A stretch of 64,000 nucleotides of DNA from Anaerolineales bacterium (GTDB taxonomy: Bacteria > Chloroflexota > Anaerolineae > Anaerolineales > RBG-16-64-43). The stretch spans positions 12,066 to 76,065 of the forward strand of contig DAOUDU010000203.1 in NCBI GenBank assembly GCA_034430775.1, in the 5' to 3' direction. Under the pieces are notes generated by a model. That model saw nothing but the letters and a program-made list of their open reading frames with translations, was not told the origin of the DNA and did not search any database. This document shows, in pieces, positions 1 through 64,000 of the stretch (position 1 is the first letter of the stretch; each line of letters begins with the position of its first letter). A program made the translations under genes and the position numbers.

Positions 1-413
1 AAAATGTGACCGCCCTGGAAAATGAACAGCCCGTCTTCACGGCAACAGTATCCAGCGGCTGGCTGCGCAAGGATCCCAAACCCGGCCAGGGCCGGACCGT
101 CACCCCCATCGGCCGCTTCCGGGTCTTCGAAAAAGTCCCCAGCCGACACATGGGCAACGGCCGGTTGACGTCCAGCCTGGATGCCTACGAGCTGCCGGGA
201 GTCCCATTTGTCTCATTCTTCCACATCCTGGGAACGGCGTTTCATGGAGCCTACTGGCATAACGATTTCGGACGCCCCAACAGCCAGGGCTGCCTGAATA
301 TGCGGCCGGATGAAGCCCGCTGGCTGTATCGTTGGATTCATCCAACCGTCGACCTCGTCCCGGATCCTCCAAAGTTCGAAGAGCAGGGAACAGAAGTCTT
401 CCTACATGATTAG
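1..413 (+). CDS. L,D-transpeptidase (YkuD-type) catalytic domain protein, 5' end cut by window edge
   Basis: The frame is open to position 1. The C-terminal FHGAYWHNDFGRPNSQGCLNMRPDEARWLYRW fits the His ... S-x-G-C-[ILV]-[RN] active-site region of YkuD L,D-transpeptidases. Confidence 0.7.
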   Translation, partial: NVTALENEQPVFTATVSSGWLRKDPKPGQGRTVTPIGRFRVFEKVPSRHMGNGRLTSSLDAYELPGVPFVSFFHILGTAFHGAYWHNDFGRPNSQGCLNMRPDEARWLYRWIHPTVDLVPDPPKFEEQGTEVFLHD

Positions 414-460
414 ATGTTCCCATGGTTCAGAAACCGATGGCTCGGACACGAAAAATAACA

Positions 461-768
461 AAACCACAAAGACACCAAGACACAAGAAATTAAGGGTCTG
501 CTTCGCGTCTTTGTGTCTAAGTGATAAAAATACCGAAAATAAGCGATTGCCAGGATGAGAGTCGATATTTAAACCACGAAGACACCAAGACATAAAGACA
601 CCAAGAAATCAAGGGTCTGCTTCGAGGCTTTGTGCCTTAGTGGTAAAAATAGCGAAAATAAGCGATTGCCAGAATGAGAGTCGATATTTAAACCACTAAG
701 ACACCAAGACACTAAGACACAAAGAAATCAAGGGTCTGCTTCGAGGCTTTGCACCTTGGCGGTAATAC
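461..768. repeat. Tandem array of a 110-119 nt hairpin-containing unit (2 full units plus 1 partial)
   Basis: Hand alignment gives units at 461-570, 571-689 and a partial unit at 690-768. Each unit begins AAACCACnAAGACACCAAGAC. The full units end AAAATAsCGAAAATAAGCGATTGCCAGrATGAGAGTCGATATTT. Confidence 0.85.
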
Positions 769-865
769 TTTCCCCCTTAATTGGCAGAGAGGTGATCGGG
801 TGGATTCCGGTTTCCACGCAACCCCGATTTCAGAGTAGAATGATTCTTGGAGATACCGGAAAGCC

Positions 866-1234
866 ATGGCACAGACAGCGCTGGTAGTGGATGACAATCG
901 CGAAACAGCCGACGGCATTGTAAAGATGCTGAGCCTGATCGGCTTCCAGGCCCGGCCGGTTTACAGCCCGCGCCTTGCGATCGAGACCATGTCCAAAGGC
1001 CTTCCCGATTTGCTGGTTCTGGACGTTCACATGCAGGGTGTGGACGGCGGCGAGGTAATCCGATTTATCCGCCGGGATCCGTTGCTGACATCGGTTCCGA
1101 TTCTGGCCGTTTCCTCCGACACCCAGGATGCCATTGTGGCCGGGATCTTATCCGCCGGGGCGAATGCTTTTCTGCCCAAACCGGTGGAATATGACGAGCT
1201 GGAAACCACTGTTGCACGAATAACCCACCGCTGA
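866..1234 (+). CDS. Single-domain response regulator (CheY-like receiver)
   Basis: 122 aa. Contains LVVDDN, the phospho-acceptor context DLLVLDVHMQGVDG, PILAVSS and the conserved Lys in FLPKP. Confidence 0.85.
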   Translation: MAQTALVVDDNRETADGIVKMLSLIGFQARPVYSPRLAIETMSKGLPDLLVLDVHMQGVDGGEVIRFIRRDPLLTSVPILAVSSDTQDAIVAGILSAGANAFLPKPVEYDELETTVARITHR

Positions 1235-1291
1235 TTTCAGGCCGAATCCACCCCTCTGCCGGAATAATCCATCCATTTCACCAAAAACCCC

Positions 1292-1320
1292 TTGACATCT
1301 CCAAATCCGTCGTGTATTAT
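1292..1320 (+). promoter_or_regulatory. Sigma-70-type promoter of groESL (TTGACA, 17 nt spacer, TATTAT)
   Basis: TTGACA at 1292-1297 and TATTAT at 1315-1320, immediately upstream of the CIRCE element. Confidence 0.6.
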
Positions 1321-1325
1321 GCCTA

Positions 1326-1352
1326 TTGGCACTCGAGCTATTTGAGTGCTAA
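1326..1352 (+). promoter_or_regulatory. CIRCE operator (HrcA binding site)
   Basis: TTGGCACTC-N9-GAGTGCTAA differs at one position from the consensus TTAGCACTC-N9-GAGTGCTAA. It lies between the promoter and groES. Confidence 0.9.
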
Positions 1353-1393
1353 TTCTCAAAATAAAGAAAAATTCATGAAGGAGGTAAGGAAAG

Positions 1394-1690
1394 ATGGCTG
1401 TAACTTTTAAACCGCTTGGCGACCGGGTCGTCATCGAGCCGCTGGAGCAGGAAGAAATGACTCCTGCCGGAATCGTGATCCCCGATACCGCCAAGGAAAA
1501 ACCGCAGAAGGGAAAGATCCTTTCCACAGGACCCGGCGCGCGGGATGAGGACGGGAAGCGTATCCCGATGGATGTTAAAGTCGGGGATACCGTCCTGTAC
1601 GCAAAGTACGCCGGGACCGAGGTCAAAGTGGACGGCAAGAAGCTGCTCATCGTAAAAGAATCCGATATCCTTGCCATCGTTGAAGGTTAG
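1394..1690 (+). CDS. groES: Co-chaperonin GroES
   Basis: 98 aa, [12 protein letters not shown]...[14 protein letters not shown]...[20 protein letters not shown] upstream. Confidence 0.97.
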
Positions 1691-1732
1691 GTGAGCCTGC
1701 TCACCAATTGAAAGAATCCAGGAGAATGCGCT

Positions 1733-3379
1733 ATGAGTGCCAAACAAATTGTCTTTTCCGATGAGGCCCGCAAGCGGCTGAAGGAAGGAATTGAAATCCT
1801 CGCCAATGCGGTCGCCACCACCCTCGGCCCCAAAGGGCGGAACGTCGCGCTGGATAAAAAATTCGGCGCCCCGACCATCACCCACGACGGCGTGACCGTG
1901 GCCAAGGAGATCGAGCTGGAAGATCCGTATCAGAACATGGGCGCCCAGCTTTTAAAGGAAGCCGCCACCAAGACCAACGACATCGCCGGCGACGGCACCA
2001 CCACCTCGACGGTGCTGGCGCATGCGATTGTTATCGAAGGCCTGAAGAGCGTCGCGGCCGGAGCCAACCCGATGCTGATCAAGCACGGCATCGAAAAGGC
2101 CACCGCCGCGGCCGTGGAAGCGATCCGCGCCCAGTCTCAGAAGATCGAAACCAAGGAAGAAATCGCCTCGGTCGCCACCAACTCCGCCGCTGATTCCCAG
2201 ATCGGTTCCTTGATCGCCGACGTGATGGACAAGGTCGGCAAAGACGGCGTGATCACGGTCGAGGAATCCAAGAGCCTGCAATTCGAAACTGAATACGTGG
2301 AAGGCATGCAGTTCGACCGCGGATACCTTTCCGCCTATTTCATCACCAGCCCGGAAGCGATGGAAAGCGTCATCACCGAGCCGTACATTCTGATCTACGA
2401 CAAGAAAATTTCAGCTGCGACCGACATCGTCCCGATCCTGGAAAAACTTGTCCAGACCGGCAAGCGGGATCTGGTGATCATCGCTGAAGAGATTGACGGC
2501 GAAGCGCTGGCGACCCTCGTGCTGAACAAACTGCGCGGGATGCTCAACGTCTTGGCCGTCAAGGCGCCCGGCTTCGGCGACCGCCGCAAGGCCATGCTCC
2601 AAGACATCGCCATTCTCACCGGCGGTACGGTCATCACCGAGGAACTCGGCAAGAAACTGGAGAACACCACCCTGGCCGACCTCGGCAAATGCGATAAGGT
2701 CGTCGCCACCAAGGACGACACCACGATCGTCGGCGGCAAGGGCGACGCCAAAAAGATCAAGGGCCGGATCGAGGAGATCAAGGTCGAGATCGACAAATCC
2801 ACCTCCGATTACGACAAGGAAAAGCTGCAGGAGCGGCTGGCGAAGCTCTCCGGCGGCGTGGCGGTAATCCGCGTCGGCGCGGCAACCGAGACCGAGCTGA
2901 AGGAAAAGAAGCACCGCGTGGAAGACGCCCTCTCGGCAGCGCGCGCGGCCGTGGAAGAAGGCATCGTGGCCGGCGGGGAAATCTCGCTGATCAACGCCGC
3001 TTCCGCGTTGGATAAAATTAAAATGGATACGGATGATGCCCAGGTGGGCGTCAACGTCGTCCGCAAGGCGCTCGAAGCCCCGATCCGCCGGCTGGCCCAA
3101 AACGCCGGCGAAGACGGTGCGGTCGTAATCGACGCCGTGCGCCGCAAATCCGCCGAAGCCAAGAACAAGCACATCGGCTTCAATGTCCTGACCAATGAAT
3201 ACACGGACATGCTCAAGGCCGGCATCATCGATCCGGTCAAGGTCGTCCGCGGTGCGCTGGAGAATGCGGCTTCGATCGCCGCCATGATCCTGACCACCGA
3301 GGCGCTGATCACCGATGCGCCGGAAAAGGAAAAACCGATGCCGATGCCGCCCGGCGGCGGCGGCGGGATGGATTACTAA
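1733..3379 (+). CDS. groEL: Chaperonin GroEL
   Basis: 548 aa, [12 protein letters not shown]..., [11 protein letters not shown], and a C-terminal GGGGGMDY tail. Confidence 0.98.
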
Positions 3380-3405
3380 TCCGTTCCGAAACAAATAATA
3401 CAAAA

Positions 3406-3441
3406 ATCCCCCGCGTGTAAATTAACGCGGGGGATTTTTTA
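3406..3441 (+). terminator. Rho-independent terminator after groEL
   Basis: 10-bp GC-rich stem ATCCCCCGCG / CGCGGGGGAT followed by a T-run. Confidence 0.8.
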
Positions 3442-3448
3442 TTTATTA

Positions 3449-3544
3449 CCTTCCTCACCCCTCATCCCCTGCCCTTCTCCCAGCTTATGCTGGGAGAAGG
3501 GAGTCGGTGCACTTCCGACGGGAAGAGGGGTGGAAGGTGAGGAT
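3449..3544. repeat. Long imperfect C-tract/G-tract hairpin (intergenic repeat family 2)
   Basis: Inner stem CCTTCTCCCAGC / GCTGGGAGAAGG and outer stem TCCTCACC / GGTGAGGA. Similar elements at 17016-17054, 41748-41801 and 51330-51398. Confidence 0.55.
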
Positions 3545-4257
3545 TACGGGGTCGGTGTCACCGTATAGGTCGGGGTAAAGCCGTACGTCGGTGAGATGCG
3601 GGTCGGAACCGGCGTGGCGATCCCCCACCGGCATTTCAACGTCATCCCGACTGAAAGGAAATTGGGATCATCGATCTCGTTGAGCTTGACGATGTCATCC
3701 ACGGTCGACCAGCATTTGGCCGCGATCGTCTCCAGATTGTCGCCGGCCATCACCTGGACGGTGATGATCGTCCCGGGCGCCAGGCTGGAGGGTATTTCGG
3801 TTGGTACGAAACCGGTCCCCGGAGGCGGAATGAGGATGGTCTCGCCGACCTGGAGGTTGTTCGGGTCGAGAGTCGGGTTGAGCGCAACGATCGCCTCGAC
3901 CGAAACACCGCATTTTTCGGCGATCGTGCTGAGGTATTCACCCGACTGCACGGGATATTCCGACGGGCAGTTCGGGGTCGGGGTGATCGTGGGGGTTTCC
4001 GGTGACGCGGTTAAAGTGATCGAAGGCGTGAACCGCAGGGTAGCCTCGATCGTGGGAGTGGGGATCGGTGTCGCCGAAGCCAAAAACGGCAGCGGCAGCG
4101 CCCCCGGCCCTCCGATCCCGATGATCAGAAGGAGGACACCGATGACGACGGCTACGCCGGTCAGCATGCCAAGGAAGAAATTGCCCAATCCTTCACGGCG
4201 CCGCGGGTAAATGCCGGAGACGTCACCAAAATCTTCCGAGTTGTTCAAATCAGACAT
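3544..4257 (-). CDS. Membrane-anchored protein with two LysM domains
   Basis: N-terminal TM helix and a Pro/Thr linker. Two LysM repeats: YPVQSGEYLSTIAEKCGVSVEAIVALNP...VGETILIP and VQVMAGDNLETIAAKCWSTVDDIVKLN...VGMTLKC. Confidence 0.85.
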   Translation of the reverse strand: MSDLNNSEDFGDVSGIYPRRREGLGNFFLGMLTGVAVVIGVLLLIIGIGGPGALPLPFLASATPIPTPTIEATLRFTPSITLTASPETPTITPTPNCPSEYPVQSGEYLSTIAEKCGVSVEAIVALNPTLDPNNLQVGETILIPPPGTGFVPTEIPSSLAPGTIITVQVMAGDNLETIAAKCWSTVDDIVKLNEIDDPNFLSVGMTLKCRWGIATPVPTRISPTYGFTPTYTVTPTP

Positions 4258-4392
4258 TTTCTCCTTCCCTCCGCATCTTCCATTGGGACCTGGGATTGCC
4301 TAAATAAAATTCCGGGTGGTGTGGAAGAACGGATATGAGTATTCTACCGAATTGGCCGGGAATGCGCCACAACCCGAAAAATAGTCTATTTT

Positions 4393-5436
4393 TCAGGCAT
4401 ATTTCCCGTGGATTTTCGCCAAAGCCCATCCTGCGCACTCCTGAAAATCAGGGTTTGGATCATGTGCGGCGGTCTCCAGGAACGGCACCGCCTCCTCCCG
4501 GCGGGTATTCCCGAGTGCGATCAAGAGGTTCCGGCGGTACCCTTCCCGTCCCGCCCGGCGGATTGGACTGCACCGGAATCGTTCCTTCCATTCCTCTTCC
4601 GAAAGCAGGTATTCCCGTCCCATGTCGCGGATTGGGAAGTGGGTCCGCGGAAAAAACGCCGCATCCGCGGCAGCCGGCGCCTTCCGGTTCCACGGACAGA
4701 CGGTTTGGCAGAGGTCGCATCCAAAGATGGCGCGGCCGGTCAGATCGCGGAGGGGCTCGAGGATCGGCCCGCGGTGCTCGATGGTGAGGTAGGAAATACA
4801 GCGGCCCGAATCGATCGTCCGGTCCGGGAGGATGCATCCGGTCGGACAGGCCTGCAGGCACCGGGTACACTTTCCGCAGCGGTCCGCGGAAAACGGCGGA
4901 TCGGGCGGGAGCTCCAGTTCGGTGAGAATTCCCGCGAGAAAGGTGAAGGAACCAAGTGTGGGGTGGATCAGCATGGAATTCCGGCCGATCCACCCCAATC
5001 CGGCGCGCACGGCAATCTCCCGCTCGAGCAGCGGAGCGGTGTCCACGGTCCCGCGGCTCTGCACGCGCCGGCCGGCCAGGCGGTCGATGTATTCGCACAG
5101 CGTACGGAGGCGGGTGCGGATAACCGCATGATAATCGTCGCCGAGCGCGTAGGCCGCGACGACGCCTTCCAGCGGAAAATTTTCGAAGACCGGCGGCGGA
5201 GGGTAGGCGACGGCCAGCATGATGATCGAGCGTGCGGCGGGCAGCAGGCGGGTGGGATCGGCCCGCACGGAAAGCGCGCGTTCCTCCGCCAGGTATCCCA
5301 TCCCGGCGTGGAGACCGGCGGCGACCCAATCATGGAAACGCGGATACTGTTCGGGGGGCGAGGCGGACGTGAACCCGCACAGGACGAAACCCAATTCGAG
5401 TGCCTTATGGCGAATGGCCGCTTTGCAGGATTCCAT
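4393..5436 (-). CDS. queG: tRNA epoxyqueuosine(34) reductase
   Basis: Two 4Fe-4S motifs (CGKCTRCLQACP, CDLCQTVCPWN) and a C-terminal HEAT-like repeat. Overall QueG-like layout. Confidence 0.88.
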   Translation of the reverse strand: MESCKAAIRHKALELGFVLCGFTSASPPEQYPRFHDWVAAGLHAGMGYLAEERALSVRADPTRLLPAARSIIMLAVAYPPPPVFENFPLEGVVAAYALGDDYHAVIRTRLRTLCEYIDRLAGRRVQSRGTVDTAPLLEREIAVRAGLGWIGRNSMLIHPTLGSFTFLAGILTELELPPDPPFSADRCGKCTRCLQACPTGCILPDRTIDSGRCISYLTIEHRGPILEPLRDLTGRAIFGCDLCQTVCPWNRKAPAAADAAFFPRTHFPIRDMGREYLLSEEEWKERFRCSPIRRAGREGYRRNLLIALGNTRREEAVPFLETAAHDPNPDFQECAGWALAKIHGKYA

Positions 5437-5445
5437 CGGGGAAGG

Positions 5446-7155
5446 TTACCAGCCGCTGGCAGAAAAAACTTTGGAAAGAAACCCGGACCGTTCTTCGGGG
5501 GTCATGAATCGCGGCCGGGCGTAATCCACAAACCGGATGGTGAAGAGTTCCACCCCCAGGTACCGCCCCTGATAAAACACATGCCGGTCGATAAAGGCCG
5601 TTTCCGTTTCTTCCTCAAGACCGAACTGATCGAAGAACAGATTGCCCAGTCCGTAATGGATGAATGTTCCGCCGCTGAAATTAAACCCTTGCGGATGGTG
5701 AGCCTGACTTCCGGAGACGATCACGGCTCCGGAATCGGCGATCCATCCGAACTCCTCGGTTTGTTGGAGGGTCGGTTCGTAGTGGTAATACTCAATATAT
5801 TGGAAGGTCATCACCGGCAGATACCCGTCAAACCGCAGGCGGCGGATCTCGCTCCGGAGATATTCGAAATCGCACGGGGCGGCGCCGGGCGTGGTTTCGG
5901 TCGCCCACTCCCCGTTGAAGCCGGGCCGGTTGCAGCCGATGAACGCCAGGCGGTTGCCGTTGTGTTCGACGGTGATCGGCTGCCGGGCGGCGGCTAAATT
6001 CCCGCCGCTGGCGTAGTACTGCCATCCGCGCTGGCGGTATAGGTCCAGTGTATACAGGAGGGCGTCGGCCTTGTAGTCGAGGACGTGATTCCCGGTGAGC
6101 TCGACGATGTCCGTGCCGATATATTCAAGGAGGTCGACATAGCGCGGATCGGAGCAGAAACGGTAGAGGGCCGGGGTGGGGTCCGGCGGCGGGCAGTTCC
6201 GCGCAAAGGGGATTTCGTTGCTGATGTGGGTCAGGTCGGCGGCCTGCAGGAGGGGTCCGATATCCTGCGCCGGATAGGTTATCCCGCGCGCTTCCATGGT
6301 GTAGGCCGTGGCGCGGACCAGCGCGGTCACACCGGTAAGGATCACCGTGGTGAGTTTGGACGGATCGCGGTTCGCCGGTGGGATGATGCCGGCCAGCTCC
6401 CCATCGCACAGTGCCGCATCCCCCAGGCAGGATATCGGCACATTGAGCATGTATCCATCGCGGGTGAAGTCCTTTTGCAGCGGGGATTGCCCATCCAGCG
6501 CAAGGACTTTCCAGCGCGGCTCGACCTCCTCCCAGGGGATGACCGCCCAGGCGGGACGCGCAGACCACGCTGCGTACGTTAATTCCTCCGCGGGGACGAG
6601 CTTCGTCGCACCCGGGGCGGGGATTCCCCACAGGCTTGAAAAAACCATCGCGGTATTCTCATCCATCAGCAGCGGGCGGCTGGAAAACTCCCCGGTTCCC
6701 GCCCCGGACCATGCCGTGCGGAGTTCTTCGCCCGTCACTCCGTCCGTTACGGTCGGGAACGGCGCCACCAGCGCGTACGTCCAGATGGCGAGGGGATGGT
6801 CGTCACCGGGTTGAAGCCGCACAGCGGCTGCTTCCGGTTTGGCGGCGGTCGGCCATCCCTCTGGAAGCTGGAAGGAGGAGAGAAACGATGCCGGCAGCTC
6901 GGGAGAGAACCATACCGAAGGATGGGATTCTGCGGCGTCTGAGGAATTGCCGGCCGTCGGAACCGGCGGATCAGCAGGAACGTTGCCAGGGAGGAAGGGC
7001 GTATTGGTCGCCGAAGGGAGCGGGAGGGCGGGGGAGGCCGCGTCGAGGGTGGATCGGTCGGCGGTTTCTCCACCGGCGGGGGGTGCTGCAGTACACGCCG
7101 CCGGCAGGATTCCCGCGAGGAAGAGGATCCCCAATCCCCGAATGATCCGTTTCAT
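5446..7155 (-). CDS. CapA/PGA_cap-family lipoprotein with an uncharacterised N-terminal domain
   Basis: Start moved to ATG 7155 (MKRIIRGLGILFLAGILPAAC, lipobox-like), which removes the overlap with polA. The C-terminal half resembles the CapA metallophosphatase-like family (VELTGNHVLDY, SGSQAHHPQGF). Confidence 0.7.
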   Translation of the reverse strand: MKRIIRGLGILFLAGILPAACTAAPPAGGETADRSTLDAASPALPLPSATNTPFLPGNVPADPPVPTAGNSSDAAESHPSVWFSPELPASFLSSFQLPEGWPTAAKPEAAAVRLQPGDDHPLAIWTYALVAPFPTVTDGVTGEELRTAWSGAGTGEFSSRPLLMDENTAMVFSSLWGIPAPGATKLVPAEELTYAAWSARPAWAVIPWEEVEPRWKVLALDGQSPLQKDFTRDGYMLNVPISCLGDAALCDGELAGIIPPANRDPSKLTTVILTGVTALVRATAYTMEARGITYPAQDIGPLLQAADLTHISNEIPFARNCPPPDPTPALYRFCSDPRYVDLLEYIGTDIVELTGNHVLDYKADALLYTLDLYRQRGWQYYASGGNLAAARQPITVEHNGNRLAFIGCNRPGFNGEWATETTPGAAPCDFEYLRSEIRRLRFDGYLPVMTFQYIEYYHYEPTLQQTEEFGWIADSGAVIVSGSQAHHPQGFNFSGGTFIHYGLGNLFFDQFGLEEETETAFIDRHVFYQGRYLGVELFTIRFVDYARPRFMTPEERSGFLSKVFSASGW

Positions 7156-7183
7156 GTTAATCGCATATGCGCAAATGCCTGGA

Positions 7184-9952
7184 TTACTCCGCTGTGGGTT
7201 CCACGATTTGCATCTCCTCCCAATTTTCCCCCTGTTTGGCGTCGGCAATCAGCGGCACGCTGAGCGACAGGACGCCTTCCATGATCTGCCGCACGATTCG
7301 TGCCGCCCGCGGGATTTCCGACACGGGGCAGTCGAAGACCAGTTCGTCGTGCACCTGCAGGATCATCCGGGCATCCAGGCCGGCCTGTGCCAGCACATCC
7401 GGCAGCCGGATCATGGCGATCTTCATGATGTCGGCGGCCGAACCCTGGACCGGGGCGTTGATCGCTTCGCGCTCCGCGCGGTTGCGGGCATTCACATCCA
7501 ACCTTGCGGTCGGGCCGAGTTCCGGGAAATAACGGCGTCGGCCGAGCATGGTCTCCACAAAACCCTGCCGGGCGGCGAGGCGTTTGGTATTTTCCACAAA
7601 GTCACGAATGCCCGAAAACCGCTCGAAGTAGGTTTCGATGAATTTTGTCGATTCAGCCAGTGTCATCTCGGTGGAGCGGGTGAGGCCGAAGGCGGTCTGG
7701 CCGTAGAGCAGCCCGAAGTTGACCGCCTTGGCATGCCGTCGCATTGCGGGAGTAACCTCTGTCAGCGGCACGCCGTACACCGCCGCCGCCGTTGCGGCGT
7801 GGATATCCTCGCCGCGGCGGAAGGCTTCGGTCATGCCCGGGTCCTTTGCCATATGCGCCGCCAGGCGCAGCTCGATCTGGGAATAATCGATCGCAAGCAG
7901 CCGGCGGCCGGAAGAGCCGATGAACGCGCGGCGGATCCGCCGGCCCTCCTCGGTCCGGGTCGGGATGTTCTGTAGATTCGGATCCGAGGAGGAAACCCTT
8001 CCCGTGACGGTTCCGGTCTGGTTATAGGAGGTGTGCACGCGGCCGGTAACAGGGTTAATTTCATCGTGCAGCGAGATGACATACGTAGAAAGCAGTTTGG
8101 AAAGTTCGCGGTGCCTGCGGATCATCTCCACCACCGGATGCTGGCCGACCATGCTGTCGAGGACGTCCGCGGCGGTGGAATATTTTCCGGCCGCGGTTTT
8201 GCGCGTTTTATCCGGCGGCTGCAATTGCAGCTGGCCGAAGAGTGCATCCGCCAGCTGTTGGGTGGAATTAAGATTAAGGGGCCGGCCGACCAGCGCTTGC
8301 ACATCGGTTTCGATTTTCCGAAGTTCGGTTTGGAAATCGTCGCCCAATTTGGATAGGTACGACAGATCCAGGGCGATGCCTTCCTGCTCCATCGCGGCCA
8401 GGACCGGAATCAGCGGCATTTCCATTTCTTCGAACATCTTGGTCTGGCTGCGCTCTTCCAGTTCCTTCCGCAGCGGAGCGACCAGGCGCAACGTGACGTC
8501 CGCGTCGGCCGCGGCGTAGGGCGCCGCCTGGGTTGCGGGCACGCGGTCCATCGTGATCTGCTTCGCGCCTTTGCCGATCAGCGCCGCGATCGGAGTCATC
8601 TCCACTCCCAGTCGGACGAATCCGAGGTCCTTCAACCCGAGGCTGCGCGAAGCGGGATTGCACAGCCATTCGGCGATCATCGTATCGAACGCCGGCGCGG
8701 AGATCGGCAACCCGGCCCGGGCGAGGATCGTCAGGTCGTATTTGATGTTATGGCCGGCTTTTGGAATGCGGGGGTCGGCCAGTATCGCGCCGAGGCCCCT
8801 TTTCACTGCGCCAAGGTCAAGATTGGGGCCGTCTGCATGGCGCAACGGCAGATAGAAGCCTTCGCCCTCTGCAATGGAGAAGGACATCCCGACCAGTTCG
8901 GCGCGCATCGGATCGGTCGAGGTGGTCTCGGTATCCAGTGCCAGGACCGGCGCGCTGGAAATTTTCTCCACCAGGGCCGCCAGTTTTTCTTCATCATCGA
9001 TCAGATGCCAGCGGCCCGGTTCCGGGCGCGGTCTTGCCTCGGCGAACATTCCCAATTGAACGCCGGAGGCTTCCGGAGCGGGCAGGCGCGAGAGCAGGGT
9101 GCGGAACTCGAGAGTCTGGAACAACGCGGCGACTTCCGCGCGGACATACTGTCCCGCCCGGCAGGCCTCGAGCGCTATGTGCACCGGGGCGTTGGTTCGG
9201 ATGGTGGCCAGGTTGCGCGAGAGGAGCGCGCTTTCCCGCCCGGCTTCCAGCTTGGTGCGGTAGCGGGCCGGGATGTTTTCCATATTCTCGTAGATCGAAT
9301 CGAGCGAGCCGTATTGCTGGAGCAGCCCGGTCGCCGTCTTCTCGCCGACGCCCGGAACGCCGGGAATGTTATCGGATTTATCCCCGACCAGCGCTTTGTA
9401 ATCAATCAATTGGAGCGGCGGGAATCCCCACTCCTCCGTGAACCGGGCGGCATCGTAATCGGTGGAATCCGAGAGCGAGCGGCCCGGCAGGCGGACCGAG
9501 ACTTTGTCGTCGATGAGCTGCAAGAGATCGCGGTCGCCGCTGAGGATGAGCGTGTCGGTGCCTTCTGTGGCCGCCTGGCGCGCGACCGTGCCCAGCACGT
9601 CGTCGGCCTCGAAACCTTCGGCTTCCAGGACCGGGATGCGGAACGCGCGGACCACCTCGCGGATACGGTCGATTTGAGGCCGCAGGTCCTCGGGCATTTT
9701 GGCGCGTGTGGCTTTGTACTCGGGATATAAATCGTCGCGGAATGTGCGCCCGGTGTCGAAGGCGACCGCCAAGTACTGGGGTTTGTCTTTTTCCAGAAGC
9801 GATAGCAGGATGGAGGTAAAGCCGTATGTGCCCGCCGTCGGTTCACCCTGCGCCGTAATCCAGCGGCTGGCCTGCGTGCCGGCGGCGGTCAGGGCGAAGT
9901 AGGCGCGGTAGGCGAGGGCATGTCCGTCGAGCAGATAAATTTTAGGAGTCAT
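7184..9952 (-). CDS. polA: DNA polymerase I
   Basis: 5'-nuclease N-terminus (IYLLDGHALAYRAYFA). Family A motifs DYSQIELR, KAVNFGLLYG and QVHDELVF. Start set at ATG 9952 (MTPKIYLLDG); the track's 36-codon N-terminal extension lies inside the upstream gene. Confidence 0.95.
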   Translation of the reverse strand: MTPKIYLLDGHALAYRAYFALTAAGTQASRWITAQGEPTAGTYGFTSILLSLLEKDKPQYLAVAFDTGRTFRDDLYPEYKATRAKMPEDLRPQIDRIREVVRAFRIPVLEAEGFEADDVLGTVARQAATEGTDTLILSGDRDLLQLIDDKVSVRLPGRSLSDSTDYDAARFTEEWGFPPLQLIDYKALVGDKSDNIPGVPGVGEKTATGLLQQYGSLDSIYENMENIPARYRTKLEAGRESALLSRNLATIRTNAPVHIALEACRAGQYVRAEVAALFQTLEFRTLLSRLPAPEASGVQLGMFAEARPRPEPGRWHLIDDEEKLAALVEKISSAPVLALDTETTSTDPMRAELVGMSFSIAEGEGFYLPLRHADGPNLDLGAVKRGLGAILADPRIPKAGHNIKYDLTILARAGLPISAPAFDTMIAEWLCNPASRSLGLKDLGFVRLGVEMTPIAALIGKGAKQITMDRVPATQAAPYAAADADVTLRLVAPLRKELEERSQTKMFEEMEMPLIPVLAAMEQEGIALDLSYLSKLGDDFQTELRKIETDVQALVGRPLNLNSTQQLADALFGQLQLQPPDKTRKTAAGKYSTAADVLDSMVGQHPVVEMIRRHRELSKLLSTYVISLHDEINPVTGRVHTSYNQTGTVTGRVSSSDPNLQNIPTRTEEGRRIRRAFIGSSGRRLLAIDYSQIELRLAAHMAKDPGMTEAFRRGEDIHAATAAAVYGVPLTEVTPAMRRHAKAVNFGLLYGQTAFGLTRSTEMTLAESTKFIETYFERFSGIRDFVENTKRLAARQGFVETMLGRRRYFPELGPTARLDVNARNRAEREAINAPVQGSAADIMKIAMIRLPDVLAQAGLDARMILQVHDELVFDCPVSEIPRAARIVRQIMEGVLSLSVPLIADAKQGENWEEMQIVEPTAE

Positions 9953-11024
9953 GGTCTTCCGTGGAATCCTGCCGGGGCTTGGCCTGCCGGGCACTCCGGA
10001 GTTCATCGGTGATGCTCCGCGGTTTGGTGATCTCGCCGGTGCGGGGCTTGCCTGAGGCAATTTCGCCGGTCCGGGGTTTTATCCCGAGAAGCTCGCCGGT
10101 CCTGCGCAGCAGACCGCCCAGATCCCCGGTCCGGGGTTTGGTCGCCCCCAATTCTCCGGTCTTGCGGCGGCCGGCGGCGAGTTCGGCCGCGGTTTTTTGA
10201 AAGGAGCCGGTGGCCGGCGGCTTATCCAACGCTTTTTCGAAAGTTTTCGCCCTGCGGCGGGCGGCCGAAACCGACGTTTTGCGGTCGAAGAGCAGCGTCA
10301 GATCGTAATTCATGGCGATCGAGAGGGAATAAAGAAAAATCTCCTCGTCGTCCGGCGGGATGCGCACATATTGCATCACGGTGCCGCCGGGTGTGACCGA
10401 CCAGATATCGGCCACGCGCCGGGCGAGGAGAGAGAGTTTTTCGTGTGAAAGCGCGCCGGCGCCGGCGTGCAGTTCGGCGCCGCGCGTAATCAGGCATGCC
10501 ATCACCGAATTCTCGGCGGCCAGATGCTCCAGCCAGGCGCTGGCCCGCCCGGGGTTCTCCAGCCACGGGACCGACCGCGTGGATTTTTTCGGCGGCGGCG
10601 GTTTCAGAATGTCCATATCGGATTCTTCCGGTTCTTGGGCGTTGATCTCCGCCAGCGAAGGCGCTTCCACGCCCAGCAGCCCGGCGATGTGGGGAACAAG
10701 ATCCGGAAGATAAAACGGCTTGGCCAACGCGCCTTGGAGGCCCAACGTGCCGATGACCGGATTGTCGGCGTTGTTATCGGGCGGAATGCCGAGCAGGATC
10801 ATCTCCGGGCGGATCTTCTGGAATACGCGAATCAGATCCTCCGCCGGTCCGTCGGGCAGGCGGAAATCGATGATGGCCAGATCGATCGGTTTGCCCGAAG
10901 CGATTCGGAAAGCTTCCCGGCCGGTGAGCGCCAAAGTGCAGTCAAACCCCACCGCGGACAATGCCTGTTGCAGCATGGTGGCCAGGCCGGGATTGGCGTC
11001 GACGATTAAAATCGAATGCGGCAT
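9942..11024 (-). CDS. Response-regulator receiver protein with a Roadblock/LC7-like middle region and a KPRTGE-repeat tail
   Basis: Receiver motifs ILIVDAN, DLAIIDFRLPDG and ALAKP. C-terminal repeats RKTGEL/KPRTGDL/RRTGEL/KPRTGEI/KPRTGEI. The Roadblock assignment is by eye only. Confidence 0.7.
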   Translation of the reverse strand: MPHSILIVDANPGLATMLQQALSAVGFDCTLALTGREAFRIASGKPIDLAIIDFRLPDGPAEDLIRVFQKIRPEMILLGIPPDNNADNPVIGTLGLQGALAKPFYLPDLVPHIAGLLGVEAPSLAEINAQEPEESDMDILKPPPPKKSTRSVPWLENPGRASAWLEHLAAENSVMACLITRGAELHAGAGALSHEKLSLLARRVADIWSVTPGGTVMQYVRIPPDDEEIFLYSLSIAMNYDLTLLFDRKTSVSAARRRAKTFEKALDKPPATGSFQKTAAELAAGRRKTGELGATKPRTGDLGGLLRRTGELLGIKPRTGEIASGKPRTGEITKPRSITDELRSARQAKPRQDSTEDHDS

Positions 11025-11135
11025 GGGGTAAGTGTAGCATAGAGAGCCGCTTCCAACCGGGAACAGGGTACTGCGGGGTTAACGGCCCGCGGCGCCGGAA
11101 AGGCGCCGCGGGTGCAAAAGGGGGTTGTTCGCGTG

Positions 11136-11549
11136 CTACGCCGAAGCGGAGCCGCCGTTATCTTTGCCCGGACCCGAATGGTCTTCATTCTTGGTCAGGA
11201 TATGGATCAGGATCAACCCCAGGCCGAAGAACAACGGGATGAAAGCCCCGATCATCCACGGACCCAGGCCGAGTGGGTAAGTGGAATTAATTCCCAACGG
11301 CCACAAACCGACGGTCAGCGCCAGGCCGAGTGAAGCGATTACCACGCCCCAGCGCAGGGCGCCTTTTCCGTTGCCGCCCTTCTCCATTTGCCCATTTTCC
11401 GGTTTCAAGAACCCTTTTTCCGCCAGGGCCAGCTTCTCCCGGAATTGCAGATACCGCCAAACGGCGAGGAAGGTGAACAAGATGATGAAGAAAAGGAGGC
11501 CGCAGCAGAACGGGTAAATCATGAAGGAAACGTCCGAACCGGTGTACAT
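11136..11549 (-). CDS. Hypothetical polytopic membrane protein
   Basis: 137 aa with 3 hydrophobic helices. AAGGAG RBS before ATG 11549. Lies downstream of the DUF4097 gene. Confidence 0.55.
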   Translation of the reverse strand: MYTGSDVSFMIYPFCCGLLFFIILFTFLAVWRYLQFREKLALAEKGFLKPENGQMEKGGNGKGALRWGVVIASLGLALTVGLWPLGINSTYPLGLGPWMIGAFIPLFFGLGLILIHILTKNEDHSGPGKDNGGSASA

Positions 11550-11639
11550 GGTATTTCTCCTTGAGCGGTGGATGGTAAGACGAATGATTTCATCCAGGCG
11601 GCCGTGTTGGAAACGGCCGCTTGAATGATACCTTGATAC

Positions 11640-12953
11640 CTACTCGGCGGATTGCGGCTGTACGTTGATGCTTCCGCTGTTGGTGGAGGCTTGGAGCAGC
11701 GGTCCACCGTCGCCCACCTTGCCCACCAGATGCGTGGAATCATTCCGATTGGAGGTGACAGGAAAGCCGCAATCCACGTCGCCGAAGTTCGTCGAGAGGT
11801 CGAGTTGGAATTGCGCGCCTTCCGGCAATCGGATGCGGATATCGCCGAAGTTGGTGTGCAGGACGCTGGTTCCCGCTCCAAGCGATCCGGTGAATTCGAT
11901 CGATCCGCTGCTGGTGGAGAGGTCGAGGATTACATCCGTCCCGCGGATATTGATATCGCCGAAACCGGACCGGGCTTTTACCCGCCCCTGCGTATCCTCG
12001 GCCGTCACTTTTCCGGCGTTGGTATCCAGGTCGTAACTTTCCGCCGTGGTGTTGAGCACCTCGACGTCGCCGAAGTCGCTGTGGGCGGTCAGCACTTCCG
12101 CCAACTCCAGATTTTGGAGGGTGACATTGCCGCTGTTGGTGCGGGCGTCGACGGAGCGGGCTTTCAGTCCGGTTGCGTCGACATCGCCGAAGCTGGAGGA
12201 AAGATCCGCCCGGCCGCTGAAGGCCGAATCTTCCACGGTGACTTCGCCCGAACTGGATTTCGCGTTCAGGGATTGGCCCTCCGTATTCAGGACCTCAACG
12301 TCGCCAAAGCTGCTCGACGCTTCCACGGTTTCCTCCCCGGCGCGACCATTCTTGACCGATACATCGCCAGAACTGGTCTCGGCGGTGATTTTTCCGCTGA
12401 CGTTCTCCACCGTCACATCGCCAAAACTCGAATGCAGGTTGGCCTCGCCGGTCGTCCCGTTCAAGCGCAGGTTGCCGCTCGAAGCGGTGGCTTTCACCGA
12501 GCATTCCACCGGTACGGTCACGGTGAAATCGACCGAGATACCGGCCGGCCCGATGTGCAGGATATCCACCTGCACCGGCTGGTCCACGGTAACCGTTACG
12601 GAATTCCCGTCCTGATGGAGGACGATTTTGACCTTCCCCAGCAATTCCTCCGCCGCCTTTTGGTCGGCGCCCCATGCATATTTGTGGGCGCTGATCAGAA
12701 TCTCCCGGCTTCCTTCCACGGCGCTGACATCCACTTTCCCGAACGGGGTGTCGATCGTAAGGTCGGCCGGCCCATCCACCGCAGCCCGCAGTTCTTCCAC
12801 GGAATCGGCACTGATATTCCGCGAGGATAGGAGATTCCACTGAAACCCTCCGGAAAAAACCCGGCCGGCGACCGGGACAAAAGCAATGATCGATCCCAGG
12901 CAGATAGCCGCCAGGGAAATACCCAAAATCGCGACGATGGACCACTTTTTCAT
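11640..12953 (-). CDS. DUF4097-family beta-strand repeat protein (putative adhesin-like), N-terminally anchored
   Basis: Iterated SSGDVSV/SFGDVEV/SSGEVTV/NSGNVTL strands. Start set at ATG 12953 (MKKWSIV) with a GGAGGA RBS instead of the TTG at 12974. Confidence 0.8.
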   Translation of the reverse strand: MKKWSIVAILGISLAAICLGSIIAFVPVAGRVFSGGFQWNLLSSRNISADSVEELRAAVDGPADLTIDTPFGKVDVSAVEGSREILISAHKYAWGADQKAAEELLGKVKIVLHQDGNSVTVTVDQPVQVDILHIGPAGISVDFTVTVPVECSVKATASSGNLRLNGTTGEANLHSSFGDVTVENVSGKITAETSSGDVSVKNGRAGEETVEASSSFGDVEVLNTEGQSLNAKSSSGEVTVEDSAFSGRADLSSSFGDVDATGLKARSVDARTNSGNVTLQNLELAEVLTAHSDFGDVEVLNTTAESYDLDTNAGKVTAEDTQGRVKARSGFGDINIRGTDVILDLSTSSGSIEFTGSLGAGTSVLHTNFGDIRIRLPEGAQFQLDLSTNFGDVDCGFPVTSNRNDSTHLVGKVGDGGPLLQASTNSGSINVQPQSAE

Positions 12954-13134
12954 TGGTTTATCCTCCGAGTACAATGGTTTTATAAATGTTGTTCATTTCA
13001 CTGAGTTTGACCGGTCTCCCACTGGAAAGTTTCATGGGGAGGGTCGGGTAAACCCCACAGAACAAATATTCGCATCCAGAATCTGTAACTTATCCCGGGA
13101 AAGCCGGTCTAACACTTTAAAGGGTTGGTTCGCG

Positions 13135-13692
13135 TTGGAAAATGAAGCGGAGATCGTGGCTCGGGCGCAAGCCGGAGATAGCGGAGCGTTTGAGATGCTG
13201 GTACTTGAGCATCAGACGTATGTATTTAACCTGGCCTACCGCGTGCTCGGGAACGAGCAGGAGGCCGAGGACACGGCGCAGGAAGCTTTCGTCCGGGCGT
13301 GGCAGTCGCTTCCGAAGTTCCGGGCGCAGGCCCGGTTCAGCACGTGGATGTACCGGATCGTTACCAATCTGTGCTATAACCGCCTGCCAAAGCTGCGACG
13401 CGAACTATCCGCGATCGGCGAGGATGAGATCGAGGATCATGCGGATCTCCATACCGGAAAACCGGGAGACGGATTGGAAGCCGCCGAACGCCGGGCCTGG
13501 CTTCACCGGCAGATCGAGGCGCTTCCGGAGGCCTACCGCCTGCTGGTCACACTGCGCTACCAGCGCAACCTGCCGTATGAGGAGATCGCATCGATCACCA
13601 GTCTGCCGATGGGTACGGTGAAGACGGGTCTGTTCCGCGCCAAGGAGCGATTGCGCTCGGCGCTTGTGACGTATGAGGAGGCTCGTATATGA
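13135..13692 (+). CDS. ECF-type sigma-70 family RNA polymerase sigma factor
   Basis: Region 2 (AFEMLVLEHQTYVFNLAYRVLGNEQEAEDTAQEAFVRAW, FSTWMYRIVTN) and region 4 (YEEIASITSLPMGTVKTGLFRAKERL). The start is uncertain: TTG 13135 or GTG 13156. The track ORF start at 12886 overlaps the DUF4097 gene. Confidence 0.85.
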   Translation: MENEAEIVARAQAGDSGAFEMLVLEHQTYVFNLAYRVLGNEQEAEDTAQEAFVRAWQSLPKFRAQARFSTWMYRIVTNLCYNRLPKLRRELSAIGEDEIEDHADLHTGKPGDGLEAAERRAWLHRQIEALPEAYRLLVTLRYQRNLPYEEIASITSLPMGTVKTGLFRAKERLRSALVTYEEARI

Positions 13693-14084
13693 ATCCATCC
13701 GATACCAACCGCCTGATGCTGACAGTCGAGGATGCGCTGCGAACCATGCCTGTTGCGCCCGCACCGGCCGCCCTGCGATCCCGGGTCATGCGCCGCGTGC
13801 GTTCGCAAATGGGCGTGCCGAAGTTCGCATTCCCCTGGCTGGAAGCCGCCATCAGCCTGATGCTATCCACAATGATCGCCTTTATGGGCTCCTTGATCCT
13901 GGAGCTTCCCCCGGCGACTCTGGTGCGCCTGCAGCAGATGGCGCGGTACTTTTTCCTTATCCCGGCGAATCGGCCTGTCATCGCCGCGGCCGGGATCGGG
14001 ATGGGAATGCTCGTCGTATGCCTGATTTTCGCCGTGCGCATTCTCCGGCCCGGACGCCGTACGTCGGGGATCCTTCGCCGGTAG
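13689..14084 (+). CDS. Putative anti-sigma factor (small membrane protein)
   Basis: ATGA overlap with the sigma gene stop. 131 aa with a cytoplasmic N-terminus and two TM helices. No zinc-finger motif, so the call rests on position only. Confidence 0.5.
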   Translation: MNPSDTNRLMLTVEDALRTMPVAPAPAALRSRVMRRVRSQMGVPKFAFPWLEAAISLMLSTMIAFMGSLILELPPATLVRLQQMARYFFLIPANRPVIAAAGIGMGMLVVCLIFAVRILRPGRRTSGILRR

Positions 14085-14222
14085 ACCGGGAGACTCCGGC
14101 CATCGACCAAAGGGAATAGTCCATGGCAGATGGTCTGACTGTCTATTGCGCAAAGCCCCATTCCATTAAGTTGATTATCCAGGAGAATGTGATCCTCCAC
14201 CCGCCGATGATATAATTTTCCC

Positions 14223-15107
14223 ATGTACCCTGAGAATCAAACCGATTGGGATGCTGGCGCGCCACGGCGCATCCTGGGAATGAAGATCTGGCAAGTTGCG
14301 CTGCTGGGTGGTATGGCGGTTATGGATTGCCTCGTCCTGGTTGTAGGGGCGGTGATCATCCTCGGTGCGATCCCGTCCACGCCTGGCAGCGGTTCAGTCG
14401 CCGGTGCTCCATCCACATCCACGCCCGTGGTGGTGCCCCTCGGGCCAACCCTCGCGCCATCCCCTTCCATAACTCCGATCACGATGGCGTTTCAATTCCC
14501 GACCTACACCCCGTACGGCACACCGGCCGAGACATTTACGCTCACCCCCTCGGTTACGGGATTGATGGACGGGTGGGTAAAATTCACCGTGCCGGAAATT
14601 GAAGTTTGGCTGCCGGGAAGTTTCGCCGCTGGGAAGCCGCAGACCGGGATCGATGCGATCATCGCTTCACTGAAGGGGAAAGGGGCGAATTTCAACTGGG
14701 ACGTGATCAAAGAGCAACTGGAATCCGTCCCCGACAATTATGTCATGTGGGCGATTGATTCCTACCAGGGCAATCCGGATGCCATCACCAATATCGCCTT
14801 CGTGTATGACGTTCCCAACCCCGGCGAACTGCTGGCGGATTACGCCACCCGCTTCGTCGGCGCGATGTCTGACAGCTTCGTGCTGATCGAACAAGCCAGC
14901 GCCCGGCATCCGGATTACGAAGCCGCGCTGGTCATCCTGGAATCCAAACCTGCCAGCGGGACTCCGGCCCGGATGGCGATCTATGCGCTGCGCGATCGGG
15001 ACCTGGTTTGGGTCATTATGTGCTTCACGGCGGCGGATGAGCTGGCCGGACGCCTCCCCGTCTTTAACCAGATCGTCGAAACCTTCCGGGTTCTGCAAGC
15101 CCCCTGA
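14223..15107 (+). CDS. Hypothetical N-terminally anchored extracytoplasmic protein
   Basis: 294 aa with a TM helix, a Pro/Thr/Ser linker and a globular domain. I recognise no family. Confidence 0.5.
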   Translation: MYPENQTDWDAGAPRRILGMKIWQVALLGGMAVMDCLVLVVGAVIILGAIPSTPGSGSVAGAPSTSTPVVVPLGPTLAPSPSITPITMAFQFPTYTPYGTPAETFTLTPSVTGLMDGWVKFTVPEIEVWLPGSFAAGKPQTGIDAIIASLKGKGANFNWDVIKEQLESVPDNYVMWAIDSYQGNPDAITNIAFVYDVPNPGELLADYATRFVGAMSDSFVLIEQASARHPDYEAALVILESKPASGTPARMAIYALRDRDLVWVIMCFTAADELAGRLPVFNQIVETFRVLQAP

Positions 15108-15257
15108 AAGACCTTCCCCCCTGCGACCGCCGCCCGCCTTCGGGTGCCCGAACCGATCCGCGGCGGCGGAATTGCTTTAATCCATTATTGCCTTTAATAT
15201 TATTTATGCGTTTACCATCCGGTCCGGCTTCGGCGCGGACCGCGGGGAGGGAAGCCC

Positions 15258-15680
15258 ATGGGTGAATCGGTATCCCGGATTCTAGGATTGAAGAAGCAGC
15301 CGGCAAGCGCGCTGGAAATGGCGCTGGTTATACAAAAGGGGTTACCGGCCCTGTCACTGGCGCATGTGTGCGACCGCTTCTCGCTGGAGGAAGGCCGGTT
15401 GGCGGGAATTCTTGGATTGTCGTCCGGCTCGATCCGGCGCCTGCGGAAAGTCCCGAAGCGGAAACTTTCCCCCGCCGTCTCCGACCGGCTGTACCGGGTG
15501 GCGGATCTGTTCCTCCTGGCGTTCAATGTTCTGGAGGATGAAGGCGCGGCCCGGGATTGGCTGCTGACGCCGCAGCCGGGGCTGGGCAACCGCATCCCCT
15601 GCGATCTGATGGGGATGGAGACCAGCGCTCGTGAGGTGGAGGATCTCCTCCTGCGGGTGGACCAGGGAGTGCTTGTATGA
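15258..15680 (+). CDS. Type II antitoxin, Xre/MbcA/ParS-like toxin-binding domain (DUF2384)
   Basis: 140 aa. The C-terminal RDWLLTPQPGLGNRIPCDLMGMETSAREVEDLLLRVDQGV is typical of DUF2384 antitoxins. 4-nt overlap with the RES gene. Confidence 0.85.
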   Translation: MGESVSRILGLKKQPASALEMALVIQKGLPALSLAHVCDRFSLEEGRLAGILGLSSGSIRRLRKVPKRKLSPAVSDRLYRVADLFLLAFNVLEDEGAARDWLLTPQPGLGNRIPCDLMGMETSAREVEDLLLRVDQGVLV

Positions 15681-16123
15681 TGGTGGCGTGGCGGCTGCTT
15701 CCCAAGCGTCACCAGGGGGAAGCCTTCAGCGGCGAGGGCGCCCGCATTGCCGCGGGCCGGTGGAATGCGCGCGGAACCCGTGCAATCTACCTGAGCGGTT
15801 CGCTTTCCCTGGCGGCGCTGGAGATGATGGTCTATGCCGGGCGGGCGGCCCTTTCGATACCGCTTTCCTGTTTCCGGGTTGAGATCCCCGACGGCATTAC
15901 CGTTGACTTTCTCGCGCCGGAAAAGCTGCCGACCAATTGGCGGCAGCAGCCCGCTCCGGAAAGCACCCGCCGCTTGGGATCGGAATGGATCGCGCGCGGG
16001 ACAGCCCTCGGCCTGCGTGTTCCCTCGGTTCTGATATCCGAGGAATGGAACCTGCTGCTTAACCCCGCACATCCGGATTTCAAACGGATAAAAATCTCCA
16101 AACCGCAGATCCTCCGTTTTTAA
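15677..16123 (+). CDS. RES-domain toxin (NAD+-targeting family)
   Basis: 148 aa. GEGARIAAGRWNARGTRAIYLSGSLSLAALE carries the ordered R...E...S signature region. Paired with the DUF2384 antitoxin. Confidence 0.85.
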   Translation: MMVAWRLLPKRHQGEAFSGEGARIAAGRWNARGTRAIYLSGSLSLAALEMMVYAGRAALSIPLSCFRVEIPDGITVDFLAPEKLPTNWRQQPAPESTRRLGSEWIARGTALGLRVPSVLISEEWNLLLNPAHPDFKRIKISKPQILRF

Positions 16124-16502
16124 GCGAATACTGTCGCGGGGGAACCCGCCATTCAGGACAAGCACGTGCTGGCGCATCCGGGTAACCCTGCTCCGATGGT
16201 AAGTACCATTAAAAACCCCAAACTTGCACCTCGTGCTTTAATTATTATGCCGTCATTGCCCAGGTCGGGAAAAGCGTACACGGCTTACCCCGCTCACGCT
16301 TCGCACTCTCGGACATCCCGCCCCGGTTGGGAGCCTGTCCTGAGCGAAGCGAAGGATGGGCCGGGGGCATCGGGAAAAGCCGATTACACGGATTCTAAAT
16401 TTATTTATTTTCCGGTGTTTCGGTATACCAGAAGGTGAACAAGGGCTGAGCCATTGCGGTGGGCCTTTCTTTTCGATTTTTCCGCCCGCAGGGAAGGGGA
16501 AC

Positions 16503-16532
16503 TTGACAAATAGATGGTTGTCTATATATAAT
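16503..16532 (+). promoter_or_regulatory. Candidate arsR promoter with an embedded ATAGA-N9-TCTAT dyad
   Basis: TTGACA at 16503-16508 and TATAAT at 16527-16532, an 18-nt spacer. The spacer contains the dyad ATAGATGGTTGTCTAT. Confidence 0.4.
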
Positions 16533-16552
16533 AAGGTGGAAGGAATGGAATC

Positions 16553-16876
16553 ATGCCGGACCCGCAGAAAGAAACCGCTTCGATCGAATTCGCTAAGGCA
16601 ATCGCCGACTCCACCCGGCAGAAGATCATGAAATTCTGCTGCTGTAATTGGCATTCCGTCACTGATATCGTGGATCACGTGCGTGTCACCCAGCCGACGG
16701 TCTCGCACCACCTGGCCATCCTGCGGGAGGCCGGCCTGGTAGACGTGCGCCCCGAGGGCAAGCAGACCTTCTATCGCTTGGACCAGAAACGGATCGTGAA
16801 TTGCTGCGGTGTGCTCGAGCACACTTTTGCACCGGAGGAAAAGGATAATCACGCCCCGGAGAAAACTCGCGGGTGA
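16553..16876 (+). CDS. arsR: ArsR/SmtB-family metalloregulator
   Basis: Winged-helix motif VTQPTVSHHLAILREAGLV. Cys cluster KFCCCNW at the position of the As(III)/metal site. Confidence 0.88.
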   Translation: MPDPQKETASIEFAKAIADSTRQKIMKFCCCNWHSVTDIVDHVRVTQPTVSHHLAILREAGLVDVRPEGKQTFYRLDQKRIVNCCGVLEHTFAPEEKDNHAPEKTRG

Positions 16877-17172
16877 TTTTTTTAAGGCGATGCATAGAAG
16901 AATTTCGATATGAAAAGATGGCGCTTGATTTCAGATTGGATTGTGGAAAGGACACGTTAACCATCCCGTCCTCCCTCCCCCATCGATTCTGAAATCTCAA
17001 AGCATGAATCCAATACCCCTCCCTCCTTCCCGTATCACGGGAAGGAGGGAGGGGCGAGGGGTGGGGGGTCAGGACGGAAGCCATCGGAAGGATGAGGGGG
17101 CAGGTGAGCGAACGGACGATCTGCAATCGGGTTTGGGGCATAAGAAAAAATTTGAGTGAAGGAGTGAATCGC

Positions 17173-17943
17173 ATGCAAAACCAAAAACCCGGGGACATCC
17201 ACTCGGCGGTGCGCGAGTTCTACGCCCGGAAGGCGCAATCCTTCGGAGAAGGGTGCTGCGGTTCCGGCGGAAGCTGTTCCTGTTCCACGCCGAAGAATTA
17301 TCCGGCGGAGGAGTTGCAGTCCCTCCCGGAAGAACTGGCAGACATAACCCTGGGGTGCGGCAACCCGATCTCAAAAATTGATATTCACCCGGGCGAGACC
17401 GTTGTGGATCTCGGATCCGGCGGCGGGTTGGATTGTTTTCTCGCTGCCCAAAAGGCCGGACCGGGCGGGCGCGTGATCGGCGTGGACATGACGCCGGAGA
17501 TGATCGAGAAGGCGCGCGCCAATGCGGCCCGGATCGGCGCCGCGAACGTTGAATTCCGGCCGGGGCAAATCGAGAAGATCCCGCTCGCCGACAGCGAGGC
17601 GGATGTCGTGATTTCCAACTGCGTAATCAACCTCTCGCCCGACAAGCCCGCCGTCTTCCGGGAAATGTTCCGTGTGCTGCGCCCCGGCGGCCGTGTCGCT
17701 GTTTCGGATATCGTCACCCGCGGGCCGATAAGCCCGCTTGTGGCGAAATCCCTCGAAAGCTGGGCGGGCTGCATCGCCGGCGCACTCGACGTGGAGGAGT
17801 ACCGGCGCGGAATGATCGACGCCGGTTTCACCGACGTGACCGTTGCCTCCGCCGATGTGACGCCCTTCTCCGGCGTGGCGCAGCGTACCGGCGGAATTCC
17901 ATTTTCCGCGATGATCACCGCGCGGAAACCGCCGCAAGCCTGA
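17173..17943 (+). CDS. arsM: Arsenite S-adenosylmethionine methyltransferase
   Basis: Start at ATG 17173 after a GAAGGAG RBS. N-terminal Cys-rich region (EGCCGSGGSCSCS). SAM motif VVDLGSGGGLD and ISNCVINL. Confidence 0.85.
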   Translation: MQNQKPGDIHSAVREFYARKAQSFGEGCCGSGGSCSCSTPKNYPAEELQSLPEELADITLGCGNPISKIDIHPGETVVDLGSGGGLDCFLAAQKAGPGGRVIGVDMTPEMIEKARANAARIGAANVEFRPGQIEKIPLADSEADVVISNCVINLSPDKPAVFREMFRVLRPGGRVAVSDIVTRGPISPLVAKSLESWAGCIAGALDVEEYRRGMIDAGFTDVTVASADVTPFSGVAQRTGGIPFSAMITARKPPQA

Positions 17944-18023
17944 TATTCCGTATTGAGGAGTGTAGTCCCCGCGTTTCGGCTGTGCTAAAATGCCTGCAAG
18001 ACGACACTTTGGAGGAGACGCCC

Positions 18024-18491
18024 ATGGAGAACAACCGACCCCGCGGAAAATATTTCGAGGAACTCACGCCCGGATTAAAAATCTACACCGCCGGACGGAC
18101 CGTCACCGAGGGCGATGTGACCGCCTTCGCCGGACTCTCGGGTGATTTCAACCAGATCCACATCGACGCCGATTATGCCGCCAAGGGGCCGTTCGGCCAG
18201 CGCGTGGCCCACGGCCTGCTTGTGCTGTCCATCGTTTCCGGGTTGGCGGTTCAAACCGGCGTTATGGACCGTACCGTCCTCGCCTTTCGGGAAATCGGCG
18301 AGTGGAAGTTCAGCCGCCCGGTCTTTTTCGGGGATACCGTGCGCTGCGAGATGGAAGTCCTCTCCACCAAGCCGTTCCCCCGCCTGGGCGGCGGCGCGGT
18401 GGAGCTCGCCCTGACGGTGAAGAATCAAAAAGACGATAGCGTCATGAGCGGGAAGTGGACCGTGCTGATTCAAAGCAAACCCGCCGCTTAA
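18024..18491 (+). CDS. MaoC-family (R)-specific enoyl-CoA hydratase/dehydratase
   Basis: Hot-dog fold signature GDFNQIHIDADYA...VAHGLL. Start at ATG 18024 after GGAGGAG. Confidence 0.85.
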   Translation: MENNRPRGKYFEELTPGLKIYTAGRTVTEGDVTAFAGLSGDFNQIHIDADYAAKGPFGQRVAHGLLVLSIVSGLAVQTGVMDRTVLAFREIGEWKFSRPVFFGDTVRCEMEVLSTKPFPRLGGGAVELALTVKNQKDDSVMSGKWTVLIQSKPAA

Positions 18492-18492
18492 G

Positions 18493-21400
18493 ATGGACGA
18501 ATCGGCCGCGGATCGTTTCCGCCGCTTACAGCGCAGCCTGGACGAGACCGGCGATTGGGACGAGGAGGATGAAGACGCCGCCTCCGCCGGCGGGGACTCT
18601 TCGCCCGGAACCGAAGCTTCCGATGGGCAGGAGGATGCGGCGTTTTCTACGCCGCAATCCCCCGACAGCGAATCCGGAGAAACCGCCCCCGACACCGAGG
18701 GCGATTCAGTAGGCTTGCCGATTCCCGGCTGGAGCGAACTACCGCCTGAGGCGGAACCTGCGGCATGGGATTCATCAAAGGTGGTGGAAAAAGCTTTAGA
18801 TGAATCCGGGGCCGGGCCGGAGTTAAAGGAAGCGCTTCCACTTAAGGATCCGTCCCGGCAGCCGCGCATCCCGCAATGGCGGGCGCGGCGGCGCACCTCC
18901 CGAACCGGGCCGCTCCCGGCCGGAAGCGAATCCTCCACCTCCGGATTTCCACGCACGAAACGATCCCGTGCCCGCGCCGCCCGCTCCTGCCTGTTCCGCA
19001 TAATCTTGACGGGTGTATTCCTTTCCACCGCGGCCCTCTTCCTCACGGCGGGATACATGCTCTACGAATATTTTCAAATTGCCTCGACCCTTCCACCGGT
19101 CGAGGACCTCCGCTCCCGCACCGCGCAATTTGAGACCACCCGCATTTTCGACCGCAACGGAAAACTCCTGTATGAAATCCTCGACCCGAATGCGGGCCGC
19201 CGGACCTACGTGCCGCTGGAACGGACCTCGCCCTACATGCTGGCGGCGACTATCGCCGCCGAGGATAAGAATTTTTTCAGCCATCCGGGATTCGATCCGA
19301 TGGGAATCCTGCGCGCCTTCACCCAGAATATTACCTCGGGAGAAACGGTCTCGGGCGCTTCCACCATCACCCAGCAGCTGGCGCGGATGGTCCTGATGAC
19401 ACCGGAGGAGCGGTCGGAAATTTCCTACATGCGTAAAGTGCGCGAGGCGCTGCTGGCGGTGGAAATCACGCGCCGGTATTCAAAGGAGGAAATCCTGGAG
19501 CTCTTCCTGAACGAAAACCCGTACGGCAACCTGGCGTACGGGGTTGAGGCGGCCGCCGAGACATACTATAAAACCACCGCCGACAAACTCACCCTCGAGC
19601 AGGCGGCGCTGCTGGCCGGTCTGCCCCAGGCGCCGTCGGTGTATGACGTATACACAAACCGCGATGCGACGCTGGAACGGCAGCGGCAGGTGCTGGTAAT
19701 GATGATTGAGGCCAGCCAGGAGCAGGGCTGCATCTTTGTCGGGAGCGGTATAGCGGAAGTGTGCGTTTCGGCCGACGAAGCCGTCGCCGCCTGGACGGCG
19801 GCGCAATCGGCCGTGTTTTATCCGCCGGATGTCTATATGCGATACCCGCACTGGGTGAACTACATCCGCCGGCAACTGGAATCGATGTACGATCCGCAAA
19901 CCATTTACCGGTCCGGATTCCAGGTGTACACCACGCTGGATCCCGGATTGCAGGATATGGCGGAGGGCGTGGTTCAGCGGCAGGTGCAGGCTCTCGCGGA
20001 TAAAAGCGTTACCGGGGGCGCGCTGGTCGCTATCCGCCCAGCCACGGGCGAGATTCTGGCGATGGTCGGATCGCCCGATTTCTATGCGCAACCGGCCGGC
20101 CAGGTTAATATGGCCATCCGCGCCCGTCAGCCGGGTTCCGCCATAAAACCGCTGACATACCTCGCCGCATTCGAAGGCGGCTGGACTCCTGCGACACTGA
20201 TCTGGGACGTGCCGACGGAATTTCCGCCTTCCAACGACCCCTACGACACCAATCCGCCCTACAAGCCTGTCAATTACGACAACAAATTTCACGGACCGGT
20301 GACGGTCCGATCGGCGTTGGCCAATTCCTACAACATCCCGGCCGTAAAAACACTGCAGGCGGTGGGTATTTATGACAATCCCGACACACCGCAAATGGAC
20401 GGGTTGATCCCCATGGCCAAACGGCTGGGGATCTCGACCCTCGTCCGGACGGATTACGGCCTCTCGCTCACCCTGGGCGGCGGAGAGGTGACGCCGCTTG
20501 AACTGACCGCGGCCTATGCGGTGATGGCCAATGGCGGCCTGAAACTGCCTCCGGTGGCGATCCTGAAAATACAAACCTTCGACGGGGATACGGTTTATGA
20601 ATATCAGCCGCCGGCCGGGGAACACGTGCTTAGCGCGGAGCATGCCTTCCTGATCTCCTCGATCCTTTCGGATAACGAGGCGCGCACGCCCATGTTCGGA
20701 GCCAACTCGGTGCTGAACCTGCCGTTCATCGCGGCGGTGAAAACCGGAACCACCAACGATTACCGCGATAATTGGGCGGTGGGGTATACGCCGGACCTGG
20801 CAGCGGGGGTGTGGGTCGGCAATCCCGACAACGCGCCGATGATCGGGACGACGGGGGTCAGCGGTGCGGCGCCGATCTGGGCGGAGTTCATGGTTAACGC
20901 CATCCAACAGATGACCGGAAACAATCCGGCTCCCTTCGTTCCGCCGCCCGGGATCATACAAAAGTTGATCTGCGCCGCAACCGGCGCGGAGCCCGGAAAA
21001 TATTGCGCCACCACGCGCTCGGAGTATTTTGTTGCGGATCAACCGCCGCTCCCTCCCGACCTGGATCTGTGGCGTGATACATGGATCGACACCTTTACCG
21101 GTTTGCGCGCCTCTGCGGCCTGCGCGGATCATATGGAACAAGCGCTGACGATTTCGGTCCGCGATACGGATGCCCGTTTATGGCTGGTTGCGGATCCCTT
21201 CGGGCGGGAGTGGGCAAAGCTGCAGGGTTTCCCGGATCCCTTGCGGTTTTATCCGGACGGCGAATGCACCGCTGAGAGTCCCCGGCCGATCCTGTCGATT
21301 GCCTCGCCCTCCGAAAACCAAACCGTCGGCGATCGGGTCCTGGAGATCCGCGGCCGGGCGGGCGCCACCCGCGAGTTCGACCATTATGCTCTGGAGTATG

Positions 21401-21810
21401 CGACCGACCGGGATCCGGATGATTGGCGGCCGATCCTGTCCTCTTCCACTACGCCCGTCACGGATACGGGAAAGCTGGCCGAGTGGAATCTCGGGGACAT
21501 CGACGACGGTTGGATGACCATCCGCTTGACCGTGTATTCCCGGCAAGGGGGCAAGGCGGACGTGAAGGTTCGCTTCCGTTTGCAAAAGCCCGTACCCACG
21601 CCGGTACCCACGCGTACGCCGACCGCCACGCCCACCGTGACGCCCACTCCGACGATAACGAATACCCCCACGGTGACGAATACTCCCACAGATACGAATG
21701 TCCCGACCGGCACTTCCACGAACACGCCATCCATAACGCCGACTTGGGCGCCCTCTTCCACAGCCACCGAAACCTCGGCTCCGACAGTCACCCAGACTCC
21801 GACCCTGTAG
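18493..21810 (+). CDS. Class A penicillin-binding protein (GT51 transglycosylase plus transpeptidase)
   Basis: GT51 motifs EDKNFFSHPGFD and GASTITQQLAR. Transpeptidase motifs SAIKP (SxxK), SYN and KTGTTND. About 170 aa of acidic/basic disordered N-terminus and a C-terminal Pro/Thr tail. Confidence 0.93.
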   Translation: MDESAADRFRRLQRSLDETGDWDEEDEDAASAGGDSSPGTEASDGQEDAAFSTPQSPDSESGETAPDTEGDSVGLPIPGWSELPPEAEPAAWDSSKVVEKALDESGAGPELKEALPLKDPSRQPRIPQWRARRRTSRTGPLPAGSESSTSGFPRTKRSRARAARSCLFRIILTGVFLSTAALFLTAGYMLYEYFQIASTLPPVEDLRSRTAQFETTRIFDRNGKLLYEILDPNAGRRTYVPLERTSPYMLAATIAAEDKNFFSHPGFDPMGILRAFTQNITSGETVSGASTITQQLARMVLMTPEERSEISYMRKVREALLAVEITRRYSKEEILELFLNENPYGNLAYGVEAAAETYYKTTADKLTLEQAALLAGLPQAPSVYDVYTNRDATLERQRQVLVMMIEASQEQGCIFVGSGIAEVCVSADEAVAAWTAAQSAVFYPPDVYMRYPHWVNYIRRQLESMYDPQTIYRSGFQVYTTLDPGLQDMAEGVVQRQVQALADKSVTGGALVAIRPATGEILAMVGSPDFYAQPAGQVNMAIRARQPGSAIKPLTYLAAFEGGWTPATLIWDVPTEFPPSNDPYDTNPPYKPVNYDNKFHGPVTVRSALANSYNIPAVKTLQAVGIYDNPDTPQMDGLIPMAKRLGISTLVRTDYGLSLTLGGGEVTPLELTAAYAVMANGGLKLPPVAILKIQTFDGDTVYEYQPPAGEHVLSAEHAFLISSILSDNEARTPMFGANSVLNLPFIAAVKTGTTNDYRDNWAVGYTPDLAAGVWVGNPDNAPMIGTTGVSGAAPIWAEFMVNAIQQMTGNNPAPFVPPPGIIQKLICAATGAEPGKYCATTRSEYFVADQPPLPPDLDLWRDTWIDTFTGLRASAACADHMEQALTISVRDTDARLWLVADPFGREWAKLQGFPDPLRFYPDGECTAESPRPILSIASPSENQTVGDRVLEIRGRAGATREFDHYALEYATDRDPDDWRPILSSSTTPVTDTGKLAEWNLGDIDDGWMTIRLTVYSRQGGKADVKVRFRLQKPVPTPVPTRTPTATPTVTPTPTITNTPTVTNTPTDTNVPTGTSTNTPSITPTWAPSSTATETSAPTVTQTPTL

Positions 21811-21929
21811 TGTTTTCACAAGCGTACCGGGAGCCTTTATCGATGGCCTGTTCTCCCCGCGCGGAAACGGCGAATATGCACCCCGGCTGATTTGGTTGAG
21901 GGGGTTGTCCTGGTTGTATAATCCCGCCC

Positions 21930-22889
21930 ATGCACTCACGGATACAAGGCGTCTGGTTTTTTTTCTTGGTGCTTTCCGGCTGTGGTACAGCCGTTCCAAC
22001 CGTGATGGACTTTCCCACCCCGGTTCGCTGGCAATCGCCGACTATTTCACCTTCCCGTTTCTTCCCGACGCGAGAGGTATCGCTGACTCCGACCCTTGCG
22101 CCGACTCCCACCCCGCAGGTGTACACCGTCCGGGCGGGGGATACCTTCGGTTCGATCGCCGCGAAATTTGGCATCACCGTCGACGCCCTGACCGGCGCCA
22201 ACCCGGGAGTGGATCCGAATGCGCTTCCGATCGGAACGGCGCTGATCATTCCCGTCAAACCGGTCGAAACCGGAACTCCGCCCCCTTCGCCGACTCCGGT
22301 GGGTTTGATCGTCGAGCCGGCAAATTGCTTTCCGGAGACCGACGGAGGGCGATGGTGCCTTGTCATGGTGGGCAATCCGGGACCGGATCCCGCCGCCGGC
22401 ATATACCTTCGATTCTCGTTGTATTCCTCCGCTGCGGCCGATCCTTCCATTTCCAAAGAGGTCGCGCTGCCCGTCACGGTCCTCCCGGCCGGCAGCCGGA
22501 CGGTTGCCGCGGCCTACTTCACTCCCGAAGAGGCGCAGGATGACATCCTGCATGTGGAACTCATCAGCGCCATCCGGTCCGCGGAGACTCCGGGCCTCCT
22601 GCCGCTGACGATTGTGAAAGAGGAAAACCGCTTCTTTTCGGATGGATTGGAACTTAGCGTTGAATTCCGGGTCGATGCCGGAGAGGAAGAAATCGCCAAC
22701 CGGCTGGATGCAGCGTTGGTGCTGCTGGATGCCAAAGGCCGGCCGATCGGATTCCGGATCCTGCGCAGCGAAGGGGAGTGGCCGCCGGGCCCGGCGCATA
22801 GCCTGACCTTGAACGCGTATGTATTGGGCGGATCCTTCAAGGATTATGAATTCATACTTCAGGCACGATCGGTGGTCTCCGCCGTTTGA
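21930..22889 (+). CDS. LysM-domain lipoprotein
   Basis: Lipobox FFLVLSGC. LysM repeat YTVRAGDTFGSIAAKFGITVDALTGANP...IGTALIIP. Confidence 0.75.
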   Translation: MHSRIQGVWFFFLVLSGCGTAVPTVMDFPTPVRWQSPTISPSRFFPTREVSLTPTLAPTPTPQVYTVRAGDTFGSIAAKFGITVDALTGANPGVDPNALPIGTALIIPVKPVETGTPPPSPTPVGLIVEPANCFPETDGGRWCLVMVGNPGPDPAAGIYLRFSLYSSAAADPSISKEVALPVTVLPAGSRTVAAAYFTPEEAQDDILHVELISAIRSAETPGLLPLTIVKEENRFFSDGLELSVEFRVDAGEEEIANRLDAALVLLDAKGRPIGFRILRSEGEWPPGPAHSLTLNAYVLGGSFKDYEFILQARSVVSAV

Positions 22890-22946
22890 AAACGCATCTT
22901 CCGATGGGCGGGTTGCCCGGATGTTTTGTACACAGAAAGGGAATAC

Positions 22947-23657
22947 ATGCCAAACGAAATCCAACAGGCGGAAATCAAAGAAAAAAACCGATGGTTTTAT
23001 TTCCTCGTACGGGCGGTCGTAAACCTGCTGGTCCGGATCCTTTTACGGGTACAGATCGTGGGACTTGAGAATGTCCCGGCGGAGGGGCCGTTTCTGTTCA
23101 CGCCCAACCATTTGAGCCAGGTCGATTCGCCGCTTTTCCTGGCGGCAATCCCGCGCCAGATGCGCGTATTCGCGGCGGAAAAATACAAACGCAATCCGTT
23201 CCTGTACATCCTTTTCGAAACCATGGGGTGCATCTGGGTGCGTCAATTCGAAGCGGATCACGAGGCGCTGCGTGAGGCGCTCCATTATCTTCGGAAAGGC
23301 GGCGTACTCGGCATCGCACCGGAAGGCACGCGCAGCCGGGAAACCCATGCCCTGTTGCGCGGCCGGGGAGGTGCATCCCTGCTGGCCAGCCGTTCGGGGG
23401 TTCCCCTGCTGCCGGTCGGGATCTGGGGTACGGAAACCGCCGTCCGCGACCTGTTGCATTTGCGGCGCGGCTTGGTCACGATCCGGATCGGCAAACTATA
23501 CCGGCTGGACATTTCCCCGCGGGCCAAGGGACAGGAATTGGATACGGCGACCGACGACCTGATGTGCGCCATCGCCGCGCTGCTTCCCCCGCAATACCGC
23601 GGGGAATACGCCGCGCATCCCCGCCTGGCATCCTGGCTGCAAGCGGCGGACGGATGA
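22947..23657 (+). CDS. plsC: 1-acyl-sn-glycerol-3-phosphate acyltransferase family protein
   Basis: NHLSQVD (HX4D) and APEGTRS motifs. ATG 22947 is preferred over the TTG at 22926. Confidence 0.85.
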   Translation: MPNEIQQAEIKEKNRWFYFLVRAVVNLLVRILLRVQIVGLENVPAEGPFLFTPNHLSQVDSPLFLAAIPRQMRVFAAEKYKRNPFLYILFETMGCIWVRQFEADHEALREALHYLRKGGVLGIAPEGTRSRETHALLRGRGGASLLASRSGVPLLPVGIWGTETAVRDLLHLRRGLVTIRIGKLYRLDISPRAKGQELDTATDDLMCAIAALLPPQYRGEYAAHPRLASWLQAADG

Positions 23658-24406
23658 GTATCGCGCCGCTTCCCCCGGAAGCACGAACCGGCTTGCGCAT
23701 GCTCCTGGATCCGGGCCGCGCCGGCGATGCGATGGCGTCGTATTACGCGCTTTCCCATCCCGCCGCCAAAACCAAGTTGTGGGTGCACCGATCCCCCGCC
23801 GGCCGGCAGGATGGCTTTATCCTCCGGGCTCAGACCGGCATGGACCTCTTCCGGCCGCTGGTGACTCTGCGAGCGCCGGATGCCGAAGCGGCGGGAGAAC
23901 TCCTCGCCGCGGCTTTTCCCGCGGCACAGGCGGCGATGTTCTCCTTTCCCGAATCACTGGGGTTGTGGGTGCTGCCGCTCCTTTCGGCGGAGACGATGAT
24001 GCAGCTTCGGATGCTGCGGCTGAATCCCGCACGGCTGGAACCCCTGATTAACATACTGGTTCAACGCACCAATTCCCCGGGCGGGTCGCCGCGCTACGAG
24101 ATCCGGAATGAAAACCGGCTGCTTGCGGCGGCCGGCGTGAACTGGCAGTCTGCGGATTGGGCGGAAATTTTTGTCCAGACCGATCCGGACGTGCGCGAAC
24201 GGGGATACGGCCGGTCGGTGTGCGCCGCGCTCTGCCGCGATCTTCTGGATATGAAAAAATCCGTCCTGTATGCTGTTGAGGAGAAGAATGCCGCATCGAT
24301 ACGGCTGGCGACCGGGATCGGATTTGAAGATACGGGCGAACGTGAGATTCTATGCACCGGTTCCGTGCACCCGGCATCAGCGACTCCGGGTAAAAACTCT
24401 CAATAA
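23654..24406 (+). CDS. Putative GNAT-family N-acetyltransferase
   Basis: ATGA overlap with plsC. The C-terminal VRERGYGRSVCAALCRDLL...SIRLATGIGFEDTG resembles the acetyl-CoA binding motif A. Confidence 0.5.
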   Translation: MSIAPLPPEARTGLRMLLDPGRAGDAMASYYALSHPAAKTKLWVHRSPAGRQDGFILRAQTGMDLFRPLVTLRAPDAEAAGELLAAAFPAAQAAMFSFPESLGLWVLPLLSAETMMQLRMLRLNPARLEPLINILVQRTNSPGGSPRYEIRNENRLLAAAGVNWQSADWAEIFVQTDPDVRERGYGRSVCAALCRDLLDMKKSVLYAVEEKNAASIRLATGIGFEDTGEREILCTGSVHPASATPGKNSQ

Positions 24407-24430
24407 TCGGTATACTGAAAAAGGAATTCG

Positions 24431-24538
24431 CGAAGGGCACGAAGAACACGGATAAAATTACGGAAGGGTTACTTCCGGAGGTTTTTCCAGTTTCTGTTTT
24501 CCTTCGTGTCCTTCAGATCCACTTCGTGCTCTCCGTGG
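24431..24538. repeat. Copy of the CACGAAG/ACAAAG hairpin repeat (family 1)
   Basis: GGGCACGAAGAACACGG ... CCTTCGTGTCCTTC...CCACTTCGTGCTCTCCGTGG. Related to the units at 461-768, 33531-33660 and 56806-56833. Confidence 0.6.
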
Positions 24539-24557
24539 AAAAATCCGGGAGGCCGGC

Positions 24558-25883
24558 ATGATCGAAGCGGCGTTTCATTTTCCAAATGGATTTCTCTGGG
24601 GAACCGCGACGTCCTCCCATCAAGTGGAAGGGGGAAACCGCTTGAACGATTGGTGGGCCTGGGAGGGGCAGCCCGGGCGCATCCTGCGCGGTGATCGCTC
24701 CGGCCTGGCTTGTGATTGGTGGGGCGGCCGATGGAAGGAAGACCTGGACCGGGCGGCGGCGGGCGGGCAGACCGCCCACCGGCTGTCGGTCGAGTGGAGC
24801 CGGATCGAACCGGAGCCCGGACGCTGGGATCCGCATGCGCTGGATTTCTACCGGGAAGTCCTCTCCGGTATGCATGCACGGGGGATCGAGCCGATGGTGA
24901 CGCTGCACCATTTCACCAATCCCTTTTGGCTGGCGGAGCAGGGCGGTTGGGAAAATGAAAATGTCGTCGCCCGGTTTGAAACCTTCACACGCAAAACGGT
25001 CGCGGTGCTCAAGGATCTGACGGACTTCTGGTGCACGATCAACGAGCCGAACATTTATATTTACCTGGCCTATAGCACCGGTGATTTTCCGCCGGGGAAG
25101 AAGGATATCCGGGCCGCGTTCCGCGTGATGCGGAATCAGATCTTTGCCCACGCCGCCGCGTATTATGCGATCCATGAAATCCAGCCGGAGGCCAGGGTCG
25201 GGATCGCCATCCAATACCGCCCCCTCATTCCCCATACCGCCAATCCCCTGGACGGAGTGGTCGCGCGGATACAATCAAGAATTTCCAACGATCTTTTTCC
25301 GAGGGCGCTGCAGGATGGCCGGTTGCGCTTCCCGCTGCGCCGGGAGCACGCGGCCAAGGTCGCCCATACGCAAGATTACCTTGGCTTGAATTATTATTCC
25401 TGCGATCACGTCTCGTTCGATCTGAGCAAGGCGGGCGAACTGTTCGGACGCCGTTTTTACCCGGAAGGCGCCGATCTCAGCGATATCGGCTGGAACGCCA
25501 ACATCCCCGAAGGAATGGCTCGCGCGATCCGCTGGGCAAATACCTTCGGCCTTCCGATTTACATAACCGAGAACGGCATTGAGGACGAGACCGACCGCAT
25601 CCGTCCGCGGTATCTGGTGCAGCATCTTCATCAGGCGTGGAAGGCGGCGAATACCGGTGTTCCCATCCGCGGGTATTTTCACTGGAGCCTGGTCGATAAT
25701 TTCGAATGGGAACGGGGCTGGACCCAGCGCTTCGGGTTATGGGCGCTGAATCCGGAGACGCAGCAGCGGACCGAGCGTCCGTCGGCCAGGTTGTACGCCG
25801 AAATCTGCCGGGAGAACGGCATCACCAGCGACATGGTCCGGCGTTTCGCCCCGGAGGTTTTCCCGGTTTTGTTTCCCGGATAA
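24558..25883 (+). CDS. GH1 beta-glucosidase
   Basis: FLWGTATSSHQVEGG. TINEPN (acid/base Glu), YITENG (nucleophile Glu) and HWSLVDNFEWERGW. Confidence 0.93.
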   Translation: MIEAAFHFPNGFLWGTATSSHQVEGGNRLNDWWAWEGQPGRILRGDRSGLACDWWGGRWKEDLDRAAAGGQTAHRLSVEWSRIEPEPGRWDPHALDFYREVLSGMHARGIEPMVTLHHFTNPFWLAEQGGWENENVVARFETFTRKTVAVLKDLTDFWCTINEPNIYIYLAYSTGDFPPGKKDIRAAFRVMRNQIFAHAAAYYAIHEIQPEARVGIAIQYRPLIPHTANPLDGVVARIQSRISNDLFPRALQDGRLRFPLRREHAAKVAHTQDYLGLNYYSCDHVSFDLSKAGELFGRRFYPEGADLSDIGWNANIPEGMARAIRWANTFGLPIYITENGIEDETDRIRPRYLVQHLHQAWKAANTGVPIRGYFHWSLVDNFEWERGWTQRFGLWALNPETQQRTERPSARLYAEICRENGITSDMVRRFAPEVFPVLFPG

Positions 25884-25945
25884 ATCCCGCACAAGCATCC
25901 GGGGGTGCGCGATCATCTCACATTTCATGCTTTAAGGATGGGACC

Positions 25946-27127
25946 ATGCGGACAGCGATTCGGCGGCTTGGCGGATATTTTCTGCTTTTCATCTGCATCG
26001 GATTGGACATGGCCCTGGTTGGGCCCACGCTGCCGGCGCTGGCTGCGCAAACCGGGAGTACGCTGGGGGCGATGGGCATGGCGTTCTTCCTCAGCGCACT
26101 CGGCTTCTCGCTGGGTACGCTGCTTGGCGGGTCGCTGTTCGACCGGGTTCCGGGGCGGAGGCTGCTGGTCGCCGGACACGGCATCGTCGCGGCGCTCGTG
26201 TTTCTGGTCCCGCACGTGCCGGTCTTCGGGGTGCTGATGGCGCTGTATGTGATAAAGGGAATCGCCGGCGGTGTGGTGCATGTCGGCGCCAACACGCTCC
26301 TGCTGTGGAGCTATGAAGGCAAAGCCGGTCCGTACGTCAATGCGCTGCACTTCTTCTTCGGGCTGGGAGCATTCCTCAGCCCATTCCTGCTAGGGTTGCT
26401 GATCAGCGCCGGCGGTTCGTATGCGGATGCATACCATCTGCTCGCGGTCTTTGATCTGCTGGTGGCGATGGTCATTCTCTTCACGCTCAAGGCACCTGCG
26501 CCGCCGCAGAAAAGCGAACAAAAAGGAGCCGCGGCGGGCAGCGGGGGGTTCCTCATCCCGTTCGTGTTATCGGCGATGCTGTTTCTTTTCTTTTATGTCA
26601 GCGCGGAAATCACCTTCGGGGGATGGATCTTCACCTATGCGATCACACTGGATTTGGCGGATGCCGTGCGCGCGGCGTACCTGACATCCGTCTTCTGGCT
26701 GGCGTTCACGATCGGCCGGTTGATCTCTATTCCCGCGGCCGTACGATTTTCTCCACGGCAGATCATCCCCATTGCGCTGGCCGGAGCCGCCGGCTTTCTC
26801 ATCCCGCTGATCCTGTACCCGGCTGCGCCGGCCGTCGTGTGGATCGCCGCGGCGGGCGCCGGTTTTTGCATGGCGCCGGTCTGGCCGACCGGTTTCACCC
26901 TGGCCGGCCAATCCGTATCCCTGACGGCCCGCATCAGCGGTTTTATTCTGCTCGGCGACAGCATCGGCGGGATGGTCCTGCCGGGATTGACGGGCTGGAT
27001 CATGGAGCGGGCGGGCGCCCCGGCGATGGCGCAGCTGGTCCTGGCGAGTCTCGCGGCGACATTCCTCGCGTATCTCGGTATCCTCTACTTCGGAAATCGC
27101 AGAAAAGAACCGGGTGGAGCGGCGTAG
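25946..27127 (+). CDS. MFS transporter
   Basis: About 12 predicted TM helices. Start set at ATG 25946 (MRTAIRR); the track ORF start at 25706 overlaps the GH1 gene. Confidence 0.85.
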   Translation: MRTAIRRLGGYFLLFICIGLDMALVGPTLPALAAQTGSTLGAMGMAFFLSALGFSLGTLLGGSLFDRVPGRRLLVAGHGIVAALVFLVPHVPVFGVLMALYVIKGIAGGVVHVGANTLLLWSYEGKAGPYVNALHFFFGLGAFLSPFLLGLLISAGGSYADAYHLLAVFDLLVAMVILFTLKAPAPPQKSEQKGAAAGSGGFLIPFVLSAMLFLFFYVSAEITFGGWIFTYAITLDLADAVRAAYLTSVFWLAFTIGRLISIPAAVRFSPRQIIPIALAGAAGFLIPLILYPAAPAVVWIAAAGAGFCMAPVWPTGFTLAGQSVSLTARISGFILLGDSIGGMVLPGLTGWIMERAGAPAMAQLVLASLAATFLAYLGILYFGNRRKEPGGAA

Positions 27128-27264
27128 GCCGTCTTCTTATTTCCGTCCGCAGTCACCGTTTTTTCGGGCGTTAACATTTTTCTGACGCCGGTTATATTTT
27201 TTATTAACATTCTGCGCCTATACTCCAGATATCAAAACCCAAAAAGGGATTTTGGAGGTGGCAT

Positions 27265-27714
27265 ATGGCAAACATAATTCGTTGGGATCCGTTCCGTGAA
27301 ATAAGCAACATGCAGGAAGTTATGGATCGGCTGGCGGACGACGGGTACACCCGTCCCTTCAGCGGCGCGCTGTGGGATGTGTCCTCGGTCCCGACCATGG
27401 ATCTCTATCAGACCGCCGATTCGGTCGTGGTCAAGATGGGCCTTCCGGGGGTCAAGCCCGAAGATATTCAGATTTCCGTGGCCAACGGGGTGCTGACCAT
27501 CCGCGGCGAGGTGAAGGAGGAAAAGGAAGAGAAAGAGAAAACCTACCACCTGCGCGAACGCCGCTATGGGTCCTTCAGCCGCTCCATCTCGTTGCCGAGC
27601 AATGTCAGCGCGGATAAATCGGATGCGGATTTTGAAAACGGGGTCCTGACTCTGACCCTGCCCAAGGCCGAAGAGGCCAAAGCCAAGACGATCGTCGTCA
27701 AGGCAAAAAAATAA
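27265..27714 (+). CDS. Hsp20/alpha-crystallin small heat-shock protein
   Basis: PTMDLYQTADSVVVKMGLPGVKPEDIQISV...GVLTIRGE...FSRSISLP...ENGVLTLTLPK. Confidence 0.93.
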   Translation: MANIIRWDPFREISNMQEVMDRLADDGYTRPFSGALWDVSSVPTMDLYQTADSVVVKMGLPGVKPEDIQISVANGVLTIRGEVKEEKEEKEKTYHLRERRYGSFSRSISLPSNVSADKSDADFENGVLTLTLPKAEEAKAKTIVVKAKK

Positions 27715-27731
27715 AATACATGCGTTAATGC

Positions 27732-27762
27732 AAAAAGGACCGGCCAACGCCGGTCCTTTTTG
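27732..27762 (+). terminator. Rho-independent terminator after hsp20 (also the 5' part of the 71-nt repeat)
   Basis: Stem AGGACCGG / CCGGTCCT followed by TTTTT. Confidence 0.75.
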
Positions 27763-28234
27763 TTGTGCCTATCAGGCTGTAGGACATCCGCGTCCTGCCG
27801 GTCCGTCTCTGGCGGGACTGCGCAAAGGGTTATTCCACCGGCGGAGTGTCGGTCGGAATGGAGGCGTCGTCGGGAATCCGGAGATGCCCGCGAGTAACGG
27901 CAGCTTTGGCCGATTGTCACTAAATTTTCATGACATACCGCGTTGATCCTTGACGGTCATCCTGCCCGCCAATGGACAAGAATAACGGTGGAATGTATAC
28001 GATTAATCCAACCGAAATGCTTTACACTCGTATTTGCGGAAAAGCGTTCGGTTTCATACAGAAATTGCGCCAATCCTGTGATGGGCCGGGTTCAGCAGAC
28101 CCTTGATCCTATTTTTGGATAGCCGTTCCCTTACTGCAAAGGGGTGAGGGAATTAATGATTGCGGATCCAGAGAGTTCCCAAGAGCCGCTTTTTCGGCGC
28201 TATACTGTACTCGTCTTTATGGGATTCATTTGTC

Positions 28235-28792
28235 ATGATTGAATCGCCGCTGATCGAGCCGAGTGATGCGATCTTGGTGACCCGGGCCAGGAATGGGAAT
28301 ACCGATTCATTCGGCTTCCTCTACCGGCGTTACGCAGATTCGGTCTATCGCTACTTGTTCGTCCGACTCGGTGAAACCAAGGAGGCGGAAGAACTGACGG
28401 CGGACGTCTTTTTCCGGTCTTACCAGGCGCTGGAGACGTATCGTGAAAAAGGCAGGCCGTTTTCCACTTTCCTTTACAAGGTTGCGAAAGACGTGCTGAT
28501 CGATCATTTCCGTCGGAAAAAACCGGACATCGGGGTTTCCATCCCCGAACCGGCGCTCGAGTCGCTCTGGCCCTTCGATGAACACGATGCCCGGGATGAA
28601 CAAATCCGGGATCTTCGCCGGGCCATGGATGAGATCCCGTCGAATTACCGCGAGGTGATCATTTTACGGATCATCCTGGCGATGCCGGCCTCCGTGGTTG
28701 CAAATTGGATGAACATGACGGAAGGCGCCACCCGCGTCGTGCTGCACCGCGCGCTTACGGCTTTGCGCGGAAGGCTGCAGGAAGCAATGTGA
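28235..28792 (+). CDS. Sigma-70 family (ECF-like) sigma factor, paralog 1
   Basis: 185 aa, FGFLYRRYADSVYRYLFVRLGETKEAEELTADVFFRSY and region 4 MNMTEGATRVVLHRAL. Collinear with the paralog at 31764-32321. Confidence 0.85.
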   Translation: MIESPLIEPSDAILVTRARNGNTDSFGFLYRRYADSVYRYLFVRLGETKEAEELTADVFFRSYQALETYREKGRPFSTFLYKVAKDVLIDHFRRKKPDIGVSIPEPALESLWPFDEHDARDEQIRDLRRAMDEIPSNYREVIILRIILAMPASVVANWMNMTEGATRVVLHRALTALRGRLQEAM

Positions 28793-29940
28793 AACGCAAA
28801 GAAAGTATTAAGGCCGAACTTCTCGACCGCGCCGTCCAGCGGATGCTGGAAGGGAAAGCGCCGTTTGAGGATTCCGCGCAGGCGGATGCCGGCGCGGAAT
28901 CCGGGCTGCAGCCGCTGTTGGAAACGGCTTCCCGTGTTCGCATTTTGATTCGAGCGCGCGCCCCGTTGCCGGATTTTGTCGCGGGGGTGGAAAGACGCCT
29001 GCTTAAGCAGAAACAAATCCGCCCACCGATTCCGGTACGGCGCAAATCCCCCGTATCGGTCGGCGTCCGCTGGGGGCGGCACCGGACGGCGGCGTTGATC
29101 TCCATATTTACCGTGGTTGTCATAATCGGATCCGGATTGGGCGCGGCTTCCGTATCCGCCCAAGCACTCCCAGGTGATGCGTTGTATCCCGTAAAACGGG
29201 GATTCGAGGAAATCTCCTTAACCTTTTCGTTTTCCACCACCGGCGACGTCCAGTTGCTGGCGGATTTCGCCGACAGGCGGCTGGCGGAGGTTGAGGAAGT
29301 AATCGCGCAAAGCCGGGGATCGGATTTCCTCCCGAGTCTGGAATATTACGAAGAGACGCTCGGCCGATTGGACACCGCGATAAAGGCGCTGACGTCCGAT
29401 TCCGGATATGCCCAATTGAAGAACCTCCAGACGCGGTTTGCCCGCTATGCCTACGTGCTGTCGGCACTCCGGGATCGGGTCCCGGAACAGGCCCGGCCCG
29501 CATTGGATCTCGCCATCGAGCATTCGCGAAAAAGCAAGGAGGCGGTTGAGAAAATACGTCAGGACCGGGACTCGGAATTCGTTCCTCGGGATGAGGAGAA
29601 GTCCTTCACCAAGGAATCCGTTTCGAATGAGTCCGGTCCAAGCTCGACCAAGACACTGGAGACCAATCCGGAAACAACAATTCCGAAGCCTTTACACACT
29701 CCGGAACCCACATCGACTTCTGAATTCACTGTGTCCCCGACGCCTTCCGAAACCCCGGAATCTACGAAGACGCCAAAACCTTCCAAGACTCAAAAGCCCA
29801 CCGATGCTCCAAAACCTTCGAAGACGCCGAAGCCCATCGATATTCCAAAGCCTGTCAAGACACCGAAGCCTGTAGAAACTTTAATTCCTTCCTCGATACC
29901 GGATACCTCGAGTGCCGCCGCGGCCACTAAAATCAAATAG
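28789..29940 (+). CDS. DUF5667-domain single-pass membrane protein (anti-sigma-like), paralog 1
   Basis: GTGA overlap with the sigma stop. One TM helix followed by ALPGDALYPVKRGFEEISL (DUF5667-like start). The helical region ends in a TPKP/SKTPKP-rich tail. Confidence 0.65.
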   Translation: MKRKESIKAELLDRAVQRMLEGKAPFEDSAQADAGAESGLQPLLETASRVRILIRARAPLPDFVAGVERRLLKQKQIRPPIPVRRKSPVSVGVRWGRHRTAALISIFTVVVIIGSGLGAASVSAQALPGDALYPVKRGFEEISLTFSFSTTGDVQLLADFADRRLAEVEEVIAQSRGSDFLPSLEYYEETLGRLDTAIKALTSDSGYAQLKNLQTRFARYAYVLSALRDRVPEQARPALDLAIEHSRKSKEAVEKIRQDRDSEFVPRDEEKSFTKESVSNESGPSSTKTLETNPETTIPKPLHTPEPTSTSEFTVSPTPSETPESTKTPKPSKTQKPTDAPKPSKTPKPIDIPKPVKTPKPVETLIPSSIPDTSSAAAATKIK

Positions 29941-30077
29941 CATCATGTAGGGAGGAACCTCTTCCAAGGCCATAAGGATCTTTGCCAAGGAGAAAACATT
30001 GCTGGACACATGAAAAGGACCGGTGTCAACCGGTCCTTATCATGTGTCCAATCAGGCCATTGGACGGCCGCGTCCTG

Positions 30078-30123
30078 CCGGTCGATCACCGTGCCGGTCG
30101 ATCACCGTGCCGGTCGATCACCG
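30078..30123. repeat. 16-nt tandem repeat CCGGTCGATCACCGTG, about 2.9 copies
   Basis: Direct reading: copies at 30078-30093 and 30094-30109, and a partial copy at 30110-30123. Confidence 0.85.
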
Positions 30124-30141
30124 GCAGTATCGTGCAAAGGA

Positions 30142-30921
30142 TTATCCAGCAGTCTTCGTTGCGGTATCGGTGGGAAGCAGCTCCAATGTCGGGGTATCGG
30201 TGGGTGTGGGGGTCGGGATCTCGGTCGGCGTGGAAGTCACCGTCGGAGTTCCCTCCCCGTCATCCGTCTCCGGATGGACTACGATGCCCTTGGCGGTAAA
30301 CGGTCCGCCGGTCACGTCGCGCGGGGAGATGATCGTCACCCGCCGGCCGACGGCCAGCTCGTCCGCACGGTCCGCGGGGAGGATCTTCGTCTCTTCCGTG
30401 ATCCGGAAGGTATATTCGTTCCCGTCATGGGCCAATATGGTAATGCTGGCACCTGCCGTATACGCCGTCACTTCCCCTACATGATGCTTGGGGGCCGGTT
30501 TTCCGGGCGAGACCGACACCTGAAGCGCGGTGAAGGTGCCGTCTTCTTCCCCGACCGCGCGCACCAGCACGCGTACTCCGACCTGAATATCCGCCAGATT
30601 TGCGTCCTTCAGGGTCGGGATTTTCACGCTCGTCTCTTCATTAACCTGGAAGGTTATTTCTTCCCCGGTCTCGGATTTTACCGTCAGGCTGGAATCTCCG
30701 ACCCAGAGTACTTCACCGGAAAAAATTTCTTTCTTCGGTTTCTGAACCTTGGTGGCTTTTTCTTTCGGGGTTTTCGTGACGACTTCGCGGGTGGGTTTGG
30801 GAGTGCGTGTCTTGGGAGCCTCGGCTTGGGAGTATGGCGCCGGGGCGGGGGAGATTTCCGCGCCGGCCCAAACGGCGGAAAGCAGGCAAAGCGAAGCGGC
30901 GGCAATGGCCAGGGATTTCAT
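30142..30921 (-). CDS. Secreted protein with two DUF5666-like beta domains and a Pro/Thr tail
   Basis: Signal peptide MKSLAIAAASLCLLSAVWAGA. Two repeats of the pattern G-E-V...(L/I)TV/TIL...T-F-x-(V/I)-x-E-E-T...VGxRV... Confidence 0.55.
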   Translation of the reverse strand: MKSLAIAAASLCLLSAVWAGAEISPAPAPYSQAEAPKTRTPKPTREVVTKTPKEKATKVQKPKKEIFSGEVLWVGDSSLTVKSETGEEITFQVNEETSVKIPTLKDANLADIQVGVRVLVRAVGEEDGTFTALQVSVSPGKPAPKHHVGEVTAYTAGASITILAHDGNEYTFRITEETKILPADRADELAVGRRVTIISPRDVTGGPFTAKGIVVHPETDDGEGTPTVTSTPTEIPTPTPTDTPTLELLPTDTATKTAG

Positions 30922-30949
30922 GGGAGAGAACTCCTTTCAACTCGGCAAG

Positions 30950-31426
30950 CTAGTCTTCTTCCGGCTCGTACACGACAATAAATGAAAAGGCGACTTCATT
31001 TCCCTCCAGATCACTTGCGACGCACAGGATTTCGTTCAAGCCTTCCTCGAGCGGAACCCGGGCATAAAACATCCCGTCCGCGCCAGCCACCGTGATTTCC
31101 TCATTGAGGGTGATGACCGTCTCCGCGGGGGCTGCACCGATCACATCCACACGCGCTTCGGTAACCACGTCGTCTTCCTGCGGTGAAAAGAGGGAAACGT
31201 CCGCACCGGAGGGGAAGGTTGCCACGATGCGCGGTTCCCCCATAAGATTTCCCGGCACAGCTCGGGTTTGCGTCACCACGTCGATGGCGCCGTTCGAGTC
31301 GGTTTTTCGATTCGGGATCGAATCGAGGAATAGGAAGTTGGAATTACATGGACAGGCAGCCGAAAGCAATCCCAGGATAAGGATCGGAAGGAACCGGACA
31401 GAACGGATTTCCCGGATGGTTGTCAT
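30950..31426 (-). CDS. Lipoprotein with an Ig-like/beta-sandwich domain
   Basis: Lipobox-like LGLLSAAC. C-terminal VDVIGAAPAETVITLNEEITVAGADGMFYARVPLEEGLNEILCVASDLEGN resembles bacterial Ig-like domains. Confidence 0.5.
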   Translation of the reverse strand: MTTIREIRSVRFLPILILGLLSAACPCNSNFLFLDSIPNRKTDSNGAIDVVTQTRAVPGNLMGEPRIVATFPSGADVSLFSPQEDDVVTEARVDVIGAAPAETVITLNEEITVAGADGMFYARVPLEEGLNEILCVASDLEGNEVAFSFIVVYEPEED

Positions 31427-31763
31427 GTTTTCTCTGTATGCTATATGTCACCTTCCGGGTGACATCGCGCATCGGACCGATTCCGTCATCCTGCCCGCTA
31501 TGTGCATCATGGCCTCGCGGCAGGCCGGATGGCTGGATGCAAGGAAAACGGCGAGGTTCTCAGGTTGTTACAGGAGTGTCCCCTTGACATTCGTCATGCC
31601 GGGATGGGCGCGGTCCCGGGCAGGAATTCCGAAAACTCCCCGGTATTTTCGAGCCTTTCTCTTGCCATATCGTTGCAAAGGCATCGCTTTTATGGATAAT
31701 TTTTACTTTCGGCAGTCCCGTCTCCGCGATATACTGTAACAACCCCTGAGGGAATCCGTTTTC

Positions 31764-32321
31764 ATGACTGATACGACTCCGACAGAACAGAGCGATGCGA
31801 TCCTGGTAGCCCGGGCCAGAGAGGGAGACGCCGAAGCATTCGGATGTCTCTACCGGCGTTATGTGGATCCGATCTACCGCTACCTTTTCGCCCGGCTGGG
31901 AGAATCGAAGGAAGCGGAGGATTTGACGGAAGATGTTTTTTTCCGTGCCTTTCAGGCTCTGGGAACCTACCATGAACGGGGCTGGCCGTTTTCCGCTTTC
32001 CTTTACCAGGTGGCGAAAAACGTGCTGATCGATCATTACCGCCGGCAAAAACCGGAAGTTGGGCTCGCGAACCATGAACTTGCATTCGATTCGCTTCGTC
32101 CCCTCGATGAACGCGTTATCCGGGACGAACAAATGCGTGATCTGCGGCAAGCCATGGAGGATATCCCGCTTAATTACCGCGAGGTGATCATCCTCCGGAT
32201 CATCCTGGCGATGCCGACTTCCGTGGTGGCGAGTTGGATGAATCTGACCGAAGGCGCGACCCGCGTACTGTTGCACCGGGCGCTCGCGTCATTGCGCGGC
32301 AAGGTGCAGGGACGGATATGA
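31764..32321 (+). CDS. Sigma-70 family (ECF-like) sigma factor, paralog 2
   Basis: 185 aa. Ungapped alignment by eye to 28235-28792, with most positions identical. Confidence 0.85.
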   Translation: MTDTTPTEQSDAILVARAREGDAEAFGCLYRRYVDPIYRYLFARLGESKEAEDLTEDVFFRAFQALGTYHERGWPFSAFLYQVAKNVLIDHYRRQKPEVGLANHELAFDSLRPLDERVIRDEQMRDLRQAMEDIPLNYREVIILRIILAMPTSVVASWMNLTEGATRVLLHRALASLRGKVQGRI

Positions 32322-33394
32322 TCAGCAAAGACCGCCTTCAAGCCGATATCCTGGACCGCGCCTTTCAGCGGATGCTGGAAGAGAATGCGGCGATTGCCGA
32401 TTCCACCAAGGGTGAAGAGGGCGCGGTCTCTGACGTTCGCCCGCTGCTGGAAACCGCCGGCCGCGCGCGCGAATTGCTTCCCGCCCGCGGCCCATCGCCG
32501 GAATTTATTGCGGCGAGCGAAGCCCGCCTTCTGCGGCGGATTAAAGCGTCCGCCCCGCGGTCGACGAAGCAAGACTTTCGCTTGGCGGGCAAAGCCCGCT
32601 GGGGCTGGCTCCGATCTGCGGCCTTGGCCGCGGCGATCACCCTGATCGTCCTAAGCGCGGCGGGGTTGAGCGTAACATCCGCATCCGCCAGGGCGCTTCC
32701 GGGAGACGCGCTGTATCCTGTAAAGCAAGGACTCGAAGTGATATCCCTGGCGCTTACCGTGTCCGCGTCCGGAGATGTTGCCCTCTTGGCGGATTTCGCC
32801 GATGCGCGCGTGGAAGAAATCGAGCAGTTGGCTGCGCAGAACCGCGATGCGGATCTCGTCGCGGGATTGGAAAACTATGACAAAACGCTCAGCCACCTGG
32901 ATGGCGCCTTGGATCAGTTGCCGCCCGATTCCATCCAACTGGACGACATCCGGGCGCGGATTACACGGCATACACAAGTGCTGCTTTCCCTCCGGGATCG
33001 GCTTCCTGAACAGGCCCAATCGGCATTGGACCAAGCCGTTGAGCATTCCCAACAAAGCGTGGATCGGATCTGGAGCTTACAAAAGGATCAGGGGACCGAA
33101 GAGATTCCTCCAACTCTGAATAAGGAATCCACCACGGATGCCGGGAAAGGCGATGACGCGTCGTCGCCCACGGAAAAAAAACCGGATACGGACCCTCATA
33201 CCGACACTCCTGAGCTCACAGAAACCTCGGAACCCACAAATACTTTAGAGCCCTCACAGACTCCAAAGGCATCAAAGACGCCGAAGCCCTCGAAGACCCC
33301 GAAGCCCGCTGAGCCCACAAAAACTCCCAAGCCCGCTGAGCCCACAAAAACCCCCAAGCCCGCTAAGCCTACAAAAACCCCCAAGCCCGACTAG
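32318..33394 (+). CDS. DUF5667-domain single-pass membrane protein (anti-sigma-like), paralog 2
   Basis: ATGA overlap with the sigma stop. TM helix then ALPGDALYPVKQGLEVISL. The C-terminal tail carries three 27-nt repeats encoding PKPAEPTKT. Confidence 0.65.
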   Translation: MISKDRLQADILDRAFQRMLEENAAIADSTKGEEGAVSDVRPLLETAGRARELLPARGPSPEFIAASEARLLRRIKASAPRSTKQDFRLAGKARWGWLRSAALAAAITLIVLSAAGLSVTSASARALPGDALYPVKQGLEVISLALTVSASGDVALLADFADARVEEIEQLAAQNRDADLVAGLENYDKTLSHLDGALDQLPPDSIQLDDIRARITRHTQVLLSLRDRLPEQAQSALDQAVEHSQQSVDRIWSLQKDQGTEEIPPTLNKESTTDAGKGDDASSPTEKKPDTDPHTDTPELTETSEPTNTLEPSQTPKASKTPKPSKTPKPAEPTKTPKPAEPTKTPKPAKPTKTPKPD

Positions 33395-33530
33395 TAAAAG
33401 ACATAAGAATAGTTAGAAAATTTTTATTCTTTCAACGGAATGTTTTCGAAAAACCGGGAGCGCCGTTATGAGGGTTTATAAATGAAAAAATCAATTATCG
33501 CGGGTAATTCCGAAACGGGTGTGGACGCAT

Positions 33531-33660
33531 AAACCACAAAGACACGAAGAAGTCAAAGATTGCTATGGCGTCCTCGTGCCTTGGTGGTATGAAAGCTGTA
33601 AAAGGGTTCGCCGAGCAAGGCGGACAATTATCCCACAAAGACACAAAGGCGCGAAGAAAT
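33531..33660. repeat. Copy of the CACGAAG/ACAAAG hairpin repeat (family 1)
   Basis: AAACCACAAAGACACGAAGAAG ... CGTCCTCGTGCCTTGGTGG pairs at 15 of 19 positions by hand. A second half-site CCCACAAAGACACAAAGGCGCGAAGAAATC follows. Confidence 0.6.
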
Positions 33661-33758
33661 CTTATAGAAGTGTTTTTCCCGGCGAATAGTGCCGTATGAA
33701 CAAAAATCCAATTGCCCGGTTCGGGGCCCCCCCGGTGTTTATTGGGGATCGGAATCGG

Positions 33759-36560
33759 CTATCGTTTGAAAAACTCATCCACCGAGAAACCCCACTGTGT
33801 GTGAATCGTCCGCGGATCATATTGGTTGGCGCGCAGCCATCGGTGCAACGCGCGGGCCTGTTCTTCGCGGGTAAGATCCTTCCCCGGACGGAATCCCTCG
33901 TCGTCCATGCGCGCTTCACAGATCGGGCACTGCGACACCTGAAACGGATAAGTGATCGGAGTCGGCGGGCGGCTCACCGCCAGACGGAATCCGCAATGGG
34001 CGCAGGGTGTAAACGTTCCCCCTCCTTCCGGGCTTTCCGGCTTTTGAAACACTTCAAGGAAGTCGCGGGGCGGGCTTTCGGTTTTTCGTAAATGCCGGTC
34101 CAATCCCCAGAAGATGATGGAACCAAATATCCCGAGTGCCGCCGCCATCCCGCCCAGCCACGGCAGGAGCGAGCCCCAGGCGTCGTACCGGATTTCCACA
34201 TGGTGCGATCCGGCGGGGAGAGCGATCCGAATTAAATTGTCCCGCACCCCCAAACCGACCTTCACGCCGTCGATAGTCGCGCGCCAGCGGGGATGATACG
34301 TGTAAGAGATGAGCGCCGAGACCGGCCCGGCGGAGGCGTAATCGAAAGCCAGGCCGTCGGCGGATTCGGAATACGCCTGCAGAGGGACGGACGGCCATTC
34401 GAGGGTTGTGGATACCGGAATATCCTGAAGGATGATGGCGCGGATGTACTGGCGCAGAGCGCTCTGGCCTGTCAGCTGTGTGTAATACAGCAGGTTTCCA
34501 CCGATAAACCATACCCTGCCCTGACCAACGTCCTTATACCCGAGGACGGGATAGGAAGCCCCGTCCCGGTCCATTACCGCCACGATGGTATCCAATCCTT
34601 CATACGATGCTCCGGACCATCCTTCCTCGAGCAGGCCGGAGAAATGCAATTGCGCAGGCAGGTTTGCCGACGGGTCGGACCAGCGCAATGTCATCCGGTC
34701 GTCGAAGGCAAGCCGGAATGCGTGCACGCCGAAGAAATCCAATGTGCGCCCGAAGATATCCTCCATTCCGCTTAAGTCCACAACGATTGTCCCGCCGCCG
34801 TTGAGGTAGTTGCGCAGGATATCCTCGGTCTGCTTTACATCCACTGAATCCCCGGCGAACCGGTAGAAACCAAGGATGGGATACTCCGTCAGAGCACCGG
34901 ACTGCTCGCGGATGAACATATCGGGTGACGCTTCTTCGGCGAATGGAAATGCCGTCAGGAAGGGAGCCAGCCCGTCGCCGACGAGAAGCATGTTCTGAGC
35001 CGGGAGTTCCTGCACCCGTGCCGAAGGCGCGATCCTGCGCCAAAGCTCATACCGCCCGATGACTCCCGCCCGGTCGAATCCCATTCCCGATACGGCTTCG
35101 CGTGCCGGGTCCGCTTCGACGCCGCCCGCAATCACCGCCATACGCACATCCCAGCGGGCGAACAACGCCTCCAGATATTCCGGCCCCCACTCCGGCGCGG
35201 AAAGCACCCGGCGCAGGGCGACATGATGCGGCGTATTTTCCAGCGCCCAGCCGTTGATCAGGGGCGAGGCTTTCCCGGCGAAATACACCTCCAGCGAGGT
35301 CGGTTCCGGGTAGGTCAGCAGCGCGACCCGACCGCCGTCCGGCGCGGATACAGCCTCAAGCACGGCCTGCTCCTGCGGGTATCCGCCGCCGGGGATGATC
35401 CGTGCGGCCGGGACCAGCTCCACCGCAACCAGAATCACCAGCAGCAACGACCGGATCCAACGCAGGTTGCGCCCCATCGGGAGCAATCCGGCGGCGGCGA
35501 CGGGAATCGCGAATGCGGAGAAATTGACAAACCGTTCCGGGAGGAGCTGGTTGTTTAGGGGGATGAGATTAAAGAATACCCCGTCGGGGCCGAGGGAGAA
35601 CATGATTGCGAGCAGCCCGGTCAGATACCACGCGCTCCGGTGCGGATCGGGCCGGGCGGCGATCGCGAGCAGCCCGATCAGCAGCGACCCGAAACCGAAC
35701 AGGATCTGCCCGTGCGTGAGATCCAGGTAGGGAAGGAAGCCCTCCAGCGTGGAGGAGAACAACGGGATCTTTTCGGCGGGGAGGAACGGAACGTTAGCCA
35801 GTTCCGCGCGGCTGTATGCCGGGAGAAGCCAGGGCGCGGCGAACAAAGCTCCCAAGACAACGGAGCCCACCCACGGAGCCAATTGGTACAACGGAACTTC
35901 AGGGTCGAGGATCAACCGAAGGATGAGGTAGAAACCGATGCCGATGGCGAAGATCACCGCCTGTTGCGGATGGGACAGAATAGCCCACGTCCAGCACAAG
36001 CCGAGGAGTATTGTGATCGGCGCGCGGCGCGAGTTCGGGACGAGCAGGCGATCTGTCAGCAGTGCGATGGCCGGAAGCGCAAGCAGGCAGAGCATGCGCG
36101 GCAGATTCCCCTCGAAGAAAACCGTGCGCATTTGATACGGCGCGCCGACCGCGAGCACGGTCCCGAGAAAAGCCGCCCAGCGATTCCAGGCCCGGTCCAG
36201 GTAGGCAAAAGTGAGGCCGGAGAAGCCGACCAGGAACAGGGAGATTAAGATACGAAGCGCAATATCGCCATTTTGGGTGAGGTAAACCAGCGGCGCCAGT
36301 ACGAGGGTTGTCAGCGGCGGGTAATACGTGAGGAACGGATCCCCCATATACCAATTCGGCATCCAGGCGGCGCGGAAATAAGCGCCGGCACCTTCCGTGC
36401 CCATGATGCCTGCGAGGTACTCCGCCCGAAACAGATGCCCCCAGGTATCGGCACCGCGCGGCGAACCCGCAGTCCAGACTCCAACCAGCGCGAGAAGGAT
36501 AAAAAAAGCGACCAGGAGGACTGGCAGCACCTGGTCGCGAAAGGCGTGCTGGGGTTTCAC
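33759..36560 (-). CDS. Large polytopic membrane protein (GT-C/YfhO-like by architecture) with a C-terminal zinc ribbon
   Basis: 933 aa with a GTG start 1 nt after the GT2 stop. More than 12 N-terminal TM helices, a large extracytoplasmic middle and one late TM helix, then CAHCGFRL...CPICEARM. The family call is by architecture only. Confidence 0.55.
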   Translation of the reverse strand: MKPQHAFRDQVLPVLLVAFFILLALVGVWTAGSPRGADTWGHLFRAEYLAGIMGTEGAGAYFRAAWMPNWYMGDPFLTYYPPLTTLVLAPLVYLTQNGDIALRILISLFLVGFSGLTFAYLDRAWNRWAAFLGTVLAVGAPYQMRTVFFEGNLPRMLCLLALPAIALLTDRLLVPNSRRAPITILLGLCWTWAILSHPQQAVIFAIGIGFYLILRLILDPEVPLYQLAPWVGSVVLGALFAAPWLLPAYSRAELANVPFLPAEKIPLFSSTLEGFLPYLDLTHGQILFGFGSLLIGLLAIAARPDPHRSAWYLTGLLAIMFSLGPDGVFFNLIPLNNQLLPERFVNFSAFAIPVAAAGLLPMGRNLRWIRSLLLVILVAVELVPAARIIPGGGYPQEQAVLEAVSAPDGGRVALLTYPEPTSLEVYFAGKASPLINGWALENTPHHVALRRVLSAPEWGPEYLEALFARWDVRMAVIAGGVEADPAREAVSGMGFDRAGVIGRYELWRRIAPSARVQELPAQNMLLVGDGLAPFLTAFPFAEEASPDMFIREQSGALTEYPILGFYRFAGDSVDVKQTEDILRNYLNGGGTIVVDLSGMEDIFGRTLDFFGVHAFRLAFDDRMTLRWSDPSANLPAQLHFSGLLEEGWSGASYEGLDTIVAVMDRDGASYPVLGYKDVGQGRVWFIGGNLLYYTQLTGQSALRQYIRAIILQDIPVSTTLEWPSVPLQAYSESADGLAFDYASAGPVSALISYTYHPRWRATIDGVKVGLGVRDNLIRIALPAGSHHVEIRYDAWGSLLPWLGGMAAALGIFGSIIFWGLDRHLRKTESPPRDFLEVFQKPESPEGGGTFTPCAHCGFRLAVSRPPTPITYPFQVSQCPICEARMDDEGFRPGKDLTREEQARALHRWLRANQYDPRTIHTQWGFSVDEFFKR

Positions 36561-36561
36561 G

Positions 36562-38010
36562 TCAGCCCGCCCAAAACTCCATAAAATTCCGCAGCCATCC
36601 GTTTACTTTCCCTTCTCCGGGCAACCGCAACTTGTCCATCCATCCCGCGGAAGCCGTCCAGCGCGGCGGTTCGGTGAGAGTCTTCAGGTTTCCACTCATC
36701 CGGAAAAAGTATACTACCATCCGGTAGAGGGGCAGTAGCGGAAGAAAGACCAGCGAATTGCGCAGGATGCGGCGTTCACTGGGAGCGCAGATGCTCCACG
36801 CCGCCGCGATCTGTGCGGCATCGGCCAGAATGTACAATCCGTAGATGAGCGCCATCGCCTGAACCACCATTGCCAGACTGTATCCGAGCAGCGGGAACAT
36901 CGGCAGCAGGAAGATCCAGATCAGCCGCAGGAATCCCATCGTGTGGTCACGCTGCAGACGGCGCGGGAGTCCGCGCTGCCAGATTCGTTTCTTGCTGCCG
37001 AACATGTCATAATGCACGGCCAGCGCCTCCAGTTCCCCGCGCTGCCAACGCACCCGCTGGGCGAATAACGCCCGCCAGCTTTCGGTGGGCGCAAGGTGAA
37101 TGCGCACCTGCGGCAGGTATGTCACCCGCCCCGGAAAGCGCTGAAGGGTGAGGGTGGCGTCGGTATCCTCCGAGACGGTCCGGCCGCGGTACCCGTGGAT
37201 CGCCTGCAGGGCGCCGCGGCGGTAGATCGCGCAGGCGCCCGAAAGGGTGAACAACTCGTTGCGCAGGGCTTCCGCGTGGCGGCCGATTCGGAAGGATTGG
37301 AAATATTCGATGAACTGGGCCGTGGCGAGGAAATTTTCCATCACGCTCAACTTCATCGGGACCGGCATATCGTCCCGGTCGAGGTGGATGTGCCCGTCCC
37401 CGTCGTTCTCCACCAGCAGGTCGCGGTCGATGATCAGGTGGGCCGTGGCCGCCACCAGGTCCGGATCGCGCTGGAAGGCGATCACCGCCTGCTGGATCGC
37501 CTCGGGTTCGAGGACGGCGTCGGAATCGATGGTGAAGATCAGATCGCCGCGGCAGTGCTGCAGCCCGGTGTTGACCGCGGCGGGTTTTCCCTTATGGTCG
37601 CCATGCAGGAGCGTCATGACGCCGCCGAATTCGAGCGCGGGGATGACGCGGTTATACAGCCGGATGTGCCCGTTCCAGTGCGGTGAACCGTTGATATGGC
37701 CGTTGACCACTTCCTCGGTCCGGTCGGTGGATCCGTCATTGACGATGAGGATTTCTATCTTCTCGTGCGGGTAGGTCTGGGCTTTAAGCGAGGTGATACA
37801 GCGGTCGATGTTGAGCTGCTCGTTATGGGCCGGGATGATGATCGAGATTTTCGGCAGGGGGGGTTTTAACAGCGGCGGGAACAGCTTGGCGAGCCGGCCG
37901 TTGCGCCATACAAGCAGTGCGTCCCACAACGCCTGGCCGATATCCGCCGCCAGCGGAATAAGGATCCACACTCCCCACAGAATCAGAAAATCCACACCGT
38001 ACGAACCCAT
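36562..38010 (-). CDS. Processive family-2 glycosyltransferase (polysaccharide synthase-like)
   Basis: Start at ATG 38010 (MGSYGV). ISIIIPAHNE, NDGSTDRT, DSDAVLEP, SEDTDATL and QRVRWQRG (QxxRW), flanked by TM helices. Confidence 0.85.
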   Translation of the reverse strand: MGSYGVDFLILWGVWILIPLAADIGQALWDALLVWRNGRLAKLFPPLLKPPLPKISIIIPAHNEQLNIDRCITSLKAQTYPHEKIEILIVNDGSTDRTEEVVNGHINGSPHWNGHIRLYNRVIPALEFGGVMTLLHGDHKGKPAAVNTGLQHCRGDLIFTIDSDAVLEPEAIQQAVIAFQRDPDLVAATAHLIIDRDLLVENDGDGHIHLDRDDMPVPMKLSVMENFLATAQFIEYFQSFRIGRHAEALRNELFTLSGACAIYRRGALQAIHGYRGRTVSEDTDATLTLQRFPGRVTYLPQVRIHLAPTESWRALFAQRVRWQRGELEALAVHYDMFGSKKRIWQRGLPRRLQRDHTMGFLRLIWIFLLPMFPLLGYSLAMVVQAMALIYGLYILADAAQIAAAWSICAPSERRILRNSLVFLPLLPLYRMVVYFFRMSGNLKTLTEPPRWTASAGWMDKLRLPGEGKVNGWLRNFMEFWAG

Positions 38011-38024
38011 TCGCAGCCTCGAAT

Positions 38025-38627
38025 CTACAATGCCGTCCGCCGGGTCACTTCCAGTTCCCGGCGAATCATGGTGAGCGTCGGCAGGGTCAGCATCCGCCAA
38101 TAGAGGTAGAGTACGCCGACGAAGAAGACCAGCCGTCCGACAATCGCATGCGCCCACGGTACGATCGGTTTGCCGAAGGTCGCGACCATCACGATGATGA
38201 CCGCCAGCCGGACGAGATTGATCAGGATGGTGGCCGCCACGCCGACGGCCATCCGCCCCAGCCGTTCGTGCGCCGGAAGGCGCGGGTAAAAAAGCATCAG
38301 TCCGGCGAAGATCGCGATCTCGATCAGCGCCGAGCATTCGATCCCGACCCGCAGGATCGACCAGCCCGTCGGATCGGGCACGACCAGGCCGCCGCCTTGC
38401 ACCATTTGCAGCGGGCCGCCGAAGAGCTGGCTGATCAGTACCAGGAACCAGACCTGCAGGGTTCCCAGCGGCTCATTCCACTGTCCAAGCTGGCCGGCGA
38501 AAATGATGATCGTCGCCAGGCCGAATGCGCCCCAGAGATAGCCGGTCAGGCCTTTGTGCGCTTTACGCAGGAGAAGTAACCCGGCCAGATAGACCGCGGA
38601 GAAGATGGACAATGCCAGCGGACTCAC
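38025..38627 (-). CDS. Exosortase/archaeosortase-family protein (small, about 200 aa)
   Basis: GTG start overlaps the upstream stop (GTGA). Polytopic. Cys in GIECSALIE, Arg 42 residues later in INLVRL and His 20 residues later in WAHAIVGR, the ordered Cys/Arg/His of this family. Confidence 0.7.
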   Translation of the reverse strand: MSPLALSIFSAVYLAGLLLLRKAHKGLTGYLWGAFGLATIIIFAGQLGQWNEPLGTLQVWFLVLISQLFGGPLQMVQGGGLVVPDPTGWSILRVGIECSALIEIAIFAGLMLFYPRLPAHERLGRMAVGVAATILINLVRLAVIIVMVATFGKPIVPWAHAIVGRLVFFVGVLYLYWRMLTLPTLTMIRRELEVTRRTAL

Positions 38628-39121
38628 CCGCGGATCCTTTCCAGCACAGGTTCGAATGCCTTGCGCCGGCGCCAAAATCCGAAAAGAAGCACCCCCACCA
38701 TCACAACCGTCAATCCCCAGCCCAGGGTGGGGACGAAATGCACCGTGGTCGTTCTCGGACCGGCGATGTTGCAGTTTTGAGCGTTGCCTGTGCTCCAGCA
38801 GATGCTGATGGTGTAATCCCCTTCGGGCCAGTCGGTATTGACCGTTTCCCACTGGTCGTTGCGGGTTTCATACGCACTCATAGGGGACTGGCTGGTGGTG
38901 TGGGTGGCATATACCGTGCCTCCCAGCGCAATCGTGTAGTACAAATTGGACGGGCCGATTTTCGAGTCGGTATAAATCGTCGATTGGACGGTTACCGGAG
39001 TGTTTGGTGCCCAGCCCCCCCAGGCATTTAATGTAAAGATGCTTCCCGCGGCCAGAACCCTGCCCGGGAAAGCTGCAGCTGATATGGAGAGAAGCAAGGC
39101 AAATGAAATTATTTTTCGCAT
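38624..39121 (-). CDS. Small secreted protein with a C-terminal sorting-signal-like tail (VPTLGWG, TM, RRRK)
   Basis: Signal peptide MRKIISFALLLSISAAAFPGRVLAAG. About 110-aa Thr/Ser/Asn-rich beta domain. The tail is FVPTLGWGLTVVMVGVLLFGFWRRRKAFEPVLERIRG. Confidence 0.6.
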   Translation of the reverse strand: MRKIISFALLLSISAAAFPGRVLAAGSIFTLNAWGGWAPNTPVTVQSTIYTDSKIGPSNLYYTIALGGTVYATHTTSQSPMSAYETRNDQWETVNTDWPEGDYTISICWSTGNAQNCNIAGPRTTTVHFVPTLGWGLTVVMVGVLLFGFWRRRKAFEPVLERIRG

Positions 39122-39334
39122 TCTTTTCCGGATATGGACTTGATGAATCTCTCAACCATCCGCAGGGAAAATACAGGCTGGGAAGCAGAGTCAAGTCTCT
39201 TCCTTTAGGTTGATTCTAGCGGCGGAGGCCATAAAACCCCGTAATATTTGCATAAGTATAAATGTTCTAATTCAAAAAACTATCAAATCCTATCTTAAGG
39301 ATACCTAAAAACCCTATCCGAACCCTGATAGACA

Positions 39335-40648
39335 ATGAAAGAAGAAGGTAATTATCCTTTATCAGCCATGACCGGATCTTCACGAATCCCAGGATTCCAT
39401 AAAAAAACGATTAAGGAACGCCGGCAGGCGCTCATCGACGGCGGCTGGCTGGATTCGTCGAGTGCGCCAATCCTGGACCGCGGCGGGATCGATCCCGAAC
39501 TCGCCGACCGGATGATCGAAAATGTCGTCGGAATATTTTCGTTTCCCCTGGGGATCGCCACCAACTTCCTGATCAACGGACGCGAGGTCCTGGTCCCGAT
39601 GGTGGTGGAAGAGCCTTCGGTTGTGGCGGGGGCATCCTTCATGGCCCGGCTGGTCCGGGAGGGCGGCGGATTTTCCGCCGAGGCCGACGAACCGGAAATG
39701 ATCGGACAGATTCAAATCCTGGATTTACCGGATTTGCCGGCGGCGGAAAAGGCGCTGCTCGCGCAAAAGGTTGAAATCCTGGCCGAGGCCGGGGAGGCCG
39801 ATCCGGTCCTGGCGCGGGCGGGGGGCGGGCCCCGGGATCTAAAAGTCCGCAAAATCGATTCCCCGCTGATCGGGTCCTTCCTCGTCCTGCATCTGATTCT
39901 TGACGTGCGGGATGCCATGGGCGCCAACGCGGTCAACACTGCCTGTGAGCGGATCGCGCCGCGCATCGAGCGGATCACCGGCGGGCGGGTCCGGTTGCGG
40001 ATCCTTTCGAATTTGGCGGACCGGCGGCTGGCACGCGCGCGGTGTTCCGTGCCGGTCCATGCGCTGGCCTTCGAAGGCTGGAGCGGCGACGCCGTGCGGG
40101 ATGGGATCCTCGAAGCATACGCATTCGCCGCGGCAGATCCGCACCGCGCGGCGACGCACAACAAGGGAATCATGAACGGGGTGGACGCGGTGGTCCTCGC
40201 CACCGGCAACGATTGGCGGGCGGTGGAGGCCGGGGCGCACGCATTTGCCGCGCGCAACGGAACGTACACCTCGCTTTCGAAATGGAAACAGGACGGTGTG
40301 GGGAACTTGGCGGGCTTTTTGGAACTCCCCATGGCGGCGGGAATCATCGGCGGCGCCACGCGGGTGCACCCGGCCGCCCGGGCGGCACTAAAAATTCTCG
40401 GTGTGCATACCGCGCGCGAACTGGCCGAAGTAATCGTCTCGGTCGGGCTGGCGCAGAATTTGGCGGCGCTTCGCGCGCTGGCCACCGAAGGGATCCAGCA
40501 GGGACATATGCGCCTGCATGCGCGCCAGATGGCAATCGCCGCCGGTGCCAGCGGGGAGGCGGTGGATCAGATCGCCGGGCGGATGGTGGCGGAGAAAGCG
40601 GTTCGCACCGACCGTGCGGAAGAATTGGTCAATCGGTTGCGGAAGTGA
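39335..40648 (+). CDS. Class II HMG-CoA reductase
   Basis: [49 protein letters not shown] and the length (437 aa) are typical of class II enzymes. Confidence 0.92.
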
Positions 40649-40652
40649 CGGA

Positions 40653-41747
40653 ATGACGGACATTACCCCAACGGAGAAAACTCCTCGTATCGGAGCCCCG
40701 ATTATGCGGCCGGCGCGCAGCGCAGGTATCATCGGTTACGGCGCCTACGTCCCGCGCTTCCGACTGCCCGGCAAGGAAATTTCCCGCGTCTGGACCGAGG
40801 GCAATACGCCGCCGCCCGTCGCCGAAAAATCGGTTCCGGGGCTGGACGAGGACGTCATCACCATGGCGATCGAGGCGGCGCGCAACGCGCTGGCCCGGGC
40901 CGGGACGGCCCCGGCCGAAATCAGGGCGGTGTGGGTCGGATCGGAATCCCATCCGTATGCGGTGAAGCCTTCCTCCTCCGTCGTCGGCGAGGCCATCGGC
41001 GCTTCTCCCAACCTCCTGGCGGCGGATTGGGAATTCGCCTGTAAGGCCGGAAGCGAAGCAATGCAGGCCGCGATCGGCATGGTCGGATCCGGCATGATCC
41101 GTTACGCGCTCGCCATCGGAATGGACACGGCCCAGGGCCGGCCGGGCGACGCGCTGGAATACACCGCCGGCGCGGGCGGCGGGGCGTTCCTGATCGGACC
41201 GGCGGAGGACGCGCTGGCCGTGATCGAAGCCTCATATTCCTACGCAACCGACACGCCGGATTTCTGGCGGCGTGATCATGCGCAGTATCCGTCGCACGGC
41301 CAGCGCTTCACGGGCGAACCCGCCTACTTCCGGCATGTGACGCACGCCGCGCGGGCGCTGCTCGAAGGCACCGGCGCCCAGCCCGCGGATTTCCGCTTCG
41401 CCGTATTCCACCAGCCCAACCCGAAGTTCCCGCAGCGGGCGGCGGCGATGCTCGGTTTTACGAAGGAACAAATTCAGGCGGGCATGCTCTCGCCGCAGAT
41501 CGGGAACACCTATGCCGGCTCGGCGCTGATCGGCTTGACGGCTGTGCTCGACCAGGCCGCACCCGGAGACCGCATCCTGGTGGTGTCGTTCGGATCGGGC
41601 GCGGGTTCGGATGCGTTCCAGCTCACCGCCACGGAAAAGCTGCTGGAGCGGCGGTTGCGTGCCCCGCGCACCACCGATTACATTTCGCGCCGCAAGGAAA
41701 TCGATTACGGCGTATATGCACGCTTCCGGGGAAAACTGAAAATGTAA
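40653..41747 (+). CDS. HMG-CoA synthase, short archaeal-type
   Basis: [14 protein letters not shown]. Catalytic Cys context [13 protein letters not shown], plus [10 protein letters not shown] and [12 protein letters not shown]. Confidence 0.85.
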
Positions 41748-41801
41748 CCCCTCCCTAACCCTCCCCAAATCCCTCTGGGATTTGGGGAGGGAAGGGTGGG
41801 G
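41748..41801. repeat. C-tract/G-tract hairpin (family 2) between the HMGCS and DUF35 genes
   Basis: CCCCTCCCTAACCCTCCCCAAATCCC TCTG GGATTTGGGGAGGGAAGGGTGGGG. Confidence 0.6.
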
Positions 41802-41819
41802 TACGAAAGGAGTCGAAAC

Positions 41820-42221
41820 ATGGATATCACCAGACATTGGAGGTTGCGCCGGCAGCGTTACGCGCTCGAAGGCGAACGATGCGTTCACTGCCGGGAATAC
41901 ATCTTCCCGCCGCGGGATATCTGCCCGCATTGCGGCGAGGAAGCGGGCCCGTTGCATACCATGAGCGGCCAGGGCGAAGTGTATTCCTTCACCGTCGTCC
42001 ATGACCCACCGACCGGGTATGAAGCCCAGGCGCCGTACGCCGTCGCGCTGGTGAAGCTCGCGGAAGGGCCGCTGATCACCGCCCAGCTGACCGATGTCGA
42101 CGCCGCCGATATAAAAATCGGCATGCCGGTGGAGATGGTCACGCGCCGCCTGCGGACCGACGGGCCGGAAGGCGTGATTCAGTACGGCTACAAATTCCGT
42201 CCGCACCTTGCCGTTTCCTGA
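41820..42221 (+). CDS. DUF35 zinc-ribbon/OB-fold protein (thiolase-HMGCS scaffold type)
   Basis: CVHCREYIFPPRDICPHCG zinc ribbon followed by an OB-fold-like segment (VYSFTVVH...ALVKLAEGPLITAQL). AAAGGAG RBS. Confidence 0.8.
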   Translation: MDITRHWRLRRQRYALEGERCVHCREYIFPPRDICPHCGEEAGPLHTMSGQGEVYSFTVVHDPPTGYEAQAPYAVALVKLAEGPLITAQLTDVDAADIKIGMPVEMVTRRLRTDGPEGVIQYGYKFRPHLAVS

Positions 42222-42225
42222 TCCC

Positions 42226-43380
42226 ATGCGCGAAGTCATCGTTCTTGGGATAGGCCAAACCCGGGTCGAAGAACACTGGGAGCGTTCGCTGCGGGATCTC
42301 GCCACCGAGGCGGGCCTGGCGGCGATGCGCGACGCCGGTGTGGACCGGATCGACGCTGTGTTCGTAGGCAACATGCTTTCCGGCCAGATCGCCCATCAGG
42401 AGAACCTGGGGGCGCTGGTTGCCGATTGGATGGGGCAGCGCGGGGCGGAAGGTTTCAAAGTGGAAGCCGCCTGCGCCTCCGGGGCGGCGGCGTTCCGGGC
42501 GGCGTTTCTGGCCGTGGCATCCGGGGCGCTGGACGCGGTCCTGGCCGTCGGCGTGGAAAAAATGACCGAGACATCAGGCTCGGAGACGACCGCCGCCCTC
42601 GCGTCCGCCGCCGACGCGGATTTCGAAAGCGTACAGGGGATCACCTTCGTCGGCTTGAACGCGCTGATCATGCGCCGCTACCTGCATGCGTTCGGATGGA
42701 AGCACACCGACTTCGGGGAATTTTCGATCAACGCGCACGCCAACGGGGCGCGCAACCCAAACGCCCGTCTGCGTCAACCGATTACCGAGCGGGATTACGC
42801 CCGGGCGCGGATGATCTGCGAACCGATTAACCTCCTGGATGCCTCACCTATCGGTGACGGTGCGGCGGCCGCGTTGCTGCTCCCGGCGGATAAAGTGGCG
42901 GGGGGCCCGCGCCCGCGGATTAAAATCGCCGGTTCCGCCGCGGCAACCGACTCGCTGGCTGTACATGACCGCAAGGATCCACTTTTTCTCTCCGCAGCAC
43001 ATTTGGGCGCGCGGCGCGCCTTTGCCCAGGCGGGTGTTACGCCCGGGGAGATCGATTTTTTTGAGTTGCACGACGCCTTCAGCATTCTGGCCGCAATGTC
43101 GCTTGAAGCGTGCGGCTTCGCCGAACGCGGGCAGGGGCCGCGGATGGCGCTCGATGGCGCGATCCGGCTCGATGGAAAATTGCCCATCTGCACCCAGGGT
43201 GGATTGAAGGCGCGCGGCCATCCGGTCGGCGCCACCGGGATGTATCAGATCGTCGAGACGGTCCAGCAGTTGCGGGGTGAAGCGGGGGAAAACCAGCTTT
43301 CCAAAGCGCGGATCGGCCTGGCGCAGAACATCGGCGGGTCGGGCGCTTCCATTTTTACGCACATTCTGAAAGCGGAATAA
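42226..43380 (+). CDS. Thiolase (acetyl-CoA acetyltransferase), archaeal-type
   Basis: Catalytic Cys VEAACASGAAAF, plus ELHDAFSI, GGLKARGHPVGATG and NIGGSGAS. Confidence 0.88.
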   Translation: MREVIVLGIGQTRVEEHWERSLRDLATEAGLAAMRDAGVDRIDAVFVGNMLSGQIAHQENLGALVADWMGQRGAEGFKVEAACASGAAAFRAAFLAVASGALDAVLAVGVEKMTETSGSETTAALASAADADFESVQGITFVGLNALIMRRYLHAFGWKHTDFGEFSINAHANGARNPNARLRQPITERDYARARMICEPINLLDASPIGDGAAAALLLPADKVAGGPRPRIKIAGSAAATDSLAVHDRKDPLFLSAAHLGARRAFAQAGVTPGEIDFFELHDAFSILAAMSLEACGFAERGQGPRMALDGAIRLDGKLPICTQGGLKARGHPVGATGMYQIVETVQQLRGEAGENQLSKARIGLAQNIGGSGASIFTHILKAE

Positions 43381-43396
43381 TCCATTGGATGAGACC

Positions 43397-43432
43397 AAAC
43401 CGGGGCGGTTTTACAGACCGCCCCGGTTTAAT
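43397..43432 (+). terminator. Terminator-like hairpin after the thiolase gene
   Basis: AAACCGGGGCGG / CCGCCCCGGTTT 12-bp stem followed by a weak T/A tract. Confidence 0.6.
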
Positions 43433-43586
43433 TAACCCCCCACGCAGACCGAGGCGGTCTTTAAGACCGCCTCGGTCTGCAGAACCGCCTCGGTCTTAAG
43501 TGGCACACTATTTGCACCGGATTCTTGCATACCAACATCCTTTATGCTAGGATAAATTCTGGTTTTCAGGGATTTTTGGAGGGAAA

Positions 43587-44288
43587 ATGAGAAAAATTAA
43601 GCCAATCGGATGCCTCCTGGCGATTGCGTTTGTTCTCGCCGGATGCACAATTTCTTACAGTAATCCGCCGACAGGTTCCCCCAAGACCGACGGCACATTG
43701 GCCTACTCCACCAATGCGGGCCCGGTCGCGACGATGAATGCGCTGCGGACTGCTTTCATCCAGCAAACCGCCCAGGCCCAAGGCGATAGCGGAACCCCCG
43801 CCGACGCGACAAACACCTCATCCTTTTCGACCGTCGCCGTATCACCTACTGTCGAAACCACACCCGGCGCCCAGGATACGCCCGAAACGACCCCGGCCGC
43901 GACACAGGCGGCGACGCTACCGGCAGCAGCTCCCTCGTCGACGCCGGGCGTCCCGACGACATATAAAATCCATGAAGGTGAGACGCTCTATTGCCTGGCC
44001 CGGCGGTTCGACATTGATCCGGTCGACATCCTCGCGGTGAACAACGACGATCCGGATGTGTACCCCGACGATGTGGTCAACATACCGCAAAACGGGGATC
44101 CCTTCCCCGGCGAACGTGCGCTGCATGCACATTCGCCCAACATGTCCTACACCGTCACGGCGGATTACGATACGATCTACAAGATCGGCTGCTATTTCGG
44201 CGACGTGGATCCGAACCGAATCGTCACCGCCAACAGCCTGAAGGATCCGTTCACCCTGACCCTCGGCCAGAAAATTATCATCCCGTAG
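43587..44288 (+). CDS. Lipoprotein with two LysM domains
   Basis: Lipobox AFVLAGC. LysM repeats YKIHEGETLYCLARRFDIDPVDILAVN and YTVTADYDTIYKIGCYFGDVDPNRIVTAN...GQKIIIP. Confidence 0.8.
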   Translation: MRKIKPIGCLLAIAFVLAGCTISYSNPPTGSPKTDGTLAYSTNAGPVATMNALRTAFIQQTAQAQGDSGTPADATNTSSFSTVAVSPTVETTPGAQDTPETTPAATQAATLPAAAPSSTPGVPTTYKIHEGETLYCLARRFDIDPVDILAVNNDDPDVYPDDVVNIPQNGDPFPGERALHAHSPNMSYTVTADYDTIYKIGCYFGDVDPNRIVTANSLKDPFTLTLGQKIIIP

Positions 44289-44316
44289 CGGTTAACTGAC
44301 GTTTCGACACCCAAAC

Positions 44317-44363
44317 GACGCGGGTGAAAAGGTGATCCATTGGATCACCTTTTCACCCGCGTC
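44317..44363. terminator. 23-bp perfect inverted repeat between convergent genes (candidate bidirectional terminator)
   Basis: GACGCGGGTGAAAAGGTGATCCA T TGGATCACCTTTTCACCCGCGTC. It overlaps the last codons of the PHP gene. Confidence 0.55.
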
Positions 44364-45022
44364 AGTCTTTCTATTCGTTTCTTCCATTTCGCATAGGTCG
44401 AGAAGAAGTGCACCCACCATGGGGACAGGCGGCCGAATACGCGGGCGTTGCGCAGCGCGGCGAGCAGCGATGGGCCGTCGTCGAAGGGCGGAATCTCCAA
44501 TCCGCAAACCCCCAATTCGAAGGCGGCATGCGCGTCGCTTCCCGCCGTTATGGGAAGGTGCCGGCCGCGGGCGAAATCCGCGGTGTTGCGGTTGTCCGCC
44601 GAAAAGAGGCAGCGCGCGTTAAAGCCCTCCACGGCGTCGATAAGCGGAACGATACGCGCCAGGGCGTCCGCTTTCCACGCCCCGCGCCGAAGCCGGTCGA
44701 ACGGATGCGATACGCTGATGACCGCGCCCTGCTCCCGCAGCCGGGAAATCGTATCTTCGGGGGTCAACCCTTTTGGTATTTCCTCGCGGAGGTAATAGCC
44801 CAGGAGTTCCCCCTCACGGGTCATGATCTCCTCGCCCGGGATGACCAGGTCCGGCGCCAGTGAAAAGGCATCCCGCGCGCCGCGGATCGTATTGTGGTCG
44901 GTCACCGCGATGCGGTTCAATCCCGCCCGCCGGGCGGATTCAATATAGGCGCGGATGCCGGTCAATCCGTCCTTGGAATACACGGTATGGGTGTGAAAGT
45001 CGACGCGCCAGAGATCGGCCAT
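44345..45022 (-). CDS. PHP-domain metal-dependent phosphoesterase
   Basis: VDFHTHTVYSKDG, IAVTDHNTIRG and GSDAH motifs. Confidence 0.85.
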   Translation of the reverse strand: MADLWRVDFHTHTVYSKDGLTGIRAYIESARRAGLNRIAVTDHNTIRGARDAFSLAPDLVIPGEEIMTREGELLGYYLREEIPKGLTPEDTISRLREQGAVISVSHPFDRLRRGAWKADALARIVPLIDAVEGFNARCLFSADNRNTADFARGRHLPITAGSDAHAAFELGVCGLEIPPFDDGPSLLAALRNARVFGRLSPWWVHFFSTYAKWKKRIERLTRVKR

Positions 45023-45036
45023 TTGATAGTTTTCCT

Positions 45037-46026
45037 TTATGCAGGGTTATCCTGTATCGCGCCGGCGGGCTTCGGCATCTCCCGTTTCCACAACCGGGGC
45101 GTGACCGACCATACGGCGAGTCCCAGGGCGACCCCGAACCATAAAGTTGCCAGCCGGATCAACAGTGTGGCCGCCGCGGCTGTGGCGGTCTCCGCCGTCA
45201 CCGTCAGGAGCAGGAGGCCGGTGATGCTGGCTTCCGCCGCGCCGACCCCCCCGGGTAGTGCCGAAACCGATCCCACCAATGTGGACACGGCCAGCACAAA
45301 TACCGCGCTGGAAAGGGTCGCGGTGGATGCCGGAAGACCCAACCCCAGCAGGATCAGATAAAAACCAATTCCTTCCCCAAGCCAGGAGATGGTTCCAAGC
45401 GTCACCGCGAAGAGGAGTGGCAGCGGTTGCAGCAAGCGGTAGCCGGCCTCGTAGAATTCCCGCAGCGGATGGATCTTCGCACCGACCACCGGCAGGCGTT
45501 CCAGCGCCCGAAGGATCGCCAGCATCAAGGGACGGATCTGGGAGAGAACGACAATTCCGAGCGAGACGACGAGTGTGCCCAAAAATACCGGCCAAAGAAC
45601 GGGAACACTGAATACACCAAGCGCCGAGAGGGCCAGTACCGCCAGACCGTCGCTGAATCGTTCCGCCAGCACCACCGGCAAACCGCGCGAAAAGGGAACG
45701 CCGCTCCATTCAGAGAGCCAGAGCGCCTTTAATGCTTCGCCCACTTTGCCCGGTGTCATCGCCAGGGGAAATCCGGCGACAAAAAGCCGCGCACTTGCGG
45801 AAGCCGTCAAATCCCGTGCGCCGATTCGGCGAACGTAATAATGCCATTTAATGAAACGCAGAAGGTAATTGAAGAGCGTACAGGCCAGCGCCAGGGGGAA
45901 AAATTCCCACCGGAAGCGGGAGAAGATGCTTCCCAGCAAGGACAGATCGGACCAGAAGGCCAGCCCGAGCATGACCAGGATTCCCAGCCCGAGGCCGATC
46001 AGAAGGCGGTTGCGAAGTGTGTACAA
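45037..46026 (-). CDS. Flippase-like (LPG-synthase TM / UPF0104) membrane protein
   Basis: 329 aa with about 8 TM helices. N-terminal pattern FFPLALACTLFNYLLRFIKW...FPLAMTPGKVGEALK is typical of this family. Confidence 0.7.
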   Translation of the reverse strand: MYTLRNRLLIGLGLGILVMLGLAFWSDLSLLGSIFSRFRWEFFPLALACTLFNYLLRFIKWHYYVRRIGARDLTASASARLFVAGFPLAMTPGKVGEALKALWLSEWSGVPFSRGLPVVLAERFSDGLAVLALSALGVFSVPVLWPVFLGTLVVSLGIVVLSQIRPLMLAILRALERLPVVGAKIHPLREFYEAGYRLLQPLPLLFAVTLGTISWLGEGIGFYLILLGLGLPASTATLSSAVFVLAVSTLVGSVSALPGGVGAAEASITGLLLLTVTAETATAAAATLLIRLATLWFGVALGLAVWSVTPRLWKREMPKPAGAIQDNPA

Positions 46027-46168
46027 TCCGTGACCTTTGGATAATCCAAAAGATTTTACCGCAATCGAATCCGTTCCGGGTGAGGGATAGATAACTTCAT
46101 GATTCGCGGTTATAATAAATGACGGTCGATAATTCCAAAGCCATCATATATGATGGGGAGGCGAATCC

Positions 46169-46378
46169 ATGGGTCGCTTTTTCTCATTTGTCGCAGGGTC
46201 GGTCATGGGCGCGGCGGTTGGCGCGGCAATGGCGTTGCTCCTCACGCCGTACTCCGGCGAGGAACTTCGCGAATTGGCGCGTGAGGCAGCCTACGCCAAG
46301 CGTGAACAGCTGGAAGCGCGGATGCGCGAGCTGCAGGAATCGAGCAGGCGATCCACCGCTCCCGAAGAAGAAGTCTGA
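46169..46378 (+). CDS. YtxH-domain protein
   Basis: 69 aa, GSVMGAAVGAAMALLLTPYSGEELRE followed by a charged helix. Confidence 0.7.
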   Translation: MGRFFSFVAGSVMGAAVGAAMALLLTPYSGEELRELAREAAYAKREQLEARMRELQESSRRSTAPEEEV

Positions 46379-46417
46379 TAAAAAAGGCTGCGCAGGTCCT
46401 GCGCAGCCTTTTTTTAT
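46379..46417. terminator. Bidirectional rho-independent terminator
   Basis: AAAAAAGGCTGCGCAGG TC CTGCGCAGCCTTTTTTT, between convergent genes. Confidence 0.8.
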
Positions 46418-46433
46418 TTAAATTGTCGTTGGA

Positions 46434-48479
46434 TTACCTGAGGACGACAAACTGGTAGGAGGCTTTCTGGCGCGTATAGCGTGCGGTTCCCAATACGATC
46501 AGGTATACCTCCTCGCTCTTCTCGGCGGTGACGGCCAAACTTCCGGACATTCGGTCATCCAGCTTTACTTCCTGCACGGAAATCCCCGATCCCTTGCGGA
46601 CCACCAGCACGCGGTAGCTTTGCGGAAGAACATTTTGCAGCCGTACAAAACCCTTGCCTTCCCAGCCGTCCAGACCGCTTTCAAAATCCGCCGAATAATC
46701 CAGTTCCGGGATGCGAATGTTGTCGACCAGCAGACCCTCGCCGTTGACGGCGGCGTCGGTTATGTATTCGAACCGGAGGAGTACCTGTTTGCCCGCATAC
46801 GCGGATAGGTCCACCGACTCATTCACCCAGCCGGACGAATCATGATCTTCACTGGAGCCGGTCCATCCCCAGCCGTAGCTGTTGCCCTGCGGATTGGCAT
46901 CCGTGCCGGATTCCGTCCGTAGGATCTTCCAGGTCTGACCGCCGTCGGTTGACGCCTCGAGATAGGTGTAATCCCAGTTTTCCTCGATATCGAACCACAC
47001 ATCGAATTCCAGAGTCGCGGATTGGTCCGCGGGAAGGTCGAAGGCGCGGGTCAGGGTCATATCGGATTTATCACCCCGGTTCGACCAGACGTAATATTTG
47101 CTGTCCTGGGGGGGAACCGGAAGCACTTTTTGGGTCGTCGACCCGGCGAAATAGATAGTATAGGCGCCCTCGCATTGGATCGCGTAGTAATCAAAACCGA
47201 ATTGGGAGACTTTTTTAGCTTGCGTTTCGGAGGGGCAGGAGGAGATATCGTCGATGTTTCCGACCCCCCTTGCATTCGGGTATTCTTTGAAGCCGAAGCG
47301 ACCGTTCTCGAATTCCGAATCCTGCAGGAGCAACGCGGTGCCGAAGTCCGCAATCACATCCTCGGTTGTGAGCGGGCGCGCGCTGGAGGGATCGGTCAGG
47401 TTCAACTGGCGGATAACTTCATCAATCCCGACCAGGCCGTTGGCCGGGTCGCGCACCAGCGCCTGGGTTGCTTCCCGGCCAAACCGGCCGAGGAAGTAAT
47501 TCATAAACAGGAAGGATCCGCCGTAATGGGCGAATGTGTCGTTGTCGTTGATGTCGCTCCAGGTGTTGAGCTGGAGGTCGGGATCGTGCAGATAATCCAA
47601 ATCCGCCCCGCCGACGCCGAATCCGTTGAGTGTGGTCGCCAATTCGGCGAATCCCTCGTCAACCCAACCTTCCTCATTCGGATCATTGTTCCAATGGATC
47701 ATGTGCTGAAACTCGTGCGCCAGAACCGACATAATGTAATCTTCGGTCAGATCCATGATGTCGGCATTCATGTAAAACATTTCGTGCTCATTGGAGAACG
47801 GATGGGCTAGGCGTGAGACTTCGTCCGCCGGACTGTAATACCCCGCCACGTTACTGCCCAGGCCCCTGGCCCAGAGGATGTAGAGGTGTGGATCGCCGTC
47901 GATCCCGGGCGACCATTCCGATCCAAAAAAATCCCGGTCGGTGGGGTAGATATCGTTCTCGAAGGTGTCCACCACACCGCGGATATCCGCATCGCTGGCG
48001 GTGACCGTCGTATCCACCCAGAAGTAAACGTGCGGGGTGGCATAGCGCATCCTGGCGGTGATTGAATTCGTTTCGTCGGTGTCGCTGTTGGAGACGTAAA
48101 ACGAAGTGGTGGCACCGACCGTGATCGGGGCGGCGTGGTCGGAAACGACCCGCGGAATGTCGCGGATGCCTTTCAACCGCTCGGCTTGTTCGACCAGGTC
48201 GCCGGCCGGCGGATCGCCCGCAACCAGGGAATTAAGCGTCTCCAGCGCTTCCGGTGAAACCGGATCCGAAAGCGGAAGGATATTGCCGCCGGGCGTACCG
48301 GGGGACAAACTTGCATCTGTAACGACCGGGTAAATCCCGGTGGCGGCCTGGGGCGTGAGGGTGGGAAGAGGTTGAAGCGACCAGTAACCGAGCAACGCGC
48401 TGCCGCCCAACCCAAGGCAGCACAGACAGGCAATCAGCGTTAAAACGGCGATCAGAAGGATCTTTCTGTTCGAATTCAT
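46434..48479 (-). CDS. M6-family (immune inhibitor A-like) metalloprotease
   Basis: Start at ATG 48479 after GGAGGA (MNSNRKILLIAVL... anchor). HEFQHMIHW zinc motif with downstream EGFAE. C-terminal beta domains. Confidence 0.82.
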   Translation of the reverse strand: MNSNRKILLIAVLTLIACLCCLGLGGSALLGYWSLQPLPTLTPQAATGIYPVVTDASLSPGTPGGNILPLSDPVSPEALETLNSLVAGDPPAGDLVEQAERLKGIRDIPRVVSDHAAPITVGATTSFYVSNSDTDETNSITARMRYATPHVYFWVDTTVTASDADIRGVVDTFENDIYPTDRDFFGSEWSPGIDGDPHLYILWARGLGSNVAGYYSPADEVSRLAHPFSNEHEMFYMNADIMDLTEDYIMSVLAHEFQHMIHWNNDPNEEGWVDEGFAELATTLNGFGVGGADLDYLHDPDLQLNTWSDINDNDTFAHYGGSFLFMNYFLGRFGREATQALVRDPANGLVGIDEVIRQLNLTDPSSARPLTTEDVIADFGTALLLQDSEFENGRFGFKEYPNARGVGNIDDISSCPSETQAKKVSQFGFDYYAIQCEGAYTIYFAGSTTQKVLPVPPQDSKYYVWSNRGDKSDMTLTRAFDLPADQSATLEFDVWFDIEENWDYTYLEASTDGGQTWKILRTESGTDANPQGNSYGWGWTGSSEDHDSSGWVNESVDLSAYAGKQVLLRFEYITDAAVNGEGLLVDNIRIPELDYSADFESGLDGWEGKGFVRLQNVLPQSYRVLVVRKGSGISVQEVKLDDRMSGSLAVTAEKSEEVYLIVLGTARYTRQKASYQFVVLR

Positions 48480-48555
48480 ATTATTCCTCCAAGTATCAGC
48501 CTGTAAAACATCGATCTGTAATCCGGGTGCGGCAGAATCAACACCGCCGCTCCGG

Positions 48556-48951
48556 TTACTTGCGCAGCGGGATACGGGCGACGCATTCGATCTCCACAGC
48601 GGCGGCTTTGGGAAGCGCGGCGACCTGGATCGTTGTCCGGGCGGGCGGGTCGAGCGGGAAGAATTCCGCATAGACGGCGTTCATCCGGGAAAAATCTTCC
48701 ATGCTGCGGAGGTAAACGGTCGTCTTGAGGATGTCCTGCGGCGTTCCACCGGCCGCTTCGAGAAGCCGGGTGCAATGCAATAGTGCCTGCCGCGTTTCGG
48801 CCGCGATTCCGCCTTCGACCAGACTGCCCGTTGCCGGATCCATTCCCAATTGCCCGGAAGTAAATACGAAATCACCGGAGCACACCGCCGGTGAGTATGG
48901 GCCGATGGCTTTGGGGGTATGTTCAGAAGCGATGATTTCTTTTTCGGCCAT
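48556..48951 (-). CDS. ridA: RidA/YjgF-family reactive intermediate deaminase
   Basis: 131 aa, APKAIGPYS-like TPKAIGPYSPAV, PARTTIQVAALPKAAAVEIE. Confidence 0.9.
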   Translation of the reverse strand: MAEKEIIASEHTPKAIGPYSPAVCSGDFVFTSGQLGMDPATGSLVEGGIAAETRQALLHCTRLLEAAGGTPQDILKTTVYLRSMEDFSRMNAVYAEFFPLDPPARTTIQVAALPKAAAVEIECVARIPLRK

Positions 48952-49132
48952 GTGCCCTCCAAGGTAATAACCGGAAATGACGGATGGGGAATTGGATGGA
49001 TCGAGGAAAGATATTGAAGATCAGGAGGTAACACCCCCATCGCAATTAGCGTATTATAAAGACCGGTCCGGCACGCGTCAAGGAAATCCGCAATGCATTC
49101 ACCGTGCTATAATCCATTGAGAGAGTCGAGAC

Positions 49133-49603
49133 ATGAAAAAGGATTTCTGGCGCGACTTGTACCCGATATCGGAAACCCGGAGGCGGCTGAGCCGATCCTC
49201 CTGGGTCTGGATTTACATGCCGATCGCCGCCAGCGTCCTAATCGCCGCCGGCCTCGCCGTCGCGATCCTGGTTTCCACTCCGGGAGACGGTGTTATGCAG
49301 GGCGGGCAACTCGCGGTAATCCTCCTGGCCGGCGGCATGCTTGCCGCAGGGTTCCTGGCCTGGCTGGCCATCCTGGCCTGCCTGTGGGGTCTTGGGGATG
49401 TCCTGCAGGCGCTTCCGGCGCTGACCACGCGAATCCGTCTGCGGTTTGTCACCGGCGCTCGTTTTTGGAAGCGTGCGATCCACGCGGTAAAACGAACGGT
49501 TGCGGCGGTTTCGGTTTTTTTCTCCCCGGACAGGGGCCAGGGGTTGCGCCGTTCGTCAACGCATCCGCGGGGAAGCGGCCCCAGGAAATTACACGATGAG
49601 TAG
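49133..49603 (+). CDS. Hypothetical membrane protein
   Basis: 156 aa with 3 hydrophobic helices. No family recognised. Confidence 0.45.
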   Translation: MKKDFWRDLYPISETRRRLSRSSWVWIYMPIAASVLIAAGLAVAILVSTPGDGVMQGGQLAVILLAGGMLAAGFLAWLAILACLWGLGDVLQALPALTTRIRLRFVTGARFWKRAIHAVKRTVAAVSVFFSPDRGQGLRRSSTHPRGSGPRKLHDE

Positions 49604-49841
49604 AGACCTGGCGTTGCGGCGCAAACAGGAAACCCGTACGCTGGGCGTGCTGCTGGCCGGGGGCGTCATCGGCGCGCTGGCCGGTGTCGGCGCCGCGTAT
49701 ATGCTTTTACAAGCGCAGGAAATGCGGCGCGCCACCACGGATGCGGATCTCCCGATCATCTCTTCCGGCGGCGCGGTGAAATTGGGGGCTTTACTGTTCG
49801 GCCTGTTCCGGCAAATCTACGAGATTGCCCAGGGCCGGTAA
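49596..49841 (+). CDS. Hypothetical small membrane protein
   Basis: 81 aa starting at ATG 49596, overlapping the upstream stop by 8 nt. One TM helix. Weak support. Confidence 0.4.
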   Translation: MSRDLALRRKQETRTLGVLLAGGVIGALAGVGAAYMLLQAQEMRRATTDADLPIISSGGAVKLGALLFGLFRQIYEIAQGR

Positions 49842-49855
49842 TCCCACGGCGGCGC

Positions 49856-50401
49856 TTACCCTCCCCATATCACCCAGATCAGCCAGACCCCGATCATCAC
49901 CACCCCGATAAATAATTTAAACCCGTATGCAAGGCCGCAGCCGAGGAGCGCCGATCCGGCGGAGGAGAATGCCTTCCTCCAATCCCGGTGGCGGCGGAAC
50001 TCAAGCAGCGCCATTCCGCACAGGCCCAGCAGGATTCCCGCGATCGGCGTCAGGAAAATCGATCCGACCACCAGCAGCAGGACCCCGATCAGGATCGAAA
50101 GCAGCGAGGTGCCGGTCGATTTTAACCCGAGGCCGGTGATCCAGATATCGGAGGAGAGCCCAATCAGGAGCAGCAGGGTGATCCCGGCCATGGCGAACAC
50201 GCCGGGCCACGTGAATCCGTGCAGGATGCCGTATCCCAATGCGGCAAGCCAGATGAGCTCGATCCCGGGCAGGATCGGCGCAATGACACCGATCAGCCCG
50301 ATGACCATGACGAACAGGATTGCATACAACAGGATGAACTGAACAGGTCCTGCCACTGGAAGACCGCCTCTCGTGTGGGATATACTCCCGGTCGGGGGCA
50401 A
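49856..50401 (-). CDS. DUF456-family membrane protein
   Basis: Four to five TM helices. IGLIGVIAPILPGIELIWLAALGYG resembles the DUF456 N-terminal signature. Confidence 0.65.
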   Translation of the reverse strand: MPPTGSISHTRGGLPVAGPVQFILLYAILFVMVIGLIGVIAPILPGIELIWLAALGYGILHGFTWPGVFAMAGITLLLLIGLSSDIWITGLGLKSTGTSLLSILIGVLLLVVGSIFLTPIAGILLGLCGMALLEFRRHRDWRKAFSSAGSALLGCGLAYGFKLFIGVVMIGVWLIWVIWGG

Positions 50402-50470
50402 ACCCCGATGAAAAAATTATAACGTACGCCCGCTGCGGCTTAGCGGCCGCGTCAACCGGAGGAGGAATCA

Positions 50471-51253
50471 ATGAAGGTTGTGGTGATCACCGGAAGCACC
50501 CGCGGGATCGGGTTCGGGCTGGCGAAGGAATTTCTCCGCCGCGAATGCGGCGTGGTCATCACCTCGCGCAGCGCCGAAAACGTCGGGTCGGCCGCCGCCG
50601 GCCTGGCCGCCGAGTTCGGAAGCGCGCTCGTATTCGACCAGGTATGCGACGTGACCGACTGCGCTTCGGTCCAGTCGCTGTGGGACGCCTCCGTGAAGCA
50701 TTTCGGGGCAGTGGATATCTGGATCAACAACGCCGGAATCAGCCACCGCCAGGCGGATCTGACGGCCATCCCGCCGGAAGAACTGCGCGCCGTGGTGGCC
50801 ACCAATGTGCTGGGAACACTGCACGGCGCGCGGGCCGCGATGATCGGCATGCGCGAGCGCGGCAGCGGCGCAATCTACAACCTGGAAGGCCTGGGCAGCG
50901 ACGGGCGCAGGATGCAAGGGCTTCACCTGTACGGCGCGACCAAGTACGCCATTGCGTACATTACAAATGCCCTGGCGGACGAGGCGAAGGGCAGCGGGGT
51001 GATTGTCGGCGCGATCCAGCCCGGCATGGTGCTCACGGAATTGATCACATCACAATATACGGGGCGCGAGGCGGATTGGCGCAGGCTTGAGCGAATGTTC
51101 CGGATCATCGCCGCCGAGGTCGACGAGGTGGCGCCCTGGGTGGCGGAAAAGGTGCTGGCCAACCGGCGCAATGGAGTCCGGATCCGGTACGGCGGCGTGG
51201 GCAGGATGATCTTGCGGATGTTCCGCGGCGGCGGCGCGCACGCAGCCAAATAA
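50471..51253 (+). CDS. SDR-family oxidoreductase
   Basis: TGSTRGIG (cofactor binding), NNAG and YGATKYA (YxxxK). Confidence 0.88.
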   Translation: MKVVVITGSTRGIGFGLAKEFLRRECGVVITSRSAENVGSAAAGLAAEFGSALVFDQVCDVTDCASVQSLWDASVKHFGAVDIWINNAGISHRQADLTAIPPEELRAVVATNVLGTLHGARAAMIGMRERGSGAIYNLEGLGSDGRRMQGLHLYGATKYAIAYITNALADEAKGSGVIVGAIQPGMVLTELITSQYTGREADWRRLERMFRIIAAEVDEVAPWVAEKVLANRRNGVRIRYGGVGRMILRMFRGGGAHAAK

Positions 51254-51329
51254 TTTCCCCTGTTCAACACATCTTCTCTTTGTCATGATGGGTAAAATAA
51301 TTACCATTCGCTGAAAAAGGGGATTCTAT

Positions 51330-51398
51330 TCTCCCTCCCCCCCAAGACCATGTCCCCCCATTCCGAAGGAATGGGGGGACTACAGGGGCGTGGGAGGA
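51330..51398. repeat. C-tract/G-tract hairpin (family 2)
   Basis: GTCCCCCCATTCC GAA GGAATGGGGGGAC inner stem, with CTCCCTCCCCCC / GGGGCGTGGGAGG outer arms. Confidence 0.6.
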
Positions 51399-51435
51399 CG
51401 TTTTCAATGATCGTGAATATGGAATAATCCTACAT

Positions 51436-54000
51436 ATGTCCATCGATCCGGTTGTTAAAGCCCTTCGGTCCGATCCGCACCTGGCGCCCAACATCGCCGC
51501 GTGGGAACGAATCCCGCCCCGTGAAATGGTCCTCGTCCCGCCGCCGGAAGATGTGCGCGCGGACCTGGCGGCGGGGCTGCGCACGCGCGGGATCGAACGG
51601 CTGTATGCGCACCAGGCGGAAGCGGTTGAGGCCGCGCTGCGCGGTGAAAACGTGGTCCTCTCCACCGGAACCGCCTCGGGCAAGACGCTGGCTTACAACC
51701 TCCCGATCCTCCAGGAATCGCTGGCCGATCCCGGGGCAACTTCGATCTACCTCTTCCCCACCAAGGCGCTGGCGCAGGATCAGGCGGCGGAACTCGCGCG
51801 CTGGGAGGAGGCCCTTCCGGGCGGCGGGATGGGGATCCGCCTGTACGATGGGGACACGCCGCAATCCCGGCGCGCCGATTACCGCCGCAGCGCCCGGTTC
51901 CTGATCACCAATCCGGACATGCTGCACCTCGGCATCCTTCCGCACCACACGCGCTGGGCGGAATTTCTTTCCCGGCTGCGGTTTGTGGTGCTGGACGAAT
52001 TGCATATCTACCGCGGGGTGTTCGGGTCGCACATGGCGAACGTCCTGCGGCGGCTGCGGCGGGTGTGCGCCTTTTATCAGGCCGGCGCGTCCGGCGGGAA
52101 AGGACTGCACTTCCTCGCTTCCTCCGCGACAATCGCCAACCCGCGCGAATTGGCCGAAGGGCTGACGGGTTCCCCGGTGACGCTGATCGACCGCGATGCC
52201 TCGCCGCGGGCGGCCCGCCATCTTGTCCTCTACAATCCTCCGCTGGCCGATCCGGCGCTTGGGTTGCGCCGCTCCTACATCCGCGAAACGCAGGAGATCG
52301 TCCTGCGTTTGCTGCGCGAGGGCGTACAGACCGCGGTGTTCGCCCGCACGCGGCGATCGGTGGAACTGCTGCTTGGCGCGCTGCGCGACCAGGCGGCGAT
52401 AGCGGGGCTGGATCCGAAATCCATCCGCGGATACCGCGCCGGGTATCTTACGGAGGAGCGGCGCGAGATAGAAGCCGGGCTGCGCGCCGGATCGGTACGC
52501 TGCGTGGTGGCCACCAGCGCGCTTGAGTTGGGGGTGGATATCGGCACCCTCGGCGCGGCGGTGATCGCCGGATACCCCGGAACGGTGGCATCCTTCTGGC
52601 AGCGGGCGGGGCGGGCGGGGCGGCGCGAAGAGGAATCGCTTGCGATCTTCGTCGCATCGGCCGATCCGCTGGACCAGTTCCTGATGGCCCATCCGGAATT
52701 CCTGCTCGGCGGCTCGCCCGAGCATGCCCGGATCAATCCCGATAACCTCGCCATCCTTGCCGGGCACCTGCGCTGTTCCGCCTTCGAGCTGCCATTTGCC
52801 AGGGGCGAGACCTTCGGCGGGCTGGCGGTGGACGATTTGCTGGCGGCACTGGCTGCGGAGGGGGACCTGCACCGCGCGGAAAACGGCGAAGTCTCATGGA
52901 TCGGAGAAACGTACCCCGCGGCCGCGATCAACCTGCGCACCGCCGGCACCGACCGGGTGGTGGTGCAGGAGATCCGCGAGGGAAGCCCGCGGATGATCGG
53001 GGAGGTGGACCGCGCGGCGGCGCCTTCCTGGGTTCACCCCGGCGCAATCTACCTGCATGAAGGCCGGACGTATTTCATCGACGCGCTGGATTGGGAGGCG
53101 GGCATCGCCCGGGCGCGCCCGATCGAGACCGAGTATTACACCGAGGCCACGCAGGATGTGCAACTGGATGTCCTTTCGGTGCGCGATTCGAGCGAGGGCG
53201 GCGCACTGCGGCGCGCCTGGGGGGACGTGCACATCAGCGCCAAGGCGGTCGCCTTCCGGCAATTGCGGCGCGCGACGGGTGAAACGATCGGGAACGGGGA
53301 GATCGACCTGCCGCCGAACGAGTTCCAGACGGCCGGTTGCTGGATCTGGGTGGCGCCTGACGCGCTCGGCGCGTTCGAAGGCGAGGCGCGCGAATTCCTC
53401 GCGCTCATCGGTCCGAACGATTACGGGCCTTCGTGGGAAGCGGCACGCCGTGCGGCGCGGGAACGGGACGAATTCCGCTGCGCGCGCTGCGGCGCGCCGG
53501 AACGGCTGCGGCGCGAACACGACGTACACCACCGCATCCCCTTCCGCTCCTTCGGCTACGTTCCCGGGCGGAACGAAAATCATCTGCAGGCCAACGCGGT
53601 GGAAAACCTGATCACGCTGTGTGCGGCCTGCCACCAGCGGATCGAAGCGCAGCAGGGGACTCACACCGCCCTGGGCGGGTTGGGGCACGCGCTGCACAAC
53701 CTTGCCCCGCTCCTCCTGATGTGCGACGCGCGCGACCTGGGCTGGTCGATCGAGCTGCGCGGGAAGGAAACCGGCGCGCCGACAATCACTTTTTATGACA
53801 ACCTCGCGGAGGGATTGGGGCTCTCAGAGGAGCTTTTCGGTTCCATGGCCGCGCTGCTGGCTTCCACCGCGGCGCTGATCCGCGATTGTCCGTGCGCCAC
53901 CGGCTGCCCGGCCTGCGTCGGTCCGGTTGCGGTAGGCGCCGGCCCGGTCAAGAAGGTCGCCCTGCGGCTGGCGGAGATTCTGGCGGGCACCAATTTGTGA
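51436..54000 (+). CDS. YprA/MrfA-like DEAD/DEAH-box helicase with a C-terminal DUF1998 (MZB) domain and an embedded HNH motif
   Basis: Helicase motifs GTASGKT, DELH, SALELGVDIG and QRAGRAGRR. HNH-like CARCG...HDVHHRIPF...NLITLCAACHQRIE at 53479-53648. Terminal Cys cluster CPCATGCPAC. Confidence 0.88.
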   Translation: MSIDPVVKALRSDPHLAPNIAAWERIPPREMVLVPPPEDVRADLAAGLRTRGIERLYAHQAEAVEAALRGENVVLSTGTASGKTLAYNLPILQESLADPGATSIYLFPTKALAQDQAAELARWEEALPGGGMGIRLYDGDTPQSRRADYRRSARFLITNPDMLHLGILPHHTRWAEFLSRLRFVVLDELHIYRGVFGSHMANVLRRLRRVCAFYQAGASGGKGLHFLASSATIANPRELAEGLTGSPVTLIDRDASPRAARHLVLYNPPLADPALGLRRSYIRETQEIVLRLLREGVQTAVFARTRRSVELLLGALRDQAAIAGLDPKSIRGYRAGYLTEERREIEAGLRAGSVRCVVATSALELGVDIGTLGAAVIAGYPGTVASFWQRAGRAGRREEESLAIFVASADPLDQFLMAHPEFLLGGSPEHARINPDNLAILAGHLRCSAFELPFARGETFGGLAVDDLLAALAAEGDLHRAENGEVSWIGETYPAAAINLRTAGTDRVVVQEIREGSPRMIGEVDRAAAPSWVHPGAIYLHEGRTYFIDALDWEAGIARARPIETEYYTEATQDVQLDVLSVRDSSEGGALRRAWGDVHISAKAVAFRQLRRATGETIGNGEIDLPPNEFQTAGCWIWVAPDALGAFEGEAREFLALIGPNDYGPSWEAARRAARERDEFRCARCGAPERLRREHDVHHRIPFRSFGYVPGRNENHLQANAVENLITLCAACHQRIEAQQGTHTALGGLGHALHNLAPLLLMCDARDLGWSIELRGKETGAPTITFYDNLAEGLGLSEELFGSMAALLASTAALIRDCPCATGCPACVGPVAVGAGPVKKVALRLAEILAGTNL

Positions 54001-54112
54001 TTTGAGCGCACGTCTCTAGACTGTCGCCGGAAAAGATTGCGAGCCTGTCCCGAGCCCGCCCCCGGGCGATGCGTATCGGCGTCTTTCCGATGCGAAGAAT
54101 TCGCGAACGGGG

Positions 54113-54292
54113 GGAGCATCCTGGCTCGGGTCTGGTCCATAAGCCAGGATGTACGCGAAGCGAGGGTGATCCTGGCCGGGATCCATGAGGAACGCCAACG
54201 CATACTCGTAAGGGGTCCGTGGATGCCCGATAAGAACACCCTCGCTTCGCTTTCATCCCGGCTCGCAAACCAGACCCGAACCGGAATGCTCC
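54113..54292. repeat. Inverted pair of a 56-nt hairpin unit (family 3) between convergent genes
   Basis: 54113-54168 versus the reverse complement of 54237-54292: 45 of 56 positions identical by hand, mismatches mostly transitions. Each unit has its own stem (CATCCTGGC...GCCAGGATG). Confidence 0.7.
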
Positions 54293-54322
54293 GCGAGGGC
54301 AGGCGCCGGGATGACGAACATT

Positions 54323-55534
54323 TTACACGCCGGGATGACGAGCACTCCCATTGCGCGGCAAAAGCACCAACAATCCCAGCGGACCGGCCATCAGCAGCCA
54401 CATGACCGAAGCCAATCCAAACGACTGCGCCAATCCGCCGAGCAGCCAGGGTATTCCCCCGGCGAGTATCCCAAACGCCGAGGTGACGGCCATTGTGGTG
54501 CCGGACCGTCCGGGGAGGGTTTTGTACAACTGCGCCTGCGGAATGGCATACCACCCGGCGTTGAAAAGTCCCATGAGCGCCAACAGCAGGATTTTCACCG
54601 CAACCCAAGGGGCAAGCAGGAATCCCGCATAAAGACCAAACATGAGCAGCGCGCTGATCCGCAGATATTTCAAGGGGTTCGTGCGCGTCAGCAGCGGGAT
54701 GAGCAGCGCATCTCCGAGGATCCCGACCCCGCTCCAGACCGCGACCATCAGGCTTGCCGTCGCGGAAGAGACGGCCGCGATATCGGTTCCATACAAAGCG
54801 ATGAAACCGAGCAGGACATCCATCATCAGATCGCTCAGCGCGAGTACGATCAGCCAGCGCAAGACTTCCCCGCGGTGAATGGCCCTCCAGAAATCTGATA
54901 TCAGACCGCGCAGGGTAAGGTGTTCTGAACCTTCGGGCGGTGACGGAAACCGGCGCGGTATGAGCGCCAGGGTTAATACCAAAGCGCACGCGGCAAAAAA
55001 GAACATCGGAAGGCGCCAGCTACCCCCGGCGGTGAGCGTCAGGGCGAGAAGTATCGGCCCGGCGACGACGCCGAGTGAGCCGGCCAGGGTCCAGCGCGCC
55101 ATGGCCAATTCCCTGCGATCGGGTTCAAGATCCACCAACGTTGCCTGCGACAGGCTGACGAACGCACCCGAGGAGGGGCTGGCGAGAATCGATGCTCCGA
55201 GAAGCAGCAGGAACGACCCCGATGCGCCCAGCATCAACATGGACGCCAGGAAGCATACGCCGCCGACGAGGATGATCCGCTTTCGCTGCCCAAGGTCACC
55301 GAGCAACCCGAGCGCCGGCTCAATGAGATTTCCCAAAACAAGCGGCAGCCCCACCAGCAGGCCGATCTGCGCGTAGGTCAGGTGCAGGTCGTCGCGAATG
55401 ACCGGCCAGGCCGCCCCGACCGTACCGTAAACAAGTTCATCGAGGAATTCAATCGCCAGAAAAACCGCCGCCAGACCCGCGGGCATGGCCAGGCGCCGAT
55501 AAAGGTTGTGGGAAGAGCGGGTTTGTCTATCCAA
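54323..55534 (-). CDS. MFS transporter
   Basis: 403 aa with about 12 TM helices and the typical loop GDLGQRKRI between TM2 and TM3. Confidence 0.85.
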   Translation of the reverse strand: MDRQTRSSHNLYRRLAMPAGLAAVFLAIEFLDELVYGTVGAAWPVIRDDLHLTYAQIGLLVGLPLVLGNLIEPALGLLGDLGQRKRIILVGGVCFLASMLMLGASGSFLLLLGASILASPSSGAFVSLSQATLVDLEPDRRELAMARWTLAGSLGVVAGPILLALTLTAGGSWRLPMFFFAACALVLTLALIPRRFPSPPEGSEHLTLRGLISDFWRAIHRGEVLRWLIVLALSDLMMDVLLGFIALYGTDIAAVSSATASLMVAVWSGVGILGDALLIPLLTRTNPLKYLRISALLMFGLYAGFLLAPWVAVKILLLALMGLFNAGWYAIPQAQLYKTLPGRSGTTMAVTSAFGILAGGIPWLLGGLAQSFGLASVMWLLMAGPLGLLVLLPRNGSARHPGV

Positions 55535-55890
55535 GGGAGGAATAAAGAGAAATATCTGAAAAAGTCACACTGAGCTGCCCGCCCTCCGCCTGCCCTTGCG
55601 AAGGATCTCGCTTCCGTATTTTGGAAGCGAGATGTTTCCGAAGCGGGAGAGCGATGAGCATCGGTGCTGTGCCGGTGCGAAGAATTCGCGAGCGGGGCAG
55701 CGAAGGTTTCCGTACGCACGAATGGCTGGTTTGCTTCGTTCCCTGGACCCGCCCGACCGGGGCGGGCAACAGGATAACCGAAGAAAGAGATTATTAAGAG
55801 ACAGTCCGCGATAGAAAGCGCCTGACCCGCACCCCGGAGGAATTTACCACCAGTATGCTATGGCCATCGAGAAGACTTCCGGGATGAAAT

Positions 55891-56682
55891 CTACCAACGC
55901 GACATCCTGCGCGGTCTCATCATTGAATAAATCATGAATCCCGCCCCGCCGAGCAACGCCAAGCCGATCAATCCCAGCCATAATGAACCGGACCCCCCGC
56001 CTTCCTCCCCGGGTTTCTCGGGTGCGTTGGTCTGGACGGCGAAGCTGATTTTGGCCGTGGCGCCCGGTTCGAGCGTCAGAGATTTGTTCATCTCGCCCGT
56101 TGGATTGAAATTTTTAGGAGCGGCCGCCGCAATGTGGTACTCGCCGGCGGGAATATCGATAAAGCAATATTCCGCGGTCGGGTCCTCGATGGTGTGGTTT
56201 CCAACTTCCGTTCCGTCGGCAAGCGCCACGCTGACCTGCCCGCCGGGCACCAGCGACTCCGTGTCCTCCTTTTGGGATCCATCGCCGTTGGCATCGTTGA
56301 AGAAGGAAACACAGATGGTGCCTTTGCCGGTTACGGGCAGGGGGGACGGGGTGGCGGACGGCAGAAAGGCCAGCGTCGGTTCGGCGTAGGTCGGCGTAAC
56401 GATTCGCAGAATCAGGACCGTCCCGACTTGGAGCGGATCTTCGCGGTGGATGTTGTTCAGCCGTTCGAGTTCGTCGATCGGGATACCGGTTATGGCGGAG
56501 ATCTTCCACAGCGTATCGCTCTCCTGCACCGTATAGAGGATACGTCCATCGGCGAGCGGCGTGGCGGTCTGATACGCGGTGGGCTGGAGTGCGCCCTTTT
56601 CCGGCGATCCGGCCAGGGCCGGGATAGCGGCGATCGTCACCAGAAAAACAGCGATAAGAATCGAAGACAGCAAAGATCGCAT
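55891..56682 (-). CDS. Secreted LysM-domain protein with a beta-sandwich domain and a C-terminal TM anchor
   Basis: Signal peptide. LysM repeat YTVQESDTLWKISAITGIPIDELERLN...VGTVLIL. SdrD-B/Cna-B-like segment (GDGSQKEDTESLVPGGQVSVALADG). The tail is LWLGLIGLALLGGAGFMIYSMMRPRRMSRW. Confidence 0.78.
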   Translation of the reverse strand: MRSLLSSILIAVFLVTIAAIPALAGSPEKGALQPTAYQTATPLADGRILYTVQESDTLWKISAITGIPIDELERLNNIHREDPLQVGTVLILRIVTPTYAEPTLAFLPSATPSPLPVTGKGTICVSFFNDANGDGSQKEDTESLVPGGQVSVALADGTEVGNHTIEDPTAEYCFIDIPAGEYHIAAAAPKNFNPTGEMNKSLTLEPGATAKISFAVQTNAPEKPGEEGGGSGSLWLGLIGLALLGGAGFMIYSMMRPRRMSRW

Positions 56683-56949
56683 GAGACTCCCTCGTATGAA
56701 AAAGGCGGGTCTGACGGGGGGATTATAGCCTCTTCGCGGAGAGGGCTCCAGTCCACAGAAAACGGATATCCAATTGCTGGGCCGGCGGCGAGGAAGTCAA
56801 TGTGCCATGAAGATACAAAGACACAAAGAAATCGGGTTGAATGACAAAACAATCACCTTTTTACAGCTGTCGAAAACCCGTAAAAACGCATTGCATAAAT
56901 CACCAAGGATCTCCTTGCGTTCTTCGGGCCTCTTCGGTGTATATGGATT

Positions 56950-57174
56950 TTAAAAGAGCCCTCGCAGGACGATCAGCAGCCCCAGCACGGCGAGCGGGAT
57001 GCCGATAACCGCGCCGACGACGGTCAGGGAGACGAGACCGCCCGCGAGCATCAGGACGGCGCCGATAATAATCGCCGCCAGGCGGCCGGTCAGGCTGATC
57101 AATCCCGCGAGCAGTTTCCAGAGGGCGATGAACGGCCAGAGGATCCAAGGAGTGTGATGTTTGCGGTGCGGCAT
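56950..57174 (-). CDS. Hypothetical small membrane protein
   Basis: 74 aa with two hydrophobic helices. No family recognised. Confidence 0.4.
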   Translation of the reverse strand: MPHRKHHTPWILWPFIALWKLLAGLISLTGRLAAIIIGAVLMLAGGLVSLTVVGAVIGIPLAVLGLLIVLRGLF

Positions 57175-57326
57175 GGGCGATCCTTTCGGCGAGTGTATTT
57201 CCGGATACCCATTCCTACGAAGCGGGAAGCGAAGGGTTGCGTGGAGAGACCGAAGCGGTCGAAAGAGCGATCCGGTGGATCGCCTCTACGGCCGTGCTGG
57301 TCGAGAACCCCGGGAGGATTTTCGAT

Positions 57327-58346
57327 CTACAACTCGGACGCCAGCTGTAACAGCAGCCGCAGATCGTCGCGCGTGCCAAAGGCAAAGATCTGCATCCCCT
57401 CGACGAACCGGGTTTCCGCTGACGGCCGTTGGTTGGCCGCGGCCCCCGGAGTTTTATACGCCAGAACCGAGACATTTAATTGCAGGCGGGATTTGGCCTC
57501 CACCAGAGTCAAGCCGGCAAGTTTGGAGCCTTTGCCGATCTTGACCTGTTCAATGAGCAATTCCATGCCGCCCGCGGAGGCCACCTCATCGAGGAAATCC
57601 GCGACCTCCGGCCGGACCAGCATCGTAACCATGCGGCGGCCGGAGAGGCTGTACGGCAGGAGGACGCGATCGGCTCCGGCACGGAGCAGTTTCGATTCAG
57701 ATTCTTCGAAGTTGGCGCGGGCGATGATGTTCAGGTCCGGATTCAGCCCGCGGGCGGTGAGCGTGATGTAGACGTTTTCGGCATCGGAATCCACCGCGGC
57801 CACCAAGCCGCGCGCGCGGCGGATTCCGGCCTGTTCGAGCAGTCCTTCGTTGGCGGCGTTGCCTTGCATGGCCAGGTAGCCGAAGCGGCGGGTCTGCTCC
57901 ATCCGCTCCACTTCCTTTTCCAGGATGACGAAGGGAATGCCCTCGGACTTCAAATCCTGAGCTACGTATCTTCCGACGCGGCCAAACCCGCAGACGATGA
58001 CGTGGCGGTTGAGCGTATCCAGCATTTTGCGTCTCCTTCGAGCATTCCACTGATCGCGCCACTGACCCGATACAAGATAACCCGCGCTGGCCGTAACCGC
58101 ATAGGCCGCCACCCCCCCGCCTCCCAGGATCAGGAGCATTGTGAAGACCCGTCCGGCCGGGGATAGCTCATGCAGTTCCCCGTAGCCGACCGTGGTGATA
58201 GTGATCACGGTCATATAAAGGGAATCGAGCAGGCTGTATCCTTCCAGGATCCGGTAACCGGCGGTGCCGATGGACACCAACAAGAAGAGGGCGAGGGCGG
58301 TTCGAATGAGGTAGGCGAGGGGATTCCGCGGATTGGTTGATTCCAC
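57327..58346 (-). CDS. Potassium channel with a cytoplasmic RCK/TrkA domain
   Basis: Selectivity filter TTVGYGE. Rossmann motif VIVCGFGRVGRYV. C-terminal TrkA-C-like segment. Confidence 0.88.
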   Translation of the reverse strand: MESTNPRNPLAYLIRTALALFLLVSIGTAGYRILEGYSLLDSLYMTVITITTVGYGELHELSPAGRVFTMLLILGGGGVAAYAVTASAGYLVSGQWRDQWNARRRRKMLDTLNRHVIVCGFGRVGRYVAQDLKSEGIPFVILEKEVERMEQTRRFGYLAMQGNAANEGLLEQAGIRRARGLVAAVDSDAENVYITLTARGLNPDLNIIARANFEESESKLLRAGADRVLLPYSLSGRRMVTMLVRPEVADFLDEVASAGGMELLIEQVKIGKGSKLAGLTLVEAKSRLQLNVSVLAYKTPGAAANQRPSAETRFVEGMQIFAFGTRDDLRLLLQLASEL

Positions 58347-58409
58347 GCCGGACTCCGGGGCGGGTTGTGATTCTGCGATTGGGAAAACGGAATGCCGTTA
58401 CCCGGATGG

Positions 58410-58841
58410 TTACGCTACAGGGGGGGGGACTGAGTCGTCCGGCGCCTTCACCAACTGGCGGAAATTAACCTCTTTCAGCCGTGCAACCAGTTCCTCCTGC
58501 AACCGGCACCATACCGGACCCACGAGGCATTCCTTCCCGAATTGACAGATGGAAAGGTCGAGCGCGCATTCATTAATGGAAATCGGTCCGTCGATGGCTT
58601 CAATCACTTCCAGGAGCGTGATCTCGCCTGACGGACGCGCCAGTGTCACTCCGCCCCGCGCTCCGCGCGAGGTGTTTACCAGCCCGGCAACGGAAAGCTG
58701 GGAGATGATTTTTGCGAGAAACGAAGGGGGGATGTGTTTGGCTTCCGCGATAAGGTTGGTCGGAGACCGGCCCTTTTTCTCGTTTTCCGCCAGAAAAAGG
58801 ATTGCTCGGATGGCGTAATCGGCCTGGCGTGTGATTTCCAT
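58410..58841 (-). CDS. Rrf2-family transcriptional regulator
   Basis: [18 protein letters not shown]..., [13 protein letters not shown]. Three C-terminal Cys residues ([14 protein letters not shown]) could ligate an Fe-S cluster. Confidence 0.9.
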
Positions 58842-59042
58842 AGAAGCCTTCTTGGGTTTTACGGATACGAAATATCATATTCCACCTTTCCATTTGCGGC
58901 AAGTGGCAACCCGCCTATCCCCAAGGATGCCGCGCGTCTCATGCCCGGGAAAGCCGGGATTCCCAGGCTTTTTCTAATCTACAGAAATGGAATACAATTC
59001 CCGTACCGCCTTTGGCGGCTGATGCTTCTTAATGGAGGCTGG

Positions 59043-60392
59043 ATGAAGGATATTTGCGTGATCGGGGTTGGGTACGTGGGATTGGTCACGGCGGCCGGAT
59101 TCTCGGATCTCGGGAACCGGGTAACCGCCCTGGATATCAATGAAGAGCGGGTCCGAAACCTGCGCCAAGGGATCCTCCCAATCTACGAGCCGGGGCTGGA
59201 GGAGGTCGTTCGCCGCAATGTTCAAGCCGGCCGGCTTTCCTTCACTACATCCTATACCGAGGGTTTGGAGACCGCGGATTTTGCTTTCATCGCCGTCGGG
59301 ACTCCGGAAGGCGTGGACGGCGAGGCGGATCTGCGCTACGTTCGTGACGCGGCCGAAGCGATTGCCAAGGCGATGAAACGGCCGCTGGTGGTGGTCAACA
59401 AATCCACCGTTCCGGTCGGCACGGGCGACTGGGTGGCGGAAATCATCCGCTCGCATCTCGTCCAACCCCTGCCGTTCTCGGTTGTCTCCTGTCCGGAGTT
59501 CCTGCGCGAGGGTTGCGCGCTCACGGATTTTCTCAACCCGGCGCGGACGGTGCTCGGGTCGATGGACCGTGAGGCGGCCGACAAGGTGGCGCAGCTGCAC
59601 CTGCCGCTGCGGGCGCCGATCGTGATCACCGATCTGCGCACCGCGGAGATGATCAAGTACGCCTCGAACGCGTTCCTGGCTACGAAAATCTCCTTTATTA
59701 ACGAGATCGCCAATATATGCGAAGCGCTGGGGGCCGACGTGAAGGAAGTGGCCAGCGGGATGGGATACGATCCGCGCATCGGCCGTCAGTTCCTGGAAGC
59801 GGGGATCGGCTACGGTGGATCCTGCTTCCCCAAGGACGTTAAGGCGCTGGCCCACATGGCGTCGGTGCAGGGGCGCAACCCGCAGCTCCTGCAGGCGGTG
59901 ATGGACATCAACGACGACCGGATGCGCATTCTGGTCGAACACGTGGAAAACCTTCTTGGAAAAATTGAGAAAATGGAGATCGGGCTGCTGGGTCTGGCAT
60001 TCAAATCCAACACCGATGATATGCGCGAAGCGCCTGCGCAAAAGATCGCGGCGCTGTTGCAGCAGCGCGGCGCCGCGGTGCGCGCGTACGATCCGGTGGC
60101 GATGGAAAACGCCGCGCGGACGATACCCGGCATCCGCATGTGCCCCGACCCCTACGCGCTGGCCGAAGGGGCGGATGCGCTGGTGGTGGTCACCGATTGG
60201 AACGAGTTCAAGCAGCTTGATCTGCCGAAGGTTCGGAAGTTAATGCGCGCTCCCAACCTCATCGACGGACGCAACATCTACGAGCCGGAGGAGATGAAAG
60301 CGCTCGGCTTCCGGTACCGCGGAATCGGCCGCGGGTACAACGGGGCCAGCCTTGTGCCGCAGCCGCCGGCTGGGAAGGGCCGCGCGAAATGA
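59043..60392 (+). CDS. ugd: UDP-glucose 6-dehydrogenase
   Basis: Start at ATG 59043 ([15 protein letters not shown]). Catalytic [23 protein letters not shown]. Confidence 0.93.
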
Positions 60393-61699
60393 CCGCCGCG
60401 CGGGTCTACCGTGCGCGCTTGCGCAACGGACTGCGGGTGCTCCTGAAGGAAATTCACGCCGCGCCGCTGATCAGCCTGTGGACATGGTACCGGGTGGGCT
60501 CGCGCAATGAACATGCCGGGTTGACCGGCATTTCGCACTGGGTGGAGCATATGCAGTTCAAAGGCACGCCCGCCTTCCCTTCCGGCAGCCTGGACAGGGC
60601 GGTTTCGCGCGAGGGCGGGGTGTGGAACGCGATGACCTGGCTGGATTGGACCGCGTATTACGAAACCATCCCCTCCGACCGGGCGGATCTCGCACTGCGT
60701 CTGGAAGCCGACCGGATGTCTCATAGCTCCTTTGCCCCCAAAGAGGTCGCCTCCGAACGAACGGTGATCATCTCCGAGCGCCAGGGCTACGAGAACGAGC
60801 CCACCTTCCGGCTCTTGGAGGAAGTCCAGGCCGCCGCGTTCCGCGTGCATTCTTATCACCACGAGGTGGTGGGGGACGTGGCCGACCTTTCTTCAATGAC
60901 ACGGGACGACCTCTACGGCCATTACCGCACCTATTACGTCCCCAATAACGCTCTGGTGGCCGTAGCGGGGGATTTCTCGGCGCGCGAGATGCTCGACCGC
61001 ATCCGGCAGCTCTACGGCGCCGTTCCGGCGGGCCCTCCGCCGCCGCATCACACGCGCACCGAACCGGCGCAGAAGGGTGAGCGCCGCGTATCGGTCGAGG
61101 GGCCCGGCGAGACCGCCTACGTGGAAGCGGCCTATCACGCACCATCCGCGACCGATCCGGATTTCTTCCCGATGGTTGTCCTCGACAGTGTGCTGGCCGG
61201 CCCGAGCAACTTCAACATGTTCAGCGGCGGCATATCGAACAAGACCTCGCGCCTCTACCGGGCGCTGGTGGAAACCGAACTGGCGGCCGGGGTGAGCGGC
61301 GGCCTGGCGGCGACGATGGACCCCTACCTCTACTCCATTACCGCGACGGTCCGCGACGGAAAATCGCCGGAGCAGGTGCTGGCGGCGCTGGATGCGGAGC
61401 TGCGGCGGGTGGCGGACGAATCGATCCGCCGCGAGGAAATGGAGCGCGCCATGAAGCAGGCGCGCGCTATCTTCGCCTATGGCAGCGAGACGGTGACCAA
61501 CCAGGCCTTCTGGATGGGGTACGCCGAGATGTTCGCTTCGATCGACTGGTTCGACAACTACCTTTCCTCGCTGGCCGCGGTGACGACCGACGATGTGCGG
61601 CGCGTGGCGTGCCGGGTGCTTTCCAAGCGCAACCGCACGGTCGGCTTCTACCTGCCGACGGGCCCGGAACCCGCTCTGAATACGGAAGGGGGGCGCTGA
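60389..61699 (+). CDS. M16-family zinc peptidase (active subunit)
   Basis: [11 protein letters not shown] (HxxEH inverted zinc motif). ATGA overlap with ugd. Confidence 0.88.
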
Positions 61700-61714
61700 C
61701 GCGCGGAACACAGG

Positions 61715-63094
61715 ATGCCATCCAATATCCGAACCAGTAAAAAAGGGATCCACCGGAAGCTCAAGCCGGTGCGCCGGACGGTCCGCCGCGCCGCATCGCG
61801 TGCACGCCCGCAGCCGCCGGACCCGCGCGCGGTTCCCGGCCCGGAAACCATCACGCGGCGGGAATTCGCCAATGGGGTGACCGTGCTGGCGCGCGAGAAT
61901 TTTCTCAGCCCATCGGTGGTTGTCCTGGGAACCATCTGGGCCGGGGGATTGGATGAGCCCGACGAACTGGCGGGGCTTGCGGCGATGACCTCCGGGTGCC
62001 TTTTGCGCGGGTCTGAAACGCATTCGTTCCACCAGATCTACGATCTTCTTGAATCCACCGGGGCGACCCTCTCCTTCGGATCGGGGATGCATACCACGTC
62101 GTTCTATTCCCGCTGCCTGGCGGAAGACCTGCCGACAGTGCTCGAGTTGGCGGCGGACGCCCTGCGCCGGCCGACCTTCCCGGGCGAGCAGTTCGAACGG
62201 CTGCGCGGGGAATACCTCACGCATCTGACCATCCGCGAACAGGATACCGGCGAGCAGGCGCATCTGGCGTTTGCGGAGCTGGTCTATGCCGGGCACCCGT
62301 ACGCCCACGATGACGAAGGAACCTCCGCGACGGTCCGGGCGATTACCCGCGAAGCGGTCGAAAAATTCCACGCGCGCCGATACGGGCCAAAGCGGATGAT
62401 CCTGACCGTCGCCGGCGGCGTGCAAAGCGGCAAGGCGATCCATTGGATCGAGCATTTCTTCGGCGATTGGCGCAATCCGCAACAGATCGCGCGGCCGCCG
62501 CTCCCGGCCGCGCCGCGCCCGGCAAGCTCTGTGGAAAAACGCGTGTCGCTTCCGGGCAAGAGTCAGGCGGACCTTGTCTTCGGAGCATCCGGACCGGCGC
62601 GGTCTGCCCCGGATTTCCTCCCGGCGATGCTGGGCAACAACATCCTGGGCGTGTTCGGCATGTATGGCCGGATCGGCGAGGCGGTCCGGGAAGCGGAAGG
62701 CTTGGCGTATTATTCGATGAGCACCATCACCGGGGGCCTAGGCCCCGGCCCGTGGATGGTGCTGGCCGGGGTAAACCCGCACAATGTGCCGCGGGCGGTC
62801 GAACTCATCCGGCGTGAAATTACCCGCTTCACGCAATCGAAGGTCACCCGCGGCGAGCTGAGCGACAGCCAGGCCAGCATCGTCGGGCGCATGCCGCTGC
62901 AGCTTGAATCCAACGAGGGCGTGGCGGGAACCCTTATGAACATCGAATTATTCAACCTGGGGCTGGATTATTACCAGCGTTACCCCGGGCTTATCCGGGC
63001 CGTCACCGCCGACCAGATCCTGGAAACGGCGCGGCACTACCTGAACGTGGAAAAAATGGCGCTGGCCGTCGCCGGCCCGCCCGAGGAAGGGTGA
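61715..63094 (+). CDS. M16-family peptidase-like protein (lacks HxxEH; likely non-catalytic partner)
   Basis: Collinear with the M16 fold (FANGVTVLARE..., second-domain motifs), but the zinc-site position reads AAMTSGCLLRGSE. The basic N-terminal extension leaves the start uncertain. Confidence 0.8.
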   Translation: MPSNIRTSKKGIHRKLKPVRRTVRRAASRARPQPPDPRAVPGPETITRREFANGVTVLARENFLSPSVVVLGTIWAGGLDEPDELAGLAAMTSGCLLRGSETHSFHQIYDLLESTGATLSFGSGMHTTSFYSRCLAEDLPTVLELAADALRRPTFPGEQFERLRGEYLTHLTIREQDTGEQAHLAFAELVYAGHPYAHDDEGTSATVRAITREAVEKFHARRYGPKRMILTVAGGVQSGKAIHWIEHFFGDWRNPQQIARPPLPAAPRPASSVEKRVSLPGKSQADLVFGASGPARSAPDFLPAMLGNNILGVFGMYGRIGEAVREAEGLAYYSMSTITGGLGPGPWMVLAGVNPHNVPRAVELIRREITRFTQSKVTRGELSDSQASIVGRMPLQLESNEGVAGTLMNIELFNLGLDYYQRYPGLIRAVTADQILETARHYLNVEKMALAVAGPPEEG

Positions 63095-63101
63095 CGGCGC
63101 G

Positions 63102-63470
63102 ATGCTCCGAGTGGGAACCGACCTGATCGAGATCGAGCGGATCGAAGAAGCGGTCCACCGCTGGGGGGAGAGATTCCTGGAGAAGATCTTCACTTCCGAA
63201 GAACGGATAGCCTACAGTGAGCGCATCTCCTCGCTCGCAGCGCGGTTTGCGGCCAAGGAAGCGGCTTCCAAAGCGCTCGGCACAGGTCTGATGACTGAAA
63301 TCCCCTGGACCGATATCGAAGTCCTCACCGGTCCTTCGGGTGAGCCGGGCCTGCACCTGCACGGCCGCGCGCGCGAAGAGGCGGAGAGGCTGGGGCTGAC
63401 CGATTGGGCGCTCAGCCTTTCGCATTCCGGCGGTCATGCGCTGGCGGTGGTGGTGGCGACGGGAAGGTAG
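63102..63470 (+). CDS. acpS: Holo-[acyl-carrier-protein] synthase
   Basis: 122 aa, GTDLIEIERI, FAAKEAASKALGTG and SLSHSGGHALAVVV. Confidence 0.92.
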   Translation: MLRVGTDLIEIERIEEAVHRWGERFLEKIFTSEERIAYSERISSLAARFAAKEAASKALGTGLMTEIPWTDIEVLTGPSGEPGLHLHGRAREEAERLGLTDWALSLSHSGGHALAVVVATGR

Positions 63471-63563
63471 GGTGGGAGACCGACGCGGTCTTTACGACTG
63501 CGTCGGTCTAGACTTTACCGGTCCTCCTGGATGCGATCGTGTGGGGAGCGGCGTTCGGGGGAT

Positions 63564-63600
63564 AAAAAAAGCCCGGCGTGGTCCCCGAGGGGGCCACGCC
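63564..63600 (-). terminator. Rho-independent terminator for the minus-strand gene at 63722+
   Basis: On the minus strand: GGCGTGGCCCCC TCG GGGGACCACGCC, then GGGC and TTTTTTT. Confidence 0.6.
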
Positions 63601-63721
63601 CGCTTCCCCTGCCGGGTGGGGTCTGGCGCGGGAATGACAGACCACGCCGGTTTGAGTTGGGTCGATCCGGCCTGCTGCCCCGGCCGTGTGCCGGCGCGGC
63701 CTTTCGATCGGCGAAGATCTG

Positions 63722-64000
63722 CTACATGATCAATACCTGTACCAATTCTTCGCCCGCCGGGGTGATGAAGACCGTGATTCGATCGTCGCCCTTGATGTAT
63801 CGTAAACGGACGGAAAATTCACCCTGGTTGGCATCCCCGGTTTGATCCGCGAGTTCCCAGCCCGCGAGCGGCATCTCCCTCAGGTAATACTGCTGAACTT
63901 CAAGAACCGACGCTTCAATCTGGTAAATGTAGGATTCGCCCACCGCCGTAACTGAGATGGCTCCGGGCATGATCGGAACGCCCTGGAAGAAATCAGGCGC
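63722..64000 (-). CDS. Hypothetical protein, probably 5'-truncated by window edge
   Basis: The frame stays open from 63970 to the window end. No family recognised. Confidence 0.4.
   Translation of the reverse strand, partial: APDFFQGVPIMPGAISVTAVGESYIYQIEASVLEVQQYYLREMPLAGWELADQTGDANQGEFSVRLRYIKGDDRITVFITPAGEELVQVLIM

Follow-up and report, generated by a model that had tools for sequence, protein, structure and literature searches.

The cassette described here belongs to an Anaerolineales (Chloroflexota) bacterium and lies within a 64-kb stretch of its DNA, the whole of which we refer to as the window. It is an operon of four co-directional genes, all on the minus strand (Table 1). The open reading frames bear out the close packing described in an earlier, sequence-only reading: the stop of g1 and the start of g2 share GTGA at 38627-38624, a 4-nt overlap, while g2 and g3 are separated by 14 nt and g3 and g4 by 1 nt. 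Public gene predictions made independently on identical contigs agree on all four products (165, 200, 482 and 933 aa). The region above the cassette is AT-rich, as had also been noted, with a GC content of 40.4 % against 61 % in both the cassette and the window. This leader is presumed to be the promoter region; on its minus strand a sigma-70 consensus was looked for and not found, an Rfam search of it gave no match, and its folding z-score of +0.39 indicates no unusually stable structure.

Table 1. The cassette and its leader, in positions of the window
Feature	Position	Strand	Description
Leader/intergenic region	39122-39334	-	AT-rich; separates the cassette from the HMG-CoA reductase gene, which is divergently transcribed
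g1	38624-39121	-	165 aa; putative secreted substrate protein; ORF and translation
g1 sorting tail (aa 130-165)	38627-38734	-	VPTLGW, 14-residue hydrophobic segment, WRRRK, 11-aa cytoplasmic extension
g2	38025-38627	-	200 aa, GTG start; minimal exosortase-family protein, XrtG-like
g3	36562-38010	-	482 aa; membrane GT2, processive synthase type
g4	33759-36560	-	933 aa, GTG start; polytopic GT-C-fold protein, PTPS_related family

By profile search, g2 is a protein of the exosortase/archaeosortase family, the assignment that the sequence-only reading had made from motifs, and it scores 53.4 bits with TIGR04178 and 31.8 bits with PF09721, above the respective cutoffs of 23 and 25.7. All the motifs quoted in that reading for g2 and g3 are present in the translations. 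Those of g2 are GIECSAL (Cys98), INLVRL (Arg140, at +42) and WAHAIVGR (His160, at +20), and the putative catalytic codons occupy 38334-38336, 38208-38210 and 38148-38150, respectively. The three residues stand in the family-typical order in TM-proximal segments, and they are invariant in an alignment of 22 Chloroflexota homologues and three annotated Firmicutes XrtG proteins that spans identities of ~22-90 %. Our search found no solved structure of any exosortase. XrtG (TIGR03110) is the best named subfamily, although its cutoff of 102.75 is not reached (75.5 bits); the XrtR, XrtX, XrtS and XrtY models fall far under their cutoffs, and the ArtA-E models give at most 27 bits.

In g3, the motifs NDGSTD, DSDAV, SEDTD and QRVRWQRG form the full processive GT2 set, within an architecture of an N-terminal TM segment, a catalytic domain and a C-terminal TM bundle (hydrophobic segments at aa 6-34 and 358-398). 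With D, DxD, (S/T)ED and Q(R/Q)xRW in place between flanking TM segments, g3 is predicted to be a processive membrane GT2 synthase. It matches PF00535, PF13641 and PF13632 in Pfam, and its best NCBIfam model is TIGR03111, the XrtG-associated glycosyltransferase, at 237.8 bits against a cutoff of 363.95, followed by PgaC/IcaA, CelA and NodC. Annotated TIGR03111 proteins are 26-28 % identical to g3 across 92 % of its length, and the GT2 of annotated XrtG cassettes has the same position and orientation.

The product of g4 matches PF10131 (PTPS_related; 130.2 bits, profile positions 1-620 of 621). Its AF2 model (pLDDT 85.1, pTM 0.79) has a predicted GT-C fold, in agreement with the GT-C/YfhO-like assignment made earlier, and its first extracytoplasmic loop contains a conserved acidic residue. 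This residue, the invariant Asp D38, belongs to an N-terminal TM domain in which D38, W40, G41 and H42 are invariant across 30 homologues. An extracytoplasmic α/β plus β-sandwich region follows at ~400-790, and the last TM helix (~798-825) leads into a zinc-ribbon tail with four Cys on the cytoplasmic side (C853, C856, C878, C881). The top Foldseek matches are AftD (4e-9), AftA, STT3/AglB/PglB, DPY19 and ArnT. The counterpart of g4 in Coriobacteriia bears a PMT_2 GT-C domain. The cassette holds no donor-synthesis gene for a GT-C enzyme.

Several of these structural neighbours (STT3, AglB, PglB, DPY19) are protein glycosyltransferases, and together with the PMT_2 domain in Coriobacteriia they would fit a protein-glycosylation system, in which g3 makes a polyprenyl-phosphate sugar in the manner of GtrB or ArnC and g4, as an OST/PMT-like enzyme, glycosylates g1, with no free exopolysaccharide produced. 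The conserved Thr-rich stretch (TTx) directly before the tail motif of g1 would offer a target, and the N-terminal half of g3 does match ArnC-like and PpgS-like models weakly. However, the ArnC-type score is ~31 bits, whereas the strongest matches of g3 are to processive synthases (TIGR03111 238, PgaC 114 and CelA 81 bits), and the Q(R)xRW motif and the C-terminal multi-helix bundle point the same way, so that we regard protein glycosylation of this kind as very unlikely.

The product of g1 begins with a signal peptide (aa 1-25, ending in VLA and followed by AG), the end of which is conserved in the family alignment. A β-sandwich of seven strands (aa 26-129) comes next, and the sorting tail forms the C-terminus, with the final sequence ...FVPTLGWGLTVVMVGVLLFGFWRRRKAFEPVLERIRG. 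The AF2 model (pLDDT 82.7) predicts a helix at 2-17, strands over 26-129 and a second helix at 134-156, and its Foldseek matches (TMq 0.4-0.56) are generic sandwiches of Ig/FnIII-like type, among them the carbohydrate-binding domains of Wzt; searches of Pfam and NCBIfam gave no family match. Among 23 family members, V130, P131, L133, G134, W135, R153 and F156 never vary, and T132 and R152 hardly ever do. The motif residues are fixed while those of the TM helix vary, and conservation extends past the basic cluster (F156, E/P).

A tail of the form [FY]S[VI]P[TS]LG-TM-RRR is present in all Chloroflexota loci, and in Coriobacteriia-type loci the same tail is found on unrelated multi-domain proteins of 400-830 aa. 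A direct fusion of the motif to the first exosortase helix, as would suit a pair of enzyme and substrate, is seen in one Coriobacteriia contig. A scan of the window found such a tail on g1 only, and a metagenome-wide DNA pattern scan returned nine real tails, eight directly followed by g2 and the ninth on a contig too short to tell. To judge from these sequences, the tail of g1 behaves as a modular sorting signal. One may ask instead whether g1 is left uncleaved, with its C-terminus as a permanent anchor, so that it would serve the g3/g4 synthase as a membrane-tethered subunit, accessory or glycan-binding, with g2 as a scaffold and neither protease nor transpeptidase. Bitopic co-factors are frequent in synthase operons, the β-sandwich is similar to accessory domains that bind carbohydrate, for instance the Wzt CBD, conservation past the basic cluster is unusual for a segment to be discarded, and cleavage of g1 is itself something that we infer. 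Against it stand the invariance of Cys, Arg and His over so wide a range of identities, a motif at the membrane interface with much stronger conservation than the following helix, the grafting of the tail onto unrelated large surface proteins and the fusion of the motif to the exosortase; we hold this explanation to be highly improbable.

All four genes are found in this order at 23 Chloroflexota genome loci, the 4-nt overlap of g1 and g2 recurs in at least 11 of these, and at 23 of 23 a single tail lies directly upstream of the exosortase, a strict one-to-one synteny. Such an arrangement is unlikely to have arisen by chance. The tailed protein that had been singled out as a plausible substrate is conserved wherever the other cassette genes occur. 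The gene order is also that of the annotated XrtG cassettes of L. lactis, E. eligens and Aneurinibacillus, and ~55 Firmicutes genome loci share it; annotated Firmicutes cassettes comprise, in sequence, a Firmicu-CTERM protein, xrtG, a GT2, in most cases a QueD-like protein, and a large membrane glycosyltransferase. The sequence-only reading held that XrtG lacks an established sorting signal, and for this reason the adjacent substrate seemed novel. That view is outdated, as the Firmicu-CTERM protein precedes xrtG in the annotated cassettes, and an adjacent, translationally coupled substrate is therefore known architecture.

The likeness to the XrtG/Firmicu-CTERM system of Firmicutes (TIGR03110, TIGR04145, TIGR03111, and TIGR03766 or PF10131) goes beyond gene order. 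Both exosortases are ~190-200 aa long and have the same ECS...N-x-x-R...H-x-x-x-G-R residues. Both systems have a single adjacent substrate at each locus and show overlap of the substrate stop with the xrt start (by 4 nt in L. lactis), and the substrate combines a globular domain with a tripartite tail whose basic cluster is followed by a short additional segment. The order substrate, xrt, GT2 and large membrane glycosyltransferase is shared, and the large polytopic partner is TIGR03766 in Lactobacillales and PF10131 in Clostridia, the latter being the family that g4 matches (the E. eligens partner scores 455 bits). The hosts on both sides belong to lineages generally taken as monoderm.

One rival reading makes the cassette a true, if divergent, member of XrtG/TIGR03111/Firmicu-CTERM, already annotated as such and set apart only by sequence drift in a distant phylum. 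XrtG and TIGR03111 are the best named matches for g2 and g3, gene order agrees exactly, PF10131 is common to g4 of Chloroflexota and the Clostridia partner, and JGI labels most homologues 'exosortase family protein XrtG'. Scores against the XrtG model are bimodal, however, with Firmicutes XrtG at 148-262 bits and all Chloroflexota and Coriobacteriia proteins at 75-88 (84-88 for the relatives of g2), on either side of the cutoff. The signature is [FY]S[VI]PTLGW here (SVPTLGW in g1) but G[GA]STGP in Firmicutes. Between the globular domains no similarity is detectable (hhalign probability 12 %, with the TM tail alone aligned). Searched up to E<=10, g1 and its tail yield no match to TIGR04145; the score against this model is 154 bits for the L. 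lactis protein and 94 for that of E. eligens. Two QueD-like tblastn queries locate a gene for a QueD-like 6-carboxytetrahydropterin synthase in almost every Firmicutes locus but in none of the 23 Chloroflexota loci, the two Coriobacteriia loci or the window. The zinc ribbon at the C-terminus of g4 is an added feature, and the hosts are Chloroflexota and Coriobacteriia. Orthology in the strict sense is hence unlikely. The resemblance to XrtG proposed earlier stands as regards best models and gene order and falls short as regards curated cutoffs and the substrate family; those thresholds would place the cassette outside XrtG/TIGR03111/Firmicu-CTERM, as a sister variant. The cassette is no new kind of system: it is divergent but related to the XrtG sorting and glycan-synthesis system known from Gram-positive bacteria. 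The novelty lies in a sister lineage of Chloroflexota and Coriobacteriia, with a sorting module made up of a β-sandwich, [FY]S[VI]PTLGW, a TM helix and RRR.

More distant relatives share parts of this design. XrtA enzymes are much larger than g2 and, in diderm cells whose EPS loci are large, serve many PEP-CTERM substrates genome-wide; the present cassette, in contrast, pairs a minimal 200-aa enzyme with one adjacent substrate. The PEP-CTERM/XrtA (EpsH) system of Gram-negative bacteria nonetheless belongs to the same enzyme superfamily (PF09721), and it too combines a tripartite tail (motif, TM, Arg cluster) with linkage to exopolysaccharide glycosyltransferase genes (Haft et al. 2006, PMC1569441). 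The PEP-CTERM model TIGR02595 has no match to g1-type tails, and the 11-residue extension after the basic cluster of g1 is longer than in classical PEP-CTERM proteins and similar to that of Firmicu-CTERM tails. Archaeosortase A of Haloferax volcanii, which acts on PGF-CTERM proteins, shares superfamily and triad with g2, and its substrate is cut near a motif before the C-terminal TM helix, with a Thr-rich region upstream (PMC7157517); it differs in its motif, in its domain of life and in having no co-operonic GT2/GT-C pair. For such enzymes the experimentally best supported model is lipid anchoring after cleavage (PMC7157517).

We compared 21 tails with the CTERM models. For the tail in the window all CTERM-type matches are below cutoff (LPXTG_anchor 13.9 bits against 15.9). 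MYXO-CTERM reached E = 2e-4 in 9 of the 21 tails and the remaining families 0.002-0.9, these being best E-values per family, with no bit scores, for the 20 tails besides the window's own. IPTL-CTERM (TIGR04174) looks much alike, with an 'IPTL' signature ahead of a TM helix and basic residues, and is the sole named CTERM model whose alignment begins at the tail motif of g1; at 11 bits against a cutoff of 20.5 (E 0.3-0.4, 3 of 21 tails matching), this is a resemblance and not membership.

Taken together, we assign a probability of about 0.72 to the reading of the cassette as an exosortase system of monoderm type, sister to the Firmicutes XrtG system and dedicated to one substrate, an incremental addition to the known XrtG-type sorting and glycan systems with a tail that reaches no named CTERM cutoff. 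In this scheme, g1 would be exported by Sec and fold outside the cell into its ~105-residue β-sandwich, held transiently by the C-terminal TM helix and the RRRK stop-transfer cluster. With its Cys98/Arg140/His160 centre, g2 would recognise [FY]S-VPTLGW at the outer membrane interface, cut off the TM tail and hand the new C-terminus of g1 to an acceptor, as the analogy of sortase A and archaeosortase A suggests. Cleavage and transfer are argued from analogy because the literature searched yielded no biochemically characterised member of the XrtG family or of the present lineage, and what we infer extends to the point of cleavage, to the acceptor and the sugar, and to covalent linkage of protein and glycan, if any. 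The PgaC/cellulose-synthase-like g3 would polymerise and extrude a β-glycan, while g4, working on the outer face with a polyprenyl-phosphate sugar, may modify either this glycan or the Thr-rich segment before the motif of g1. Protein and glycan would then be made together and become surface- or matrix-associated. A 'complete XrtG system' has been described in L. plantarum in a 2026 paper, where it is up-regulated in a self-aggregating strain (PMC12854382).

Four tightly packed genes on the minus strand make up the cassette: a secreted substrate candidate (g1), an exosortase-family protein (g2), a membrane GT2 (g3) and a polytopic GT-C-fold protein (g4). Both the open reading frames and the public gene calls, which give the same four products on three identical contigs, bear out the layout described in the sequence-only reading, with the GTGA at 38627-38624 common to the stop of g1 and the start of g2, 14 nt between g2 and g3, and a single base between g3 and g4. 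All the motifs quoted in that reading were found in the translated products, and the leader upstream of g1 is indeed AT-rich relative to the cassette.

Features of the cassette and its leader, in window positions
Feature	Position	Strand	Details
g1	38624-39121	-	165 aa
g2	38025-38627	-	200 aa, GTG start
g3	36562-38010	-	482 aa
g4	33759-36560	-	933 aa, GTG start
g4 cytoplasmic C-terminal extension	33759-34161	-	residues ~800-933, past last TM helix
leader	39122-39334	-	213 nt, 40 % GC vs 61 % for cassette

The product of g2 scores above cutoff with two models of the exosortase/archaeosortase family, the signature model TIGR04178 (53.4 bits, cutoff 23) and PF09721 of Pfam. In an alignment with 21 homologues from Chloroflexota (54-91 % identity) and three Firmicutes enzymes that PGAP annotates as XrtG (22-27 % identity), Cys98, Arg140 and His160 are invariant throughout, and their contexts (ECS-x-x-IE, N-x-x-R and H-x-x-x-G-R) are likewise conserved. 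These results confirm the family assignment first made from the sequence alone. NCBI gives g2 the generic family name only, and a sequence search of the PDB with an exosortase profile returned 0 matches and thus no solved exosortase structure. The accompanying guess that the cassette is XrtG-like stands in part: XrtG (TIGR03110, 75.5 bits) and the XrtG-associated TIGR03111 (237.8 bits) are the best named matches of g2 and g3, respectively, and the gene order is the same, but both scores fall below the curated cutoffs of 102.75 and 363.95. A plain XrtG orthologue would fit this order and these matches, and we consider it the less likely reading; Firmicutes enzymes score 148-262 bits with the XrtG model, whereas every tested Chloroflexota or Coriobacteriia enzyme scores 75-88, below the cutoff, with no other named exosortase subfamily near. 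The Chloroflexota exosortases also share a conserved end, ...YWRMLTLPTL... (38025-38100 in the window, the C-terminus of g2), whose LPTL looks like VPTLGW of the substrate; Firmicutes XrtG keeps the Thr and Pro of this segment too (VFTKP), and the resemblance may be a coincidence.

Annotated XrtG cassettes, found by tblastn of g3 against plasmids, occur in Lactococcus lactis, Lachnospira eligens (E. eligens) and Aneurinibacillus, in the order Firmicu-CTERM protein, xrtG, TIGR03111 glycosyltransferase, QueD-like 6-carboxytetrahydropterin synthase and membrane partner, the last being a TIGR03766 glycosyltransferase in Lactobacillales and a PTPS-related membrane protein in Clostridia. In L. lactis, xrtG overlaps the substrate gene by 4 nt, as in the window cassette. 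A 'complete Exosortase G system' of the same Firmicutes arrangement has been described in L. plantarum, where it is up-regulated in a self-aggregating strain (PMC12854382, 2026), and this mention at transcript level is the only one of XrtG function in the literature searched. The sequence-only reading had credited XrtG with no established sorting signal and had taken the adjacent, translationally coupled substrate as the novelty. The first view is outdated, as a Firmicu-CTERM protein precedes xrtG in the annotated cassettes and in PMC12854382, and the second fails because the substrate-adjacent architecture is already the canonical XrtG arrangement. What is new here is a sister lineage of XrtG in Chloroflexota and Coriobacteriia, with its own sorting domain and a reduced gene set.

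We surveyed one genome per species, which gave 80 loci: 23 from Chloroflexota, 2 from Coriobacteriia and about 55 from Firmicutes. The tailed upstream protein that had been proposed as the substrate is conserved with the other genes throughout the Chloroflexota loci, where the gene just upstream of the exosortase is a g1 homologue in 23/23, g3 lies downstream in 23/23, and g4 is found in all 19 contigs that reach far enough. Nearly all Firmicutes loci have a QueD-like gene, which is missing throughout the window and from every Chloroflexota (23/23) and Coriobacteriia (2/2) locus. Because the Chloroflexota/Coriobacteriia lineage keeps only substrate, exosortase, GT2 and GT-C, these four form the core of the XrtG system and the QueD-like gene is dispensable. 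Within ±8 kb of 26 loci (the 23 Chloroflexota and 2 Coriobacteriia loci and L084, a copy of the window's own locus), there is exactly one tail of the g1 type per locus and no further substrate, and the 64-kb window holds no such tail beyond that of g1. A metagenome-wide DNA pattern (VPTLGW-14 aa-WRRR) gave 13 matches, none of them an additional substrate: eight are g1-type genes with g2 immediately after, one, on a short contig, encodes a protein of Coriobacteriia type, and four are chance matches in non-coding frames. This strict pairing of one enzyme with one small substrate makes the lineage a convenient candidate for exosortase biochemistry.

A few loci depart from the common pattern. In two Chloroflexia long-read MAGs (L017, 7473-7980, and L019, 7482-7980) the g1 homologue is frameshifted, with the tail intact in a different frame, and these splits are probably homopolymer errors of long-read assembly, not pseudogenes. 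In the Coriobacteriia MAG contig DASXUP010000017.1 (L026, 5328-8396), a single ORF of 1022 aa encodes both substrate and exosortase; within it the motif ...TTSFYSVPVLG leads straight into a helix and RRRRR, with the exosortase body after them. In L027, from a neighbouring genome, the position of this helix is taken by the first helix of the exosortase itself, and the single ORF may represent either a fusion of substrate and enzyme that occurs in nature or an artefact of assembly. Contig JAQXXN010000037.1 (L038), labelled Thermoflexaceae, points to mis-binning or recent transfer rather than to a Chloroflexota-type system, because its tail (GTSSGP) is of the Firmicutes type, a QueD-like gene is present, and the sequence is nearly identical to that of a Eubacteriaceae locus (L031).

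The g1 protein, an NCBI 'hypothetical protein', falls into none of the Pfam or NCBIfam families. The predicted structure (pLDDT 82.7) has a signal helix, then a β-sandwich of seven strands (aa 26-129), then a TM helix starting at residue 134, with VPTLGW before this helix and RRRK plus 11 further residues after it; in the family alignment the tail motif residues are invariant and the helix residues vary. A g1 profile found only 56 relatives among 1.84 billion representative proteins. Most have 150-250 aa, and six are multi-domain proteins of 400-830 aa that align over the last ~85 residues alone and end in the same tail, as does the large multi-domain protein upstream of the exosortase in Coriobacteriia. 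The Chloroflexota and Coriobacteriia upstream proteins share the C-terminus TTxF[YS]-[SF][VI]P[TS]LG[W/P], TM helix and W-RRR, whereas in their Firmicutes counterparts the C-terminus consists of G[GA]STGP, followed by a TM helix and a cluster of Lys and Arg. Because the g1 relatives and the Coriobacteriia proteins have only the terminal region in common, the conserved unit is the terminal β-sandwich with its SVPTLGW tail, which stands alone in Chloroflexota and ends larger surface proteins elsewhere; it is as expected of a modular sorting domain, and no current model captures it. The TM helix and basic cluster would also suit an uncleaved anchor or an accessory subunit, a role that we hold less likely, as the motif is far more conserved than the helix behind it and the Cys, Arg and His of the exosortase are invariant.

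The organisation of this sorting module parallels that of Firmicu-CTERM proteins. g1 itself has no match to TIGR04145, a 191-position model spanning globular domain and tail with which the L. lactis protein scores 154 bits and that of E. eligens 94 bits, and profile-profile comparison (hhalign) of the two families aligns the TM tail alone, at 12 % probability; on these grounds we rejected Firmicu-CTERM membership. We also rejected IPTL-CTERM, PEP-CTERM, MYXO-CTERM and LPXTG as identities of the tail: a scan of 21 tails against CTERM models gave weak, scattered E-values with none consistent across the set, and the CTERM-type matches of the window's own tail are all below cutoffs. Structural neighbours of the β-sandwich are generic Ig/FnIII-like folds, including Wzt carbohydrate-binding domains (TMq up to 0.56), a general likeness that we did not rely on to name a specific carbohydrate-binding family. 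Elsewhere in the window (55891-56796, minus strand), an ORF of 301 aa that matches LysM-like sequence has the C-terminus ...GGGSGSLWLGLIGLALLGGAGFMIYSMMRPRRMSRW, where a Gly/Ser motif, TM helix and basic cluster look superficially CTERM-like; this C-terminus may be a plain membrane anchor.

The two remaining genes agree with their proposed roles as a processive GT2 and a GT-C/pterin-synthase-related protein. The membrane GT2 encoded by g3 has the complete processive-synthase motif set, and its best matches after TIGR03111 are PgaC/IcaA, CelA and NodC. The g4 product covers the entire PF10131 (PTPS_related) profile at 130 bits and has 0 matches in a sequence search of the PDB; modelled by AlphaFold from 30 homologues (pLDDT 85, pTM 0.79), it is nearest to the GT-C glycosyltransferases AftD (E = 4e-9), AftA, STT3/AglB/PglB, DPY19 and ArnT. 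At NCBI most g4 homologues are 'hypothetical protein', and a few are named 6-pyruvoyl-tetrahydropterin synthase-related. All 30 homologues keep Asp38, which lies in the first outer loop. They also share with g4 the four invariant cysteines C853, C856, C878 and C881 of a CxxC...CxxC zinc ribbon in the cytoplasmic extension, which suggests that the GT-C enzyme carries a module for intracellular regulation or partner binding. Two glycosyltransferases, one of them resembling STT3/AglB/PglB, would be at home in a pure protein-glycosylation system; we find this less likely in view of the processive-synthase motifs and matches of g3.

For the cassette as an exosortase system, we infer the following course. 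The g1 protein would be exported by Sec and kept at the membrane by its C-terminal helix, and the Cys/Arg/His centre of g2 would then cut at the motif and, on the model of sortase A and archaeosortase A, pass g1 to an acceptor. The g3 enzyme would extrude a β-glycan, and g4, acting outside the cell with a polyprenyl-phosphate sugar, would modify this glycan or else the Thr-rich part of g1 before the motif. The g1 protein may be covalently linked to the glycan, may merely bind it, or may be lipid-anchored. It is quite unlikely, in our estimate, that g2 goes beyond release or lipid anchoring and joins the new C-terminus of g1 covalently to the GT2/GT-C glycan or a lipid-linked precursor, yielding a defined protein-polysaccharide conjugate; we know of no exosortase for which such a linkage has yet been demonstrated, nor of a bacterial exosortase whose acceptor is defined. 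If conjugation were true, the Chloroflexota cassette, with one 105-residue substrate and one 200-aa enzyme, would be the minimal system in which to prove it, and the apparent fusion in L026 would be a self-processing version. Exosortases are widespread and, in the literature searched, poorly understood. The lineage overturns nothing established; it brings Chloroflexota and Coriobacteriia into the range of the 'Gram-positive' XrtG system, adds a new cognate sorting module missed by current annotation models, and offers a straightforward basis for new HMMs.

On the conjugative L. lactis plasmid pBV60 (L001, 1956-3641), diguanylate cyclase and EAL-domain genes lie immediately upstream of the Firmicu-CTERM/XrtG cassette, which hints at c-di-GMP control of Firmicutes XrtG systems; nothing comparable lies beside the window cassette. 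The leader of g1 has no Rfam match at E<=1, no excess folding energy and no unusually stable structure, which argues against a riboswitch or structured leader (e.g. for c-di-GMP). It also has no recognisable sigma-70 promoter on the minus strand; the promoter and terminator scan gave counts equal to those of shuffled sequence and is uninformative. One flank of the cassette (31764-33394, plus strand) encodes an ECF sigma factor, along with a protein of 386 aa whose repeat tail is rich in Pro, Thr and Lys (KTPKPAEPT...). On the other (39335-42374, both strands) are divergent genes of mevalonate-pathway type, for HMG-CoA reductase, an HMG-CoA synthase-like protein, a zf-ChsH2/OB protein and thiolase. 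The polyprenyl-phosphate donors of GT-C enzymes come from isoprenoid synthesis, and one might speculate that these adjoining genes supply them to g4.

Follow-up and report, generated by a model that had tools for sequence, protein, structure and literature searches.

A putative V-P-x-x-G sorting signal encoded beside an XrtG-like exosortase gene in Anaerolineales

Exosortase systems are widespread and few of their enzyme–substrate pairs are defined. In an Anaerolineales bacterium, the gene for a small protein with a membrane-spanning tail overlaps the gene for a polytopic membrane enzyme, which raises the question of whether the tail is a sorting signal and the neighbouring enzyme the one that reads it. 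The window analysed is the whole 64,000 nt stretch from assembly GCA_034430775.1 (contig DAOUDU010000203.1, positions 12,066 to 76,065, forward strand); the features described below all lie on its minus strand and are numbered from its first base. All of the sequences compared come from metagenome bins.

The small protein and its C-terminal tail

The gene at 38624..39121 (-) is an open reading frame whose translation gives a protein of 165 amino acids, laid out as a signal peptide, a beta-sandwich domain and a candidate VPxxG sorting tail; the original prediction had described a signal peptide and a tripartite tail, and the protein reads as quoted there. By inspection, the signal peptide comprises residues 1–24 (MRKIISFALLLSISAAAFPGRVLA, 39050..39121), with MRK, a hydrophobic core and a VLA/A boundary, a layout that is kept across the aligned orthologs, again by inspection. 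The mature, putatively extracytoplasmic domain (residues 25–129, 38735..39049) was modelled by AlphaFold2 as a seven-strand beta-sandwich, with a mean pLDDT of 82.7 for the whole model and values of 86–95 over residues 31–130; residues 2–17 were predicted to form a helix followed by a low-confidence linker, and a further helix was predicted at residues 134–156. Alignment of orthologs identified two invariant cysteines in the mature domain (C108 and C117) which, together with the signal peptide, would fit an exported domain. Foldseek searches with the model returned generic Ig-like or carbohydrate-binding sandwiches with TM values of 0.4–0.56, among them the Wzt carbohydrate-binding domain and accessory domains of GH3 enzymes and dextranase. 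The protein has 37 homologues, all of them unnamed and all from Anaerolineales-type metagenome bins. The full-length sequence had no NCBIfam match at E<=1, and no NCBIfam or Pfam model recognises either the protein or its tail.

The segment 38624–38740 runs from H128 through the stop codon and contains four elements. The motif VPTLGWG (residues 130–136, 38714..38734), in which alignments define a V130-P131-x-x-G134 core, is followed by a hydrophobic stretch of 14 residues, LTVVMVGVLLFGFW (residues 137–150, 38672..38713), by a basic cluster, RRRK (residues 151–154, 38660..38671), delimited by alignment with orthologs and with more distant tails, and by an extension of 11 residues, AFEPVLERIRG (residues 155–165, 38627..38659). 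The motif thus begins 36 residues from the C-terminal end. Across 23 aligned orthologs (43–90% identity) VPTLGW is invariant or nearly so, with V, P, L, G and W invariant; V, P and G show no exception in the 18 tails aligned from loci further removed. Positions 3, 4, 6 and 7 of the motif vary (T/S/A, L/M/V/A and W/P/V/A/K/G), so that VPTLGWG, which had been named as the motif, holds as a V-P-x-x-G core and not as a whole heptad. Within the basic cluster the target orthologs never vary at R153 and hardly at R152, and the length of the hydrophobic stretch is conserved in every tail aligned. Between none (the archaeal locus L027) and approximately 18 residues (L007) follow the basic cluster.

A regular expression written for the tail gave exactly one match at each locus, in every case immediately before the exosortase gene; the sole locus without a match was L027, where the basic end of the tail lies outside the expression. 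Six-frame translation of 356,726 bases, covering approximately 12–20 kb around each locus, gave no match elsewhere. A protein search with a profile of the 18 tails returned three fragments of 43–57 amino acids only. Orthologs keep both the motif and the C-terminal helix, and they do so beside an exosortase gene. Since the motif is conserved in orthologs and in distant tails alike, and the expression matches once per locus, the tail layout is not the product of chance.

The adjoining exosortase gene, its coupling to the target and natural fusions

The downstream gene (38025..38627, -) encodes a predicted protein of 200 amino acids. It had been described as sortase-like; its profile matches place it instead in the exosortase/archaeosortase family (TIGR04178, 52.4 bits against a cutoff of 23; PF09721, 33.7 bits against 25.7). 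Among the specific models XrtG (TIGR03110) leads by a margin of more than 30 bits, and on it the enzyme scores 74 bits, under the cutoff of 102.75; its relatives score 73–94 bits and Firmicutes-type, true XrtG sequences 182–268 bits. By these profile scores the enzyme is assigned to the exosortase/archaeosortase family, closest to XrtG but not XrtG proper by cutoff. [quoted passage not shown] All three occur in 119/119 close relatives, and about 110 of 120 representatives have them too, Ser or Thr replacing the Cys in about 10 of the roughly 120, and an E-C-S motif is present in all 119 close homologs. The C-terminal extensions of another exosortase architecture had no match in Pfam.

A homologous small protein is encoded directly upstream of the exosortase gene at 29/29 loci examined, which comprise Anaerolineales/Chloroflexota MAGs and one Methanomicrobia MAG (L027). 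The pair also occurs amid unrelated flanking genes (L007 and L008), and L027 carries the same four genes as the cassette described below; the four-gene module has crossed between Chloroflexota and an archaeon.

The target stop codon (TGA, 38624–38626) and the exosortase start codon (GTG, 38625–38627) form a 4 nt GTGA overlap (38624..38627), and an ATGA or GTGA overlap of the same length joins the two genes at 22 of 25 unique loci. A Shine-Dalgarno-like sequence for the exosortase gene, GGAAAGGA (38635..38642), lies inside the codons of the 11-residue extension; at 17 of 24 unique loci a GGAG, GAGG or AGGA tetramer lies within the 25 nt that precede the start codon of the exosortase gene. We read this arrangement as translational coupling of the target and its exosortase. 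Much of the extension is accounted for by the downstream gene coupled to it, whose ribosome-binding site and start codon it carries. The original prediction had remarked on the extension as unusual and as overlapping the start of the enzyme gene: it does hold the GTG start, and its length is a lineage feature that differs from locus to locus. Extensive gene overlap was considered as a cause and rejected, the overlap being only 4 nt. Promoter and terminator scans around the cassette gave results no better than those for shuffled sequence.

In at least 11 representative clusters the target domain and a motif of the form [SV][VI]P-x-[LI]-G are fused to the exosortase domain. This was confirmed on DNA at L029, the single locus recovered by a metagenome scan with the fused forms, where a continuous open reading frame of 694 amino acids is followed by a GT2 gene and a GT-C family gene. 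In the fusions the motif is followed by the first transmembrane helix of the enzyme itself, with a linker of 10–25 residues between the two in several of them. The fused layout is equally compatible with a stable, uncleaved association of domain and enzyme.

An XrtG-type cassette and its relation to known sorting systems

Two further genes follow. The first encodes a membrane GT2 glycosyltransferase of 482 amino acids (36562..38010, -), with matches to TIGR03111, PgaC and Pfam GT2 models; its start (ATG, 38010) was chosen on ortholog lengths and an upstream GAGG, the listed reading frame from 38337 being over-long. It scores 236 bits on TIGR03111 (XrtG-associated glycosyltransferase; range across the cassettes tested 236–295, below the cutoff of 364) and 113 bits on PgaC, and its closest solved relatives are BcsA cellulose synthases. 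The second encodes a polytopic membrane protein of 933 amino acids (33759..36560, -) with a PF10131 (PTPS_related) match of 130 bits (cutoff 26.4) and a weak Pfam YfhO match as well; it is probably a GT-C-type glycosyltransferase, and a PDB sequence search with it found nothing. Every complete locus has the gene for the PF10131 protein in fourth position; at the fused-type L029 a PMT_2 family protein stands there instead. The order C-terminal-signal protein, exosortase, GT2, PF10131 protein is found in the studied stretch and at L001, L002, L007, L008 and L027.

This order and content, as annotated, is that of an XrtG-type cassette. The complete XrtG system of Lactiplantibacillus plantarum consists of a C-terminal-signal protein, an exosortase and two glycosyltransferases, in that order (PMC12854382), and the Firmicutes system as modelled (Firmicu-CTERM, TIGR04145; XrtG, TIGR03110; GT2, TIGR03111; a PF10131-type protein) shares the four-gene order and content with the Chloroflexota clade. 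In both, the target gene lies immediately beside the enzyme gene and target–enzyme fusions occur, NCBIfam having a model for an XrtG N-terminal extension domain; XrtG and TIGR03111 are also the best specific models for the enzyme and the GT2 studied here. The two nonetheless differ in that the enzyme and the GT2 fall below the respective cutoffs (74 against 102.75 bits and 236 against 364 bits), in hosts (Chloroflexota and one archaeon here, Firmicutes for the XrtG system) and in the motif, which is V-P-x-x-G in the Chloroflexota clade and [VI]-G-[LS]-[ST]-[ST]-x-P in the Firmicutes-type sequences examined. Neither the studied target nor the L027 protein matched the Firmicu-CTERM model (cutoff 50 bits), on which a positive control, P0258, scored 96.6 bits. 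Homology of the target domain to Firmicu-CTERM was rejected on this lack of a profile match and on an hhalign probability of 0.15% (32 Chloroflexota-type against five Firmicutes-type sequences).

No curated C-terminal sorting model recognises the studied tail. Models for IPTL-CTERM, PEP-CTERM, MYXO-CTERM, LPXTG, GlyGly-CTERM, Heimdall-CTERM and Loki-CTERM remained below cutoff for every tail but one, and none was consistent across the family. The exception, from ortholog P0037, just passed the cutoff of LPXTG_anchor (16.2 against 15.9 bits), its match spanning profile positions 18–34, which correspond to the helix and basic end and not to the LPXTG motif. On the PEP-CTERM model TIGR02595 (cutoff 16 bits) the best score was 9.6 bits, for one ortholog tail, and the studied tail had no match. 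The original prediction of a new signal is borne out in that no NCBIfam or Pfam model covers it; the type of system, XrtG with Firmicu-CTERM, was already known.

Among better characterised systems, archaeosortase A (ArtA) with PGF-CTERM proteins in Haloferax volcanii has a homologous enzyme and a tripartite signal whose motif abuts the helix; there, removal of the helix coupled to attachment of a new anchor has experimental support, and mutagenesis found Cys173, Arg214 and Arg253 to be critical. Unlike the clade studied here, ArtA is one-to-many, reads a different motif, uses a lipid acceptor and has no glycosyltransferase cassette. Exosortase A (XrtA) with PEP-CTERM proteins belongs to the same enzyme superfamily and is linked to exopolysaccharide loci, but has many targets per genome. 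The JDVT-CTERM/myxosortase system resembles the present one in having a single, co-operonic target per enzyme and in being recognised through a conserved two-gene neighbourhood; its protease, however, is of an unrelated family (CPBP/Rce1-like) and its motif depends on an invariant Cys.

Proposed processing and alternative readings

For a dedicated tripartite sorting signal, Haft (2023) looks for a strongly hydrophobic helix followed by a cluster of two to five basic residues, and the protein studied has the helix and basic cluster, a conserved motif at the expected position, a signal peptide and co-occurrence with an enzyme of the family. Because the two genes are adjacent at 29/29 loci, the motif core is invariant and natural fusions exist, we propose, as the original prediction had, that the protein bearing the tail is the cognate substrate of the enzyme encoded next to it. 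In our judgement the 165-amino-acid protein is quite probably the single, dedicated target of the adjoining XrtG-like exosortase, with the tail as its tag for cleavage. The protein would be exported by means of its N-terminal signal peptide, and its C-terminal helix would keep it anchored in the membrane, the arginine cluster facing the cytoplasm and the V-P-x-x-G motif thereby lying at the outer membrane boundary. The polytopic exosortase (Cys98, Arg140, His160) would recognise the motif, remove the helix and, by analogy with archaeosortase A, probably move the beta-sandwich of about 105 residues onto another anchor. Translation of the exosortase gene would start from signals within the tail codons, its ribosome-binding site and its overlapping start, so that target and enzyme would be made together. 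The co-transcribed BcsA/PgaC-like GT2 and GT-C-like protein would most likely make or attach a glycan, which may be joined to the target, decorate it or be bound by it. From the analogy with ArtA and XrtA we infer that the protein is cut at the motif and transferred, and the kind of acceptor is likewise an inference; the literature searched on XrtG yielded no experimental study of function.

A more specific version of this scheme, which we think unlikely, is that the cassette is a self-contained protein–glycan conjugation module. Each exosortase molecule would carry out essentially one reaction, a fused enzyme on its own domain in cis and a separately encoded enzyme on the partner that is co-translated with it in stoichiometric amounts. 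The reaction would join the beta-sandwich to the cassette glycan. The glycan would come from the BcsA/PgaC-like synthase and the GT-C-like enzyme, and the product would be a protein-capped or protein-primed exopolysaccharide. Were this true, it would define the role of XrtG-type systems in monoderm bacteria and some archaea.

The same fusions and coupling can be read in another way: the small protein may never be cleaved and may stay anchored in the membrane permanently, as an accessory subunit (such as a glycan-binding module) in a complex with the glycan synthase and the exosortase-like protein, V-P-x-x-G being a structural hinge at the membrane surface. Fusions that join the domain directly to the enzyme's first transmembrane helix imply 1:1 stoichiometry, and translational coupling implies 1:1 production; the presence of Ser or Thr for Cys in some relatives points the same way, as does a fold like that of carbohydrate-binding sandwiches such as the Wzt domain, at TM values of only 0.4–0.56. 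A hinge does not readily account, however, for V, P and G being invariant exactly at the site of C-terminal signature motifs while neighbouring residues vary, nor an uncleaved subunit for the retention of Cys, Arg and His in nearly all relatives; Ser is still a possible nucleophile, and experimentally studied family members such as ArtA remove such helices. We consider permanent anchoring improbable.

That the exosortase serves many targets encoded elsewhere, the small neighbour being just one such target or no more than a membrane protein that happens to lie nearby, would follow the example of XrtA and ArtA among the many one-to-many exosortases, and the tail scan covered only the approximately 12–20 kb around each locus. 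Yet the genes are adjacent at every locus and overlap, the pair moves as a unit into different flanks and an archaeon, target and enzyme are fused in several lineages, no second tail occurs in the 357 kb scanned, and annotation of the Firmicutes counterpart gives a cassette of four genes in which those for the target and XrtG are neighbours; we regard this reading as very unlikely. Less credible still, to the point of being nearly negligible, is that the tail simply belongs to the existing IPTL-CTERM family and that its processing falls to the enzyme, whichever it is, that acts on proteins of that family. The likeness to which the original prediction had drawn attention is present at the start of the motif ([IV]-P-T-L) and in the tripartite layout, the studied tail aligns to TIGR04174 from profile position 1 with 11.4 and 12.8 bits, and some fused relatives read SVPTLGEW, which is close to the IPTL-x-EWG signature. 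These scores are nevertheless under the 20.5-bit cutoff and the likeness is not common to the family, other tails of which score 8.8 bits or have no match; the family-wide core is V-P-x-x-G and lacks the E-W-G part, and taxa and gene context differ. An IPTL-CTERM tail has been reported on the S-layer protein of Methylomirabilis, in an unrelated context.

The finding overturns nothing: on the sequence comparisons made, it extends a known, XrtG-type scheme to new phyla, with a new motif and a target domain that has no detectable homology to the known one. As the clade offers a clean pair of one enzyme and one target, with an unmistakable motif, natural fusions and a compact four-gene module, it is a convenient case in which to ask what the enzyme cleaves and what it attaches its target to. 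Current annotation gives the target as 'hypothetical protein' and the enzyme as 'exosortase/archaeosortase family protein', and the tails and the enzyme clade could become two new annotation models.

The target protein and its C-terminal tail

The 165-amino-acid protein quoted in the original prediction was an exact match to the translation of the ORF at 38624..39121 (minus strand). From its sequence, it comprises a signal peptide (residues 1–24), a mature domain (residues 25–129), the motif VPTLGWG (residues 130–136), a 14-residue hydrophobic stretch (137–150), a basic cluster, RRRK (residues 151–154), and an extension, AFEPVLERIRG (residues 155–165). AlphaFold2, with 23 homologues as input, gave a confident model (mean pLDDT 82.7) in which seven beta strands are flanked by helices at the N terminus and the C terminus (the latter 134–156), and for which Foldseek returned only generic Ig-like or carbohydrate-binding sandwiches (TM 0.4–0.56). 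No NCBIfam or Pfam model recognised the full-length protein; its 37 homologues were all unnamed and from Anaerolineales-type bins, and all sequences compared were metagenome-derived.

Alignment of 23 target sequences (43–90% identity) showed V130, P131, L133, G134 and W135 to be invariant, as were two cysteines of the mature domain. VPTLGWG as a conserved block holds for these five positions, but not at more distant loci, where the 18 tails compared kept V, P and G alone invariant; the core is therefore V-P-x-x-G, followed by approximately 15 hydrophobic residues and then an arginine cluster. The suggested resemblance to IPTL-CTERM proved weak; the window tail scored 11.4–12.8 bits against a cutoff of 20.5, and other members scored 8.8 bits or had no match. 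When isolated tails were scanned against sorting-domain HMMs at E ≤ 10, matches were sub-threshold and inconsistent with the sole exception of the orthologue P0037 (LPXTG_anchor, 16.2 bits; cutoff 15.9). This match was confined to the helix and basic end and did not cover the LPXTG motif, and the assignment was rejected.

The exosortase cassette and its coupling

The exosortase gene has its true start at GTG 38627 and encodes a product of 200 amino acids, the raw ORF (38025..38852, minus strand; 275 amino acids) being over-long. The protein passes the TIGR04178 exosortase/archaeosortase signature (52.4 bits; cutoff 23) and Pfam Exosortase_EpsH; of the specific exosortase models, XrtG TIGR03110 scores highest at 74 bits, under its cutoff of 102.75, with the runner-up at 43 bits. 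[quoted passage not shown] In about 10 of about 120 representative XrtG-like proteins the cysteine of the E-C-S motif is replaced by serine (9) or threonine (1) (e.g. P0158, P0199, P0205, P0211 and P0217); such proteins may use serine as the nucleophile or may be inactive. The third gene encodes a membrane GT2 of 482 amino acids from ATG 38010, a start backed by orthologues and an upstream GAGG (the raw ORF at 36562..38337, minus strand, is over-long at 591 amino acids). Among NCBIfam models it matches TIGR03111, the XrtG-associated glycosyltransferase, best (236 bits; cutoff 364), and it is also similar to PgaC and, among solved structures, to BcsA. The fourth product is a 933-amino-acid PF10131 membrane protein.

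Close relatives of the window locus have flanking genes in common, and their synteny alone therefore proves little. At loci where the exosortase is just 55–57% identical the flanks differ, yet the order target–exosortase–GT2–PF10131 is kept. When a single genome per GTDB species was scanned, 20 loci were recovered, 19 of them in Anaerolineales/Chloroflexota MAGs and one in a MAG of Methanomicrobia. In all 20, the gene directly upstream of the exosortase gene encodes a small homologue of the target protein that bears the tail. This supports the proposed pairing of the tail protein with the adjacent enzyme. A tail regex gave one match per locus and zero elsewhere in 356,726 bases around the loci. 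The archaeal locus (L027; JAGLWR010000014.1, 1082..5946) carries all four cassette genes with a 4-nt gene overlap, a tail of SVPSLG-helix-RMSR and an exosortase about 35% identical, which suggests cross-domain transfer of the module or else a binning error.

The extension had been described as overlapping the enzyme start; the overlap spans 4 nt only, the target TGA stop and the GTG start forming GTGA. A 4-nt overlap, ATGA or GTGA, was present in 22 of 25 unique loci. A Shine-Dalgarno-like site (scored as a GGAG, GAGG or AGGA tetramer) occurred within 25 nt preceding the exosortase start in 17 of 24 unique loci. The window has GGAAAGGA, and GGAGG is present at many other loci; the codons for '...LERIRG' or '...ALEAA' thus also supply the ribosome-binding site for the coupled gene. 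Extension length differs between loci, with no residues in L027 and about 18 in L007, and tails commonly have an aromatic residue at the second or third position past the basic cluster. The extension is most plausibly a coupling region outside the sorting signal.

Fusions and relationship to the XrtG system

Among 1.84 billion representative proteins, an exhaustive profile search turned up no more than 204 relatives, many of which have the exosortase domain joined to additional sequence. In 11 clusters or more, an N-terminal part ending W-x-x-x-N-x-x-F-P...T-T-x-F-x-S-V-P-x-L-G, like the target protein, runs straight into the exosortase, such that the post-motif helix and basic cluster correspond to transmembrane helix 1 and the first cytoplasmic loop of the enzyme itself. 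On DNA, one fusion (L029) was confirmed as an unbroken 694-amino-acid ORF, followed by GT2 and a PMT_2 gene (GT-C family; dolichyl-phosphate-mannose protein mannosyltransferase-like; 3673..6012) that replaces PF10131 as the fourth gene. From this swap, the large membrane protein encoded in the cassettes may be a GT-C-type glycosyltransferase. Exosortase-first proteins (P0174, P0176, P0181, P0186 and P0190) carry an extra membrane helix and an extension of 170–470 amino acids without any Pfam match; some terminate in their own helix and basic cluster.

The XrtG system as described for Lactiplantibacillus plantarum comprises a Firmicu-CTERM protein, an exosortase and two associated glycosyltransferases (PMC12854382), the same gene architecture as in the window, and an analogous target–enzyme fusion in Firmicutes-type XrtG is modelled in NCBIfam as 'XrtG N-terminal extension domain'. 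Among the sequences compared, however, the Firmicutes-type motif is [VI]-G-[LS]-[ST]-[ST]-x-P and the Chloroflexota-type V-P-x-x-G. The Firmicu-CTERM model did not match the target protein, and homology of the target domain to that family was rejected at a profile–profile probability of 0.15%; enzymes and glycosyltransferases are therefore homologous between the systems and the targets are without detectable homology. The kind of system, a dedicated exosortase–target pair in an XrtG-type cassette, is already known. The V-P-x-x-G motif, a target domain without detectable homology to Firmicu-CTERM, the hosts (Chloroflexota and one archaeon) and placement under every curated cutoff are new, and a literature search found no paper naming exosortases together with Anaerolineae.

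Fate of the target protein and neighbouring genes

Most likely, the target protein would be exported via Sec and retained in the membrane by its C-terminal helix until the exosortase recognises V-P-x-x-G at the outer membrane face; the helix would then be removed and the protein probably transferred to another anchor, for which ArtA provides a precedent. In the main rival explanation, the target protein stays uncleaved as a stable subunit. Such a subunit would fit the fusions of target domain to enzyme, the 1:1 coupling of target and exosortase and the Cys-to-Ser variants, whereas the invariance of both the motif and the catalytic residues speaks against it. Involvement of a glycan is suggested by the GT2, which is BcsA/PgaC-like, and by the GT-C-like protein; the glycan may serve as acceptor, decoration or ligand.

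Divergent from the cassette lies an archaeal-style mevalonate block (39335..43380, plus strand) encoding HMG-CoA reductase, an HMG-CoA synthase-like protein, a DUF35/zf-ChsH2 OB-fold protein and thiolase, genes of which likewise adjoin the cassette in four related loci (L001, L002, L004 and L006). In one distant locus (L007), a 420-amino-acid SdrD_B-domain protein without a V-P-x-x-G tail is encoded just upstream of the target gene (5993..7255).
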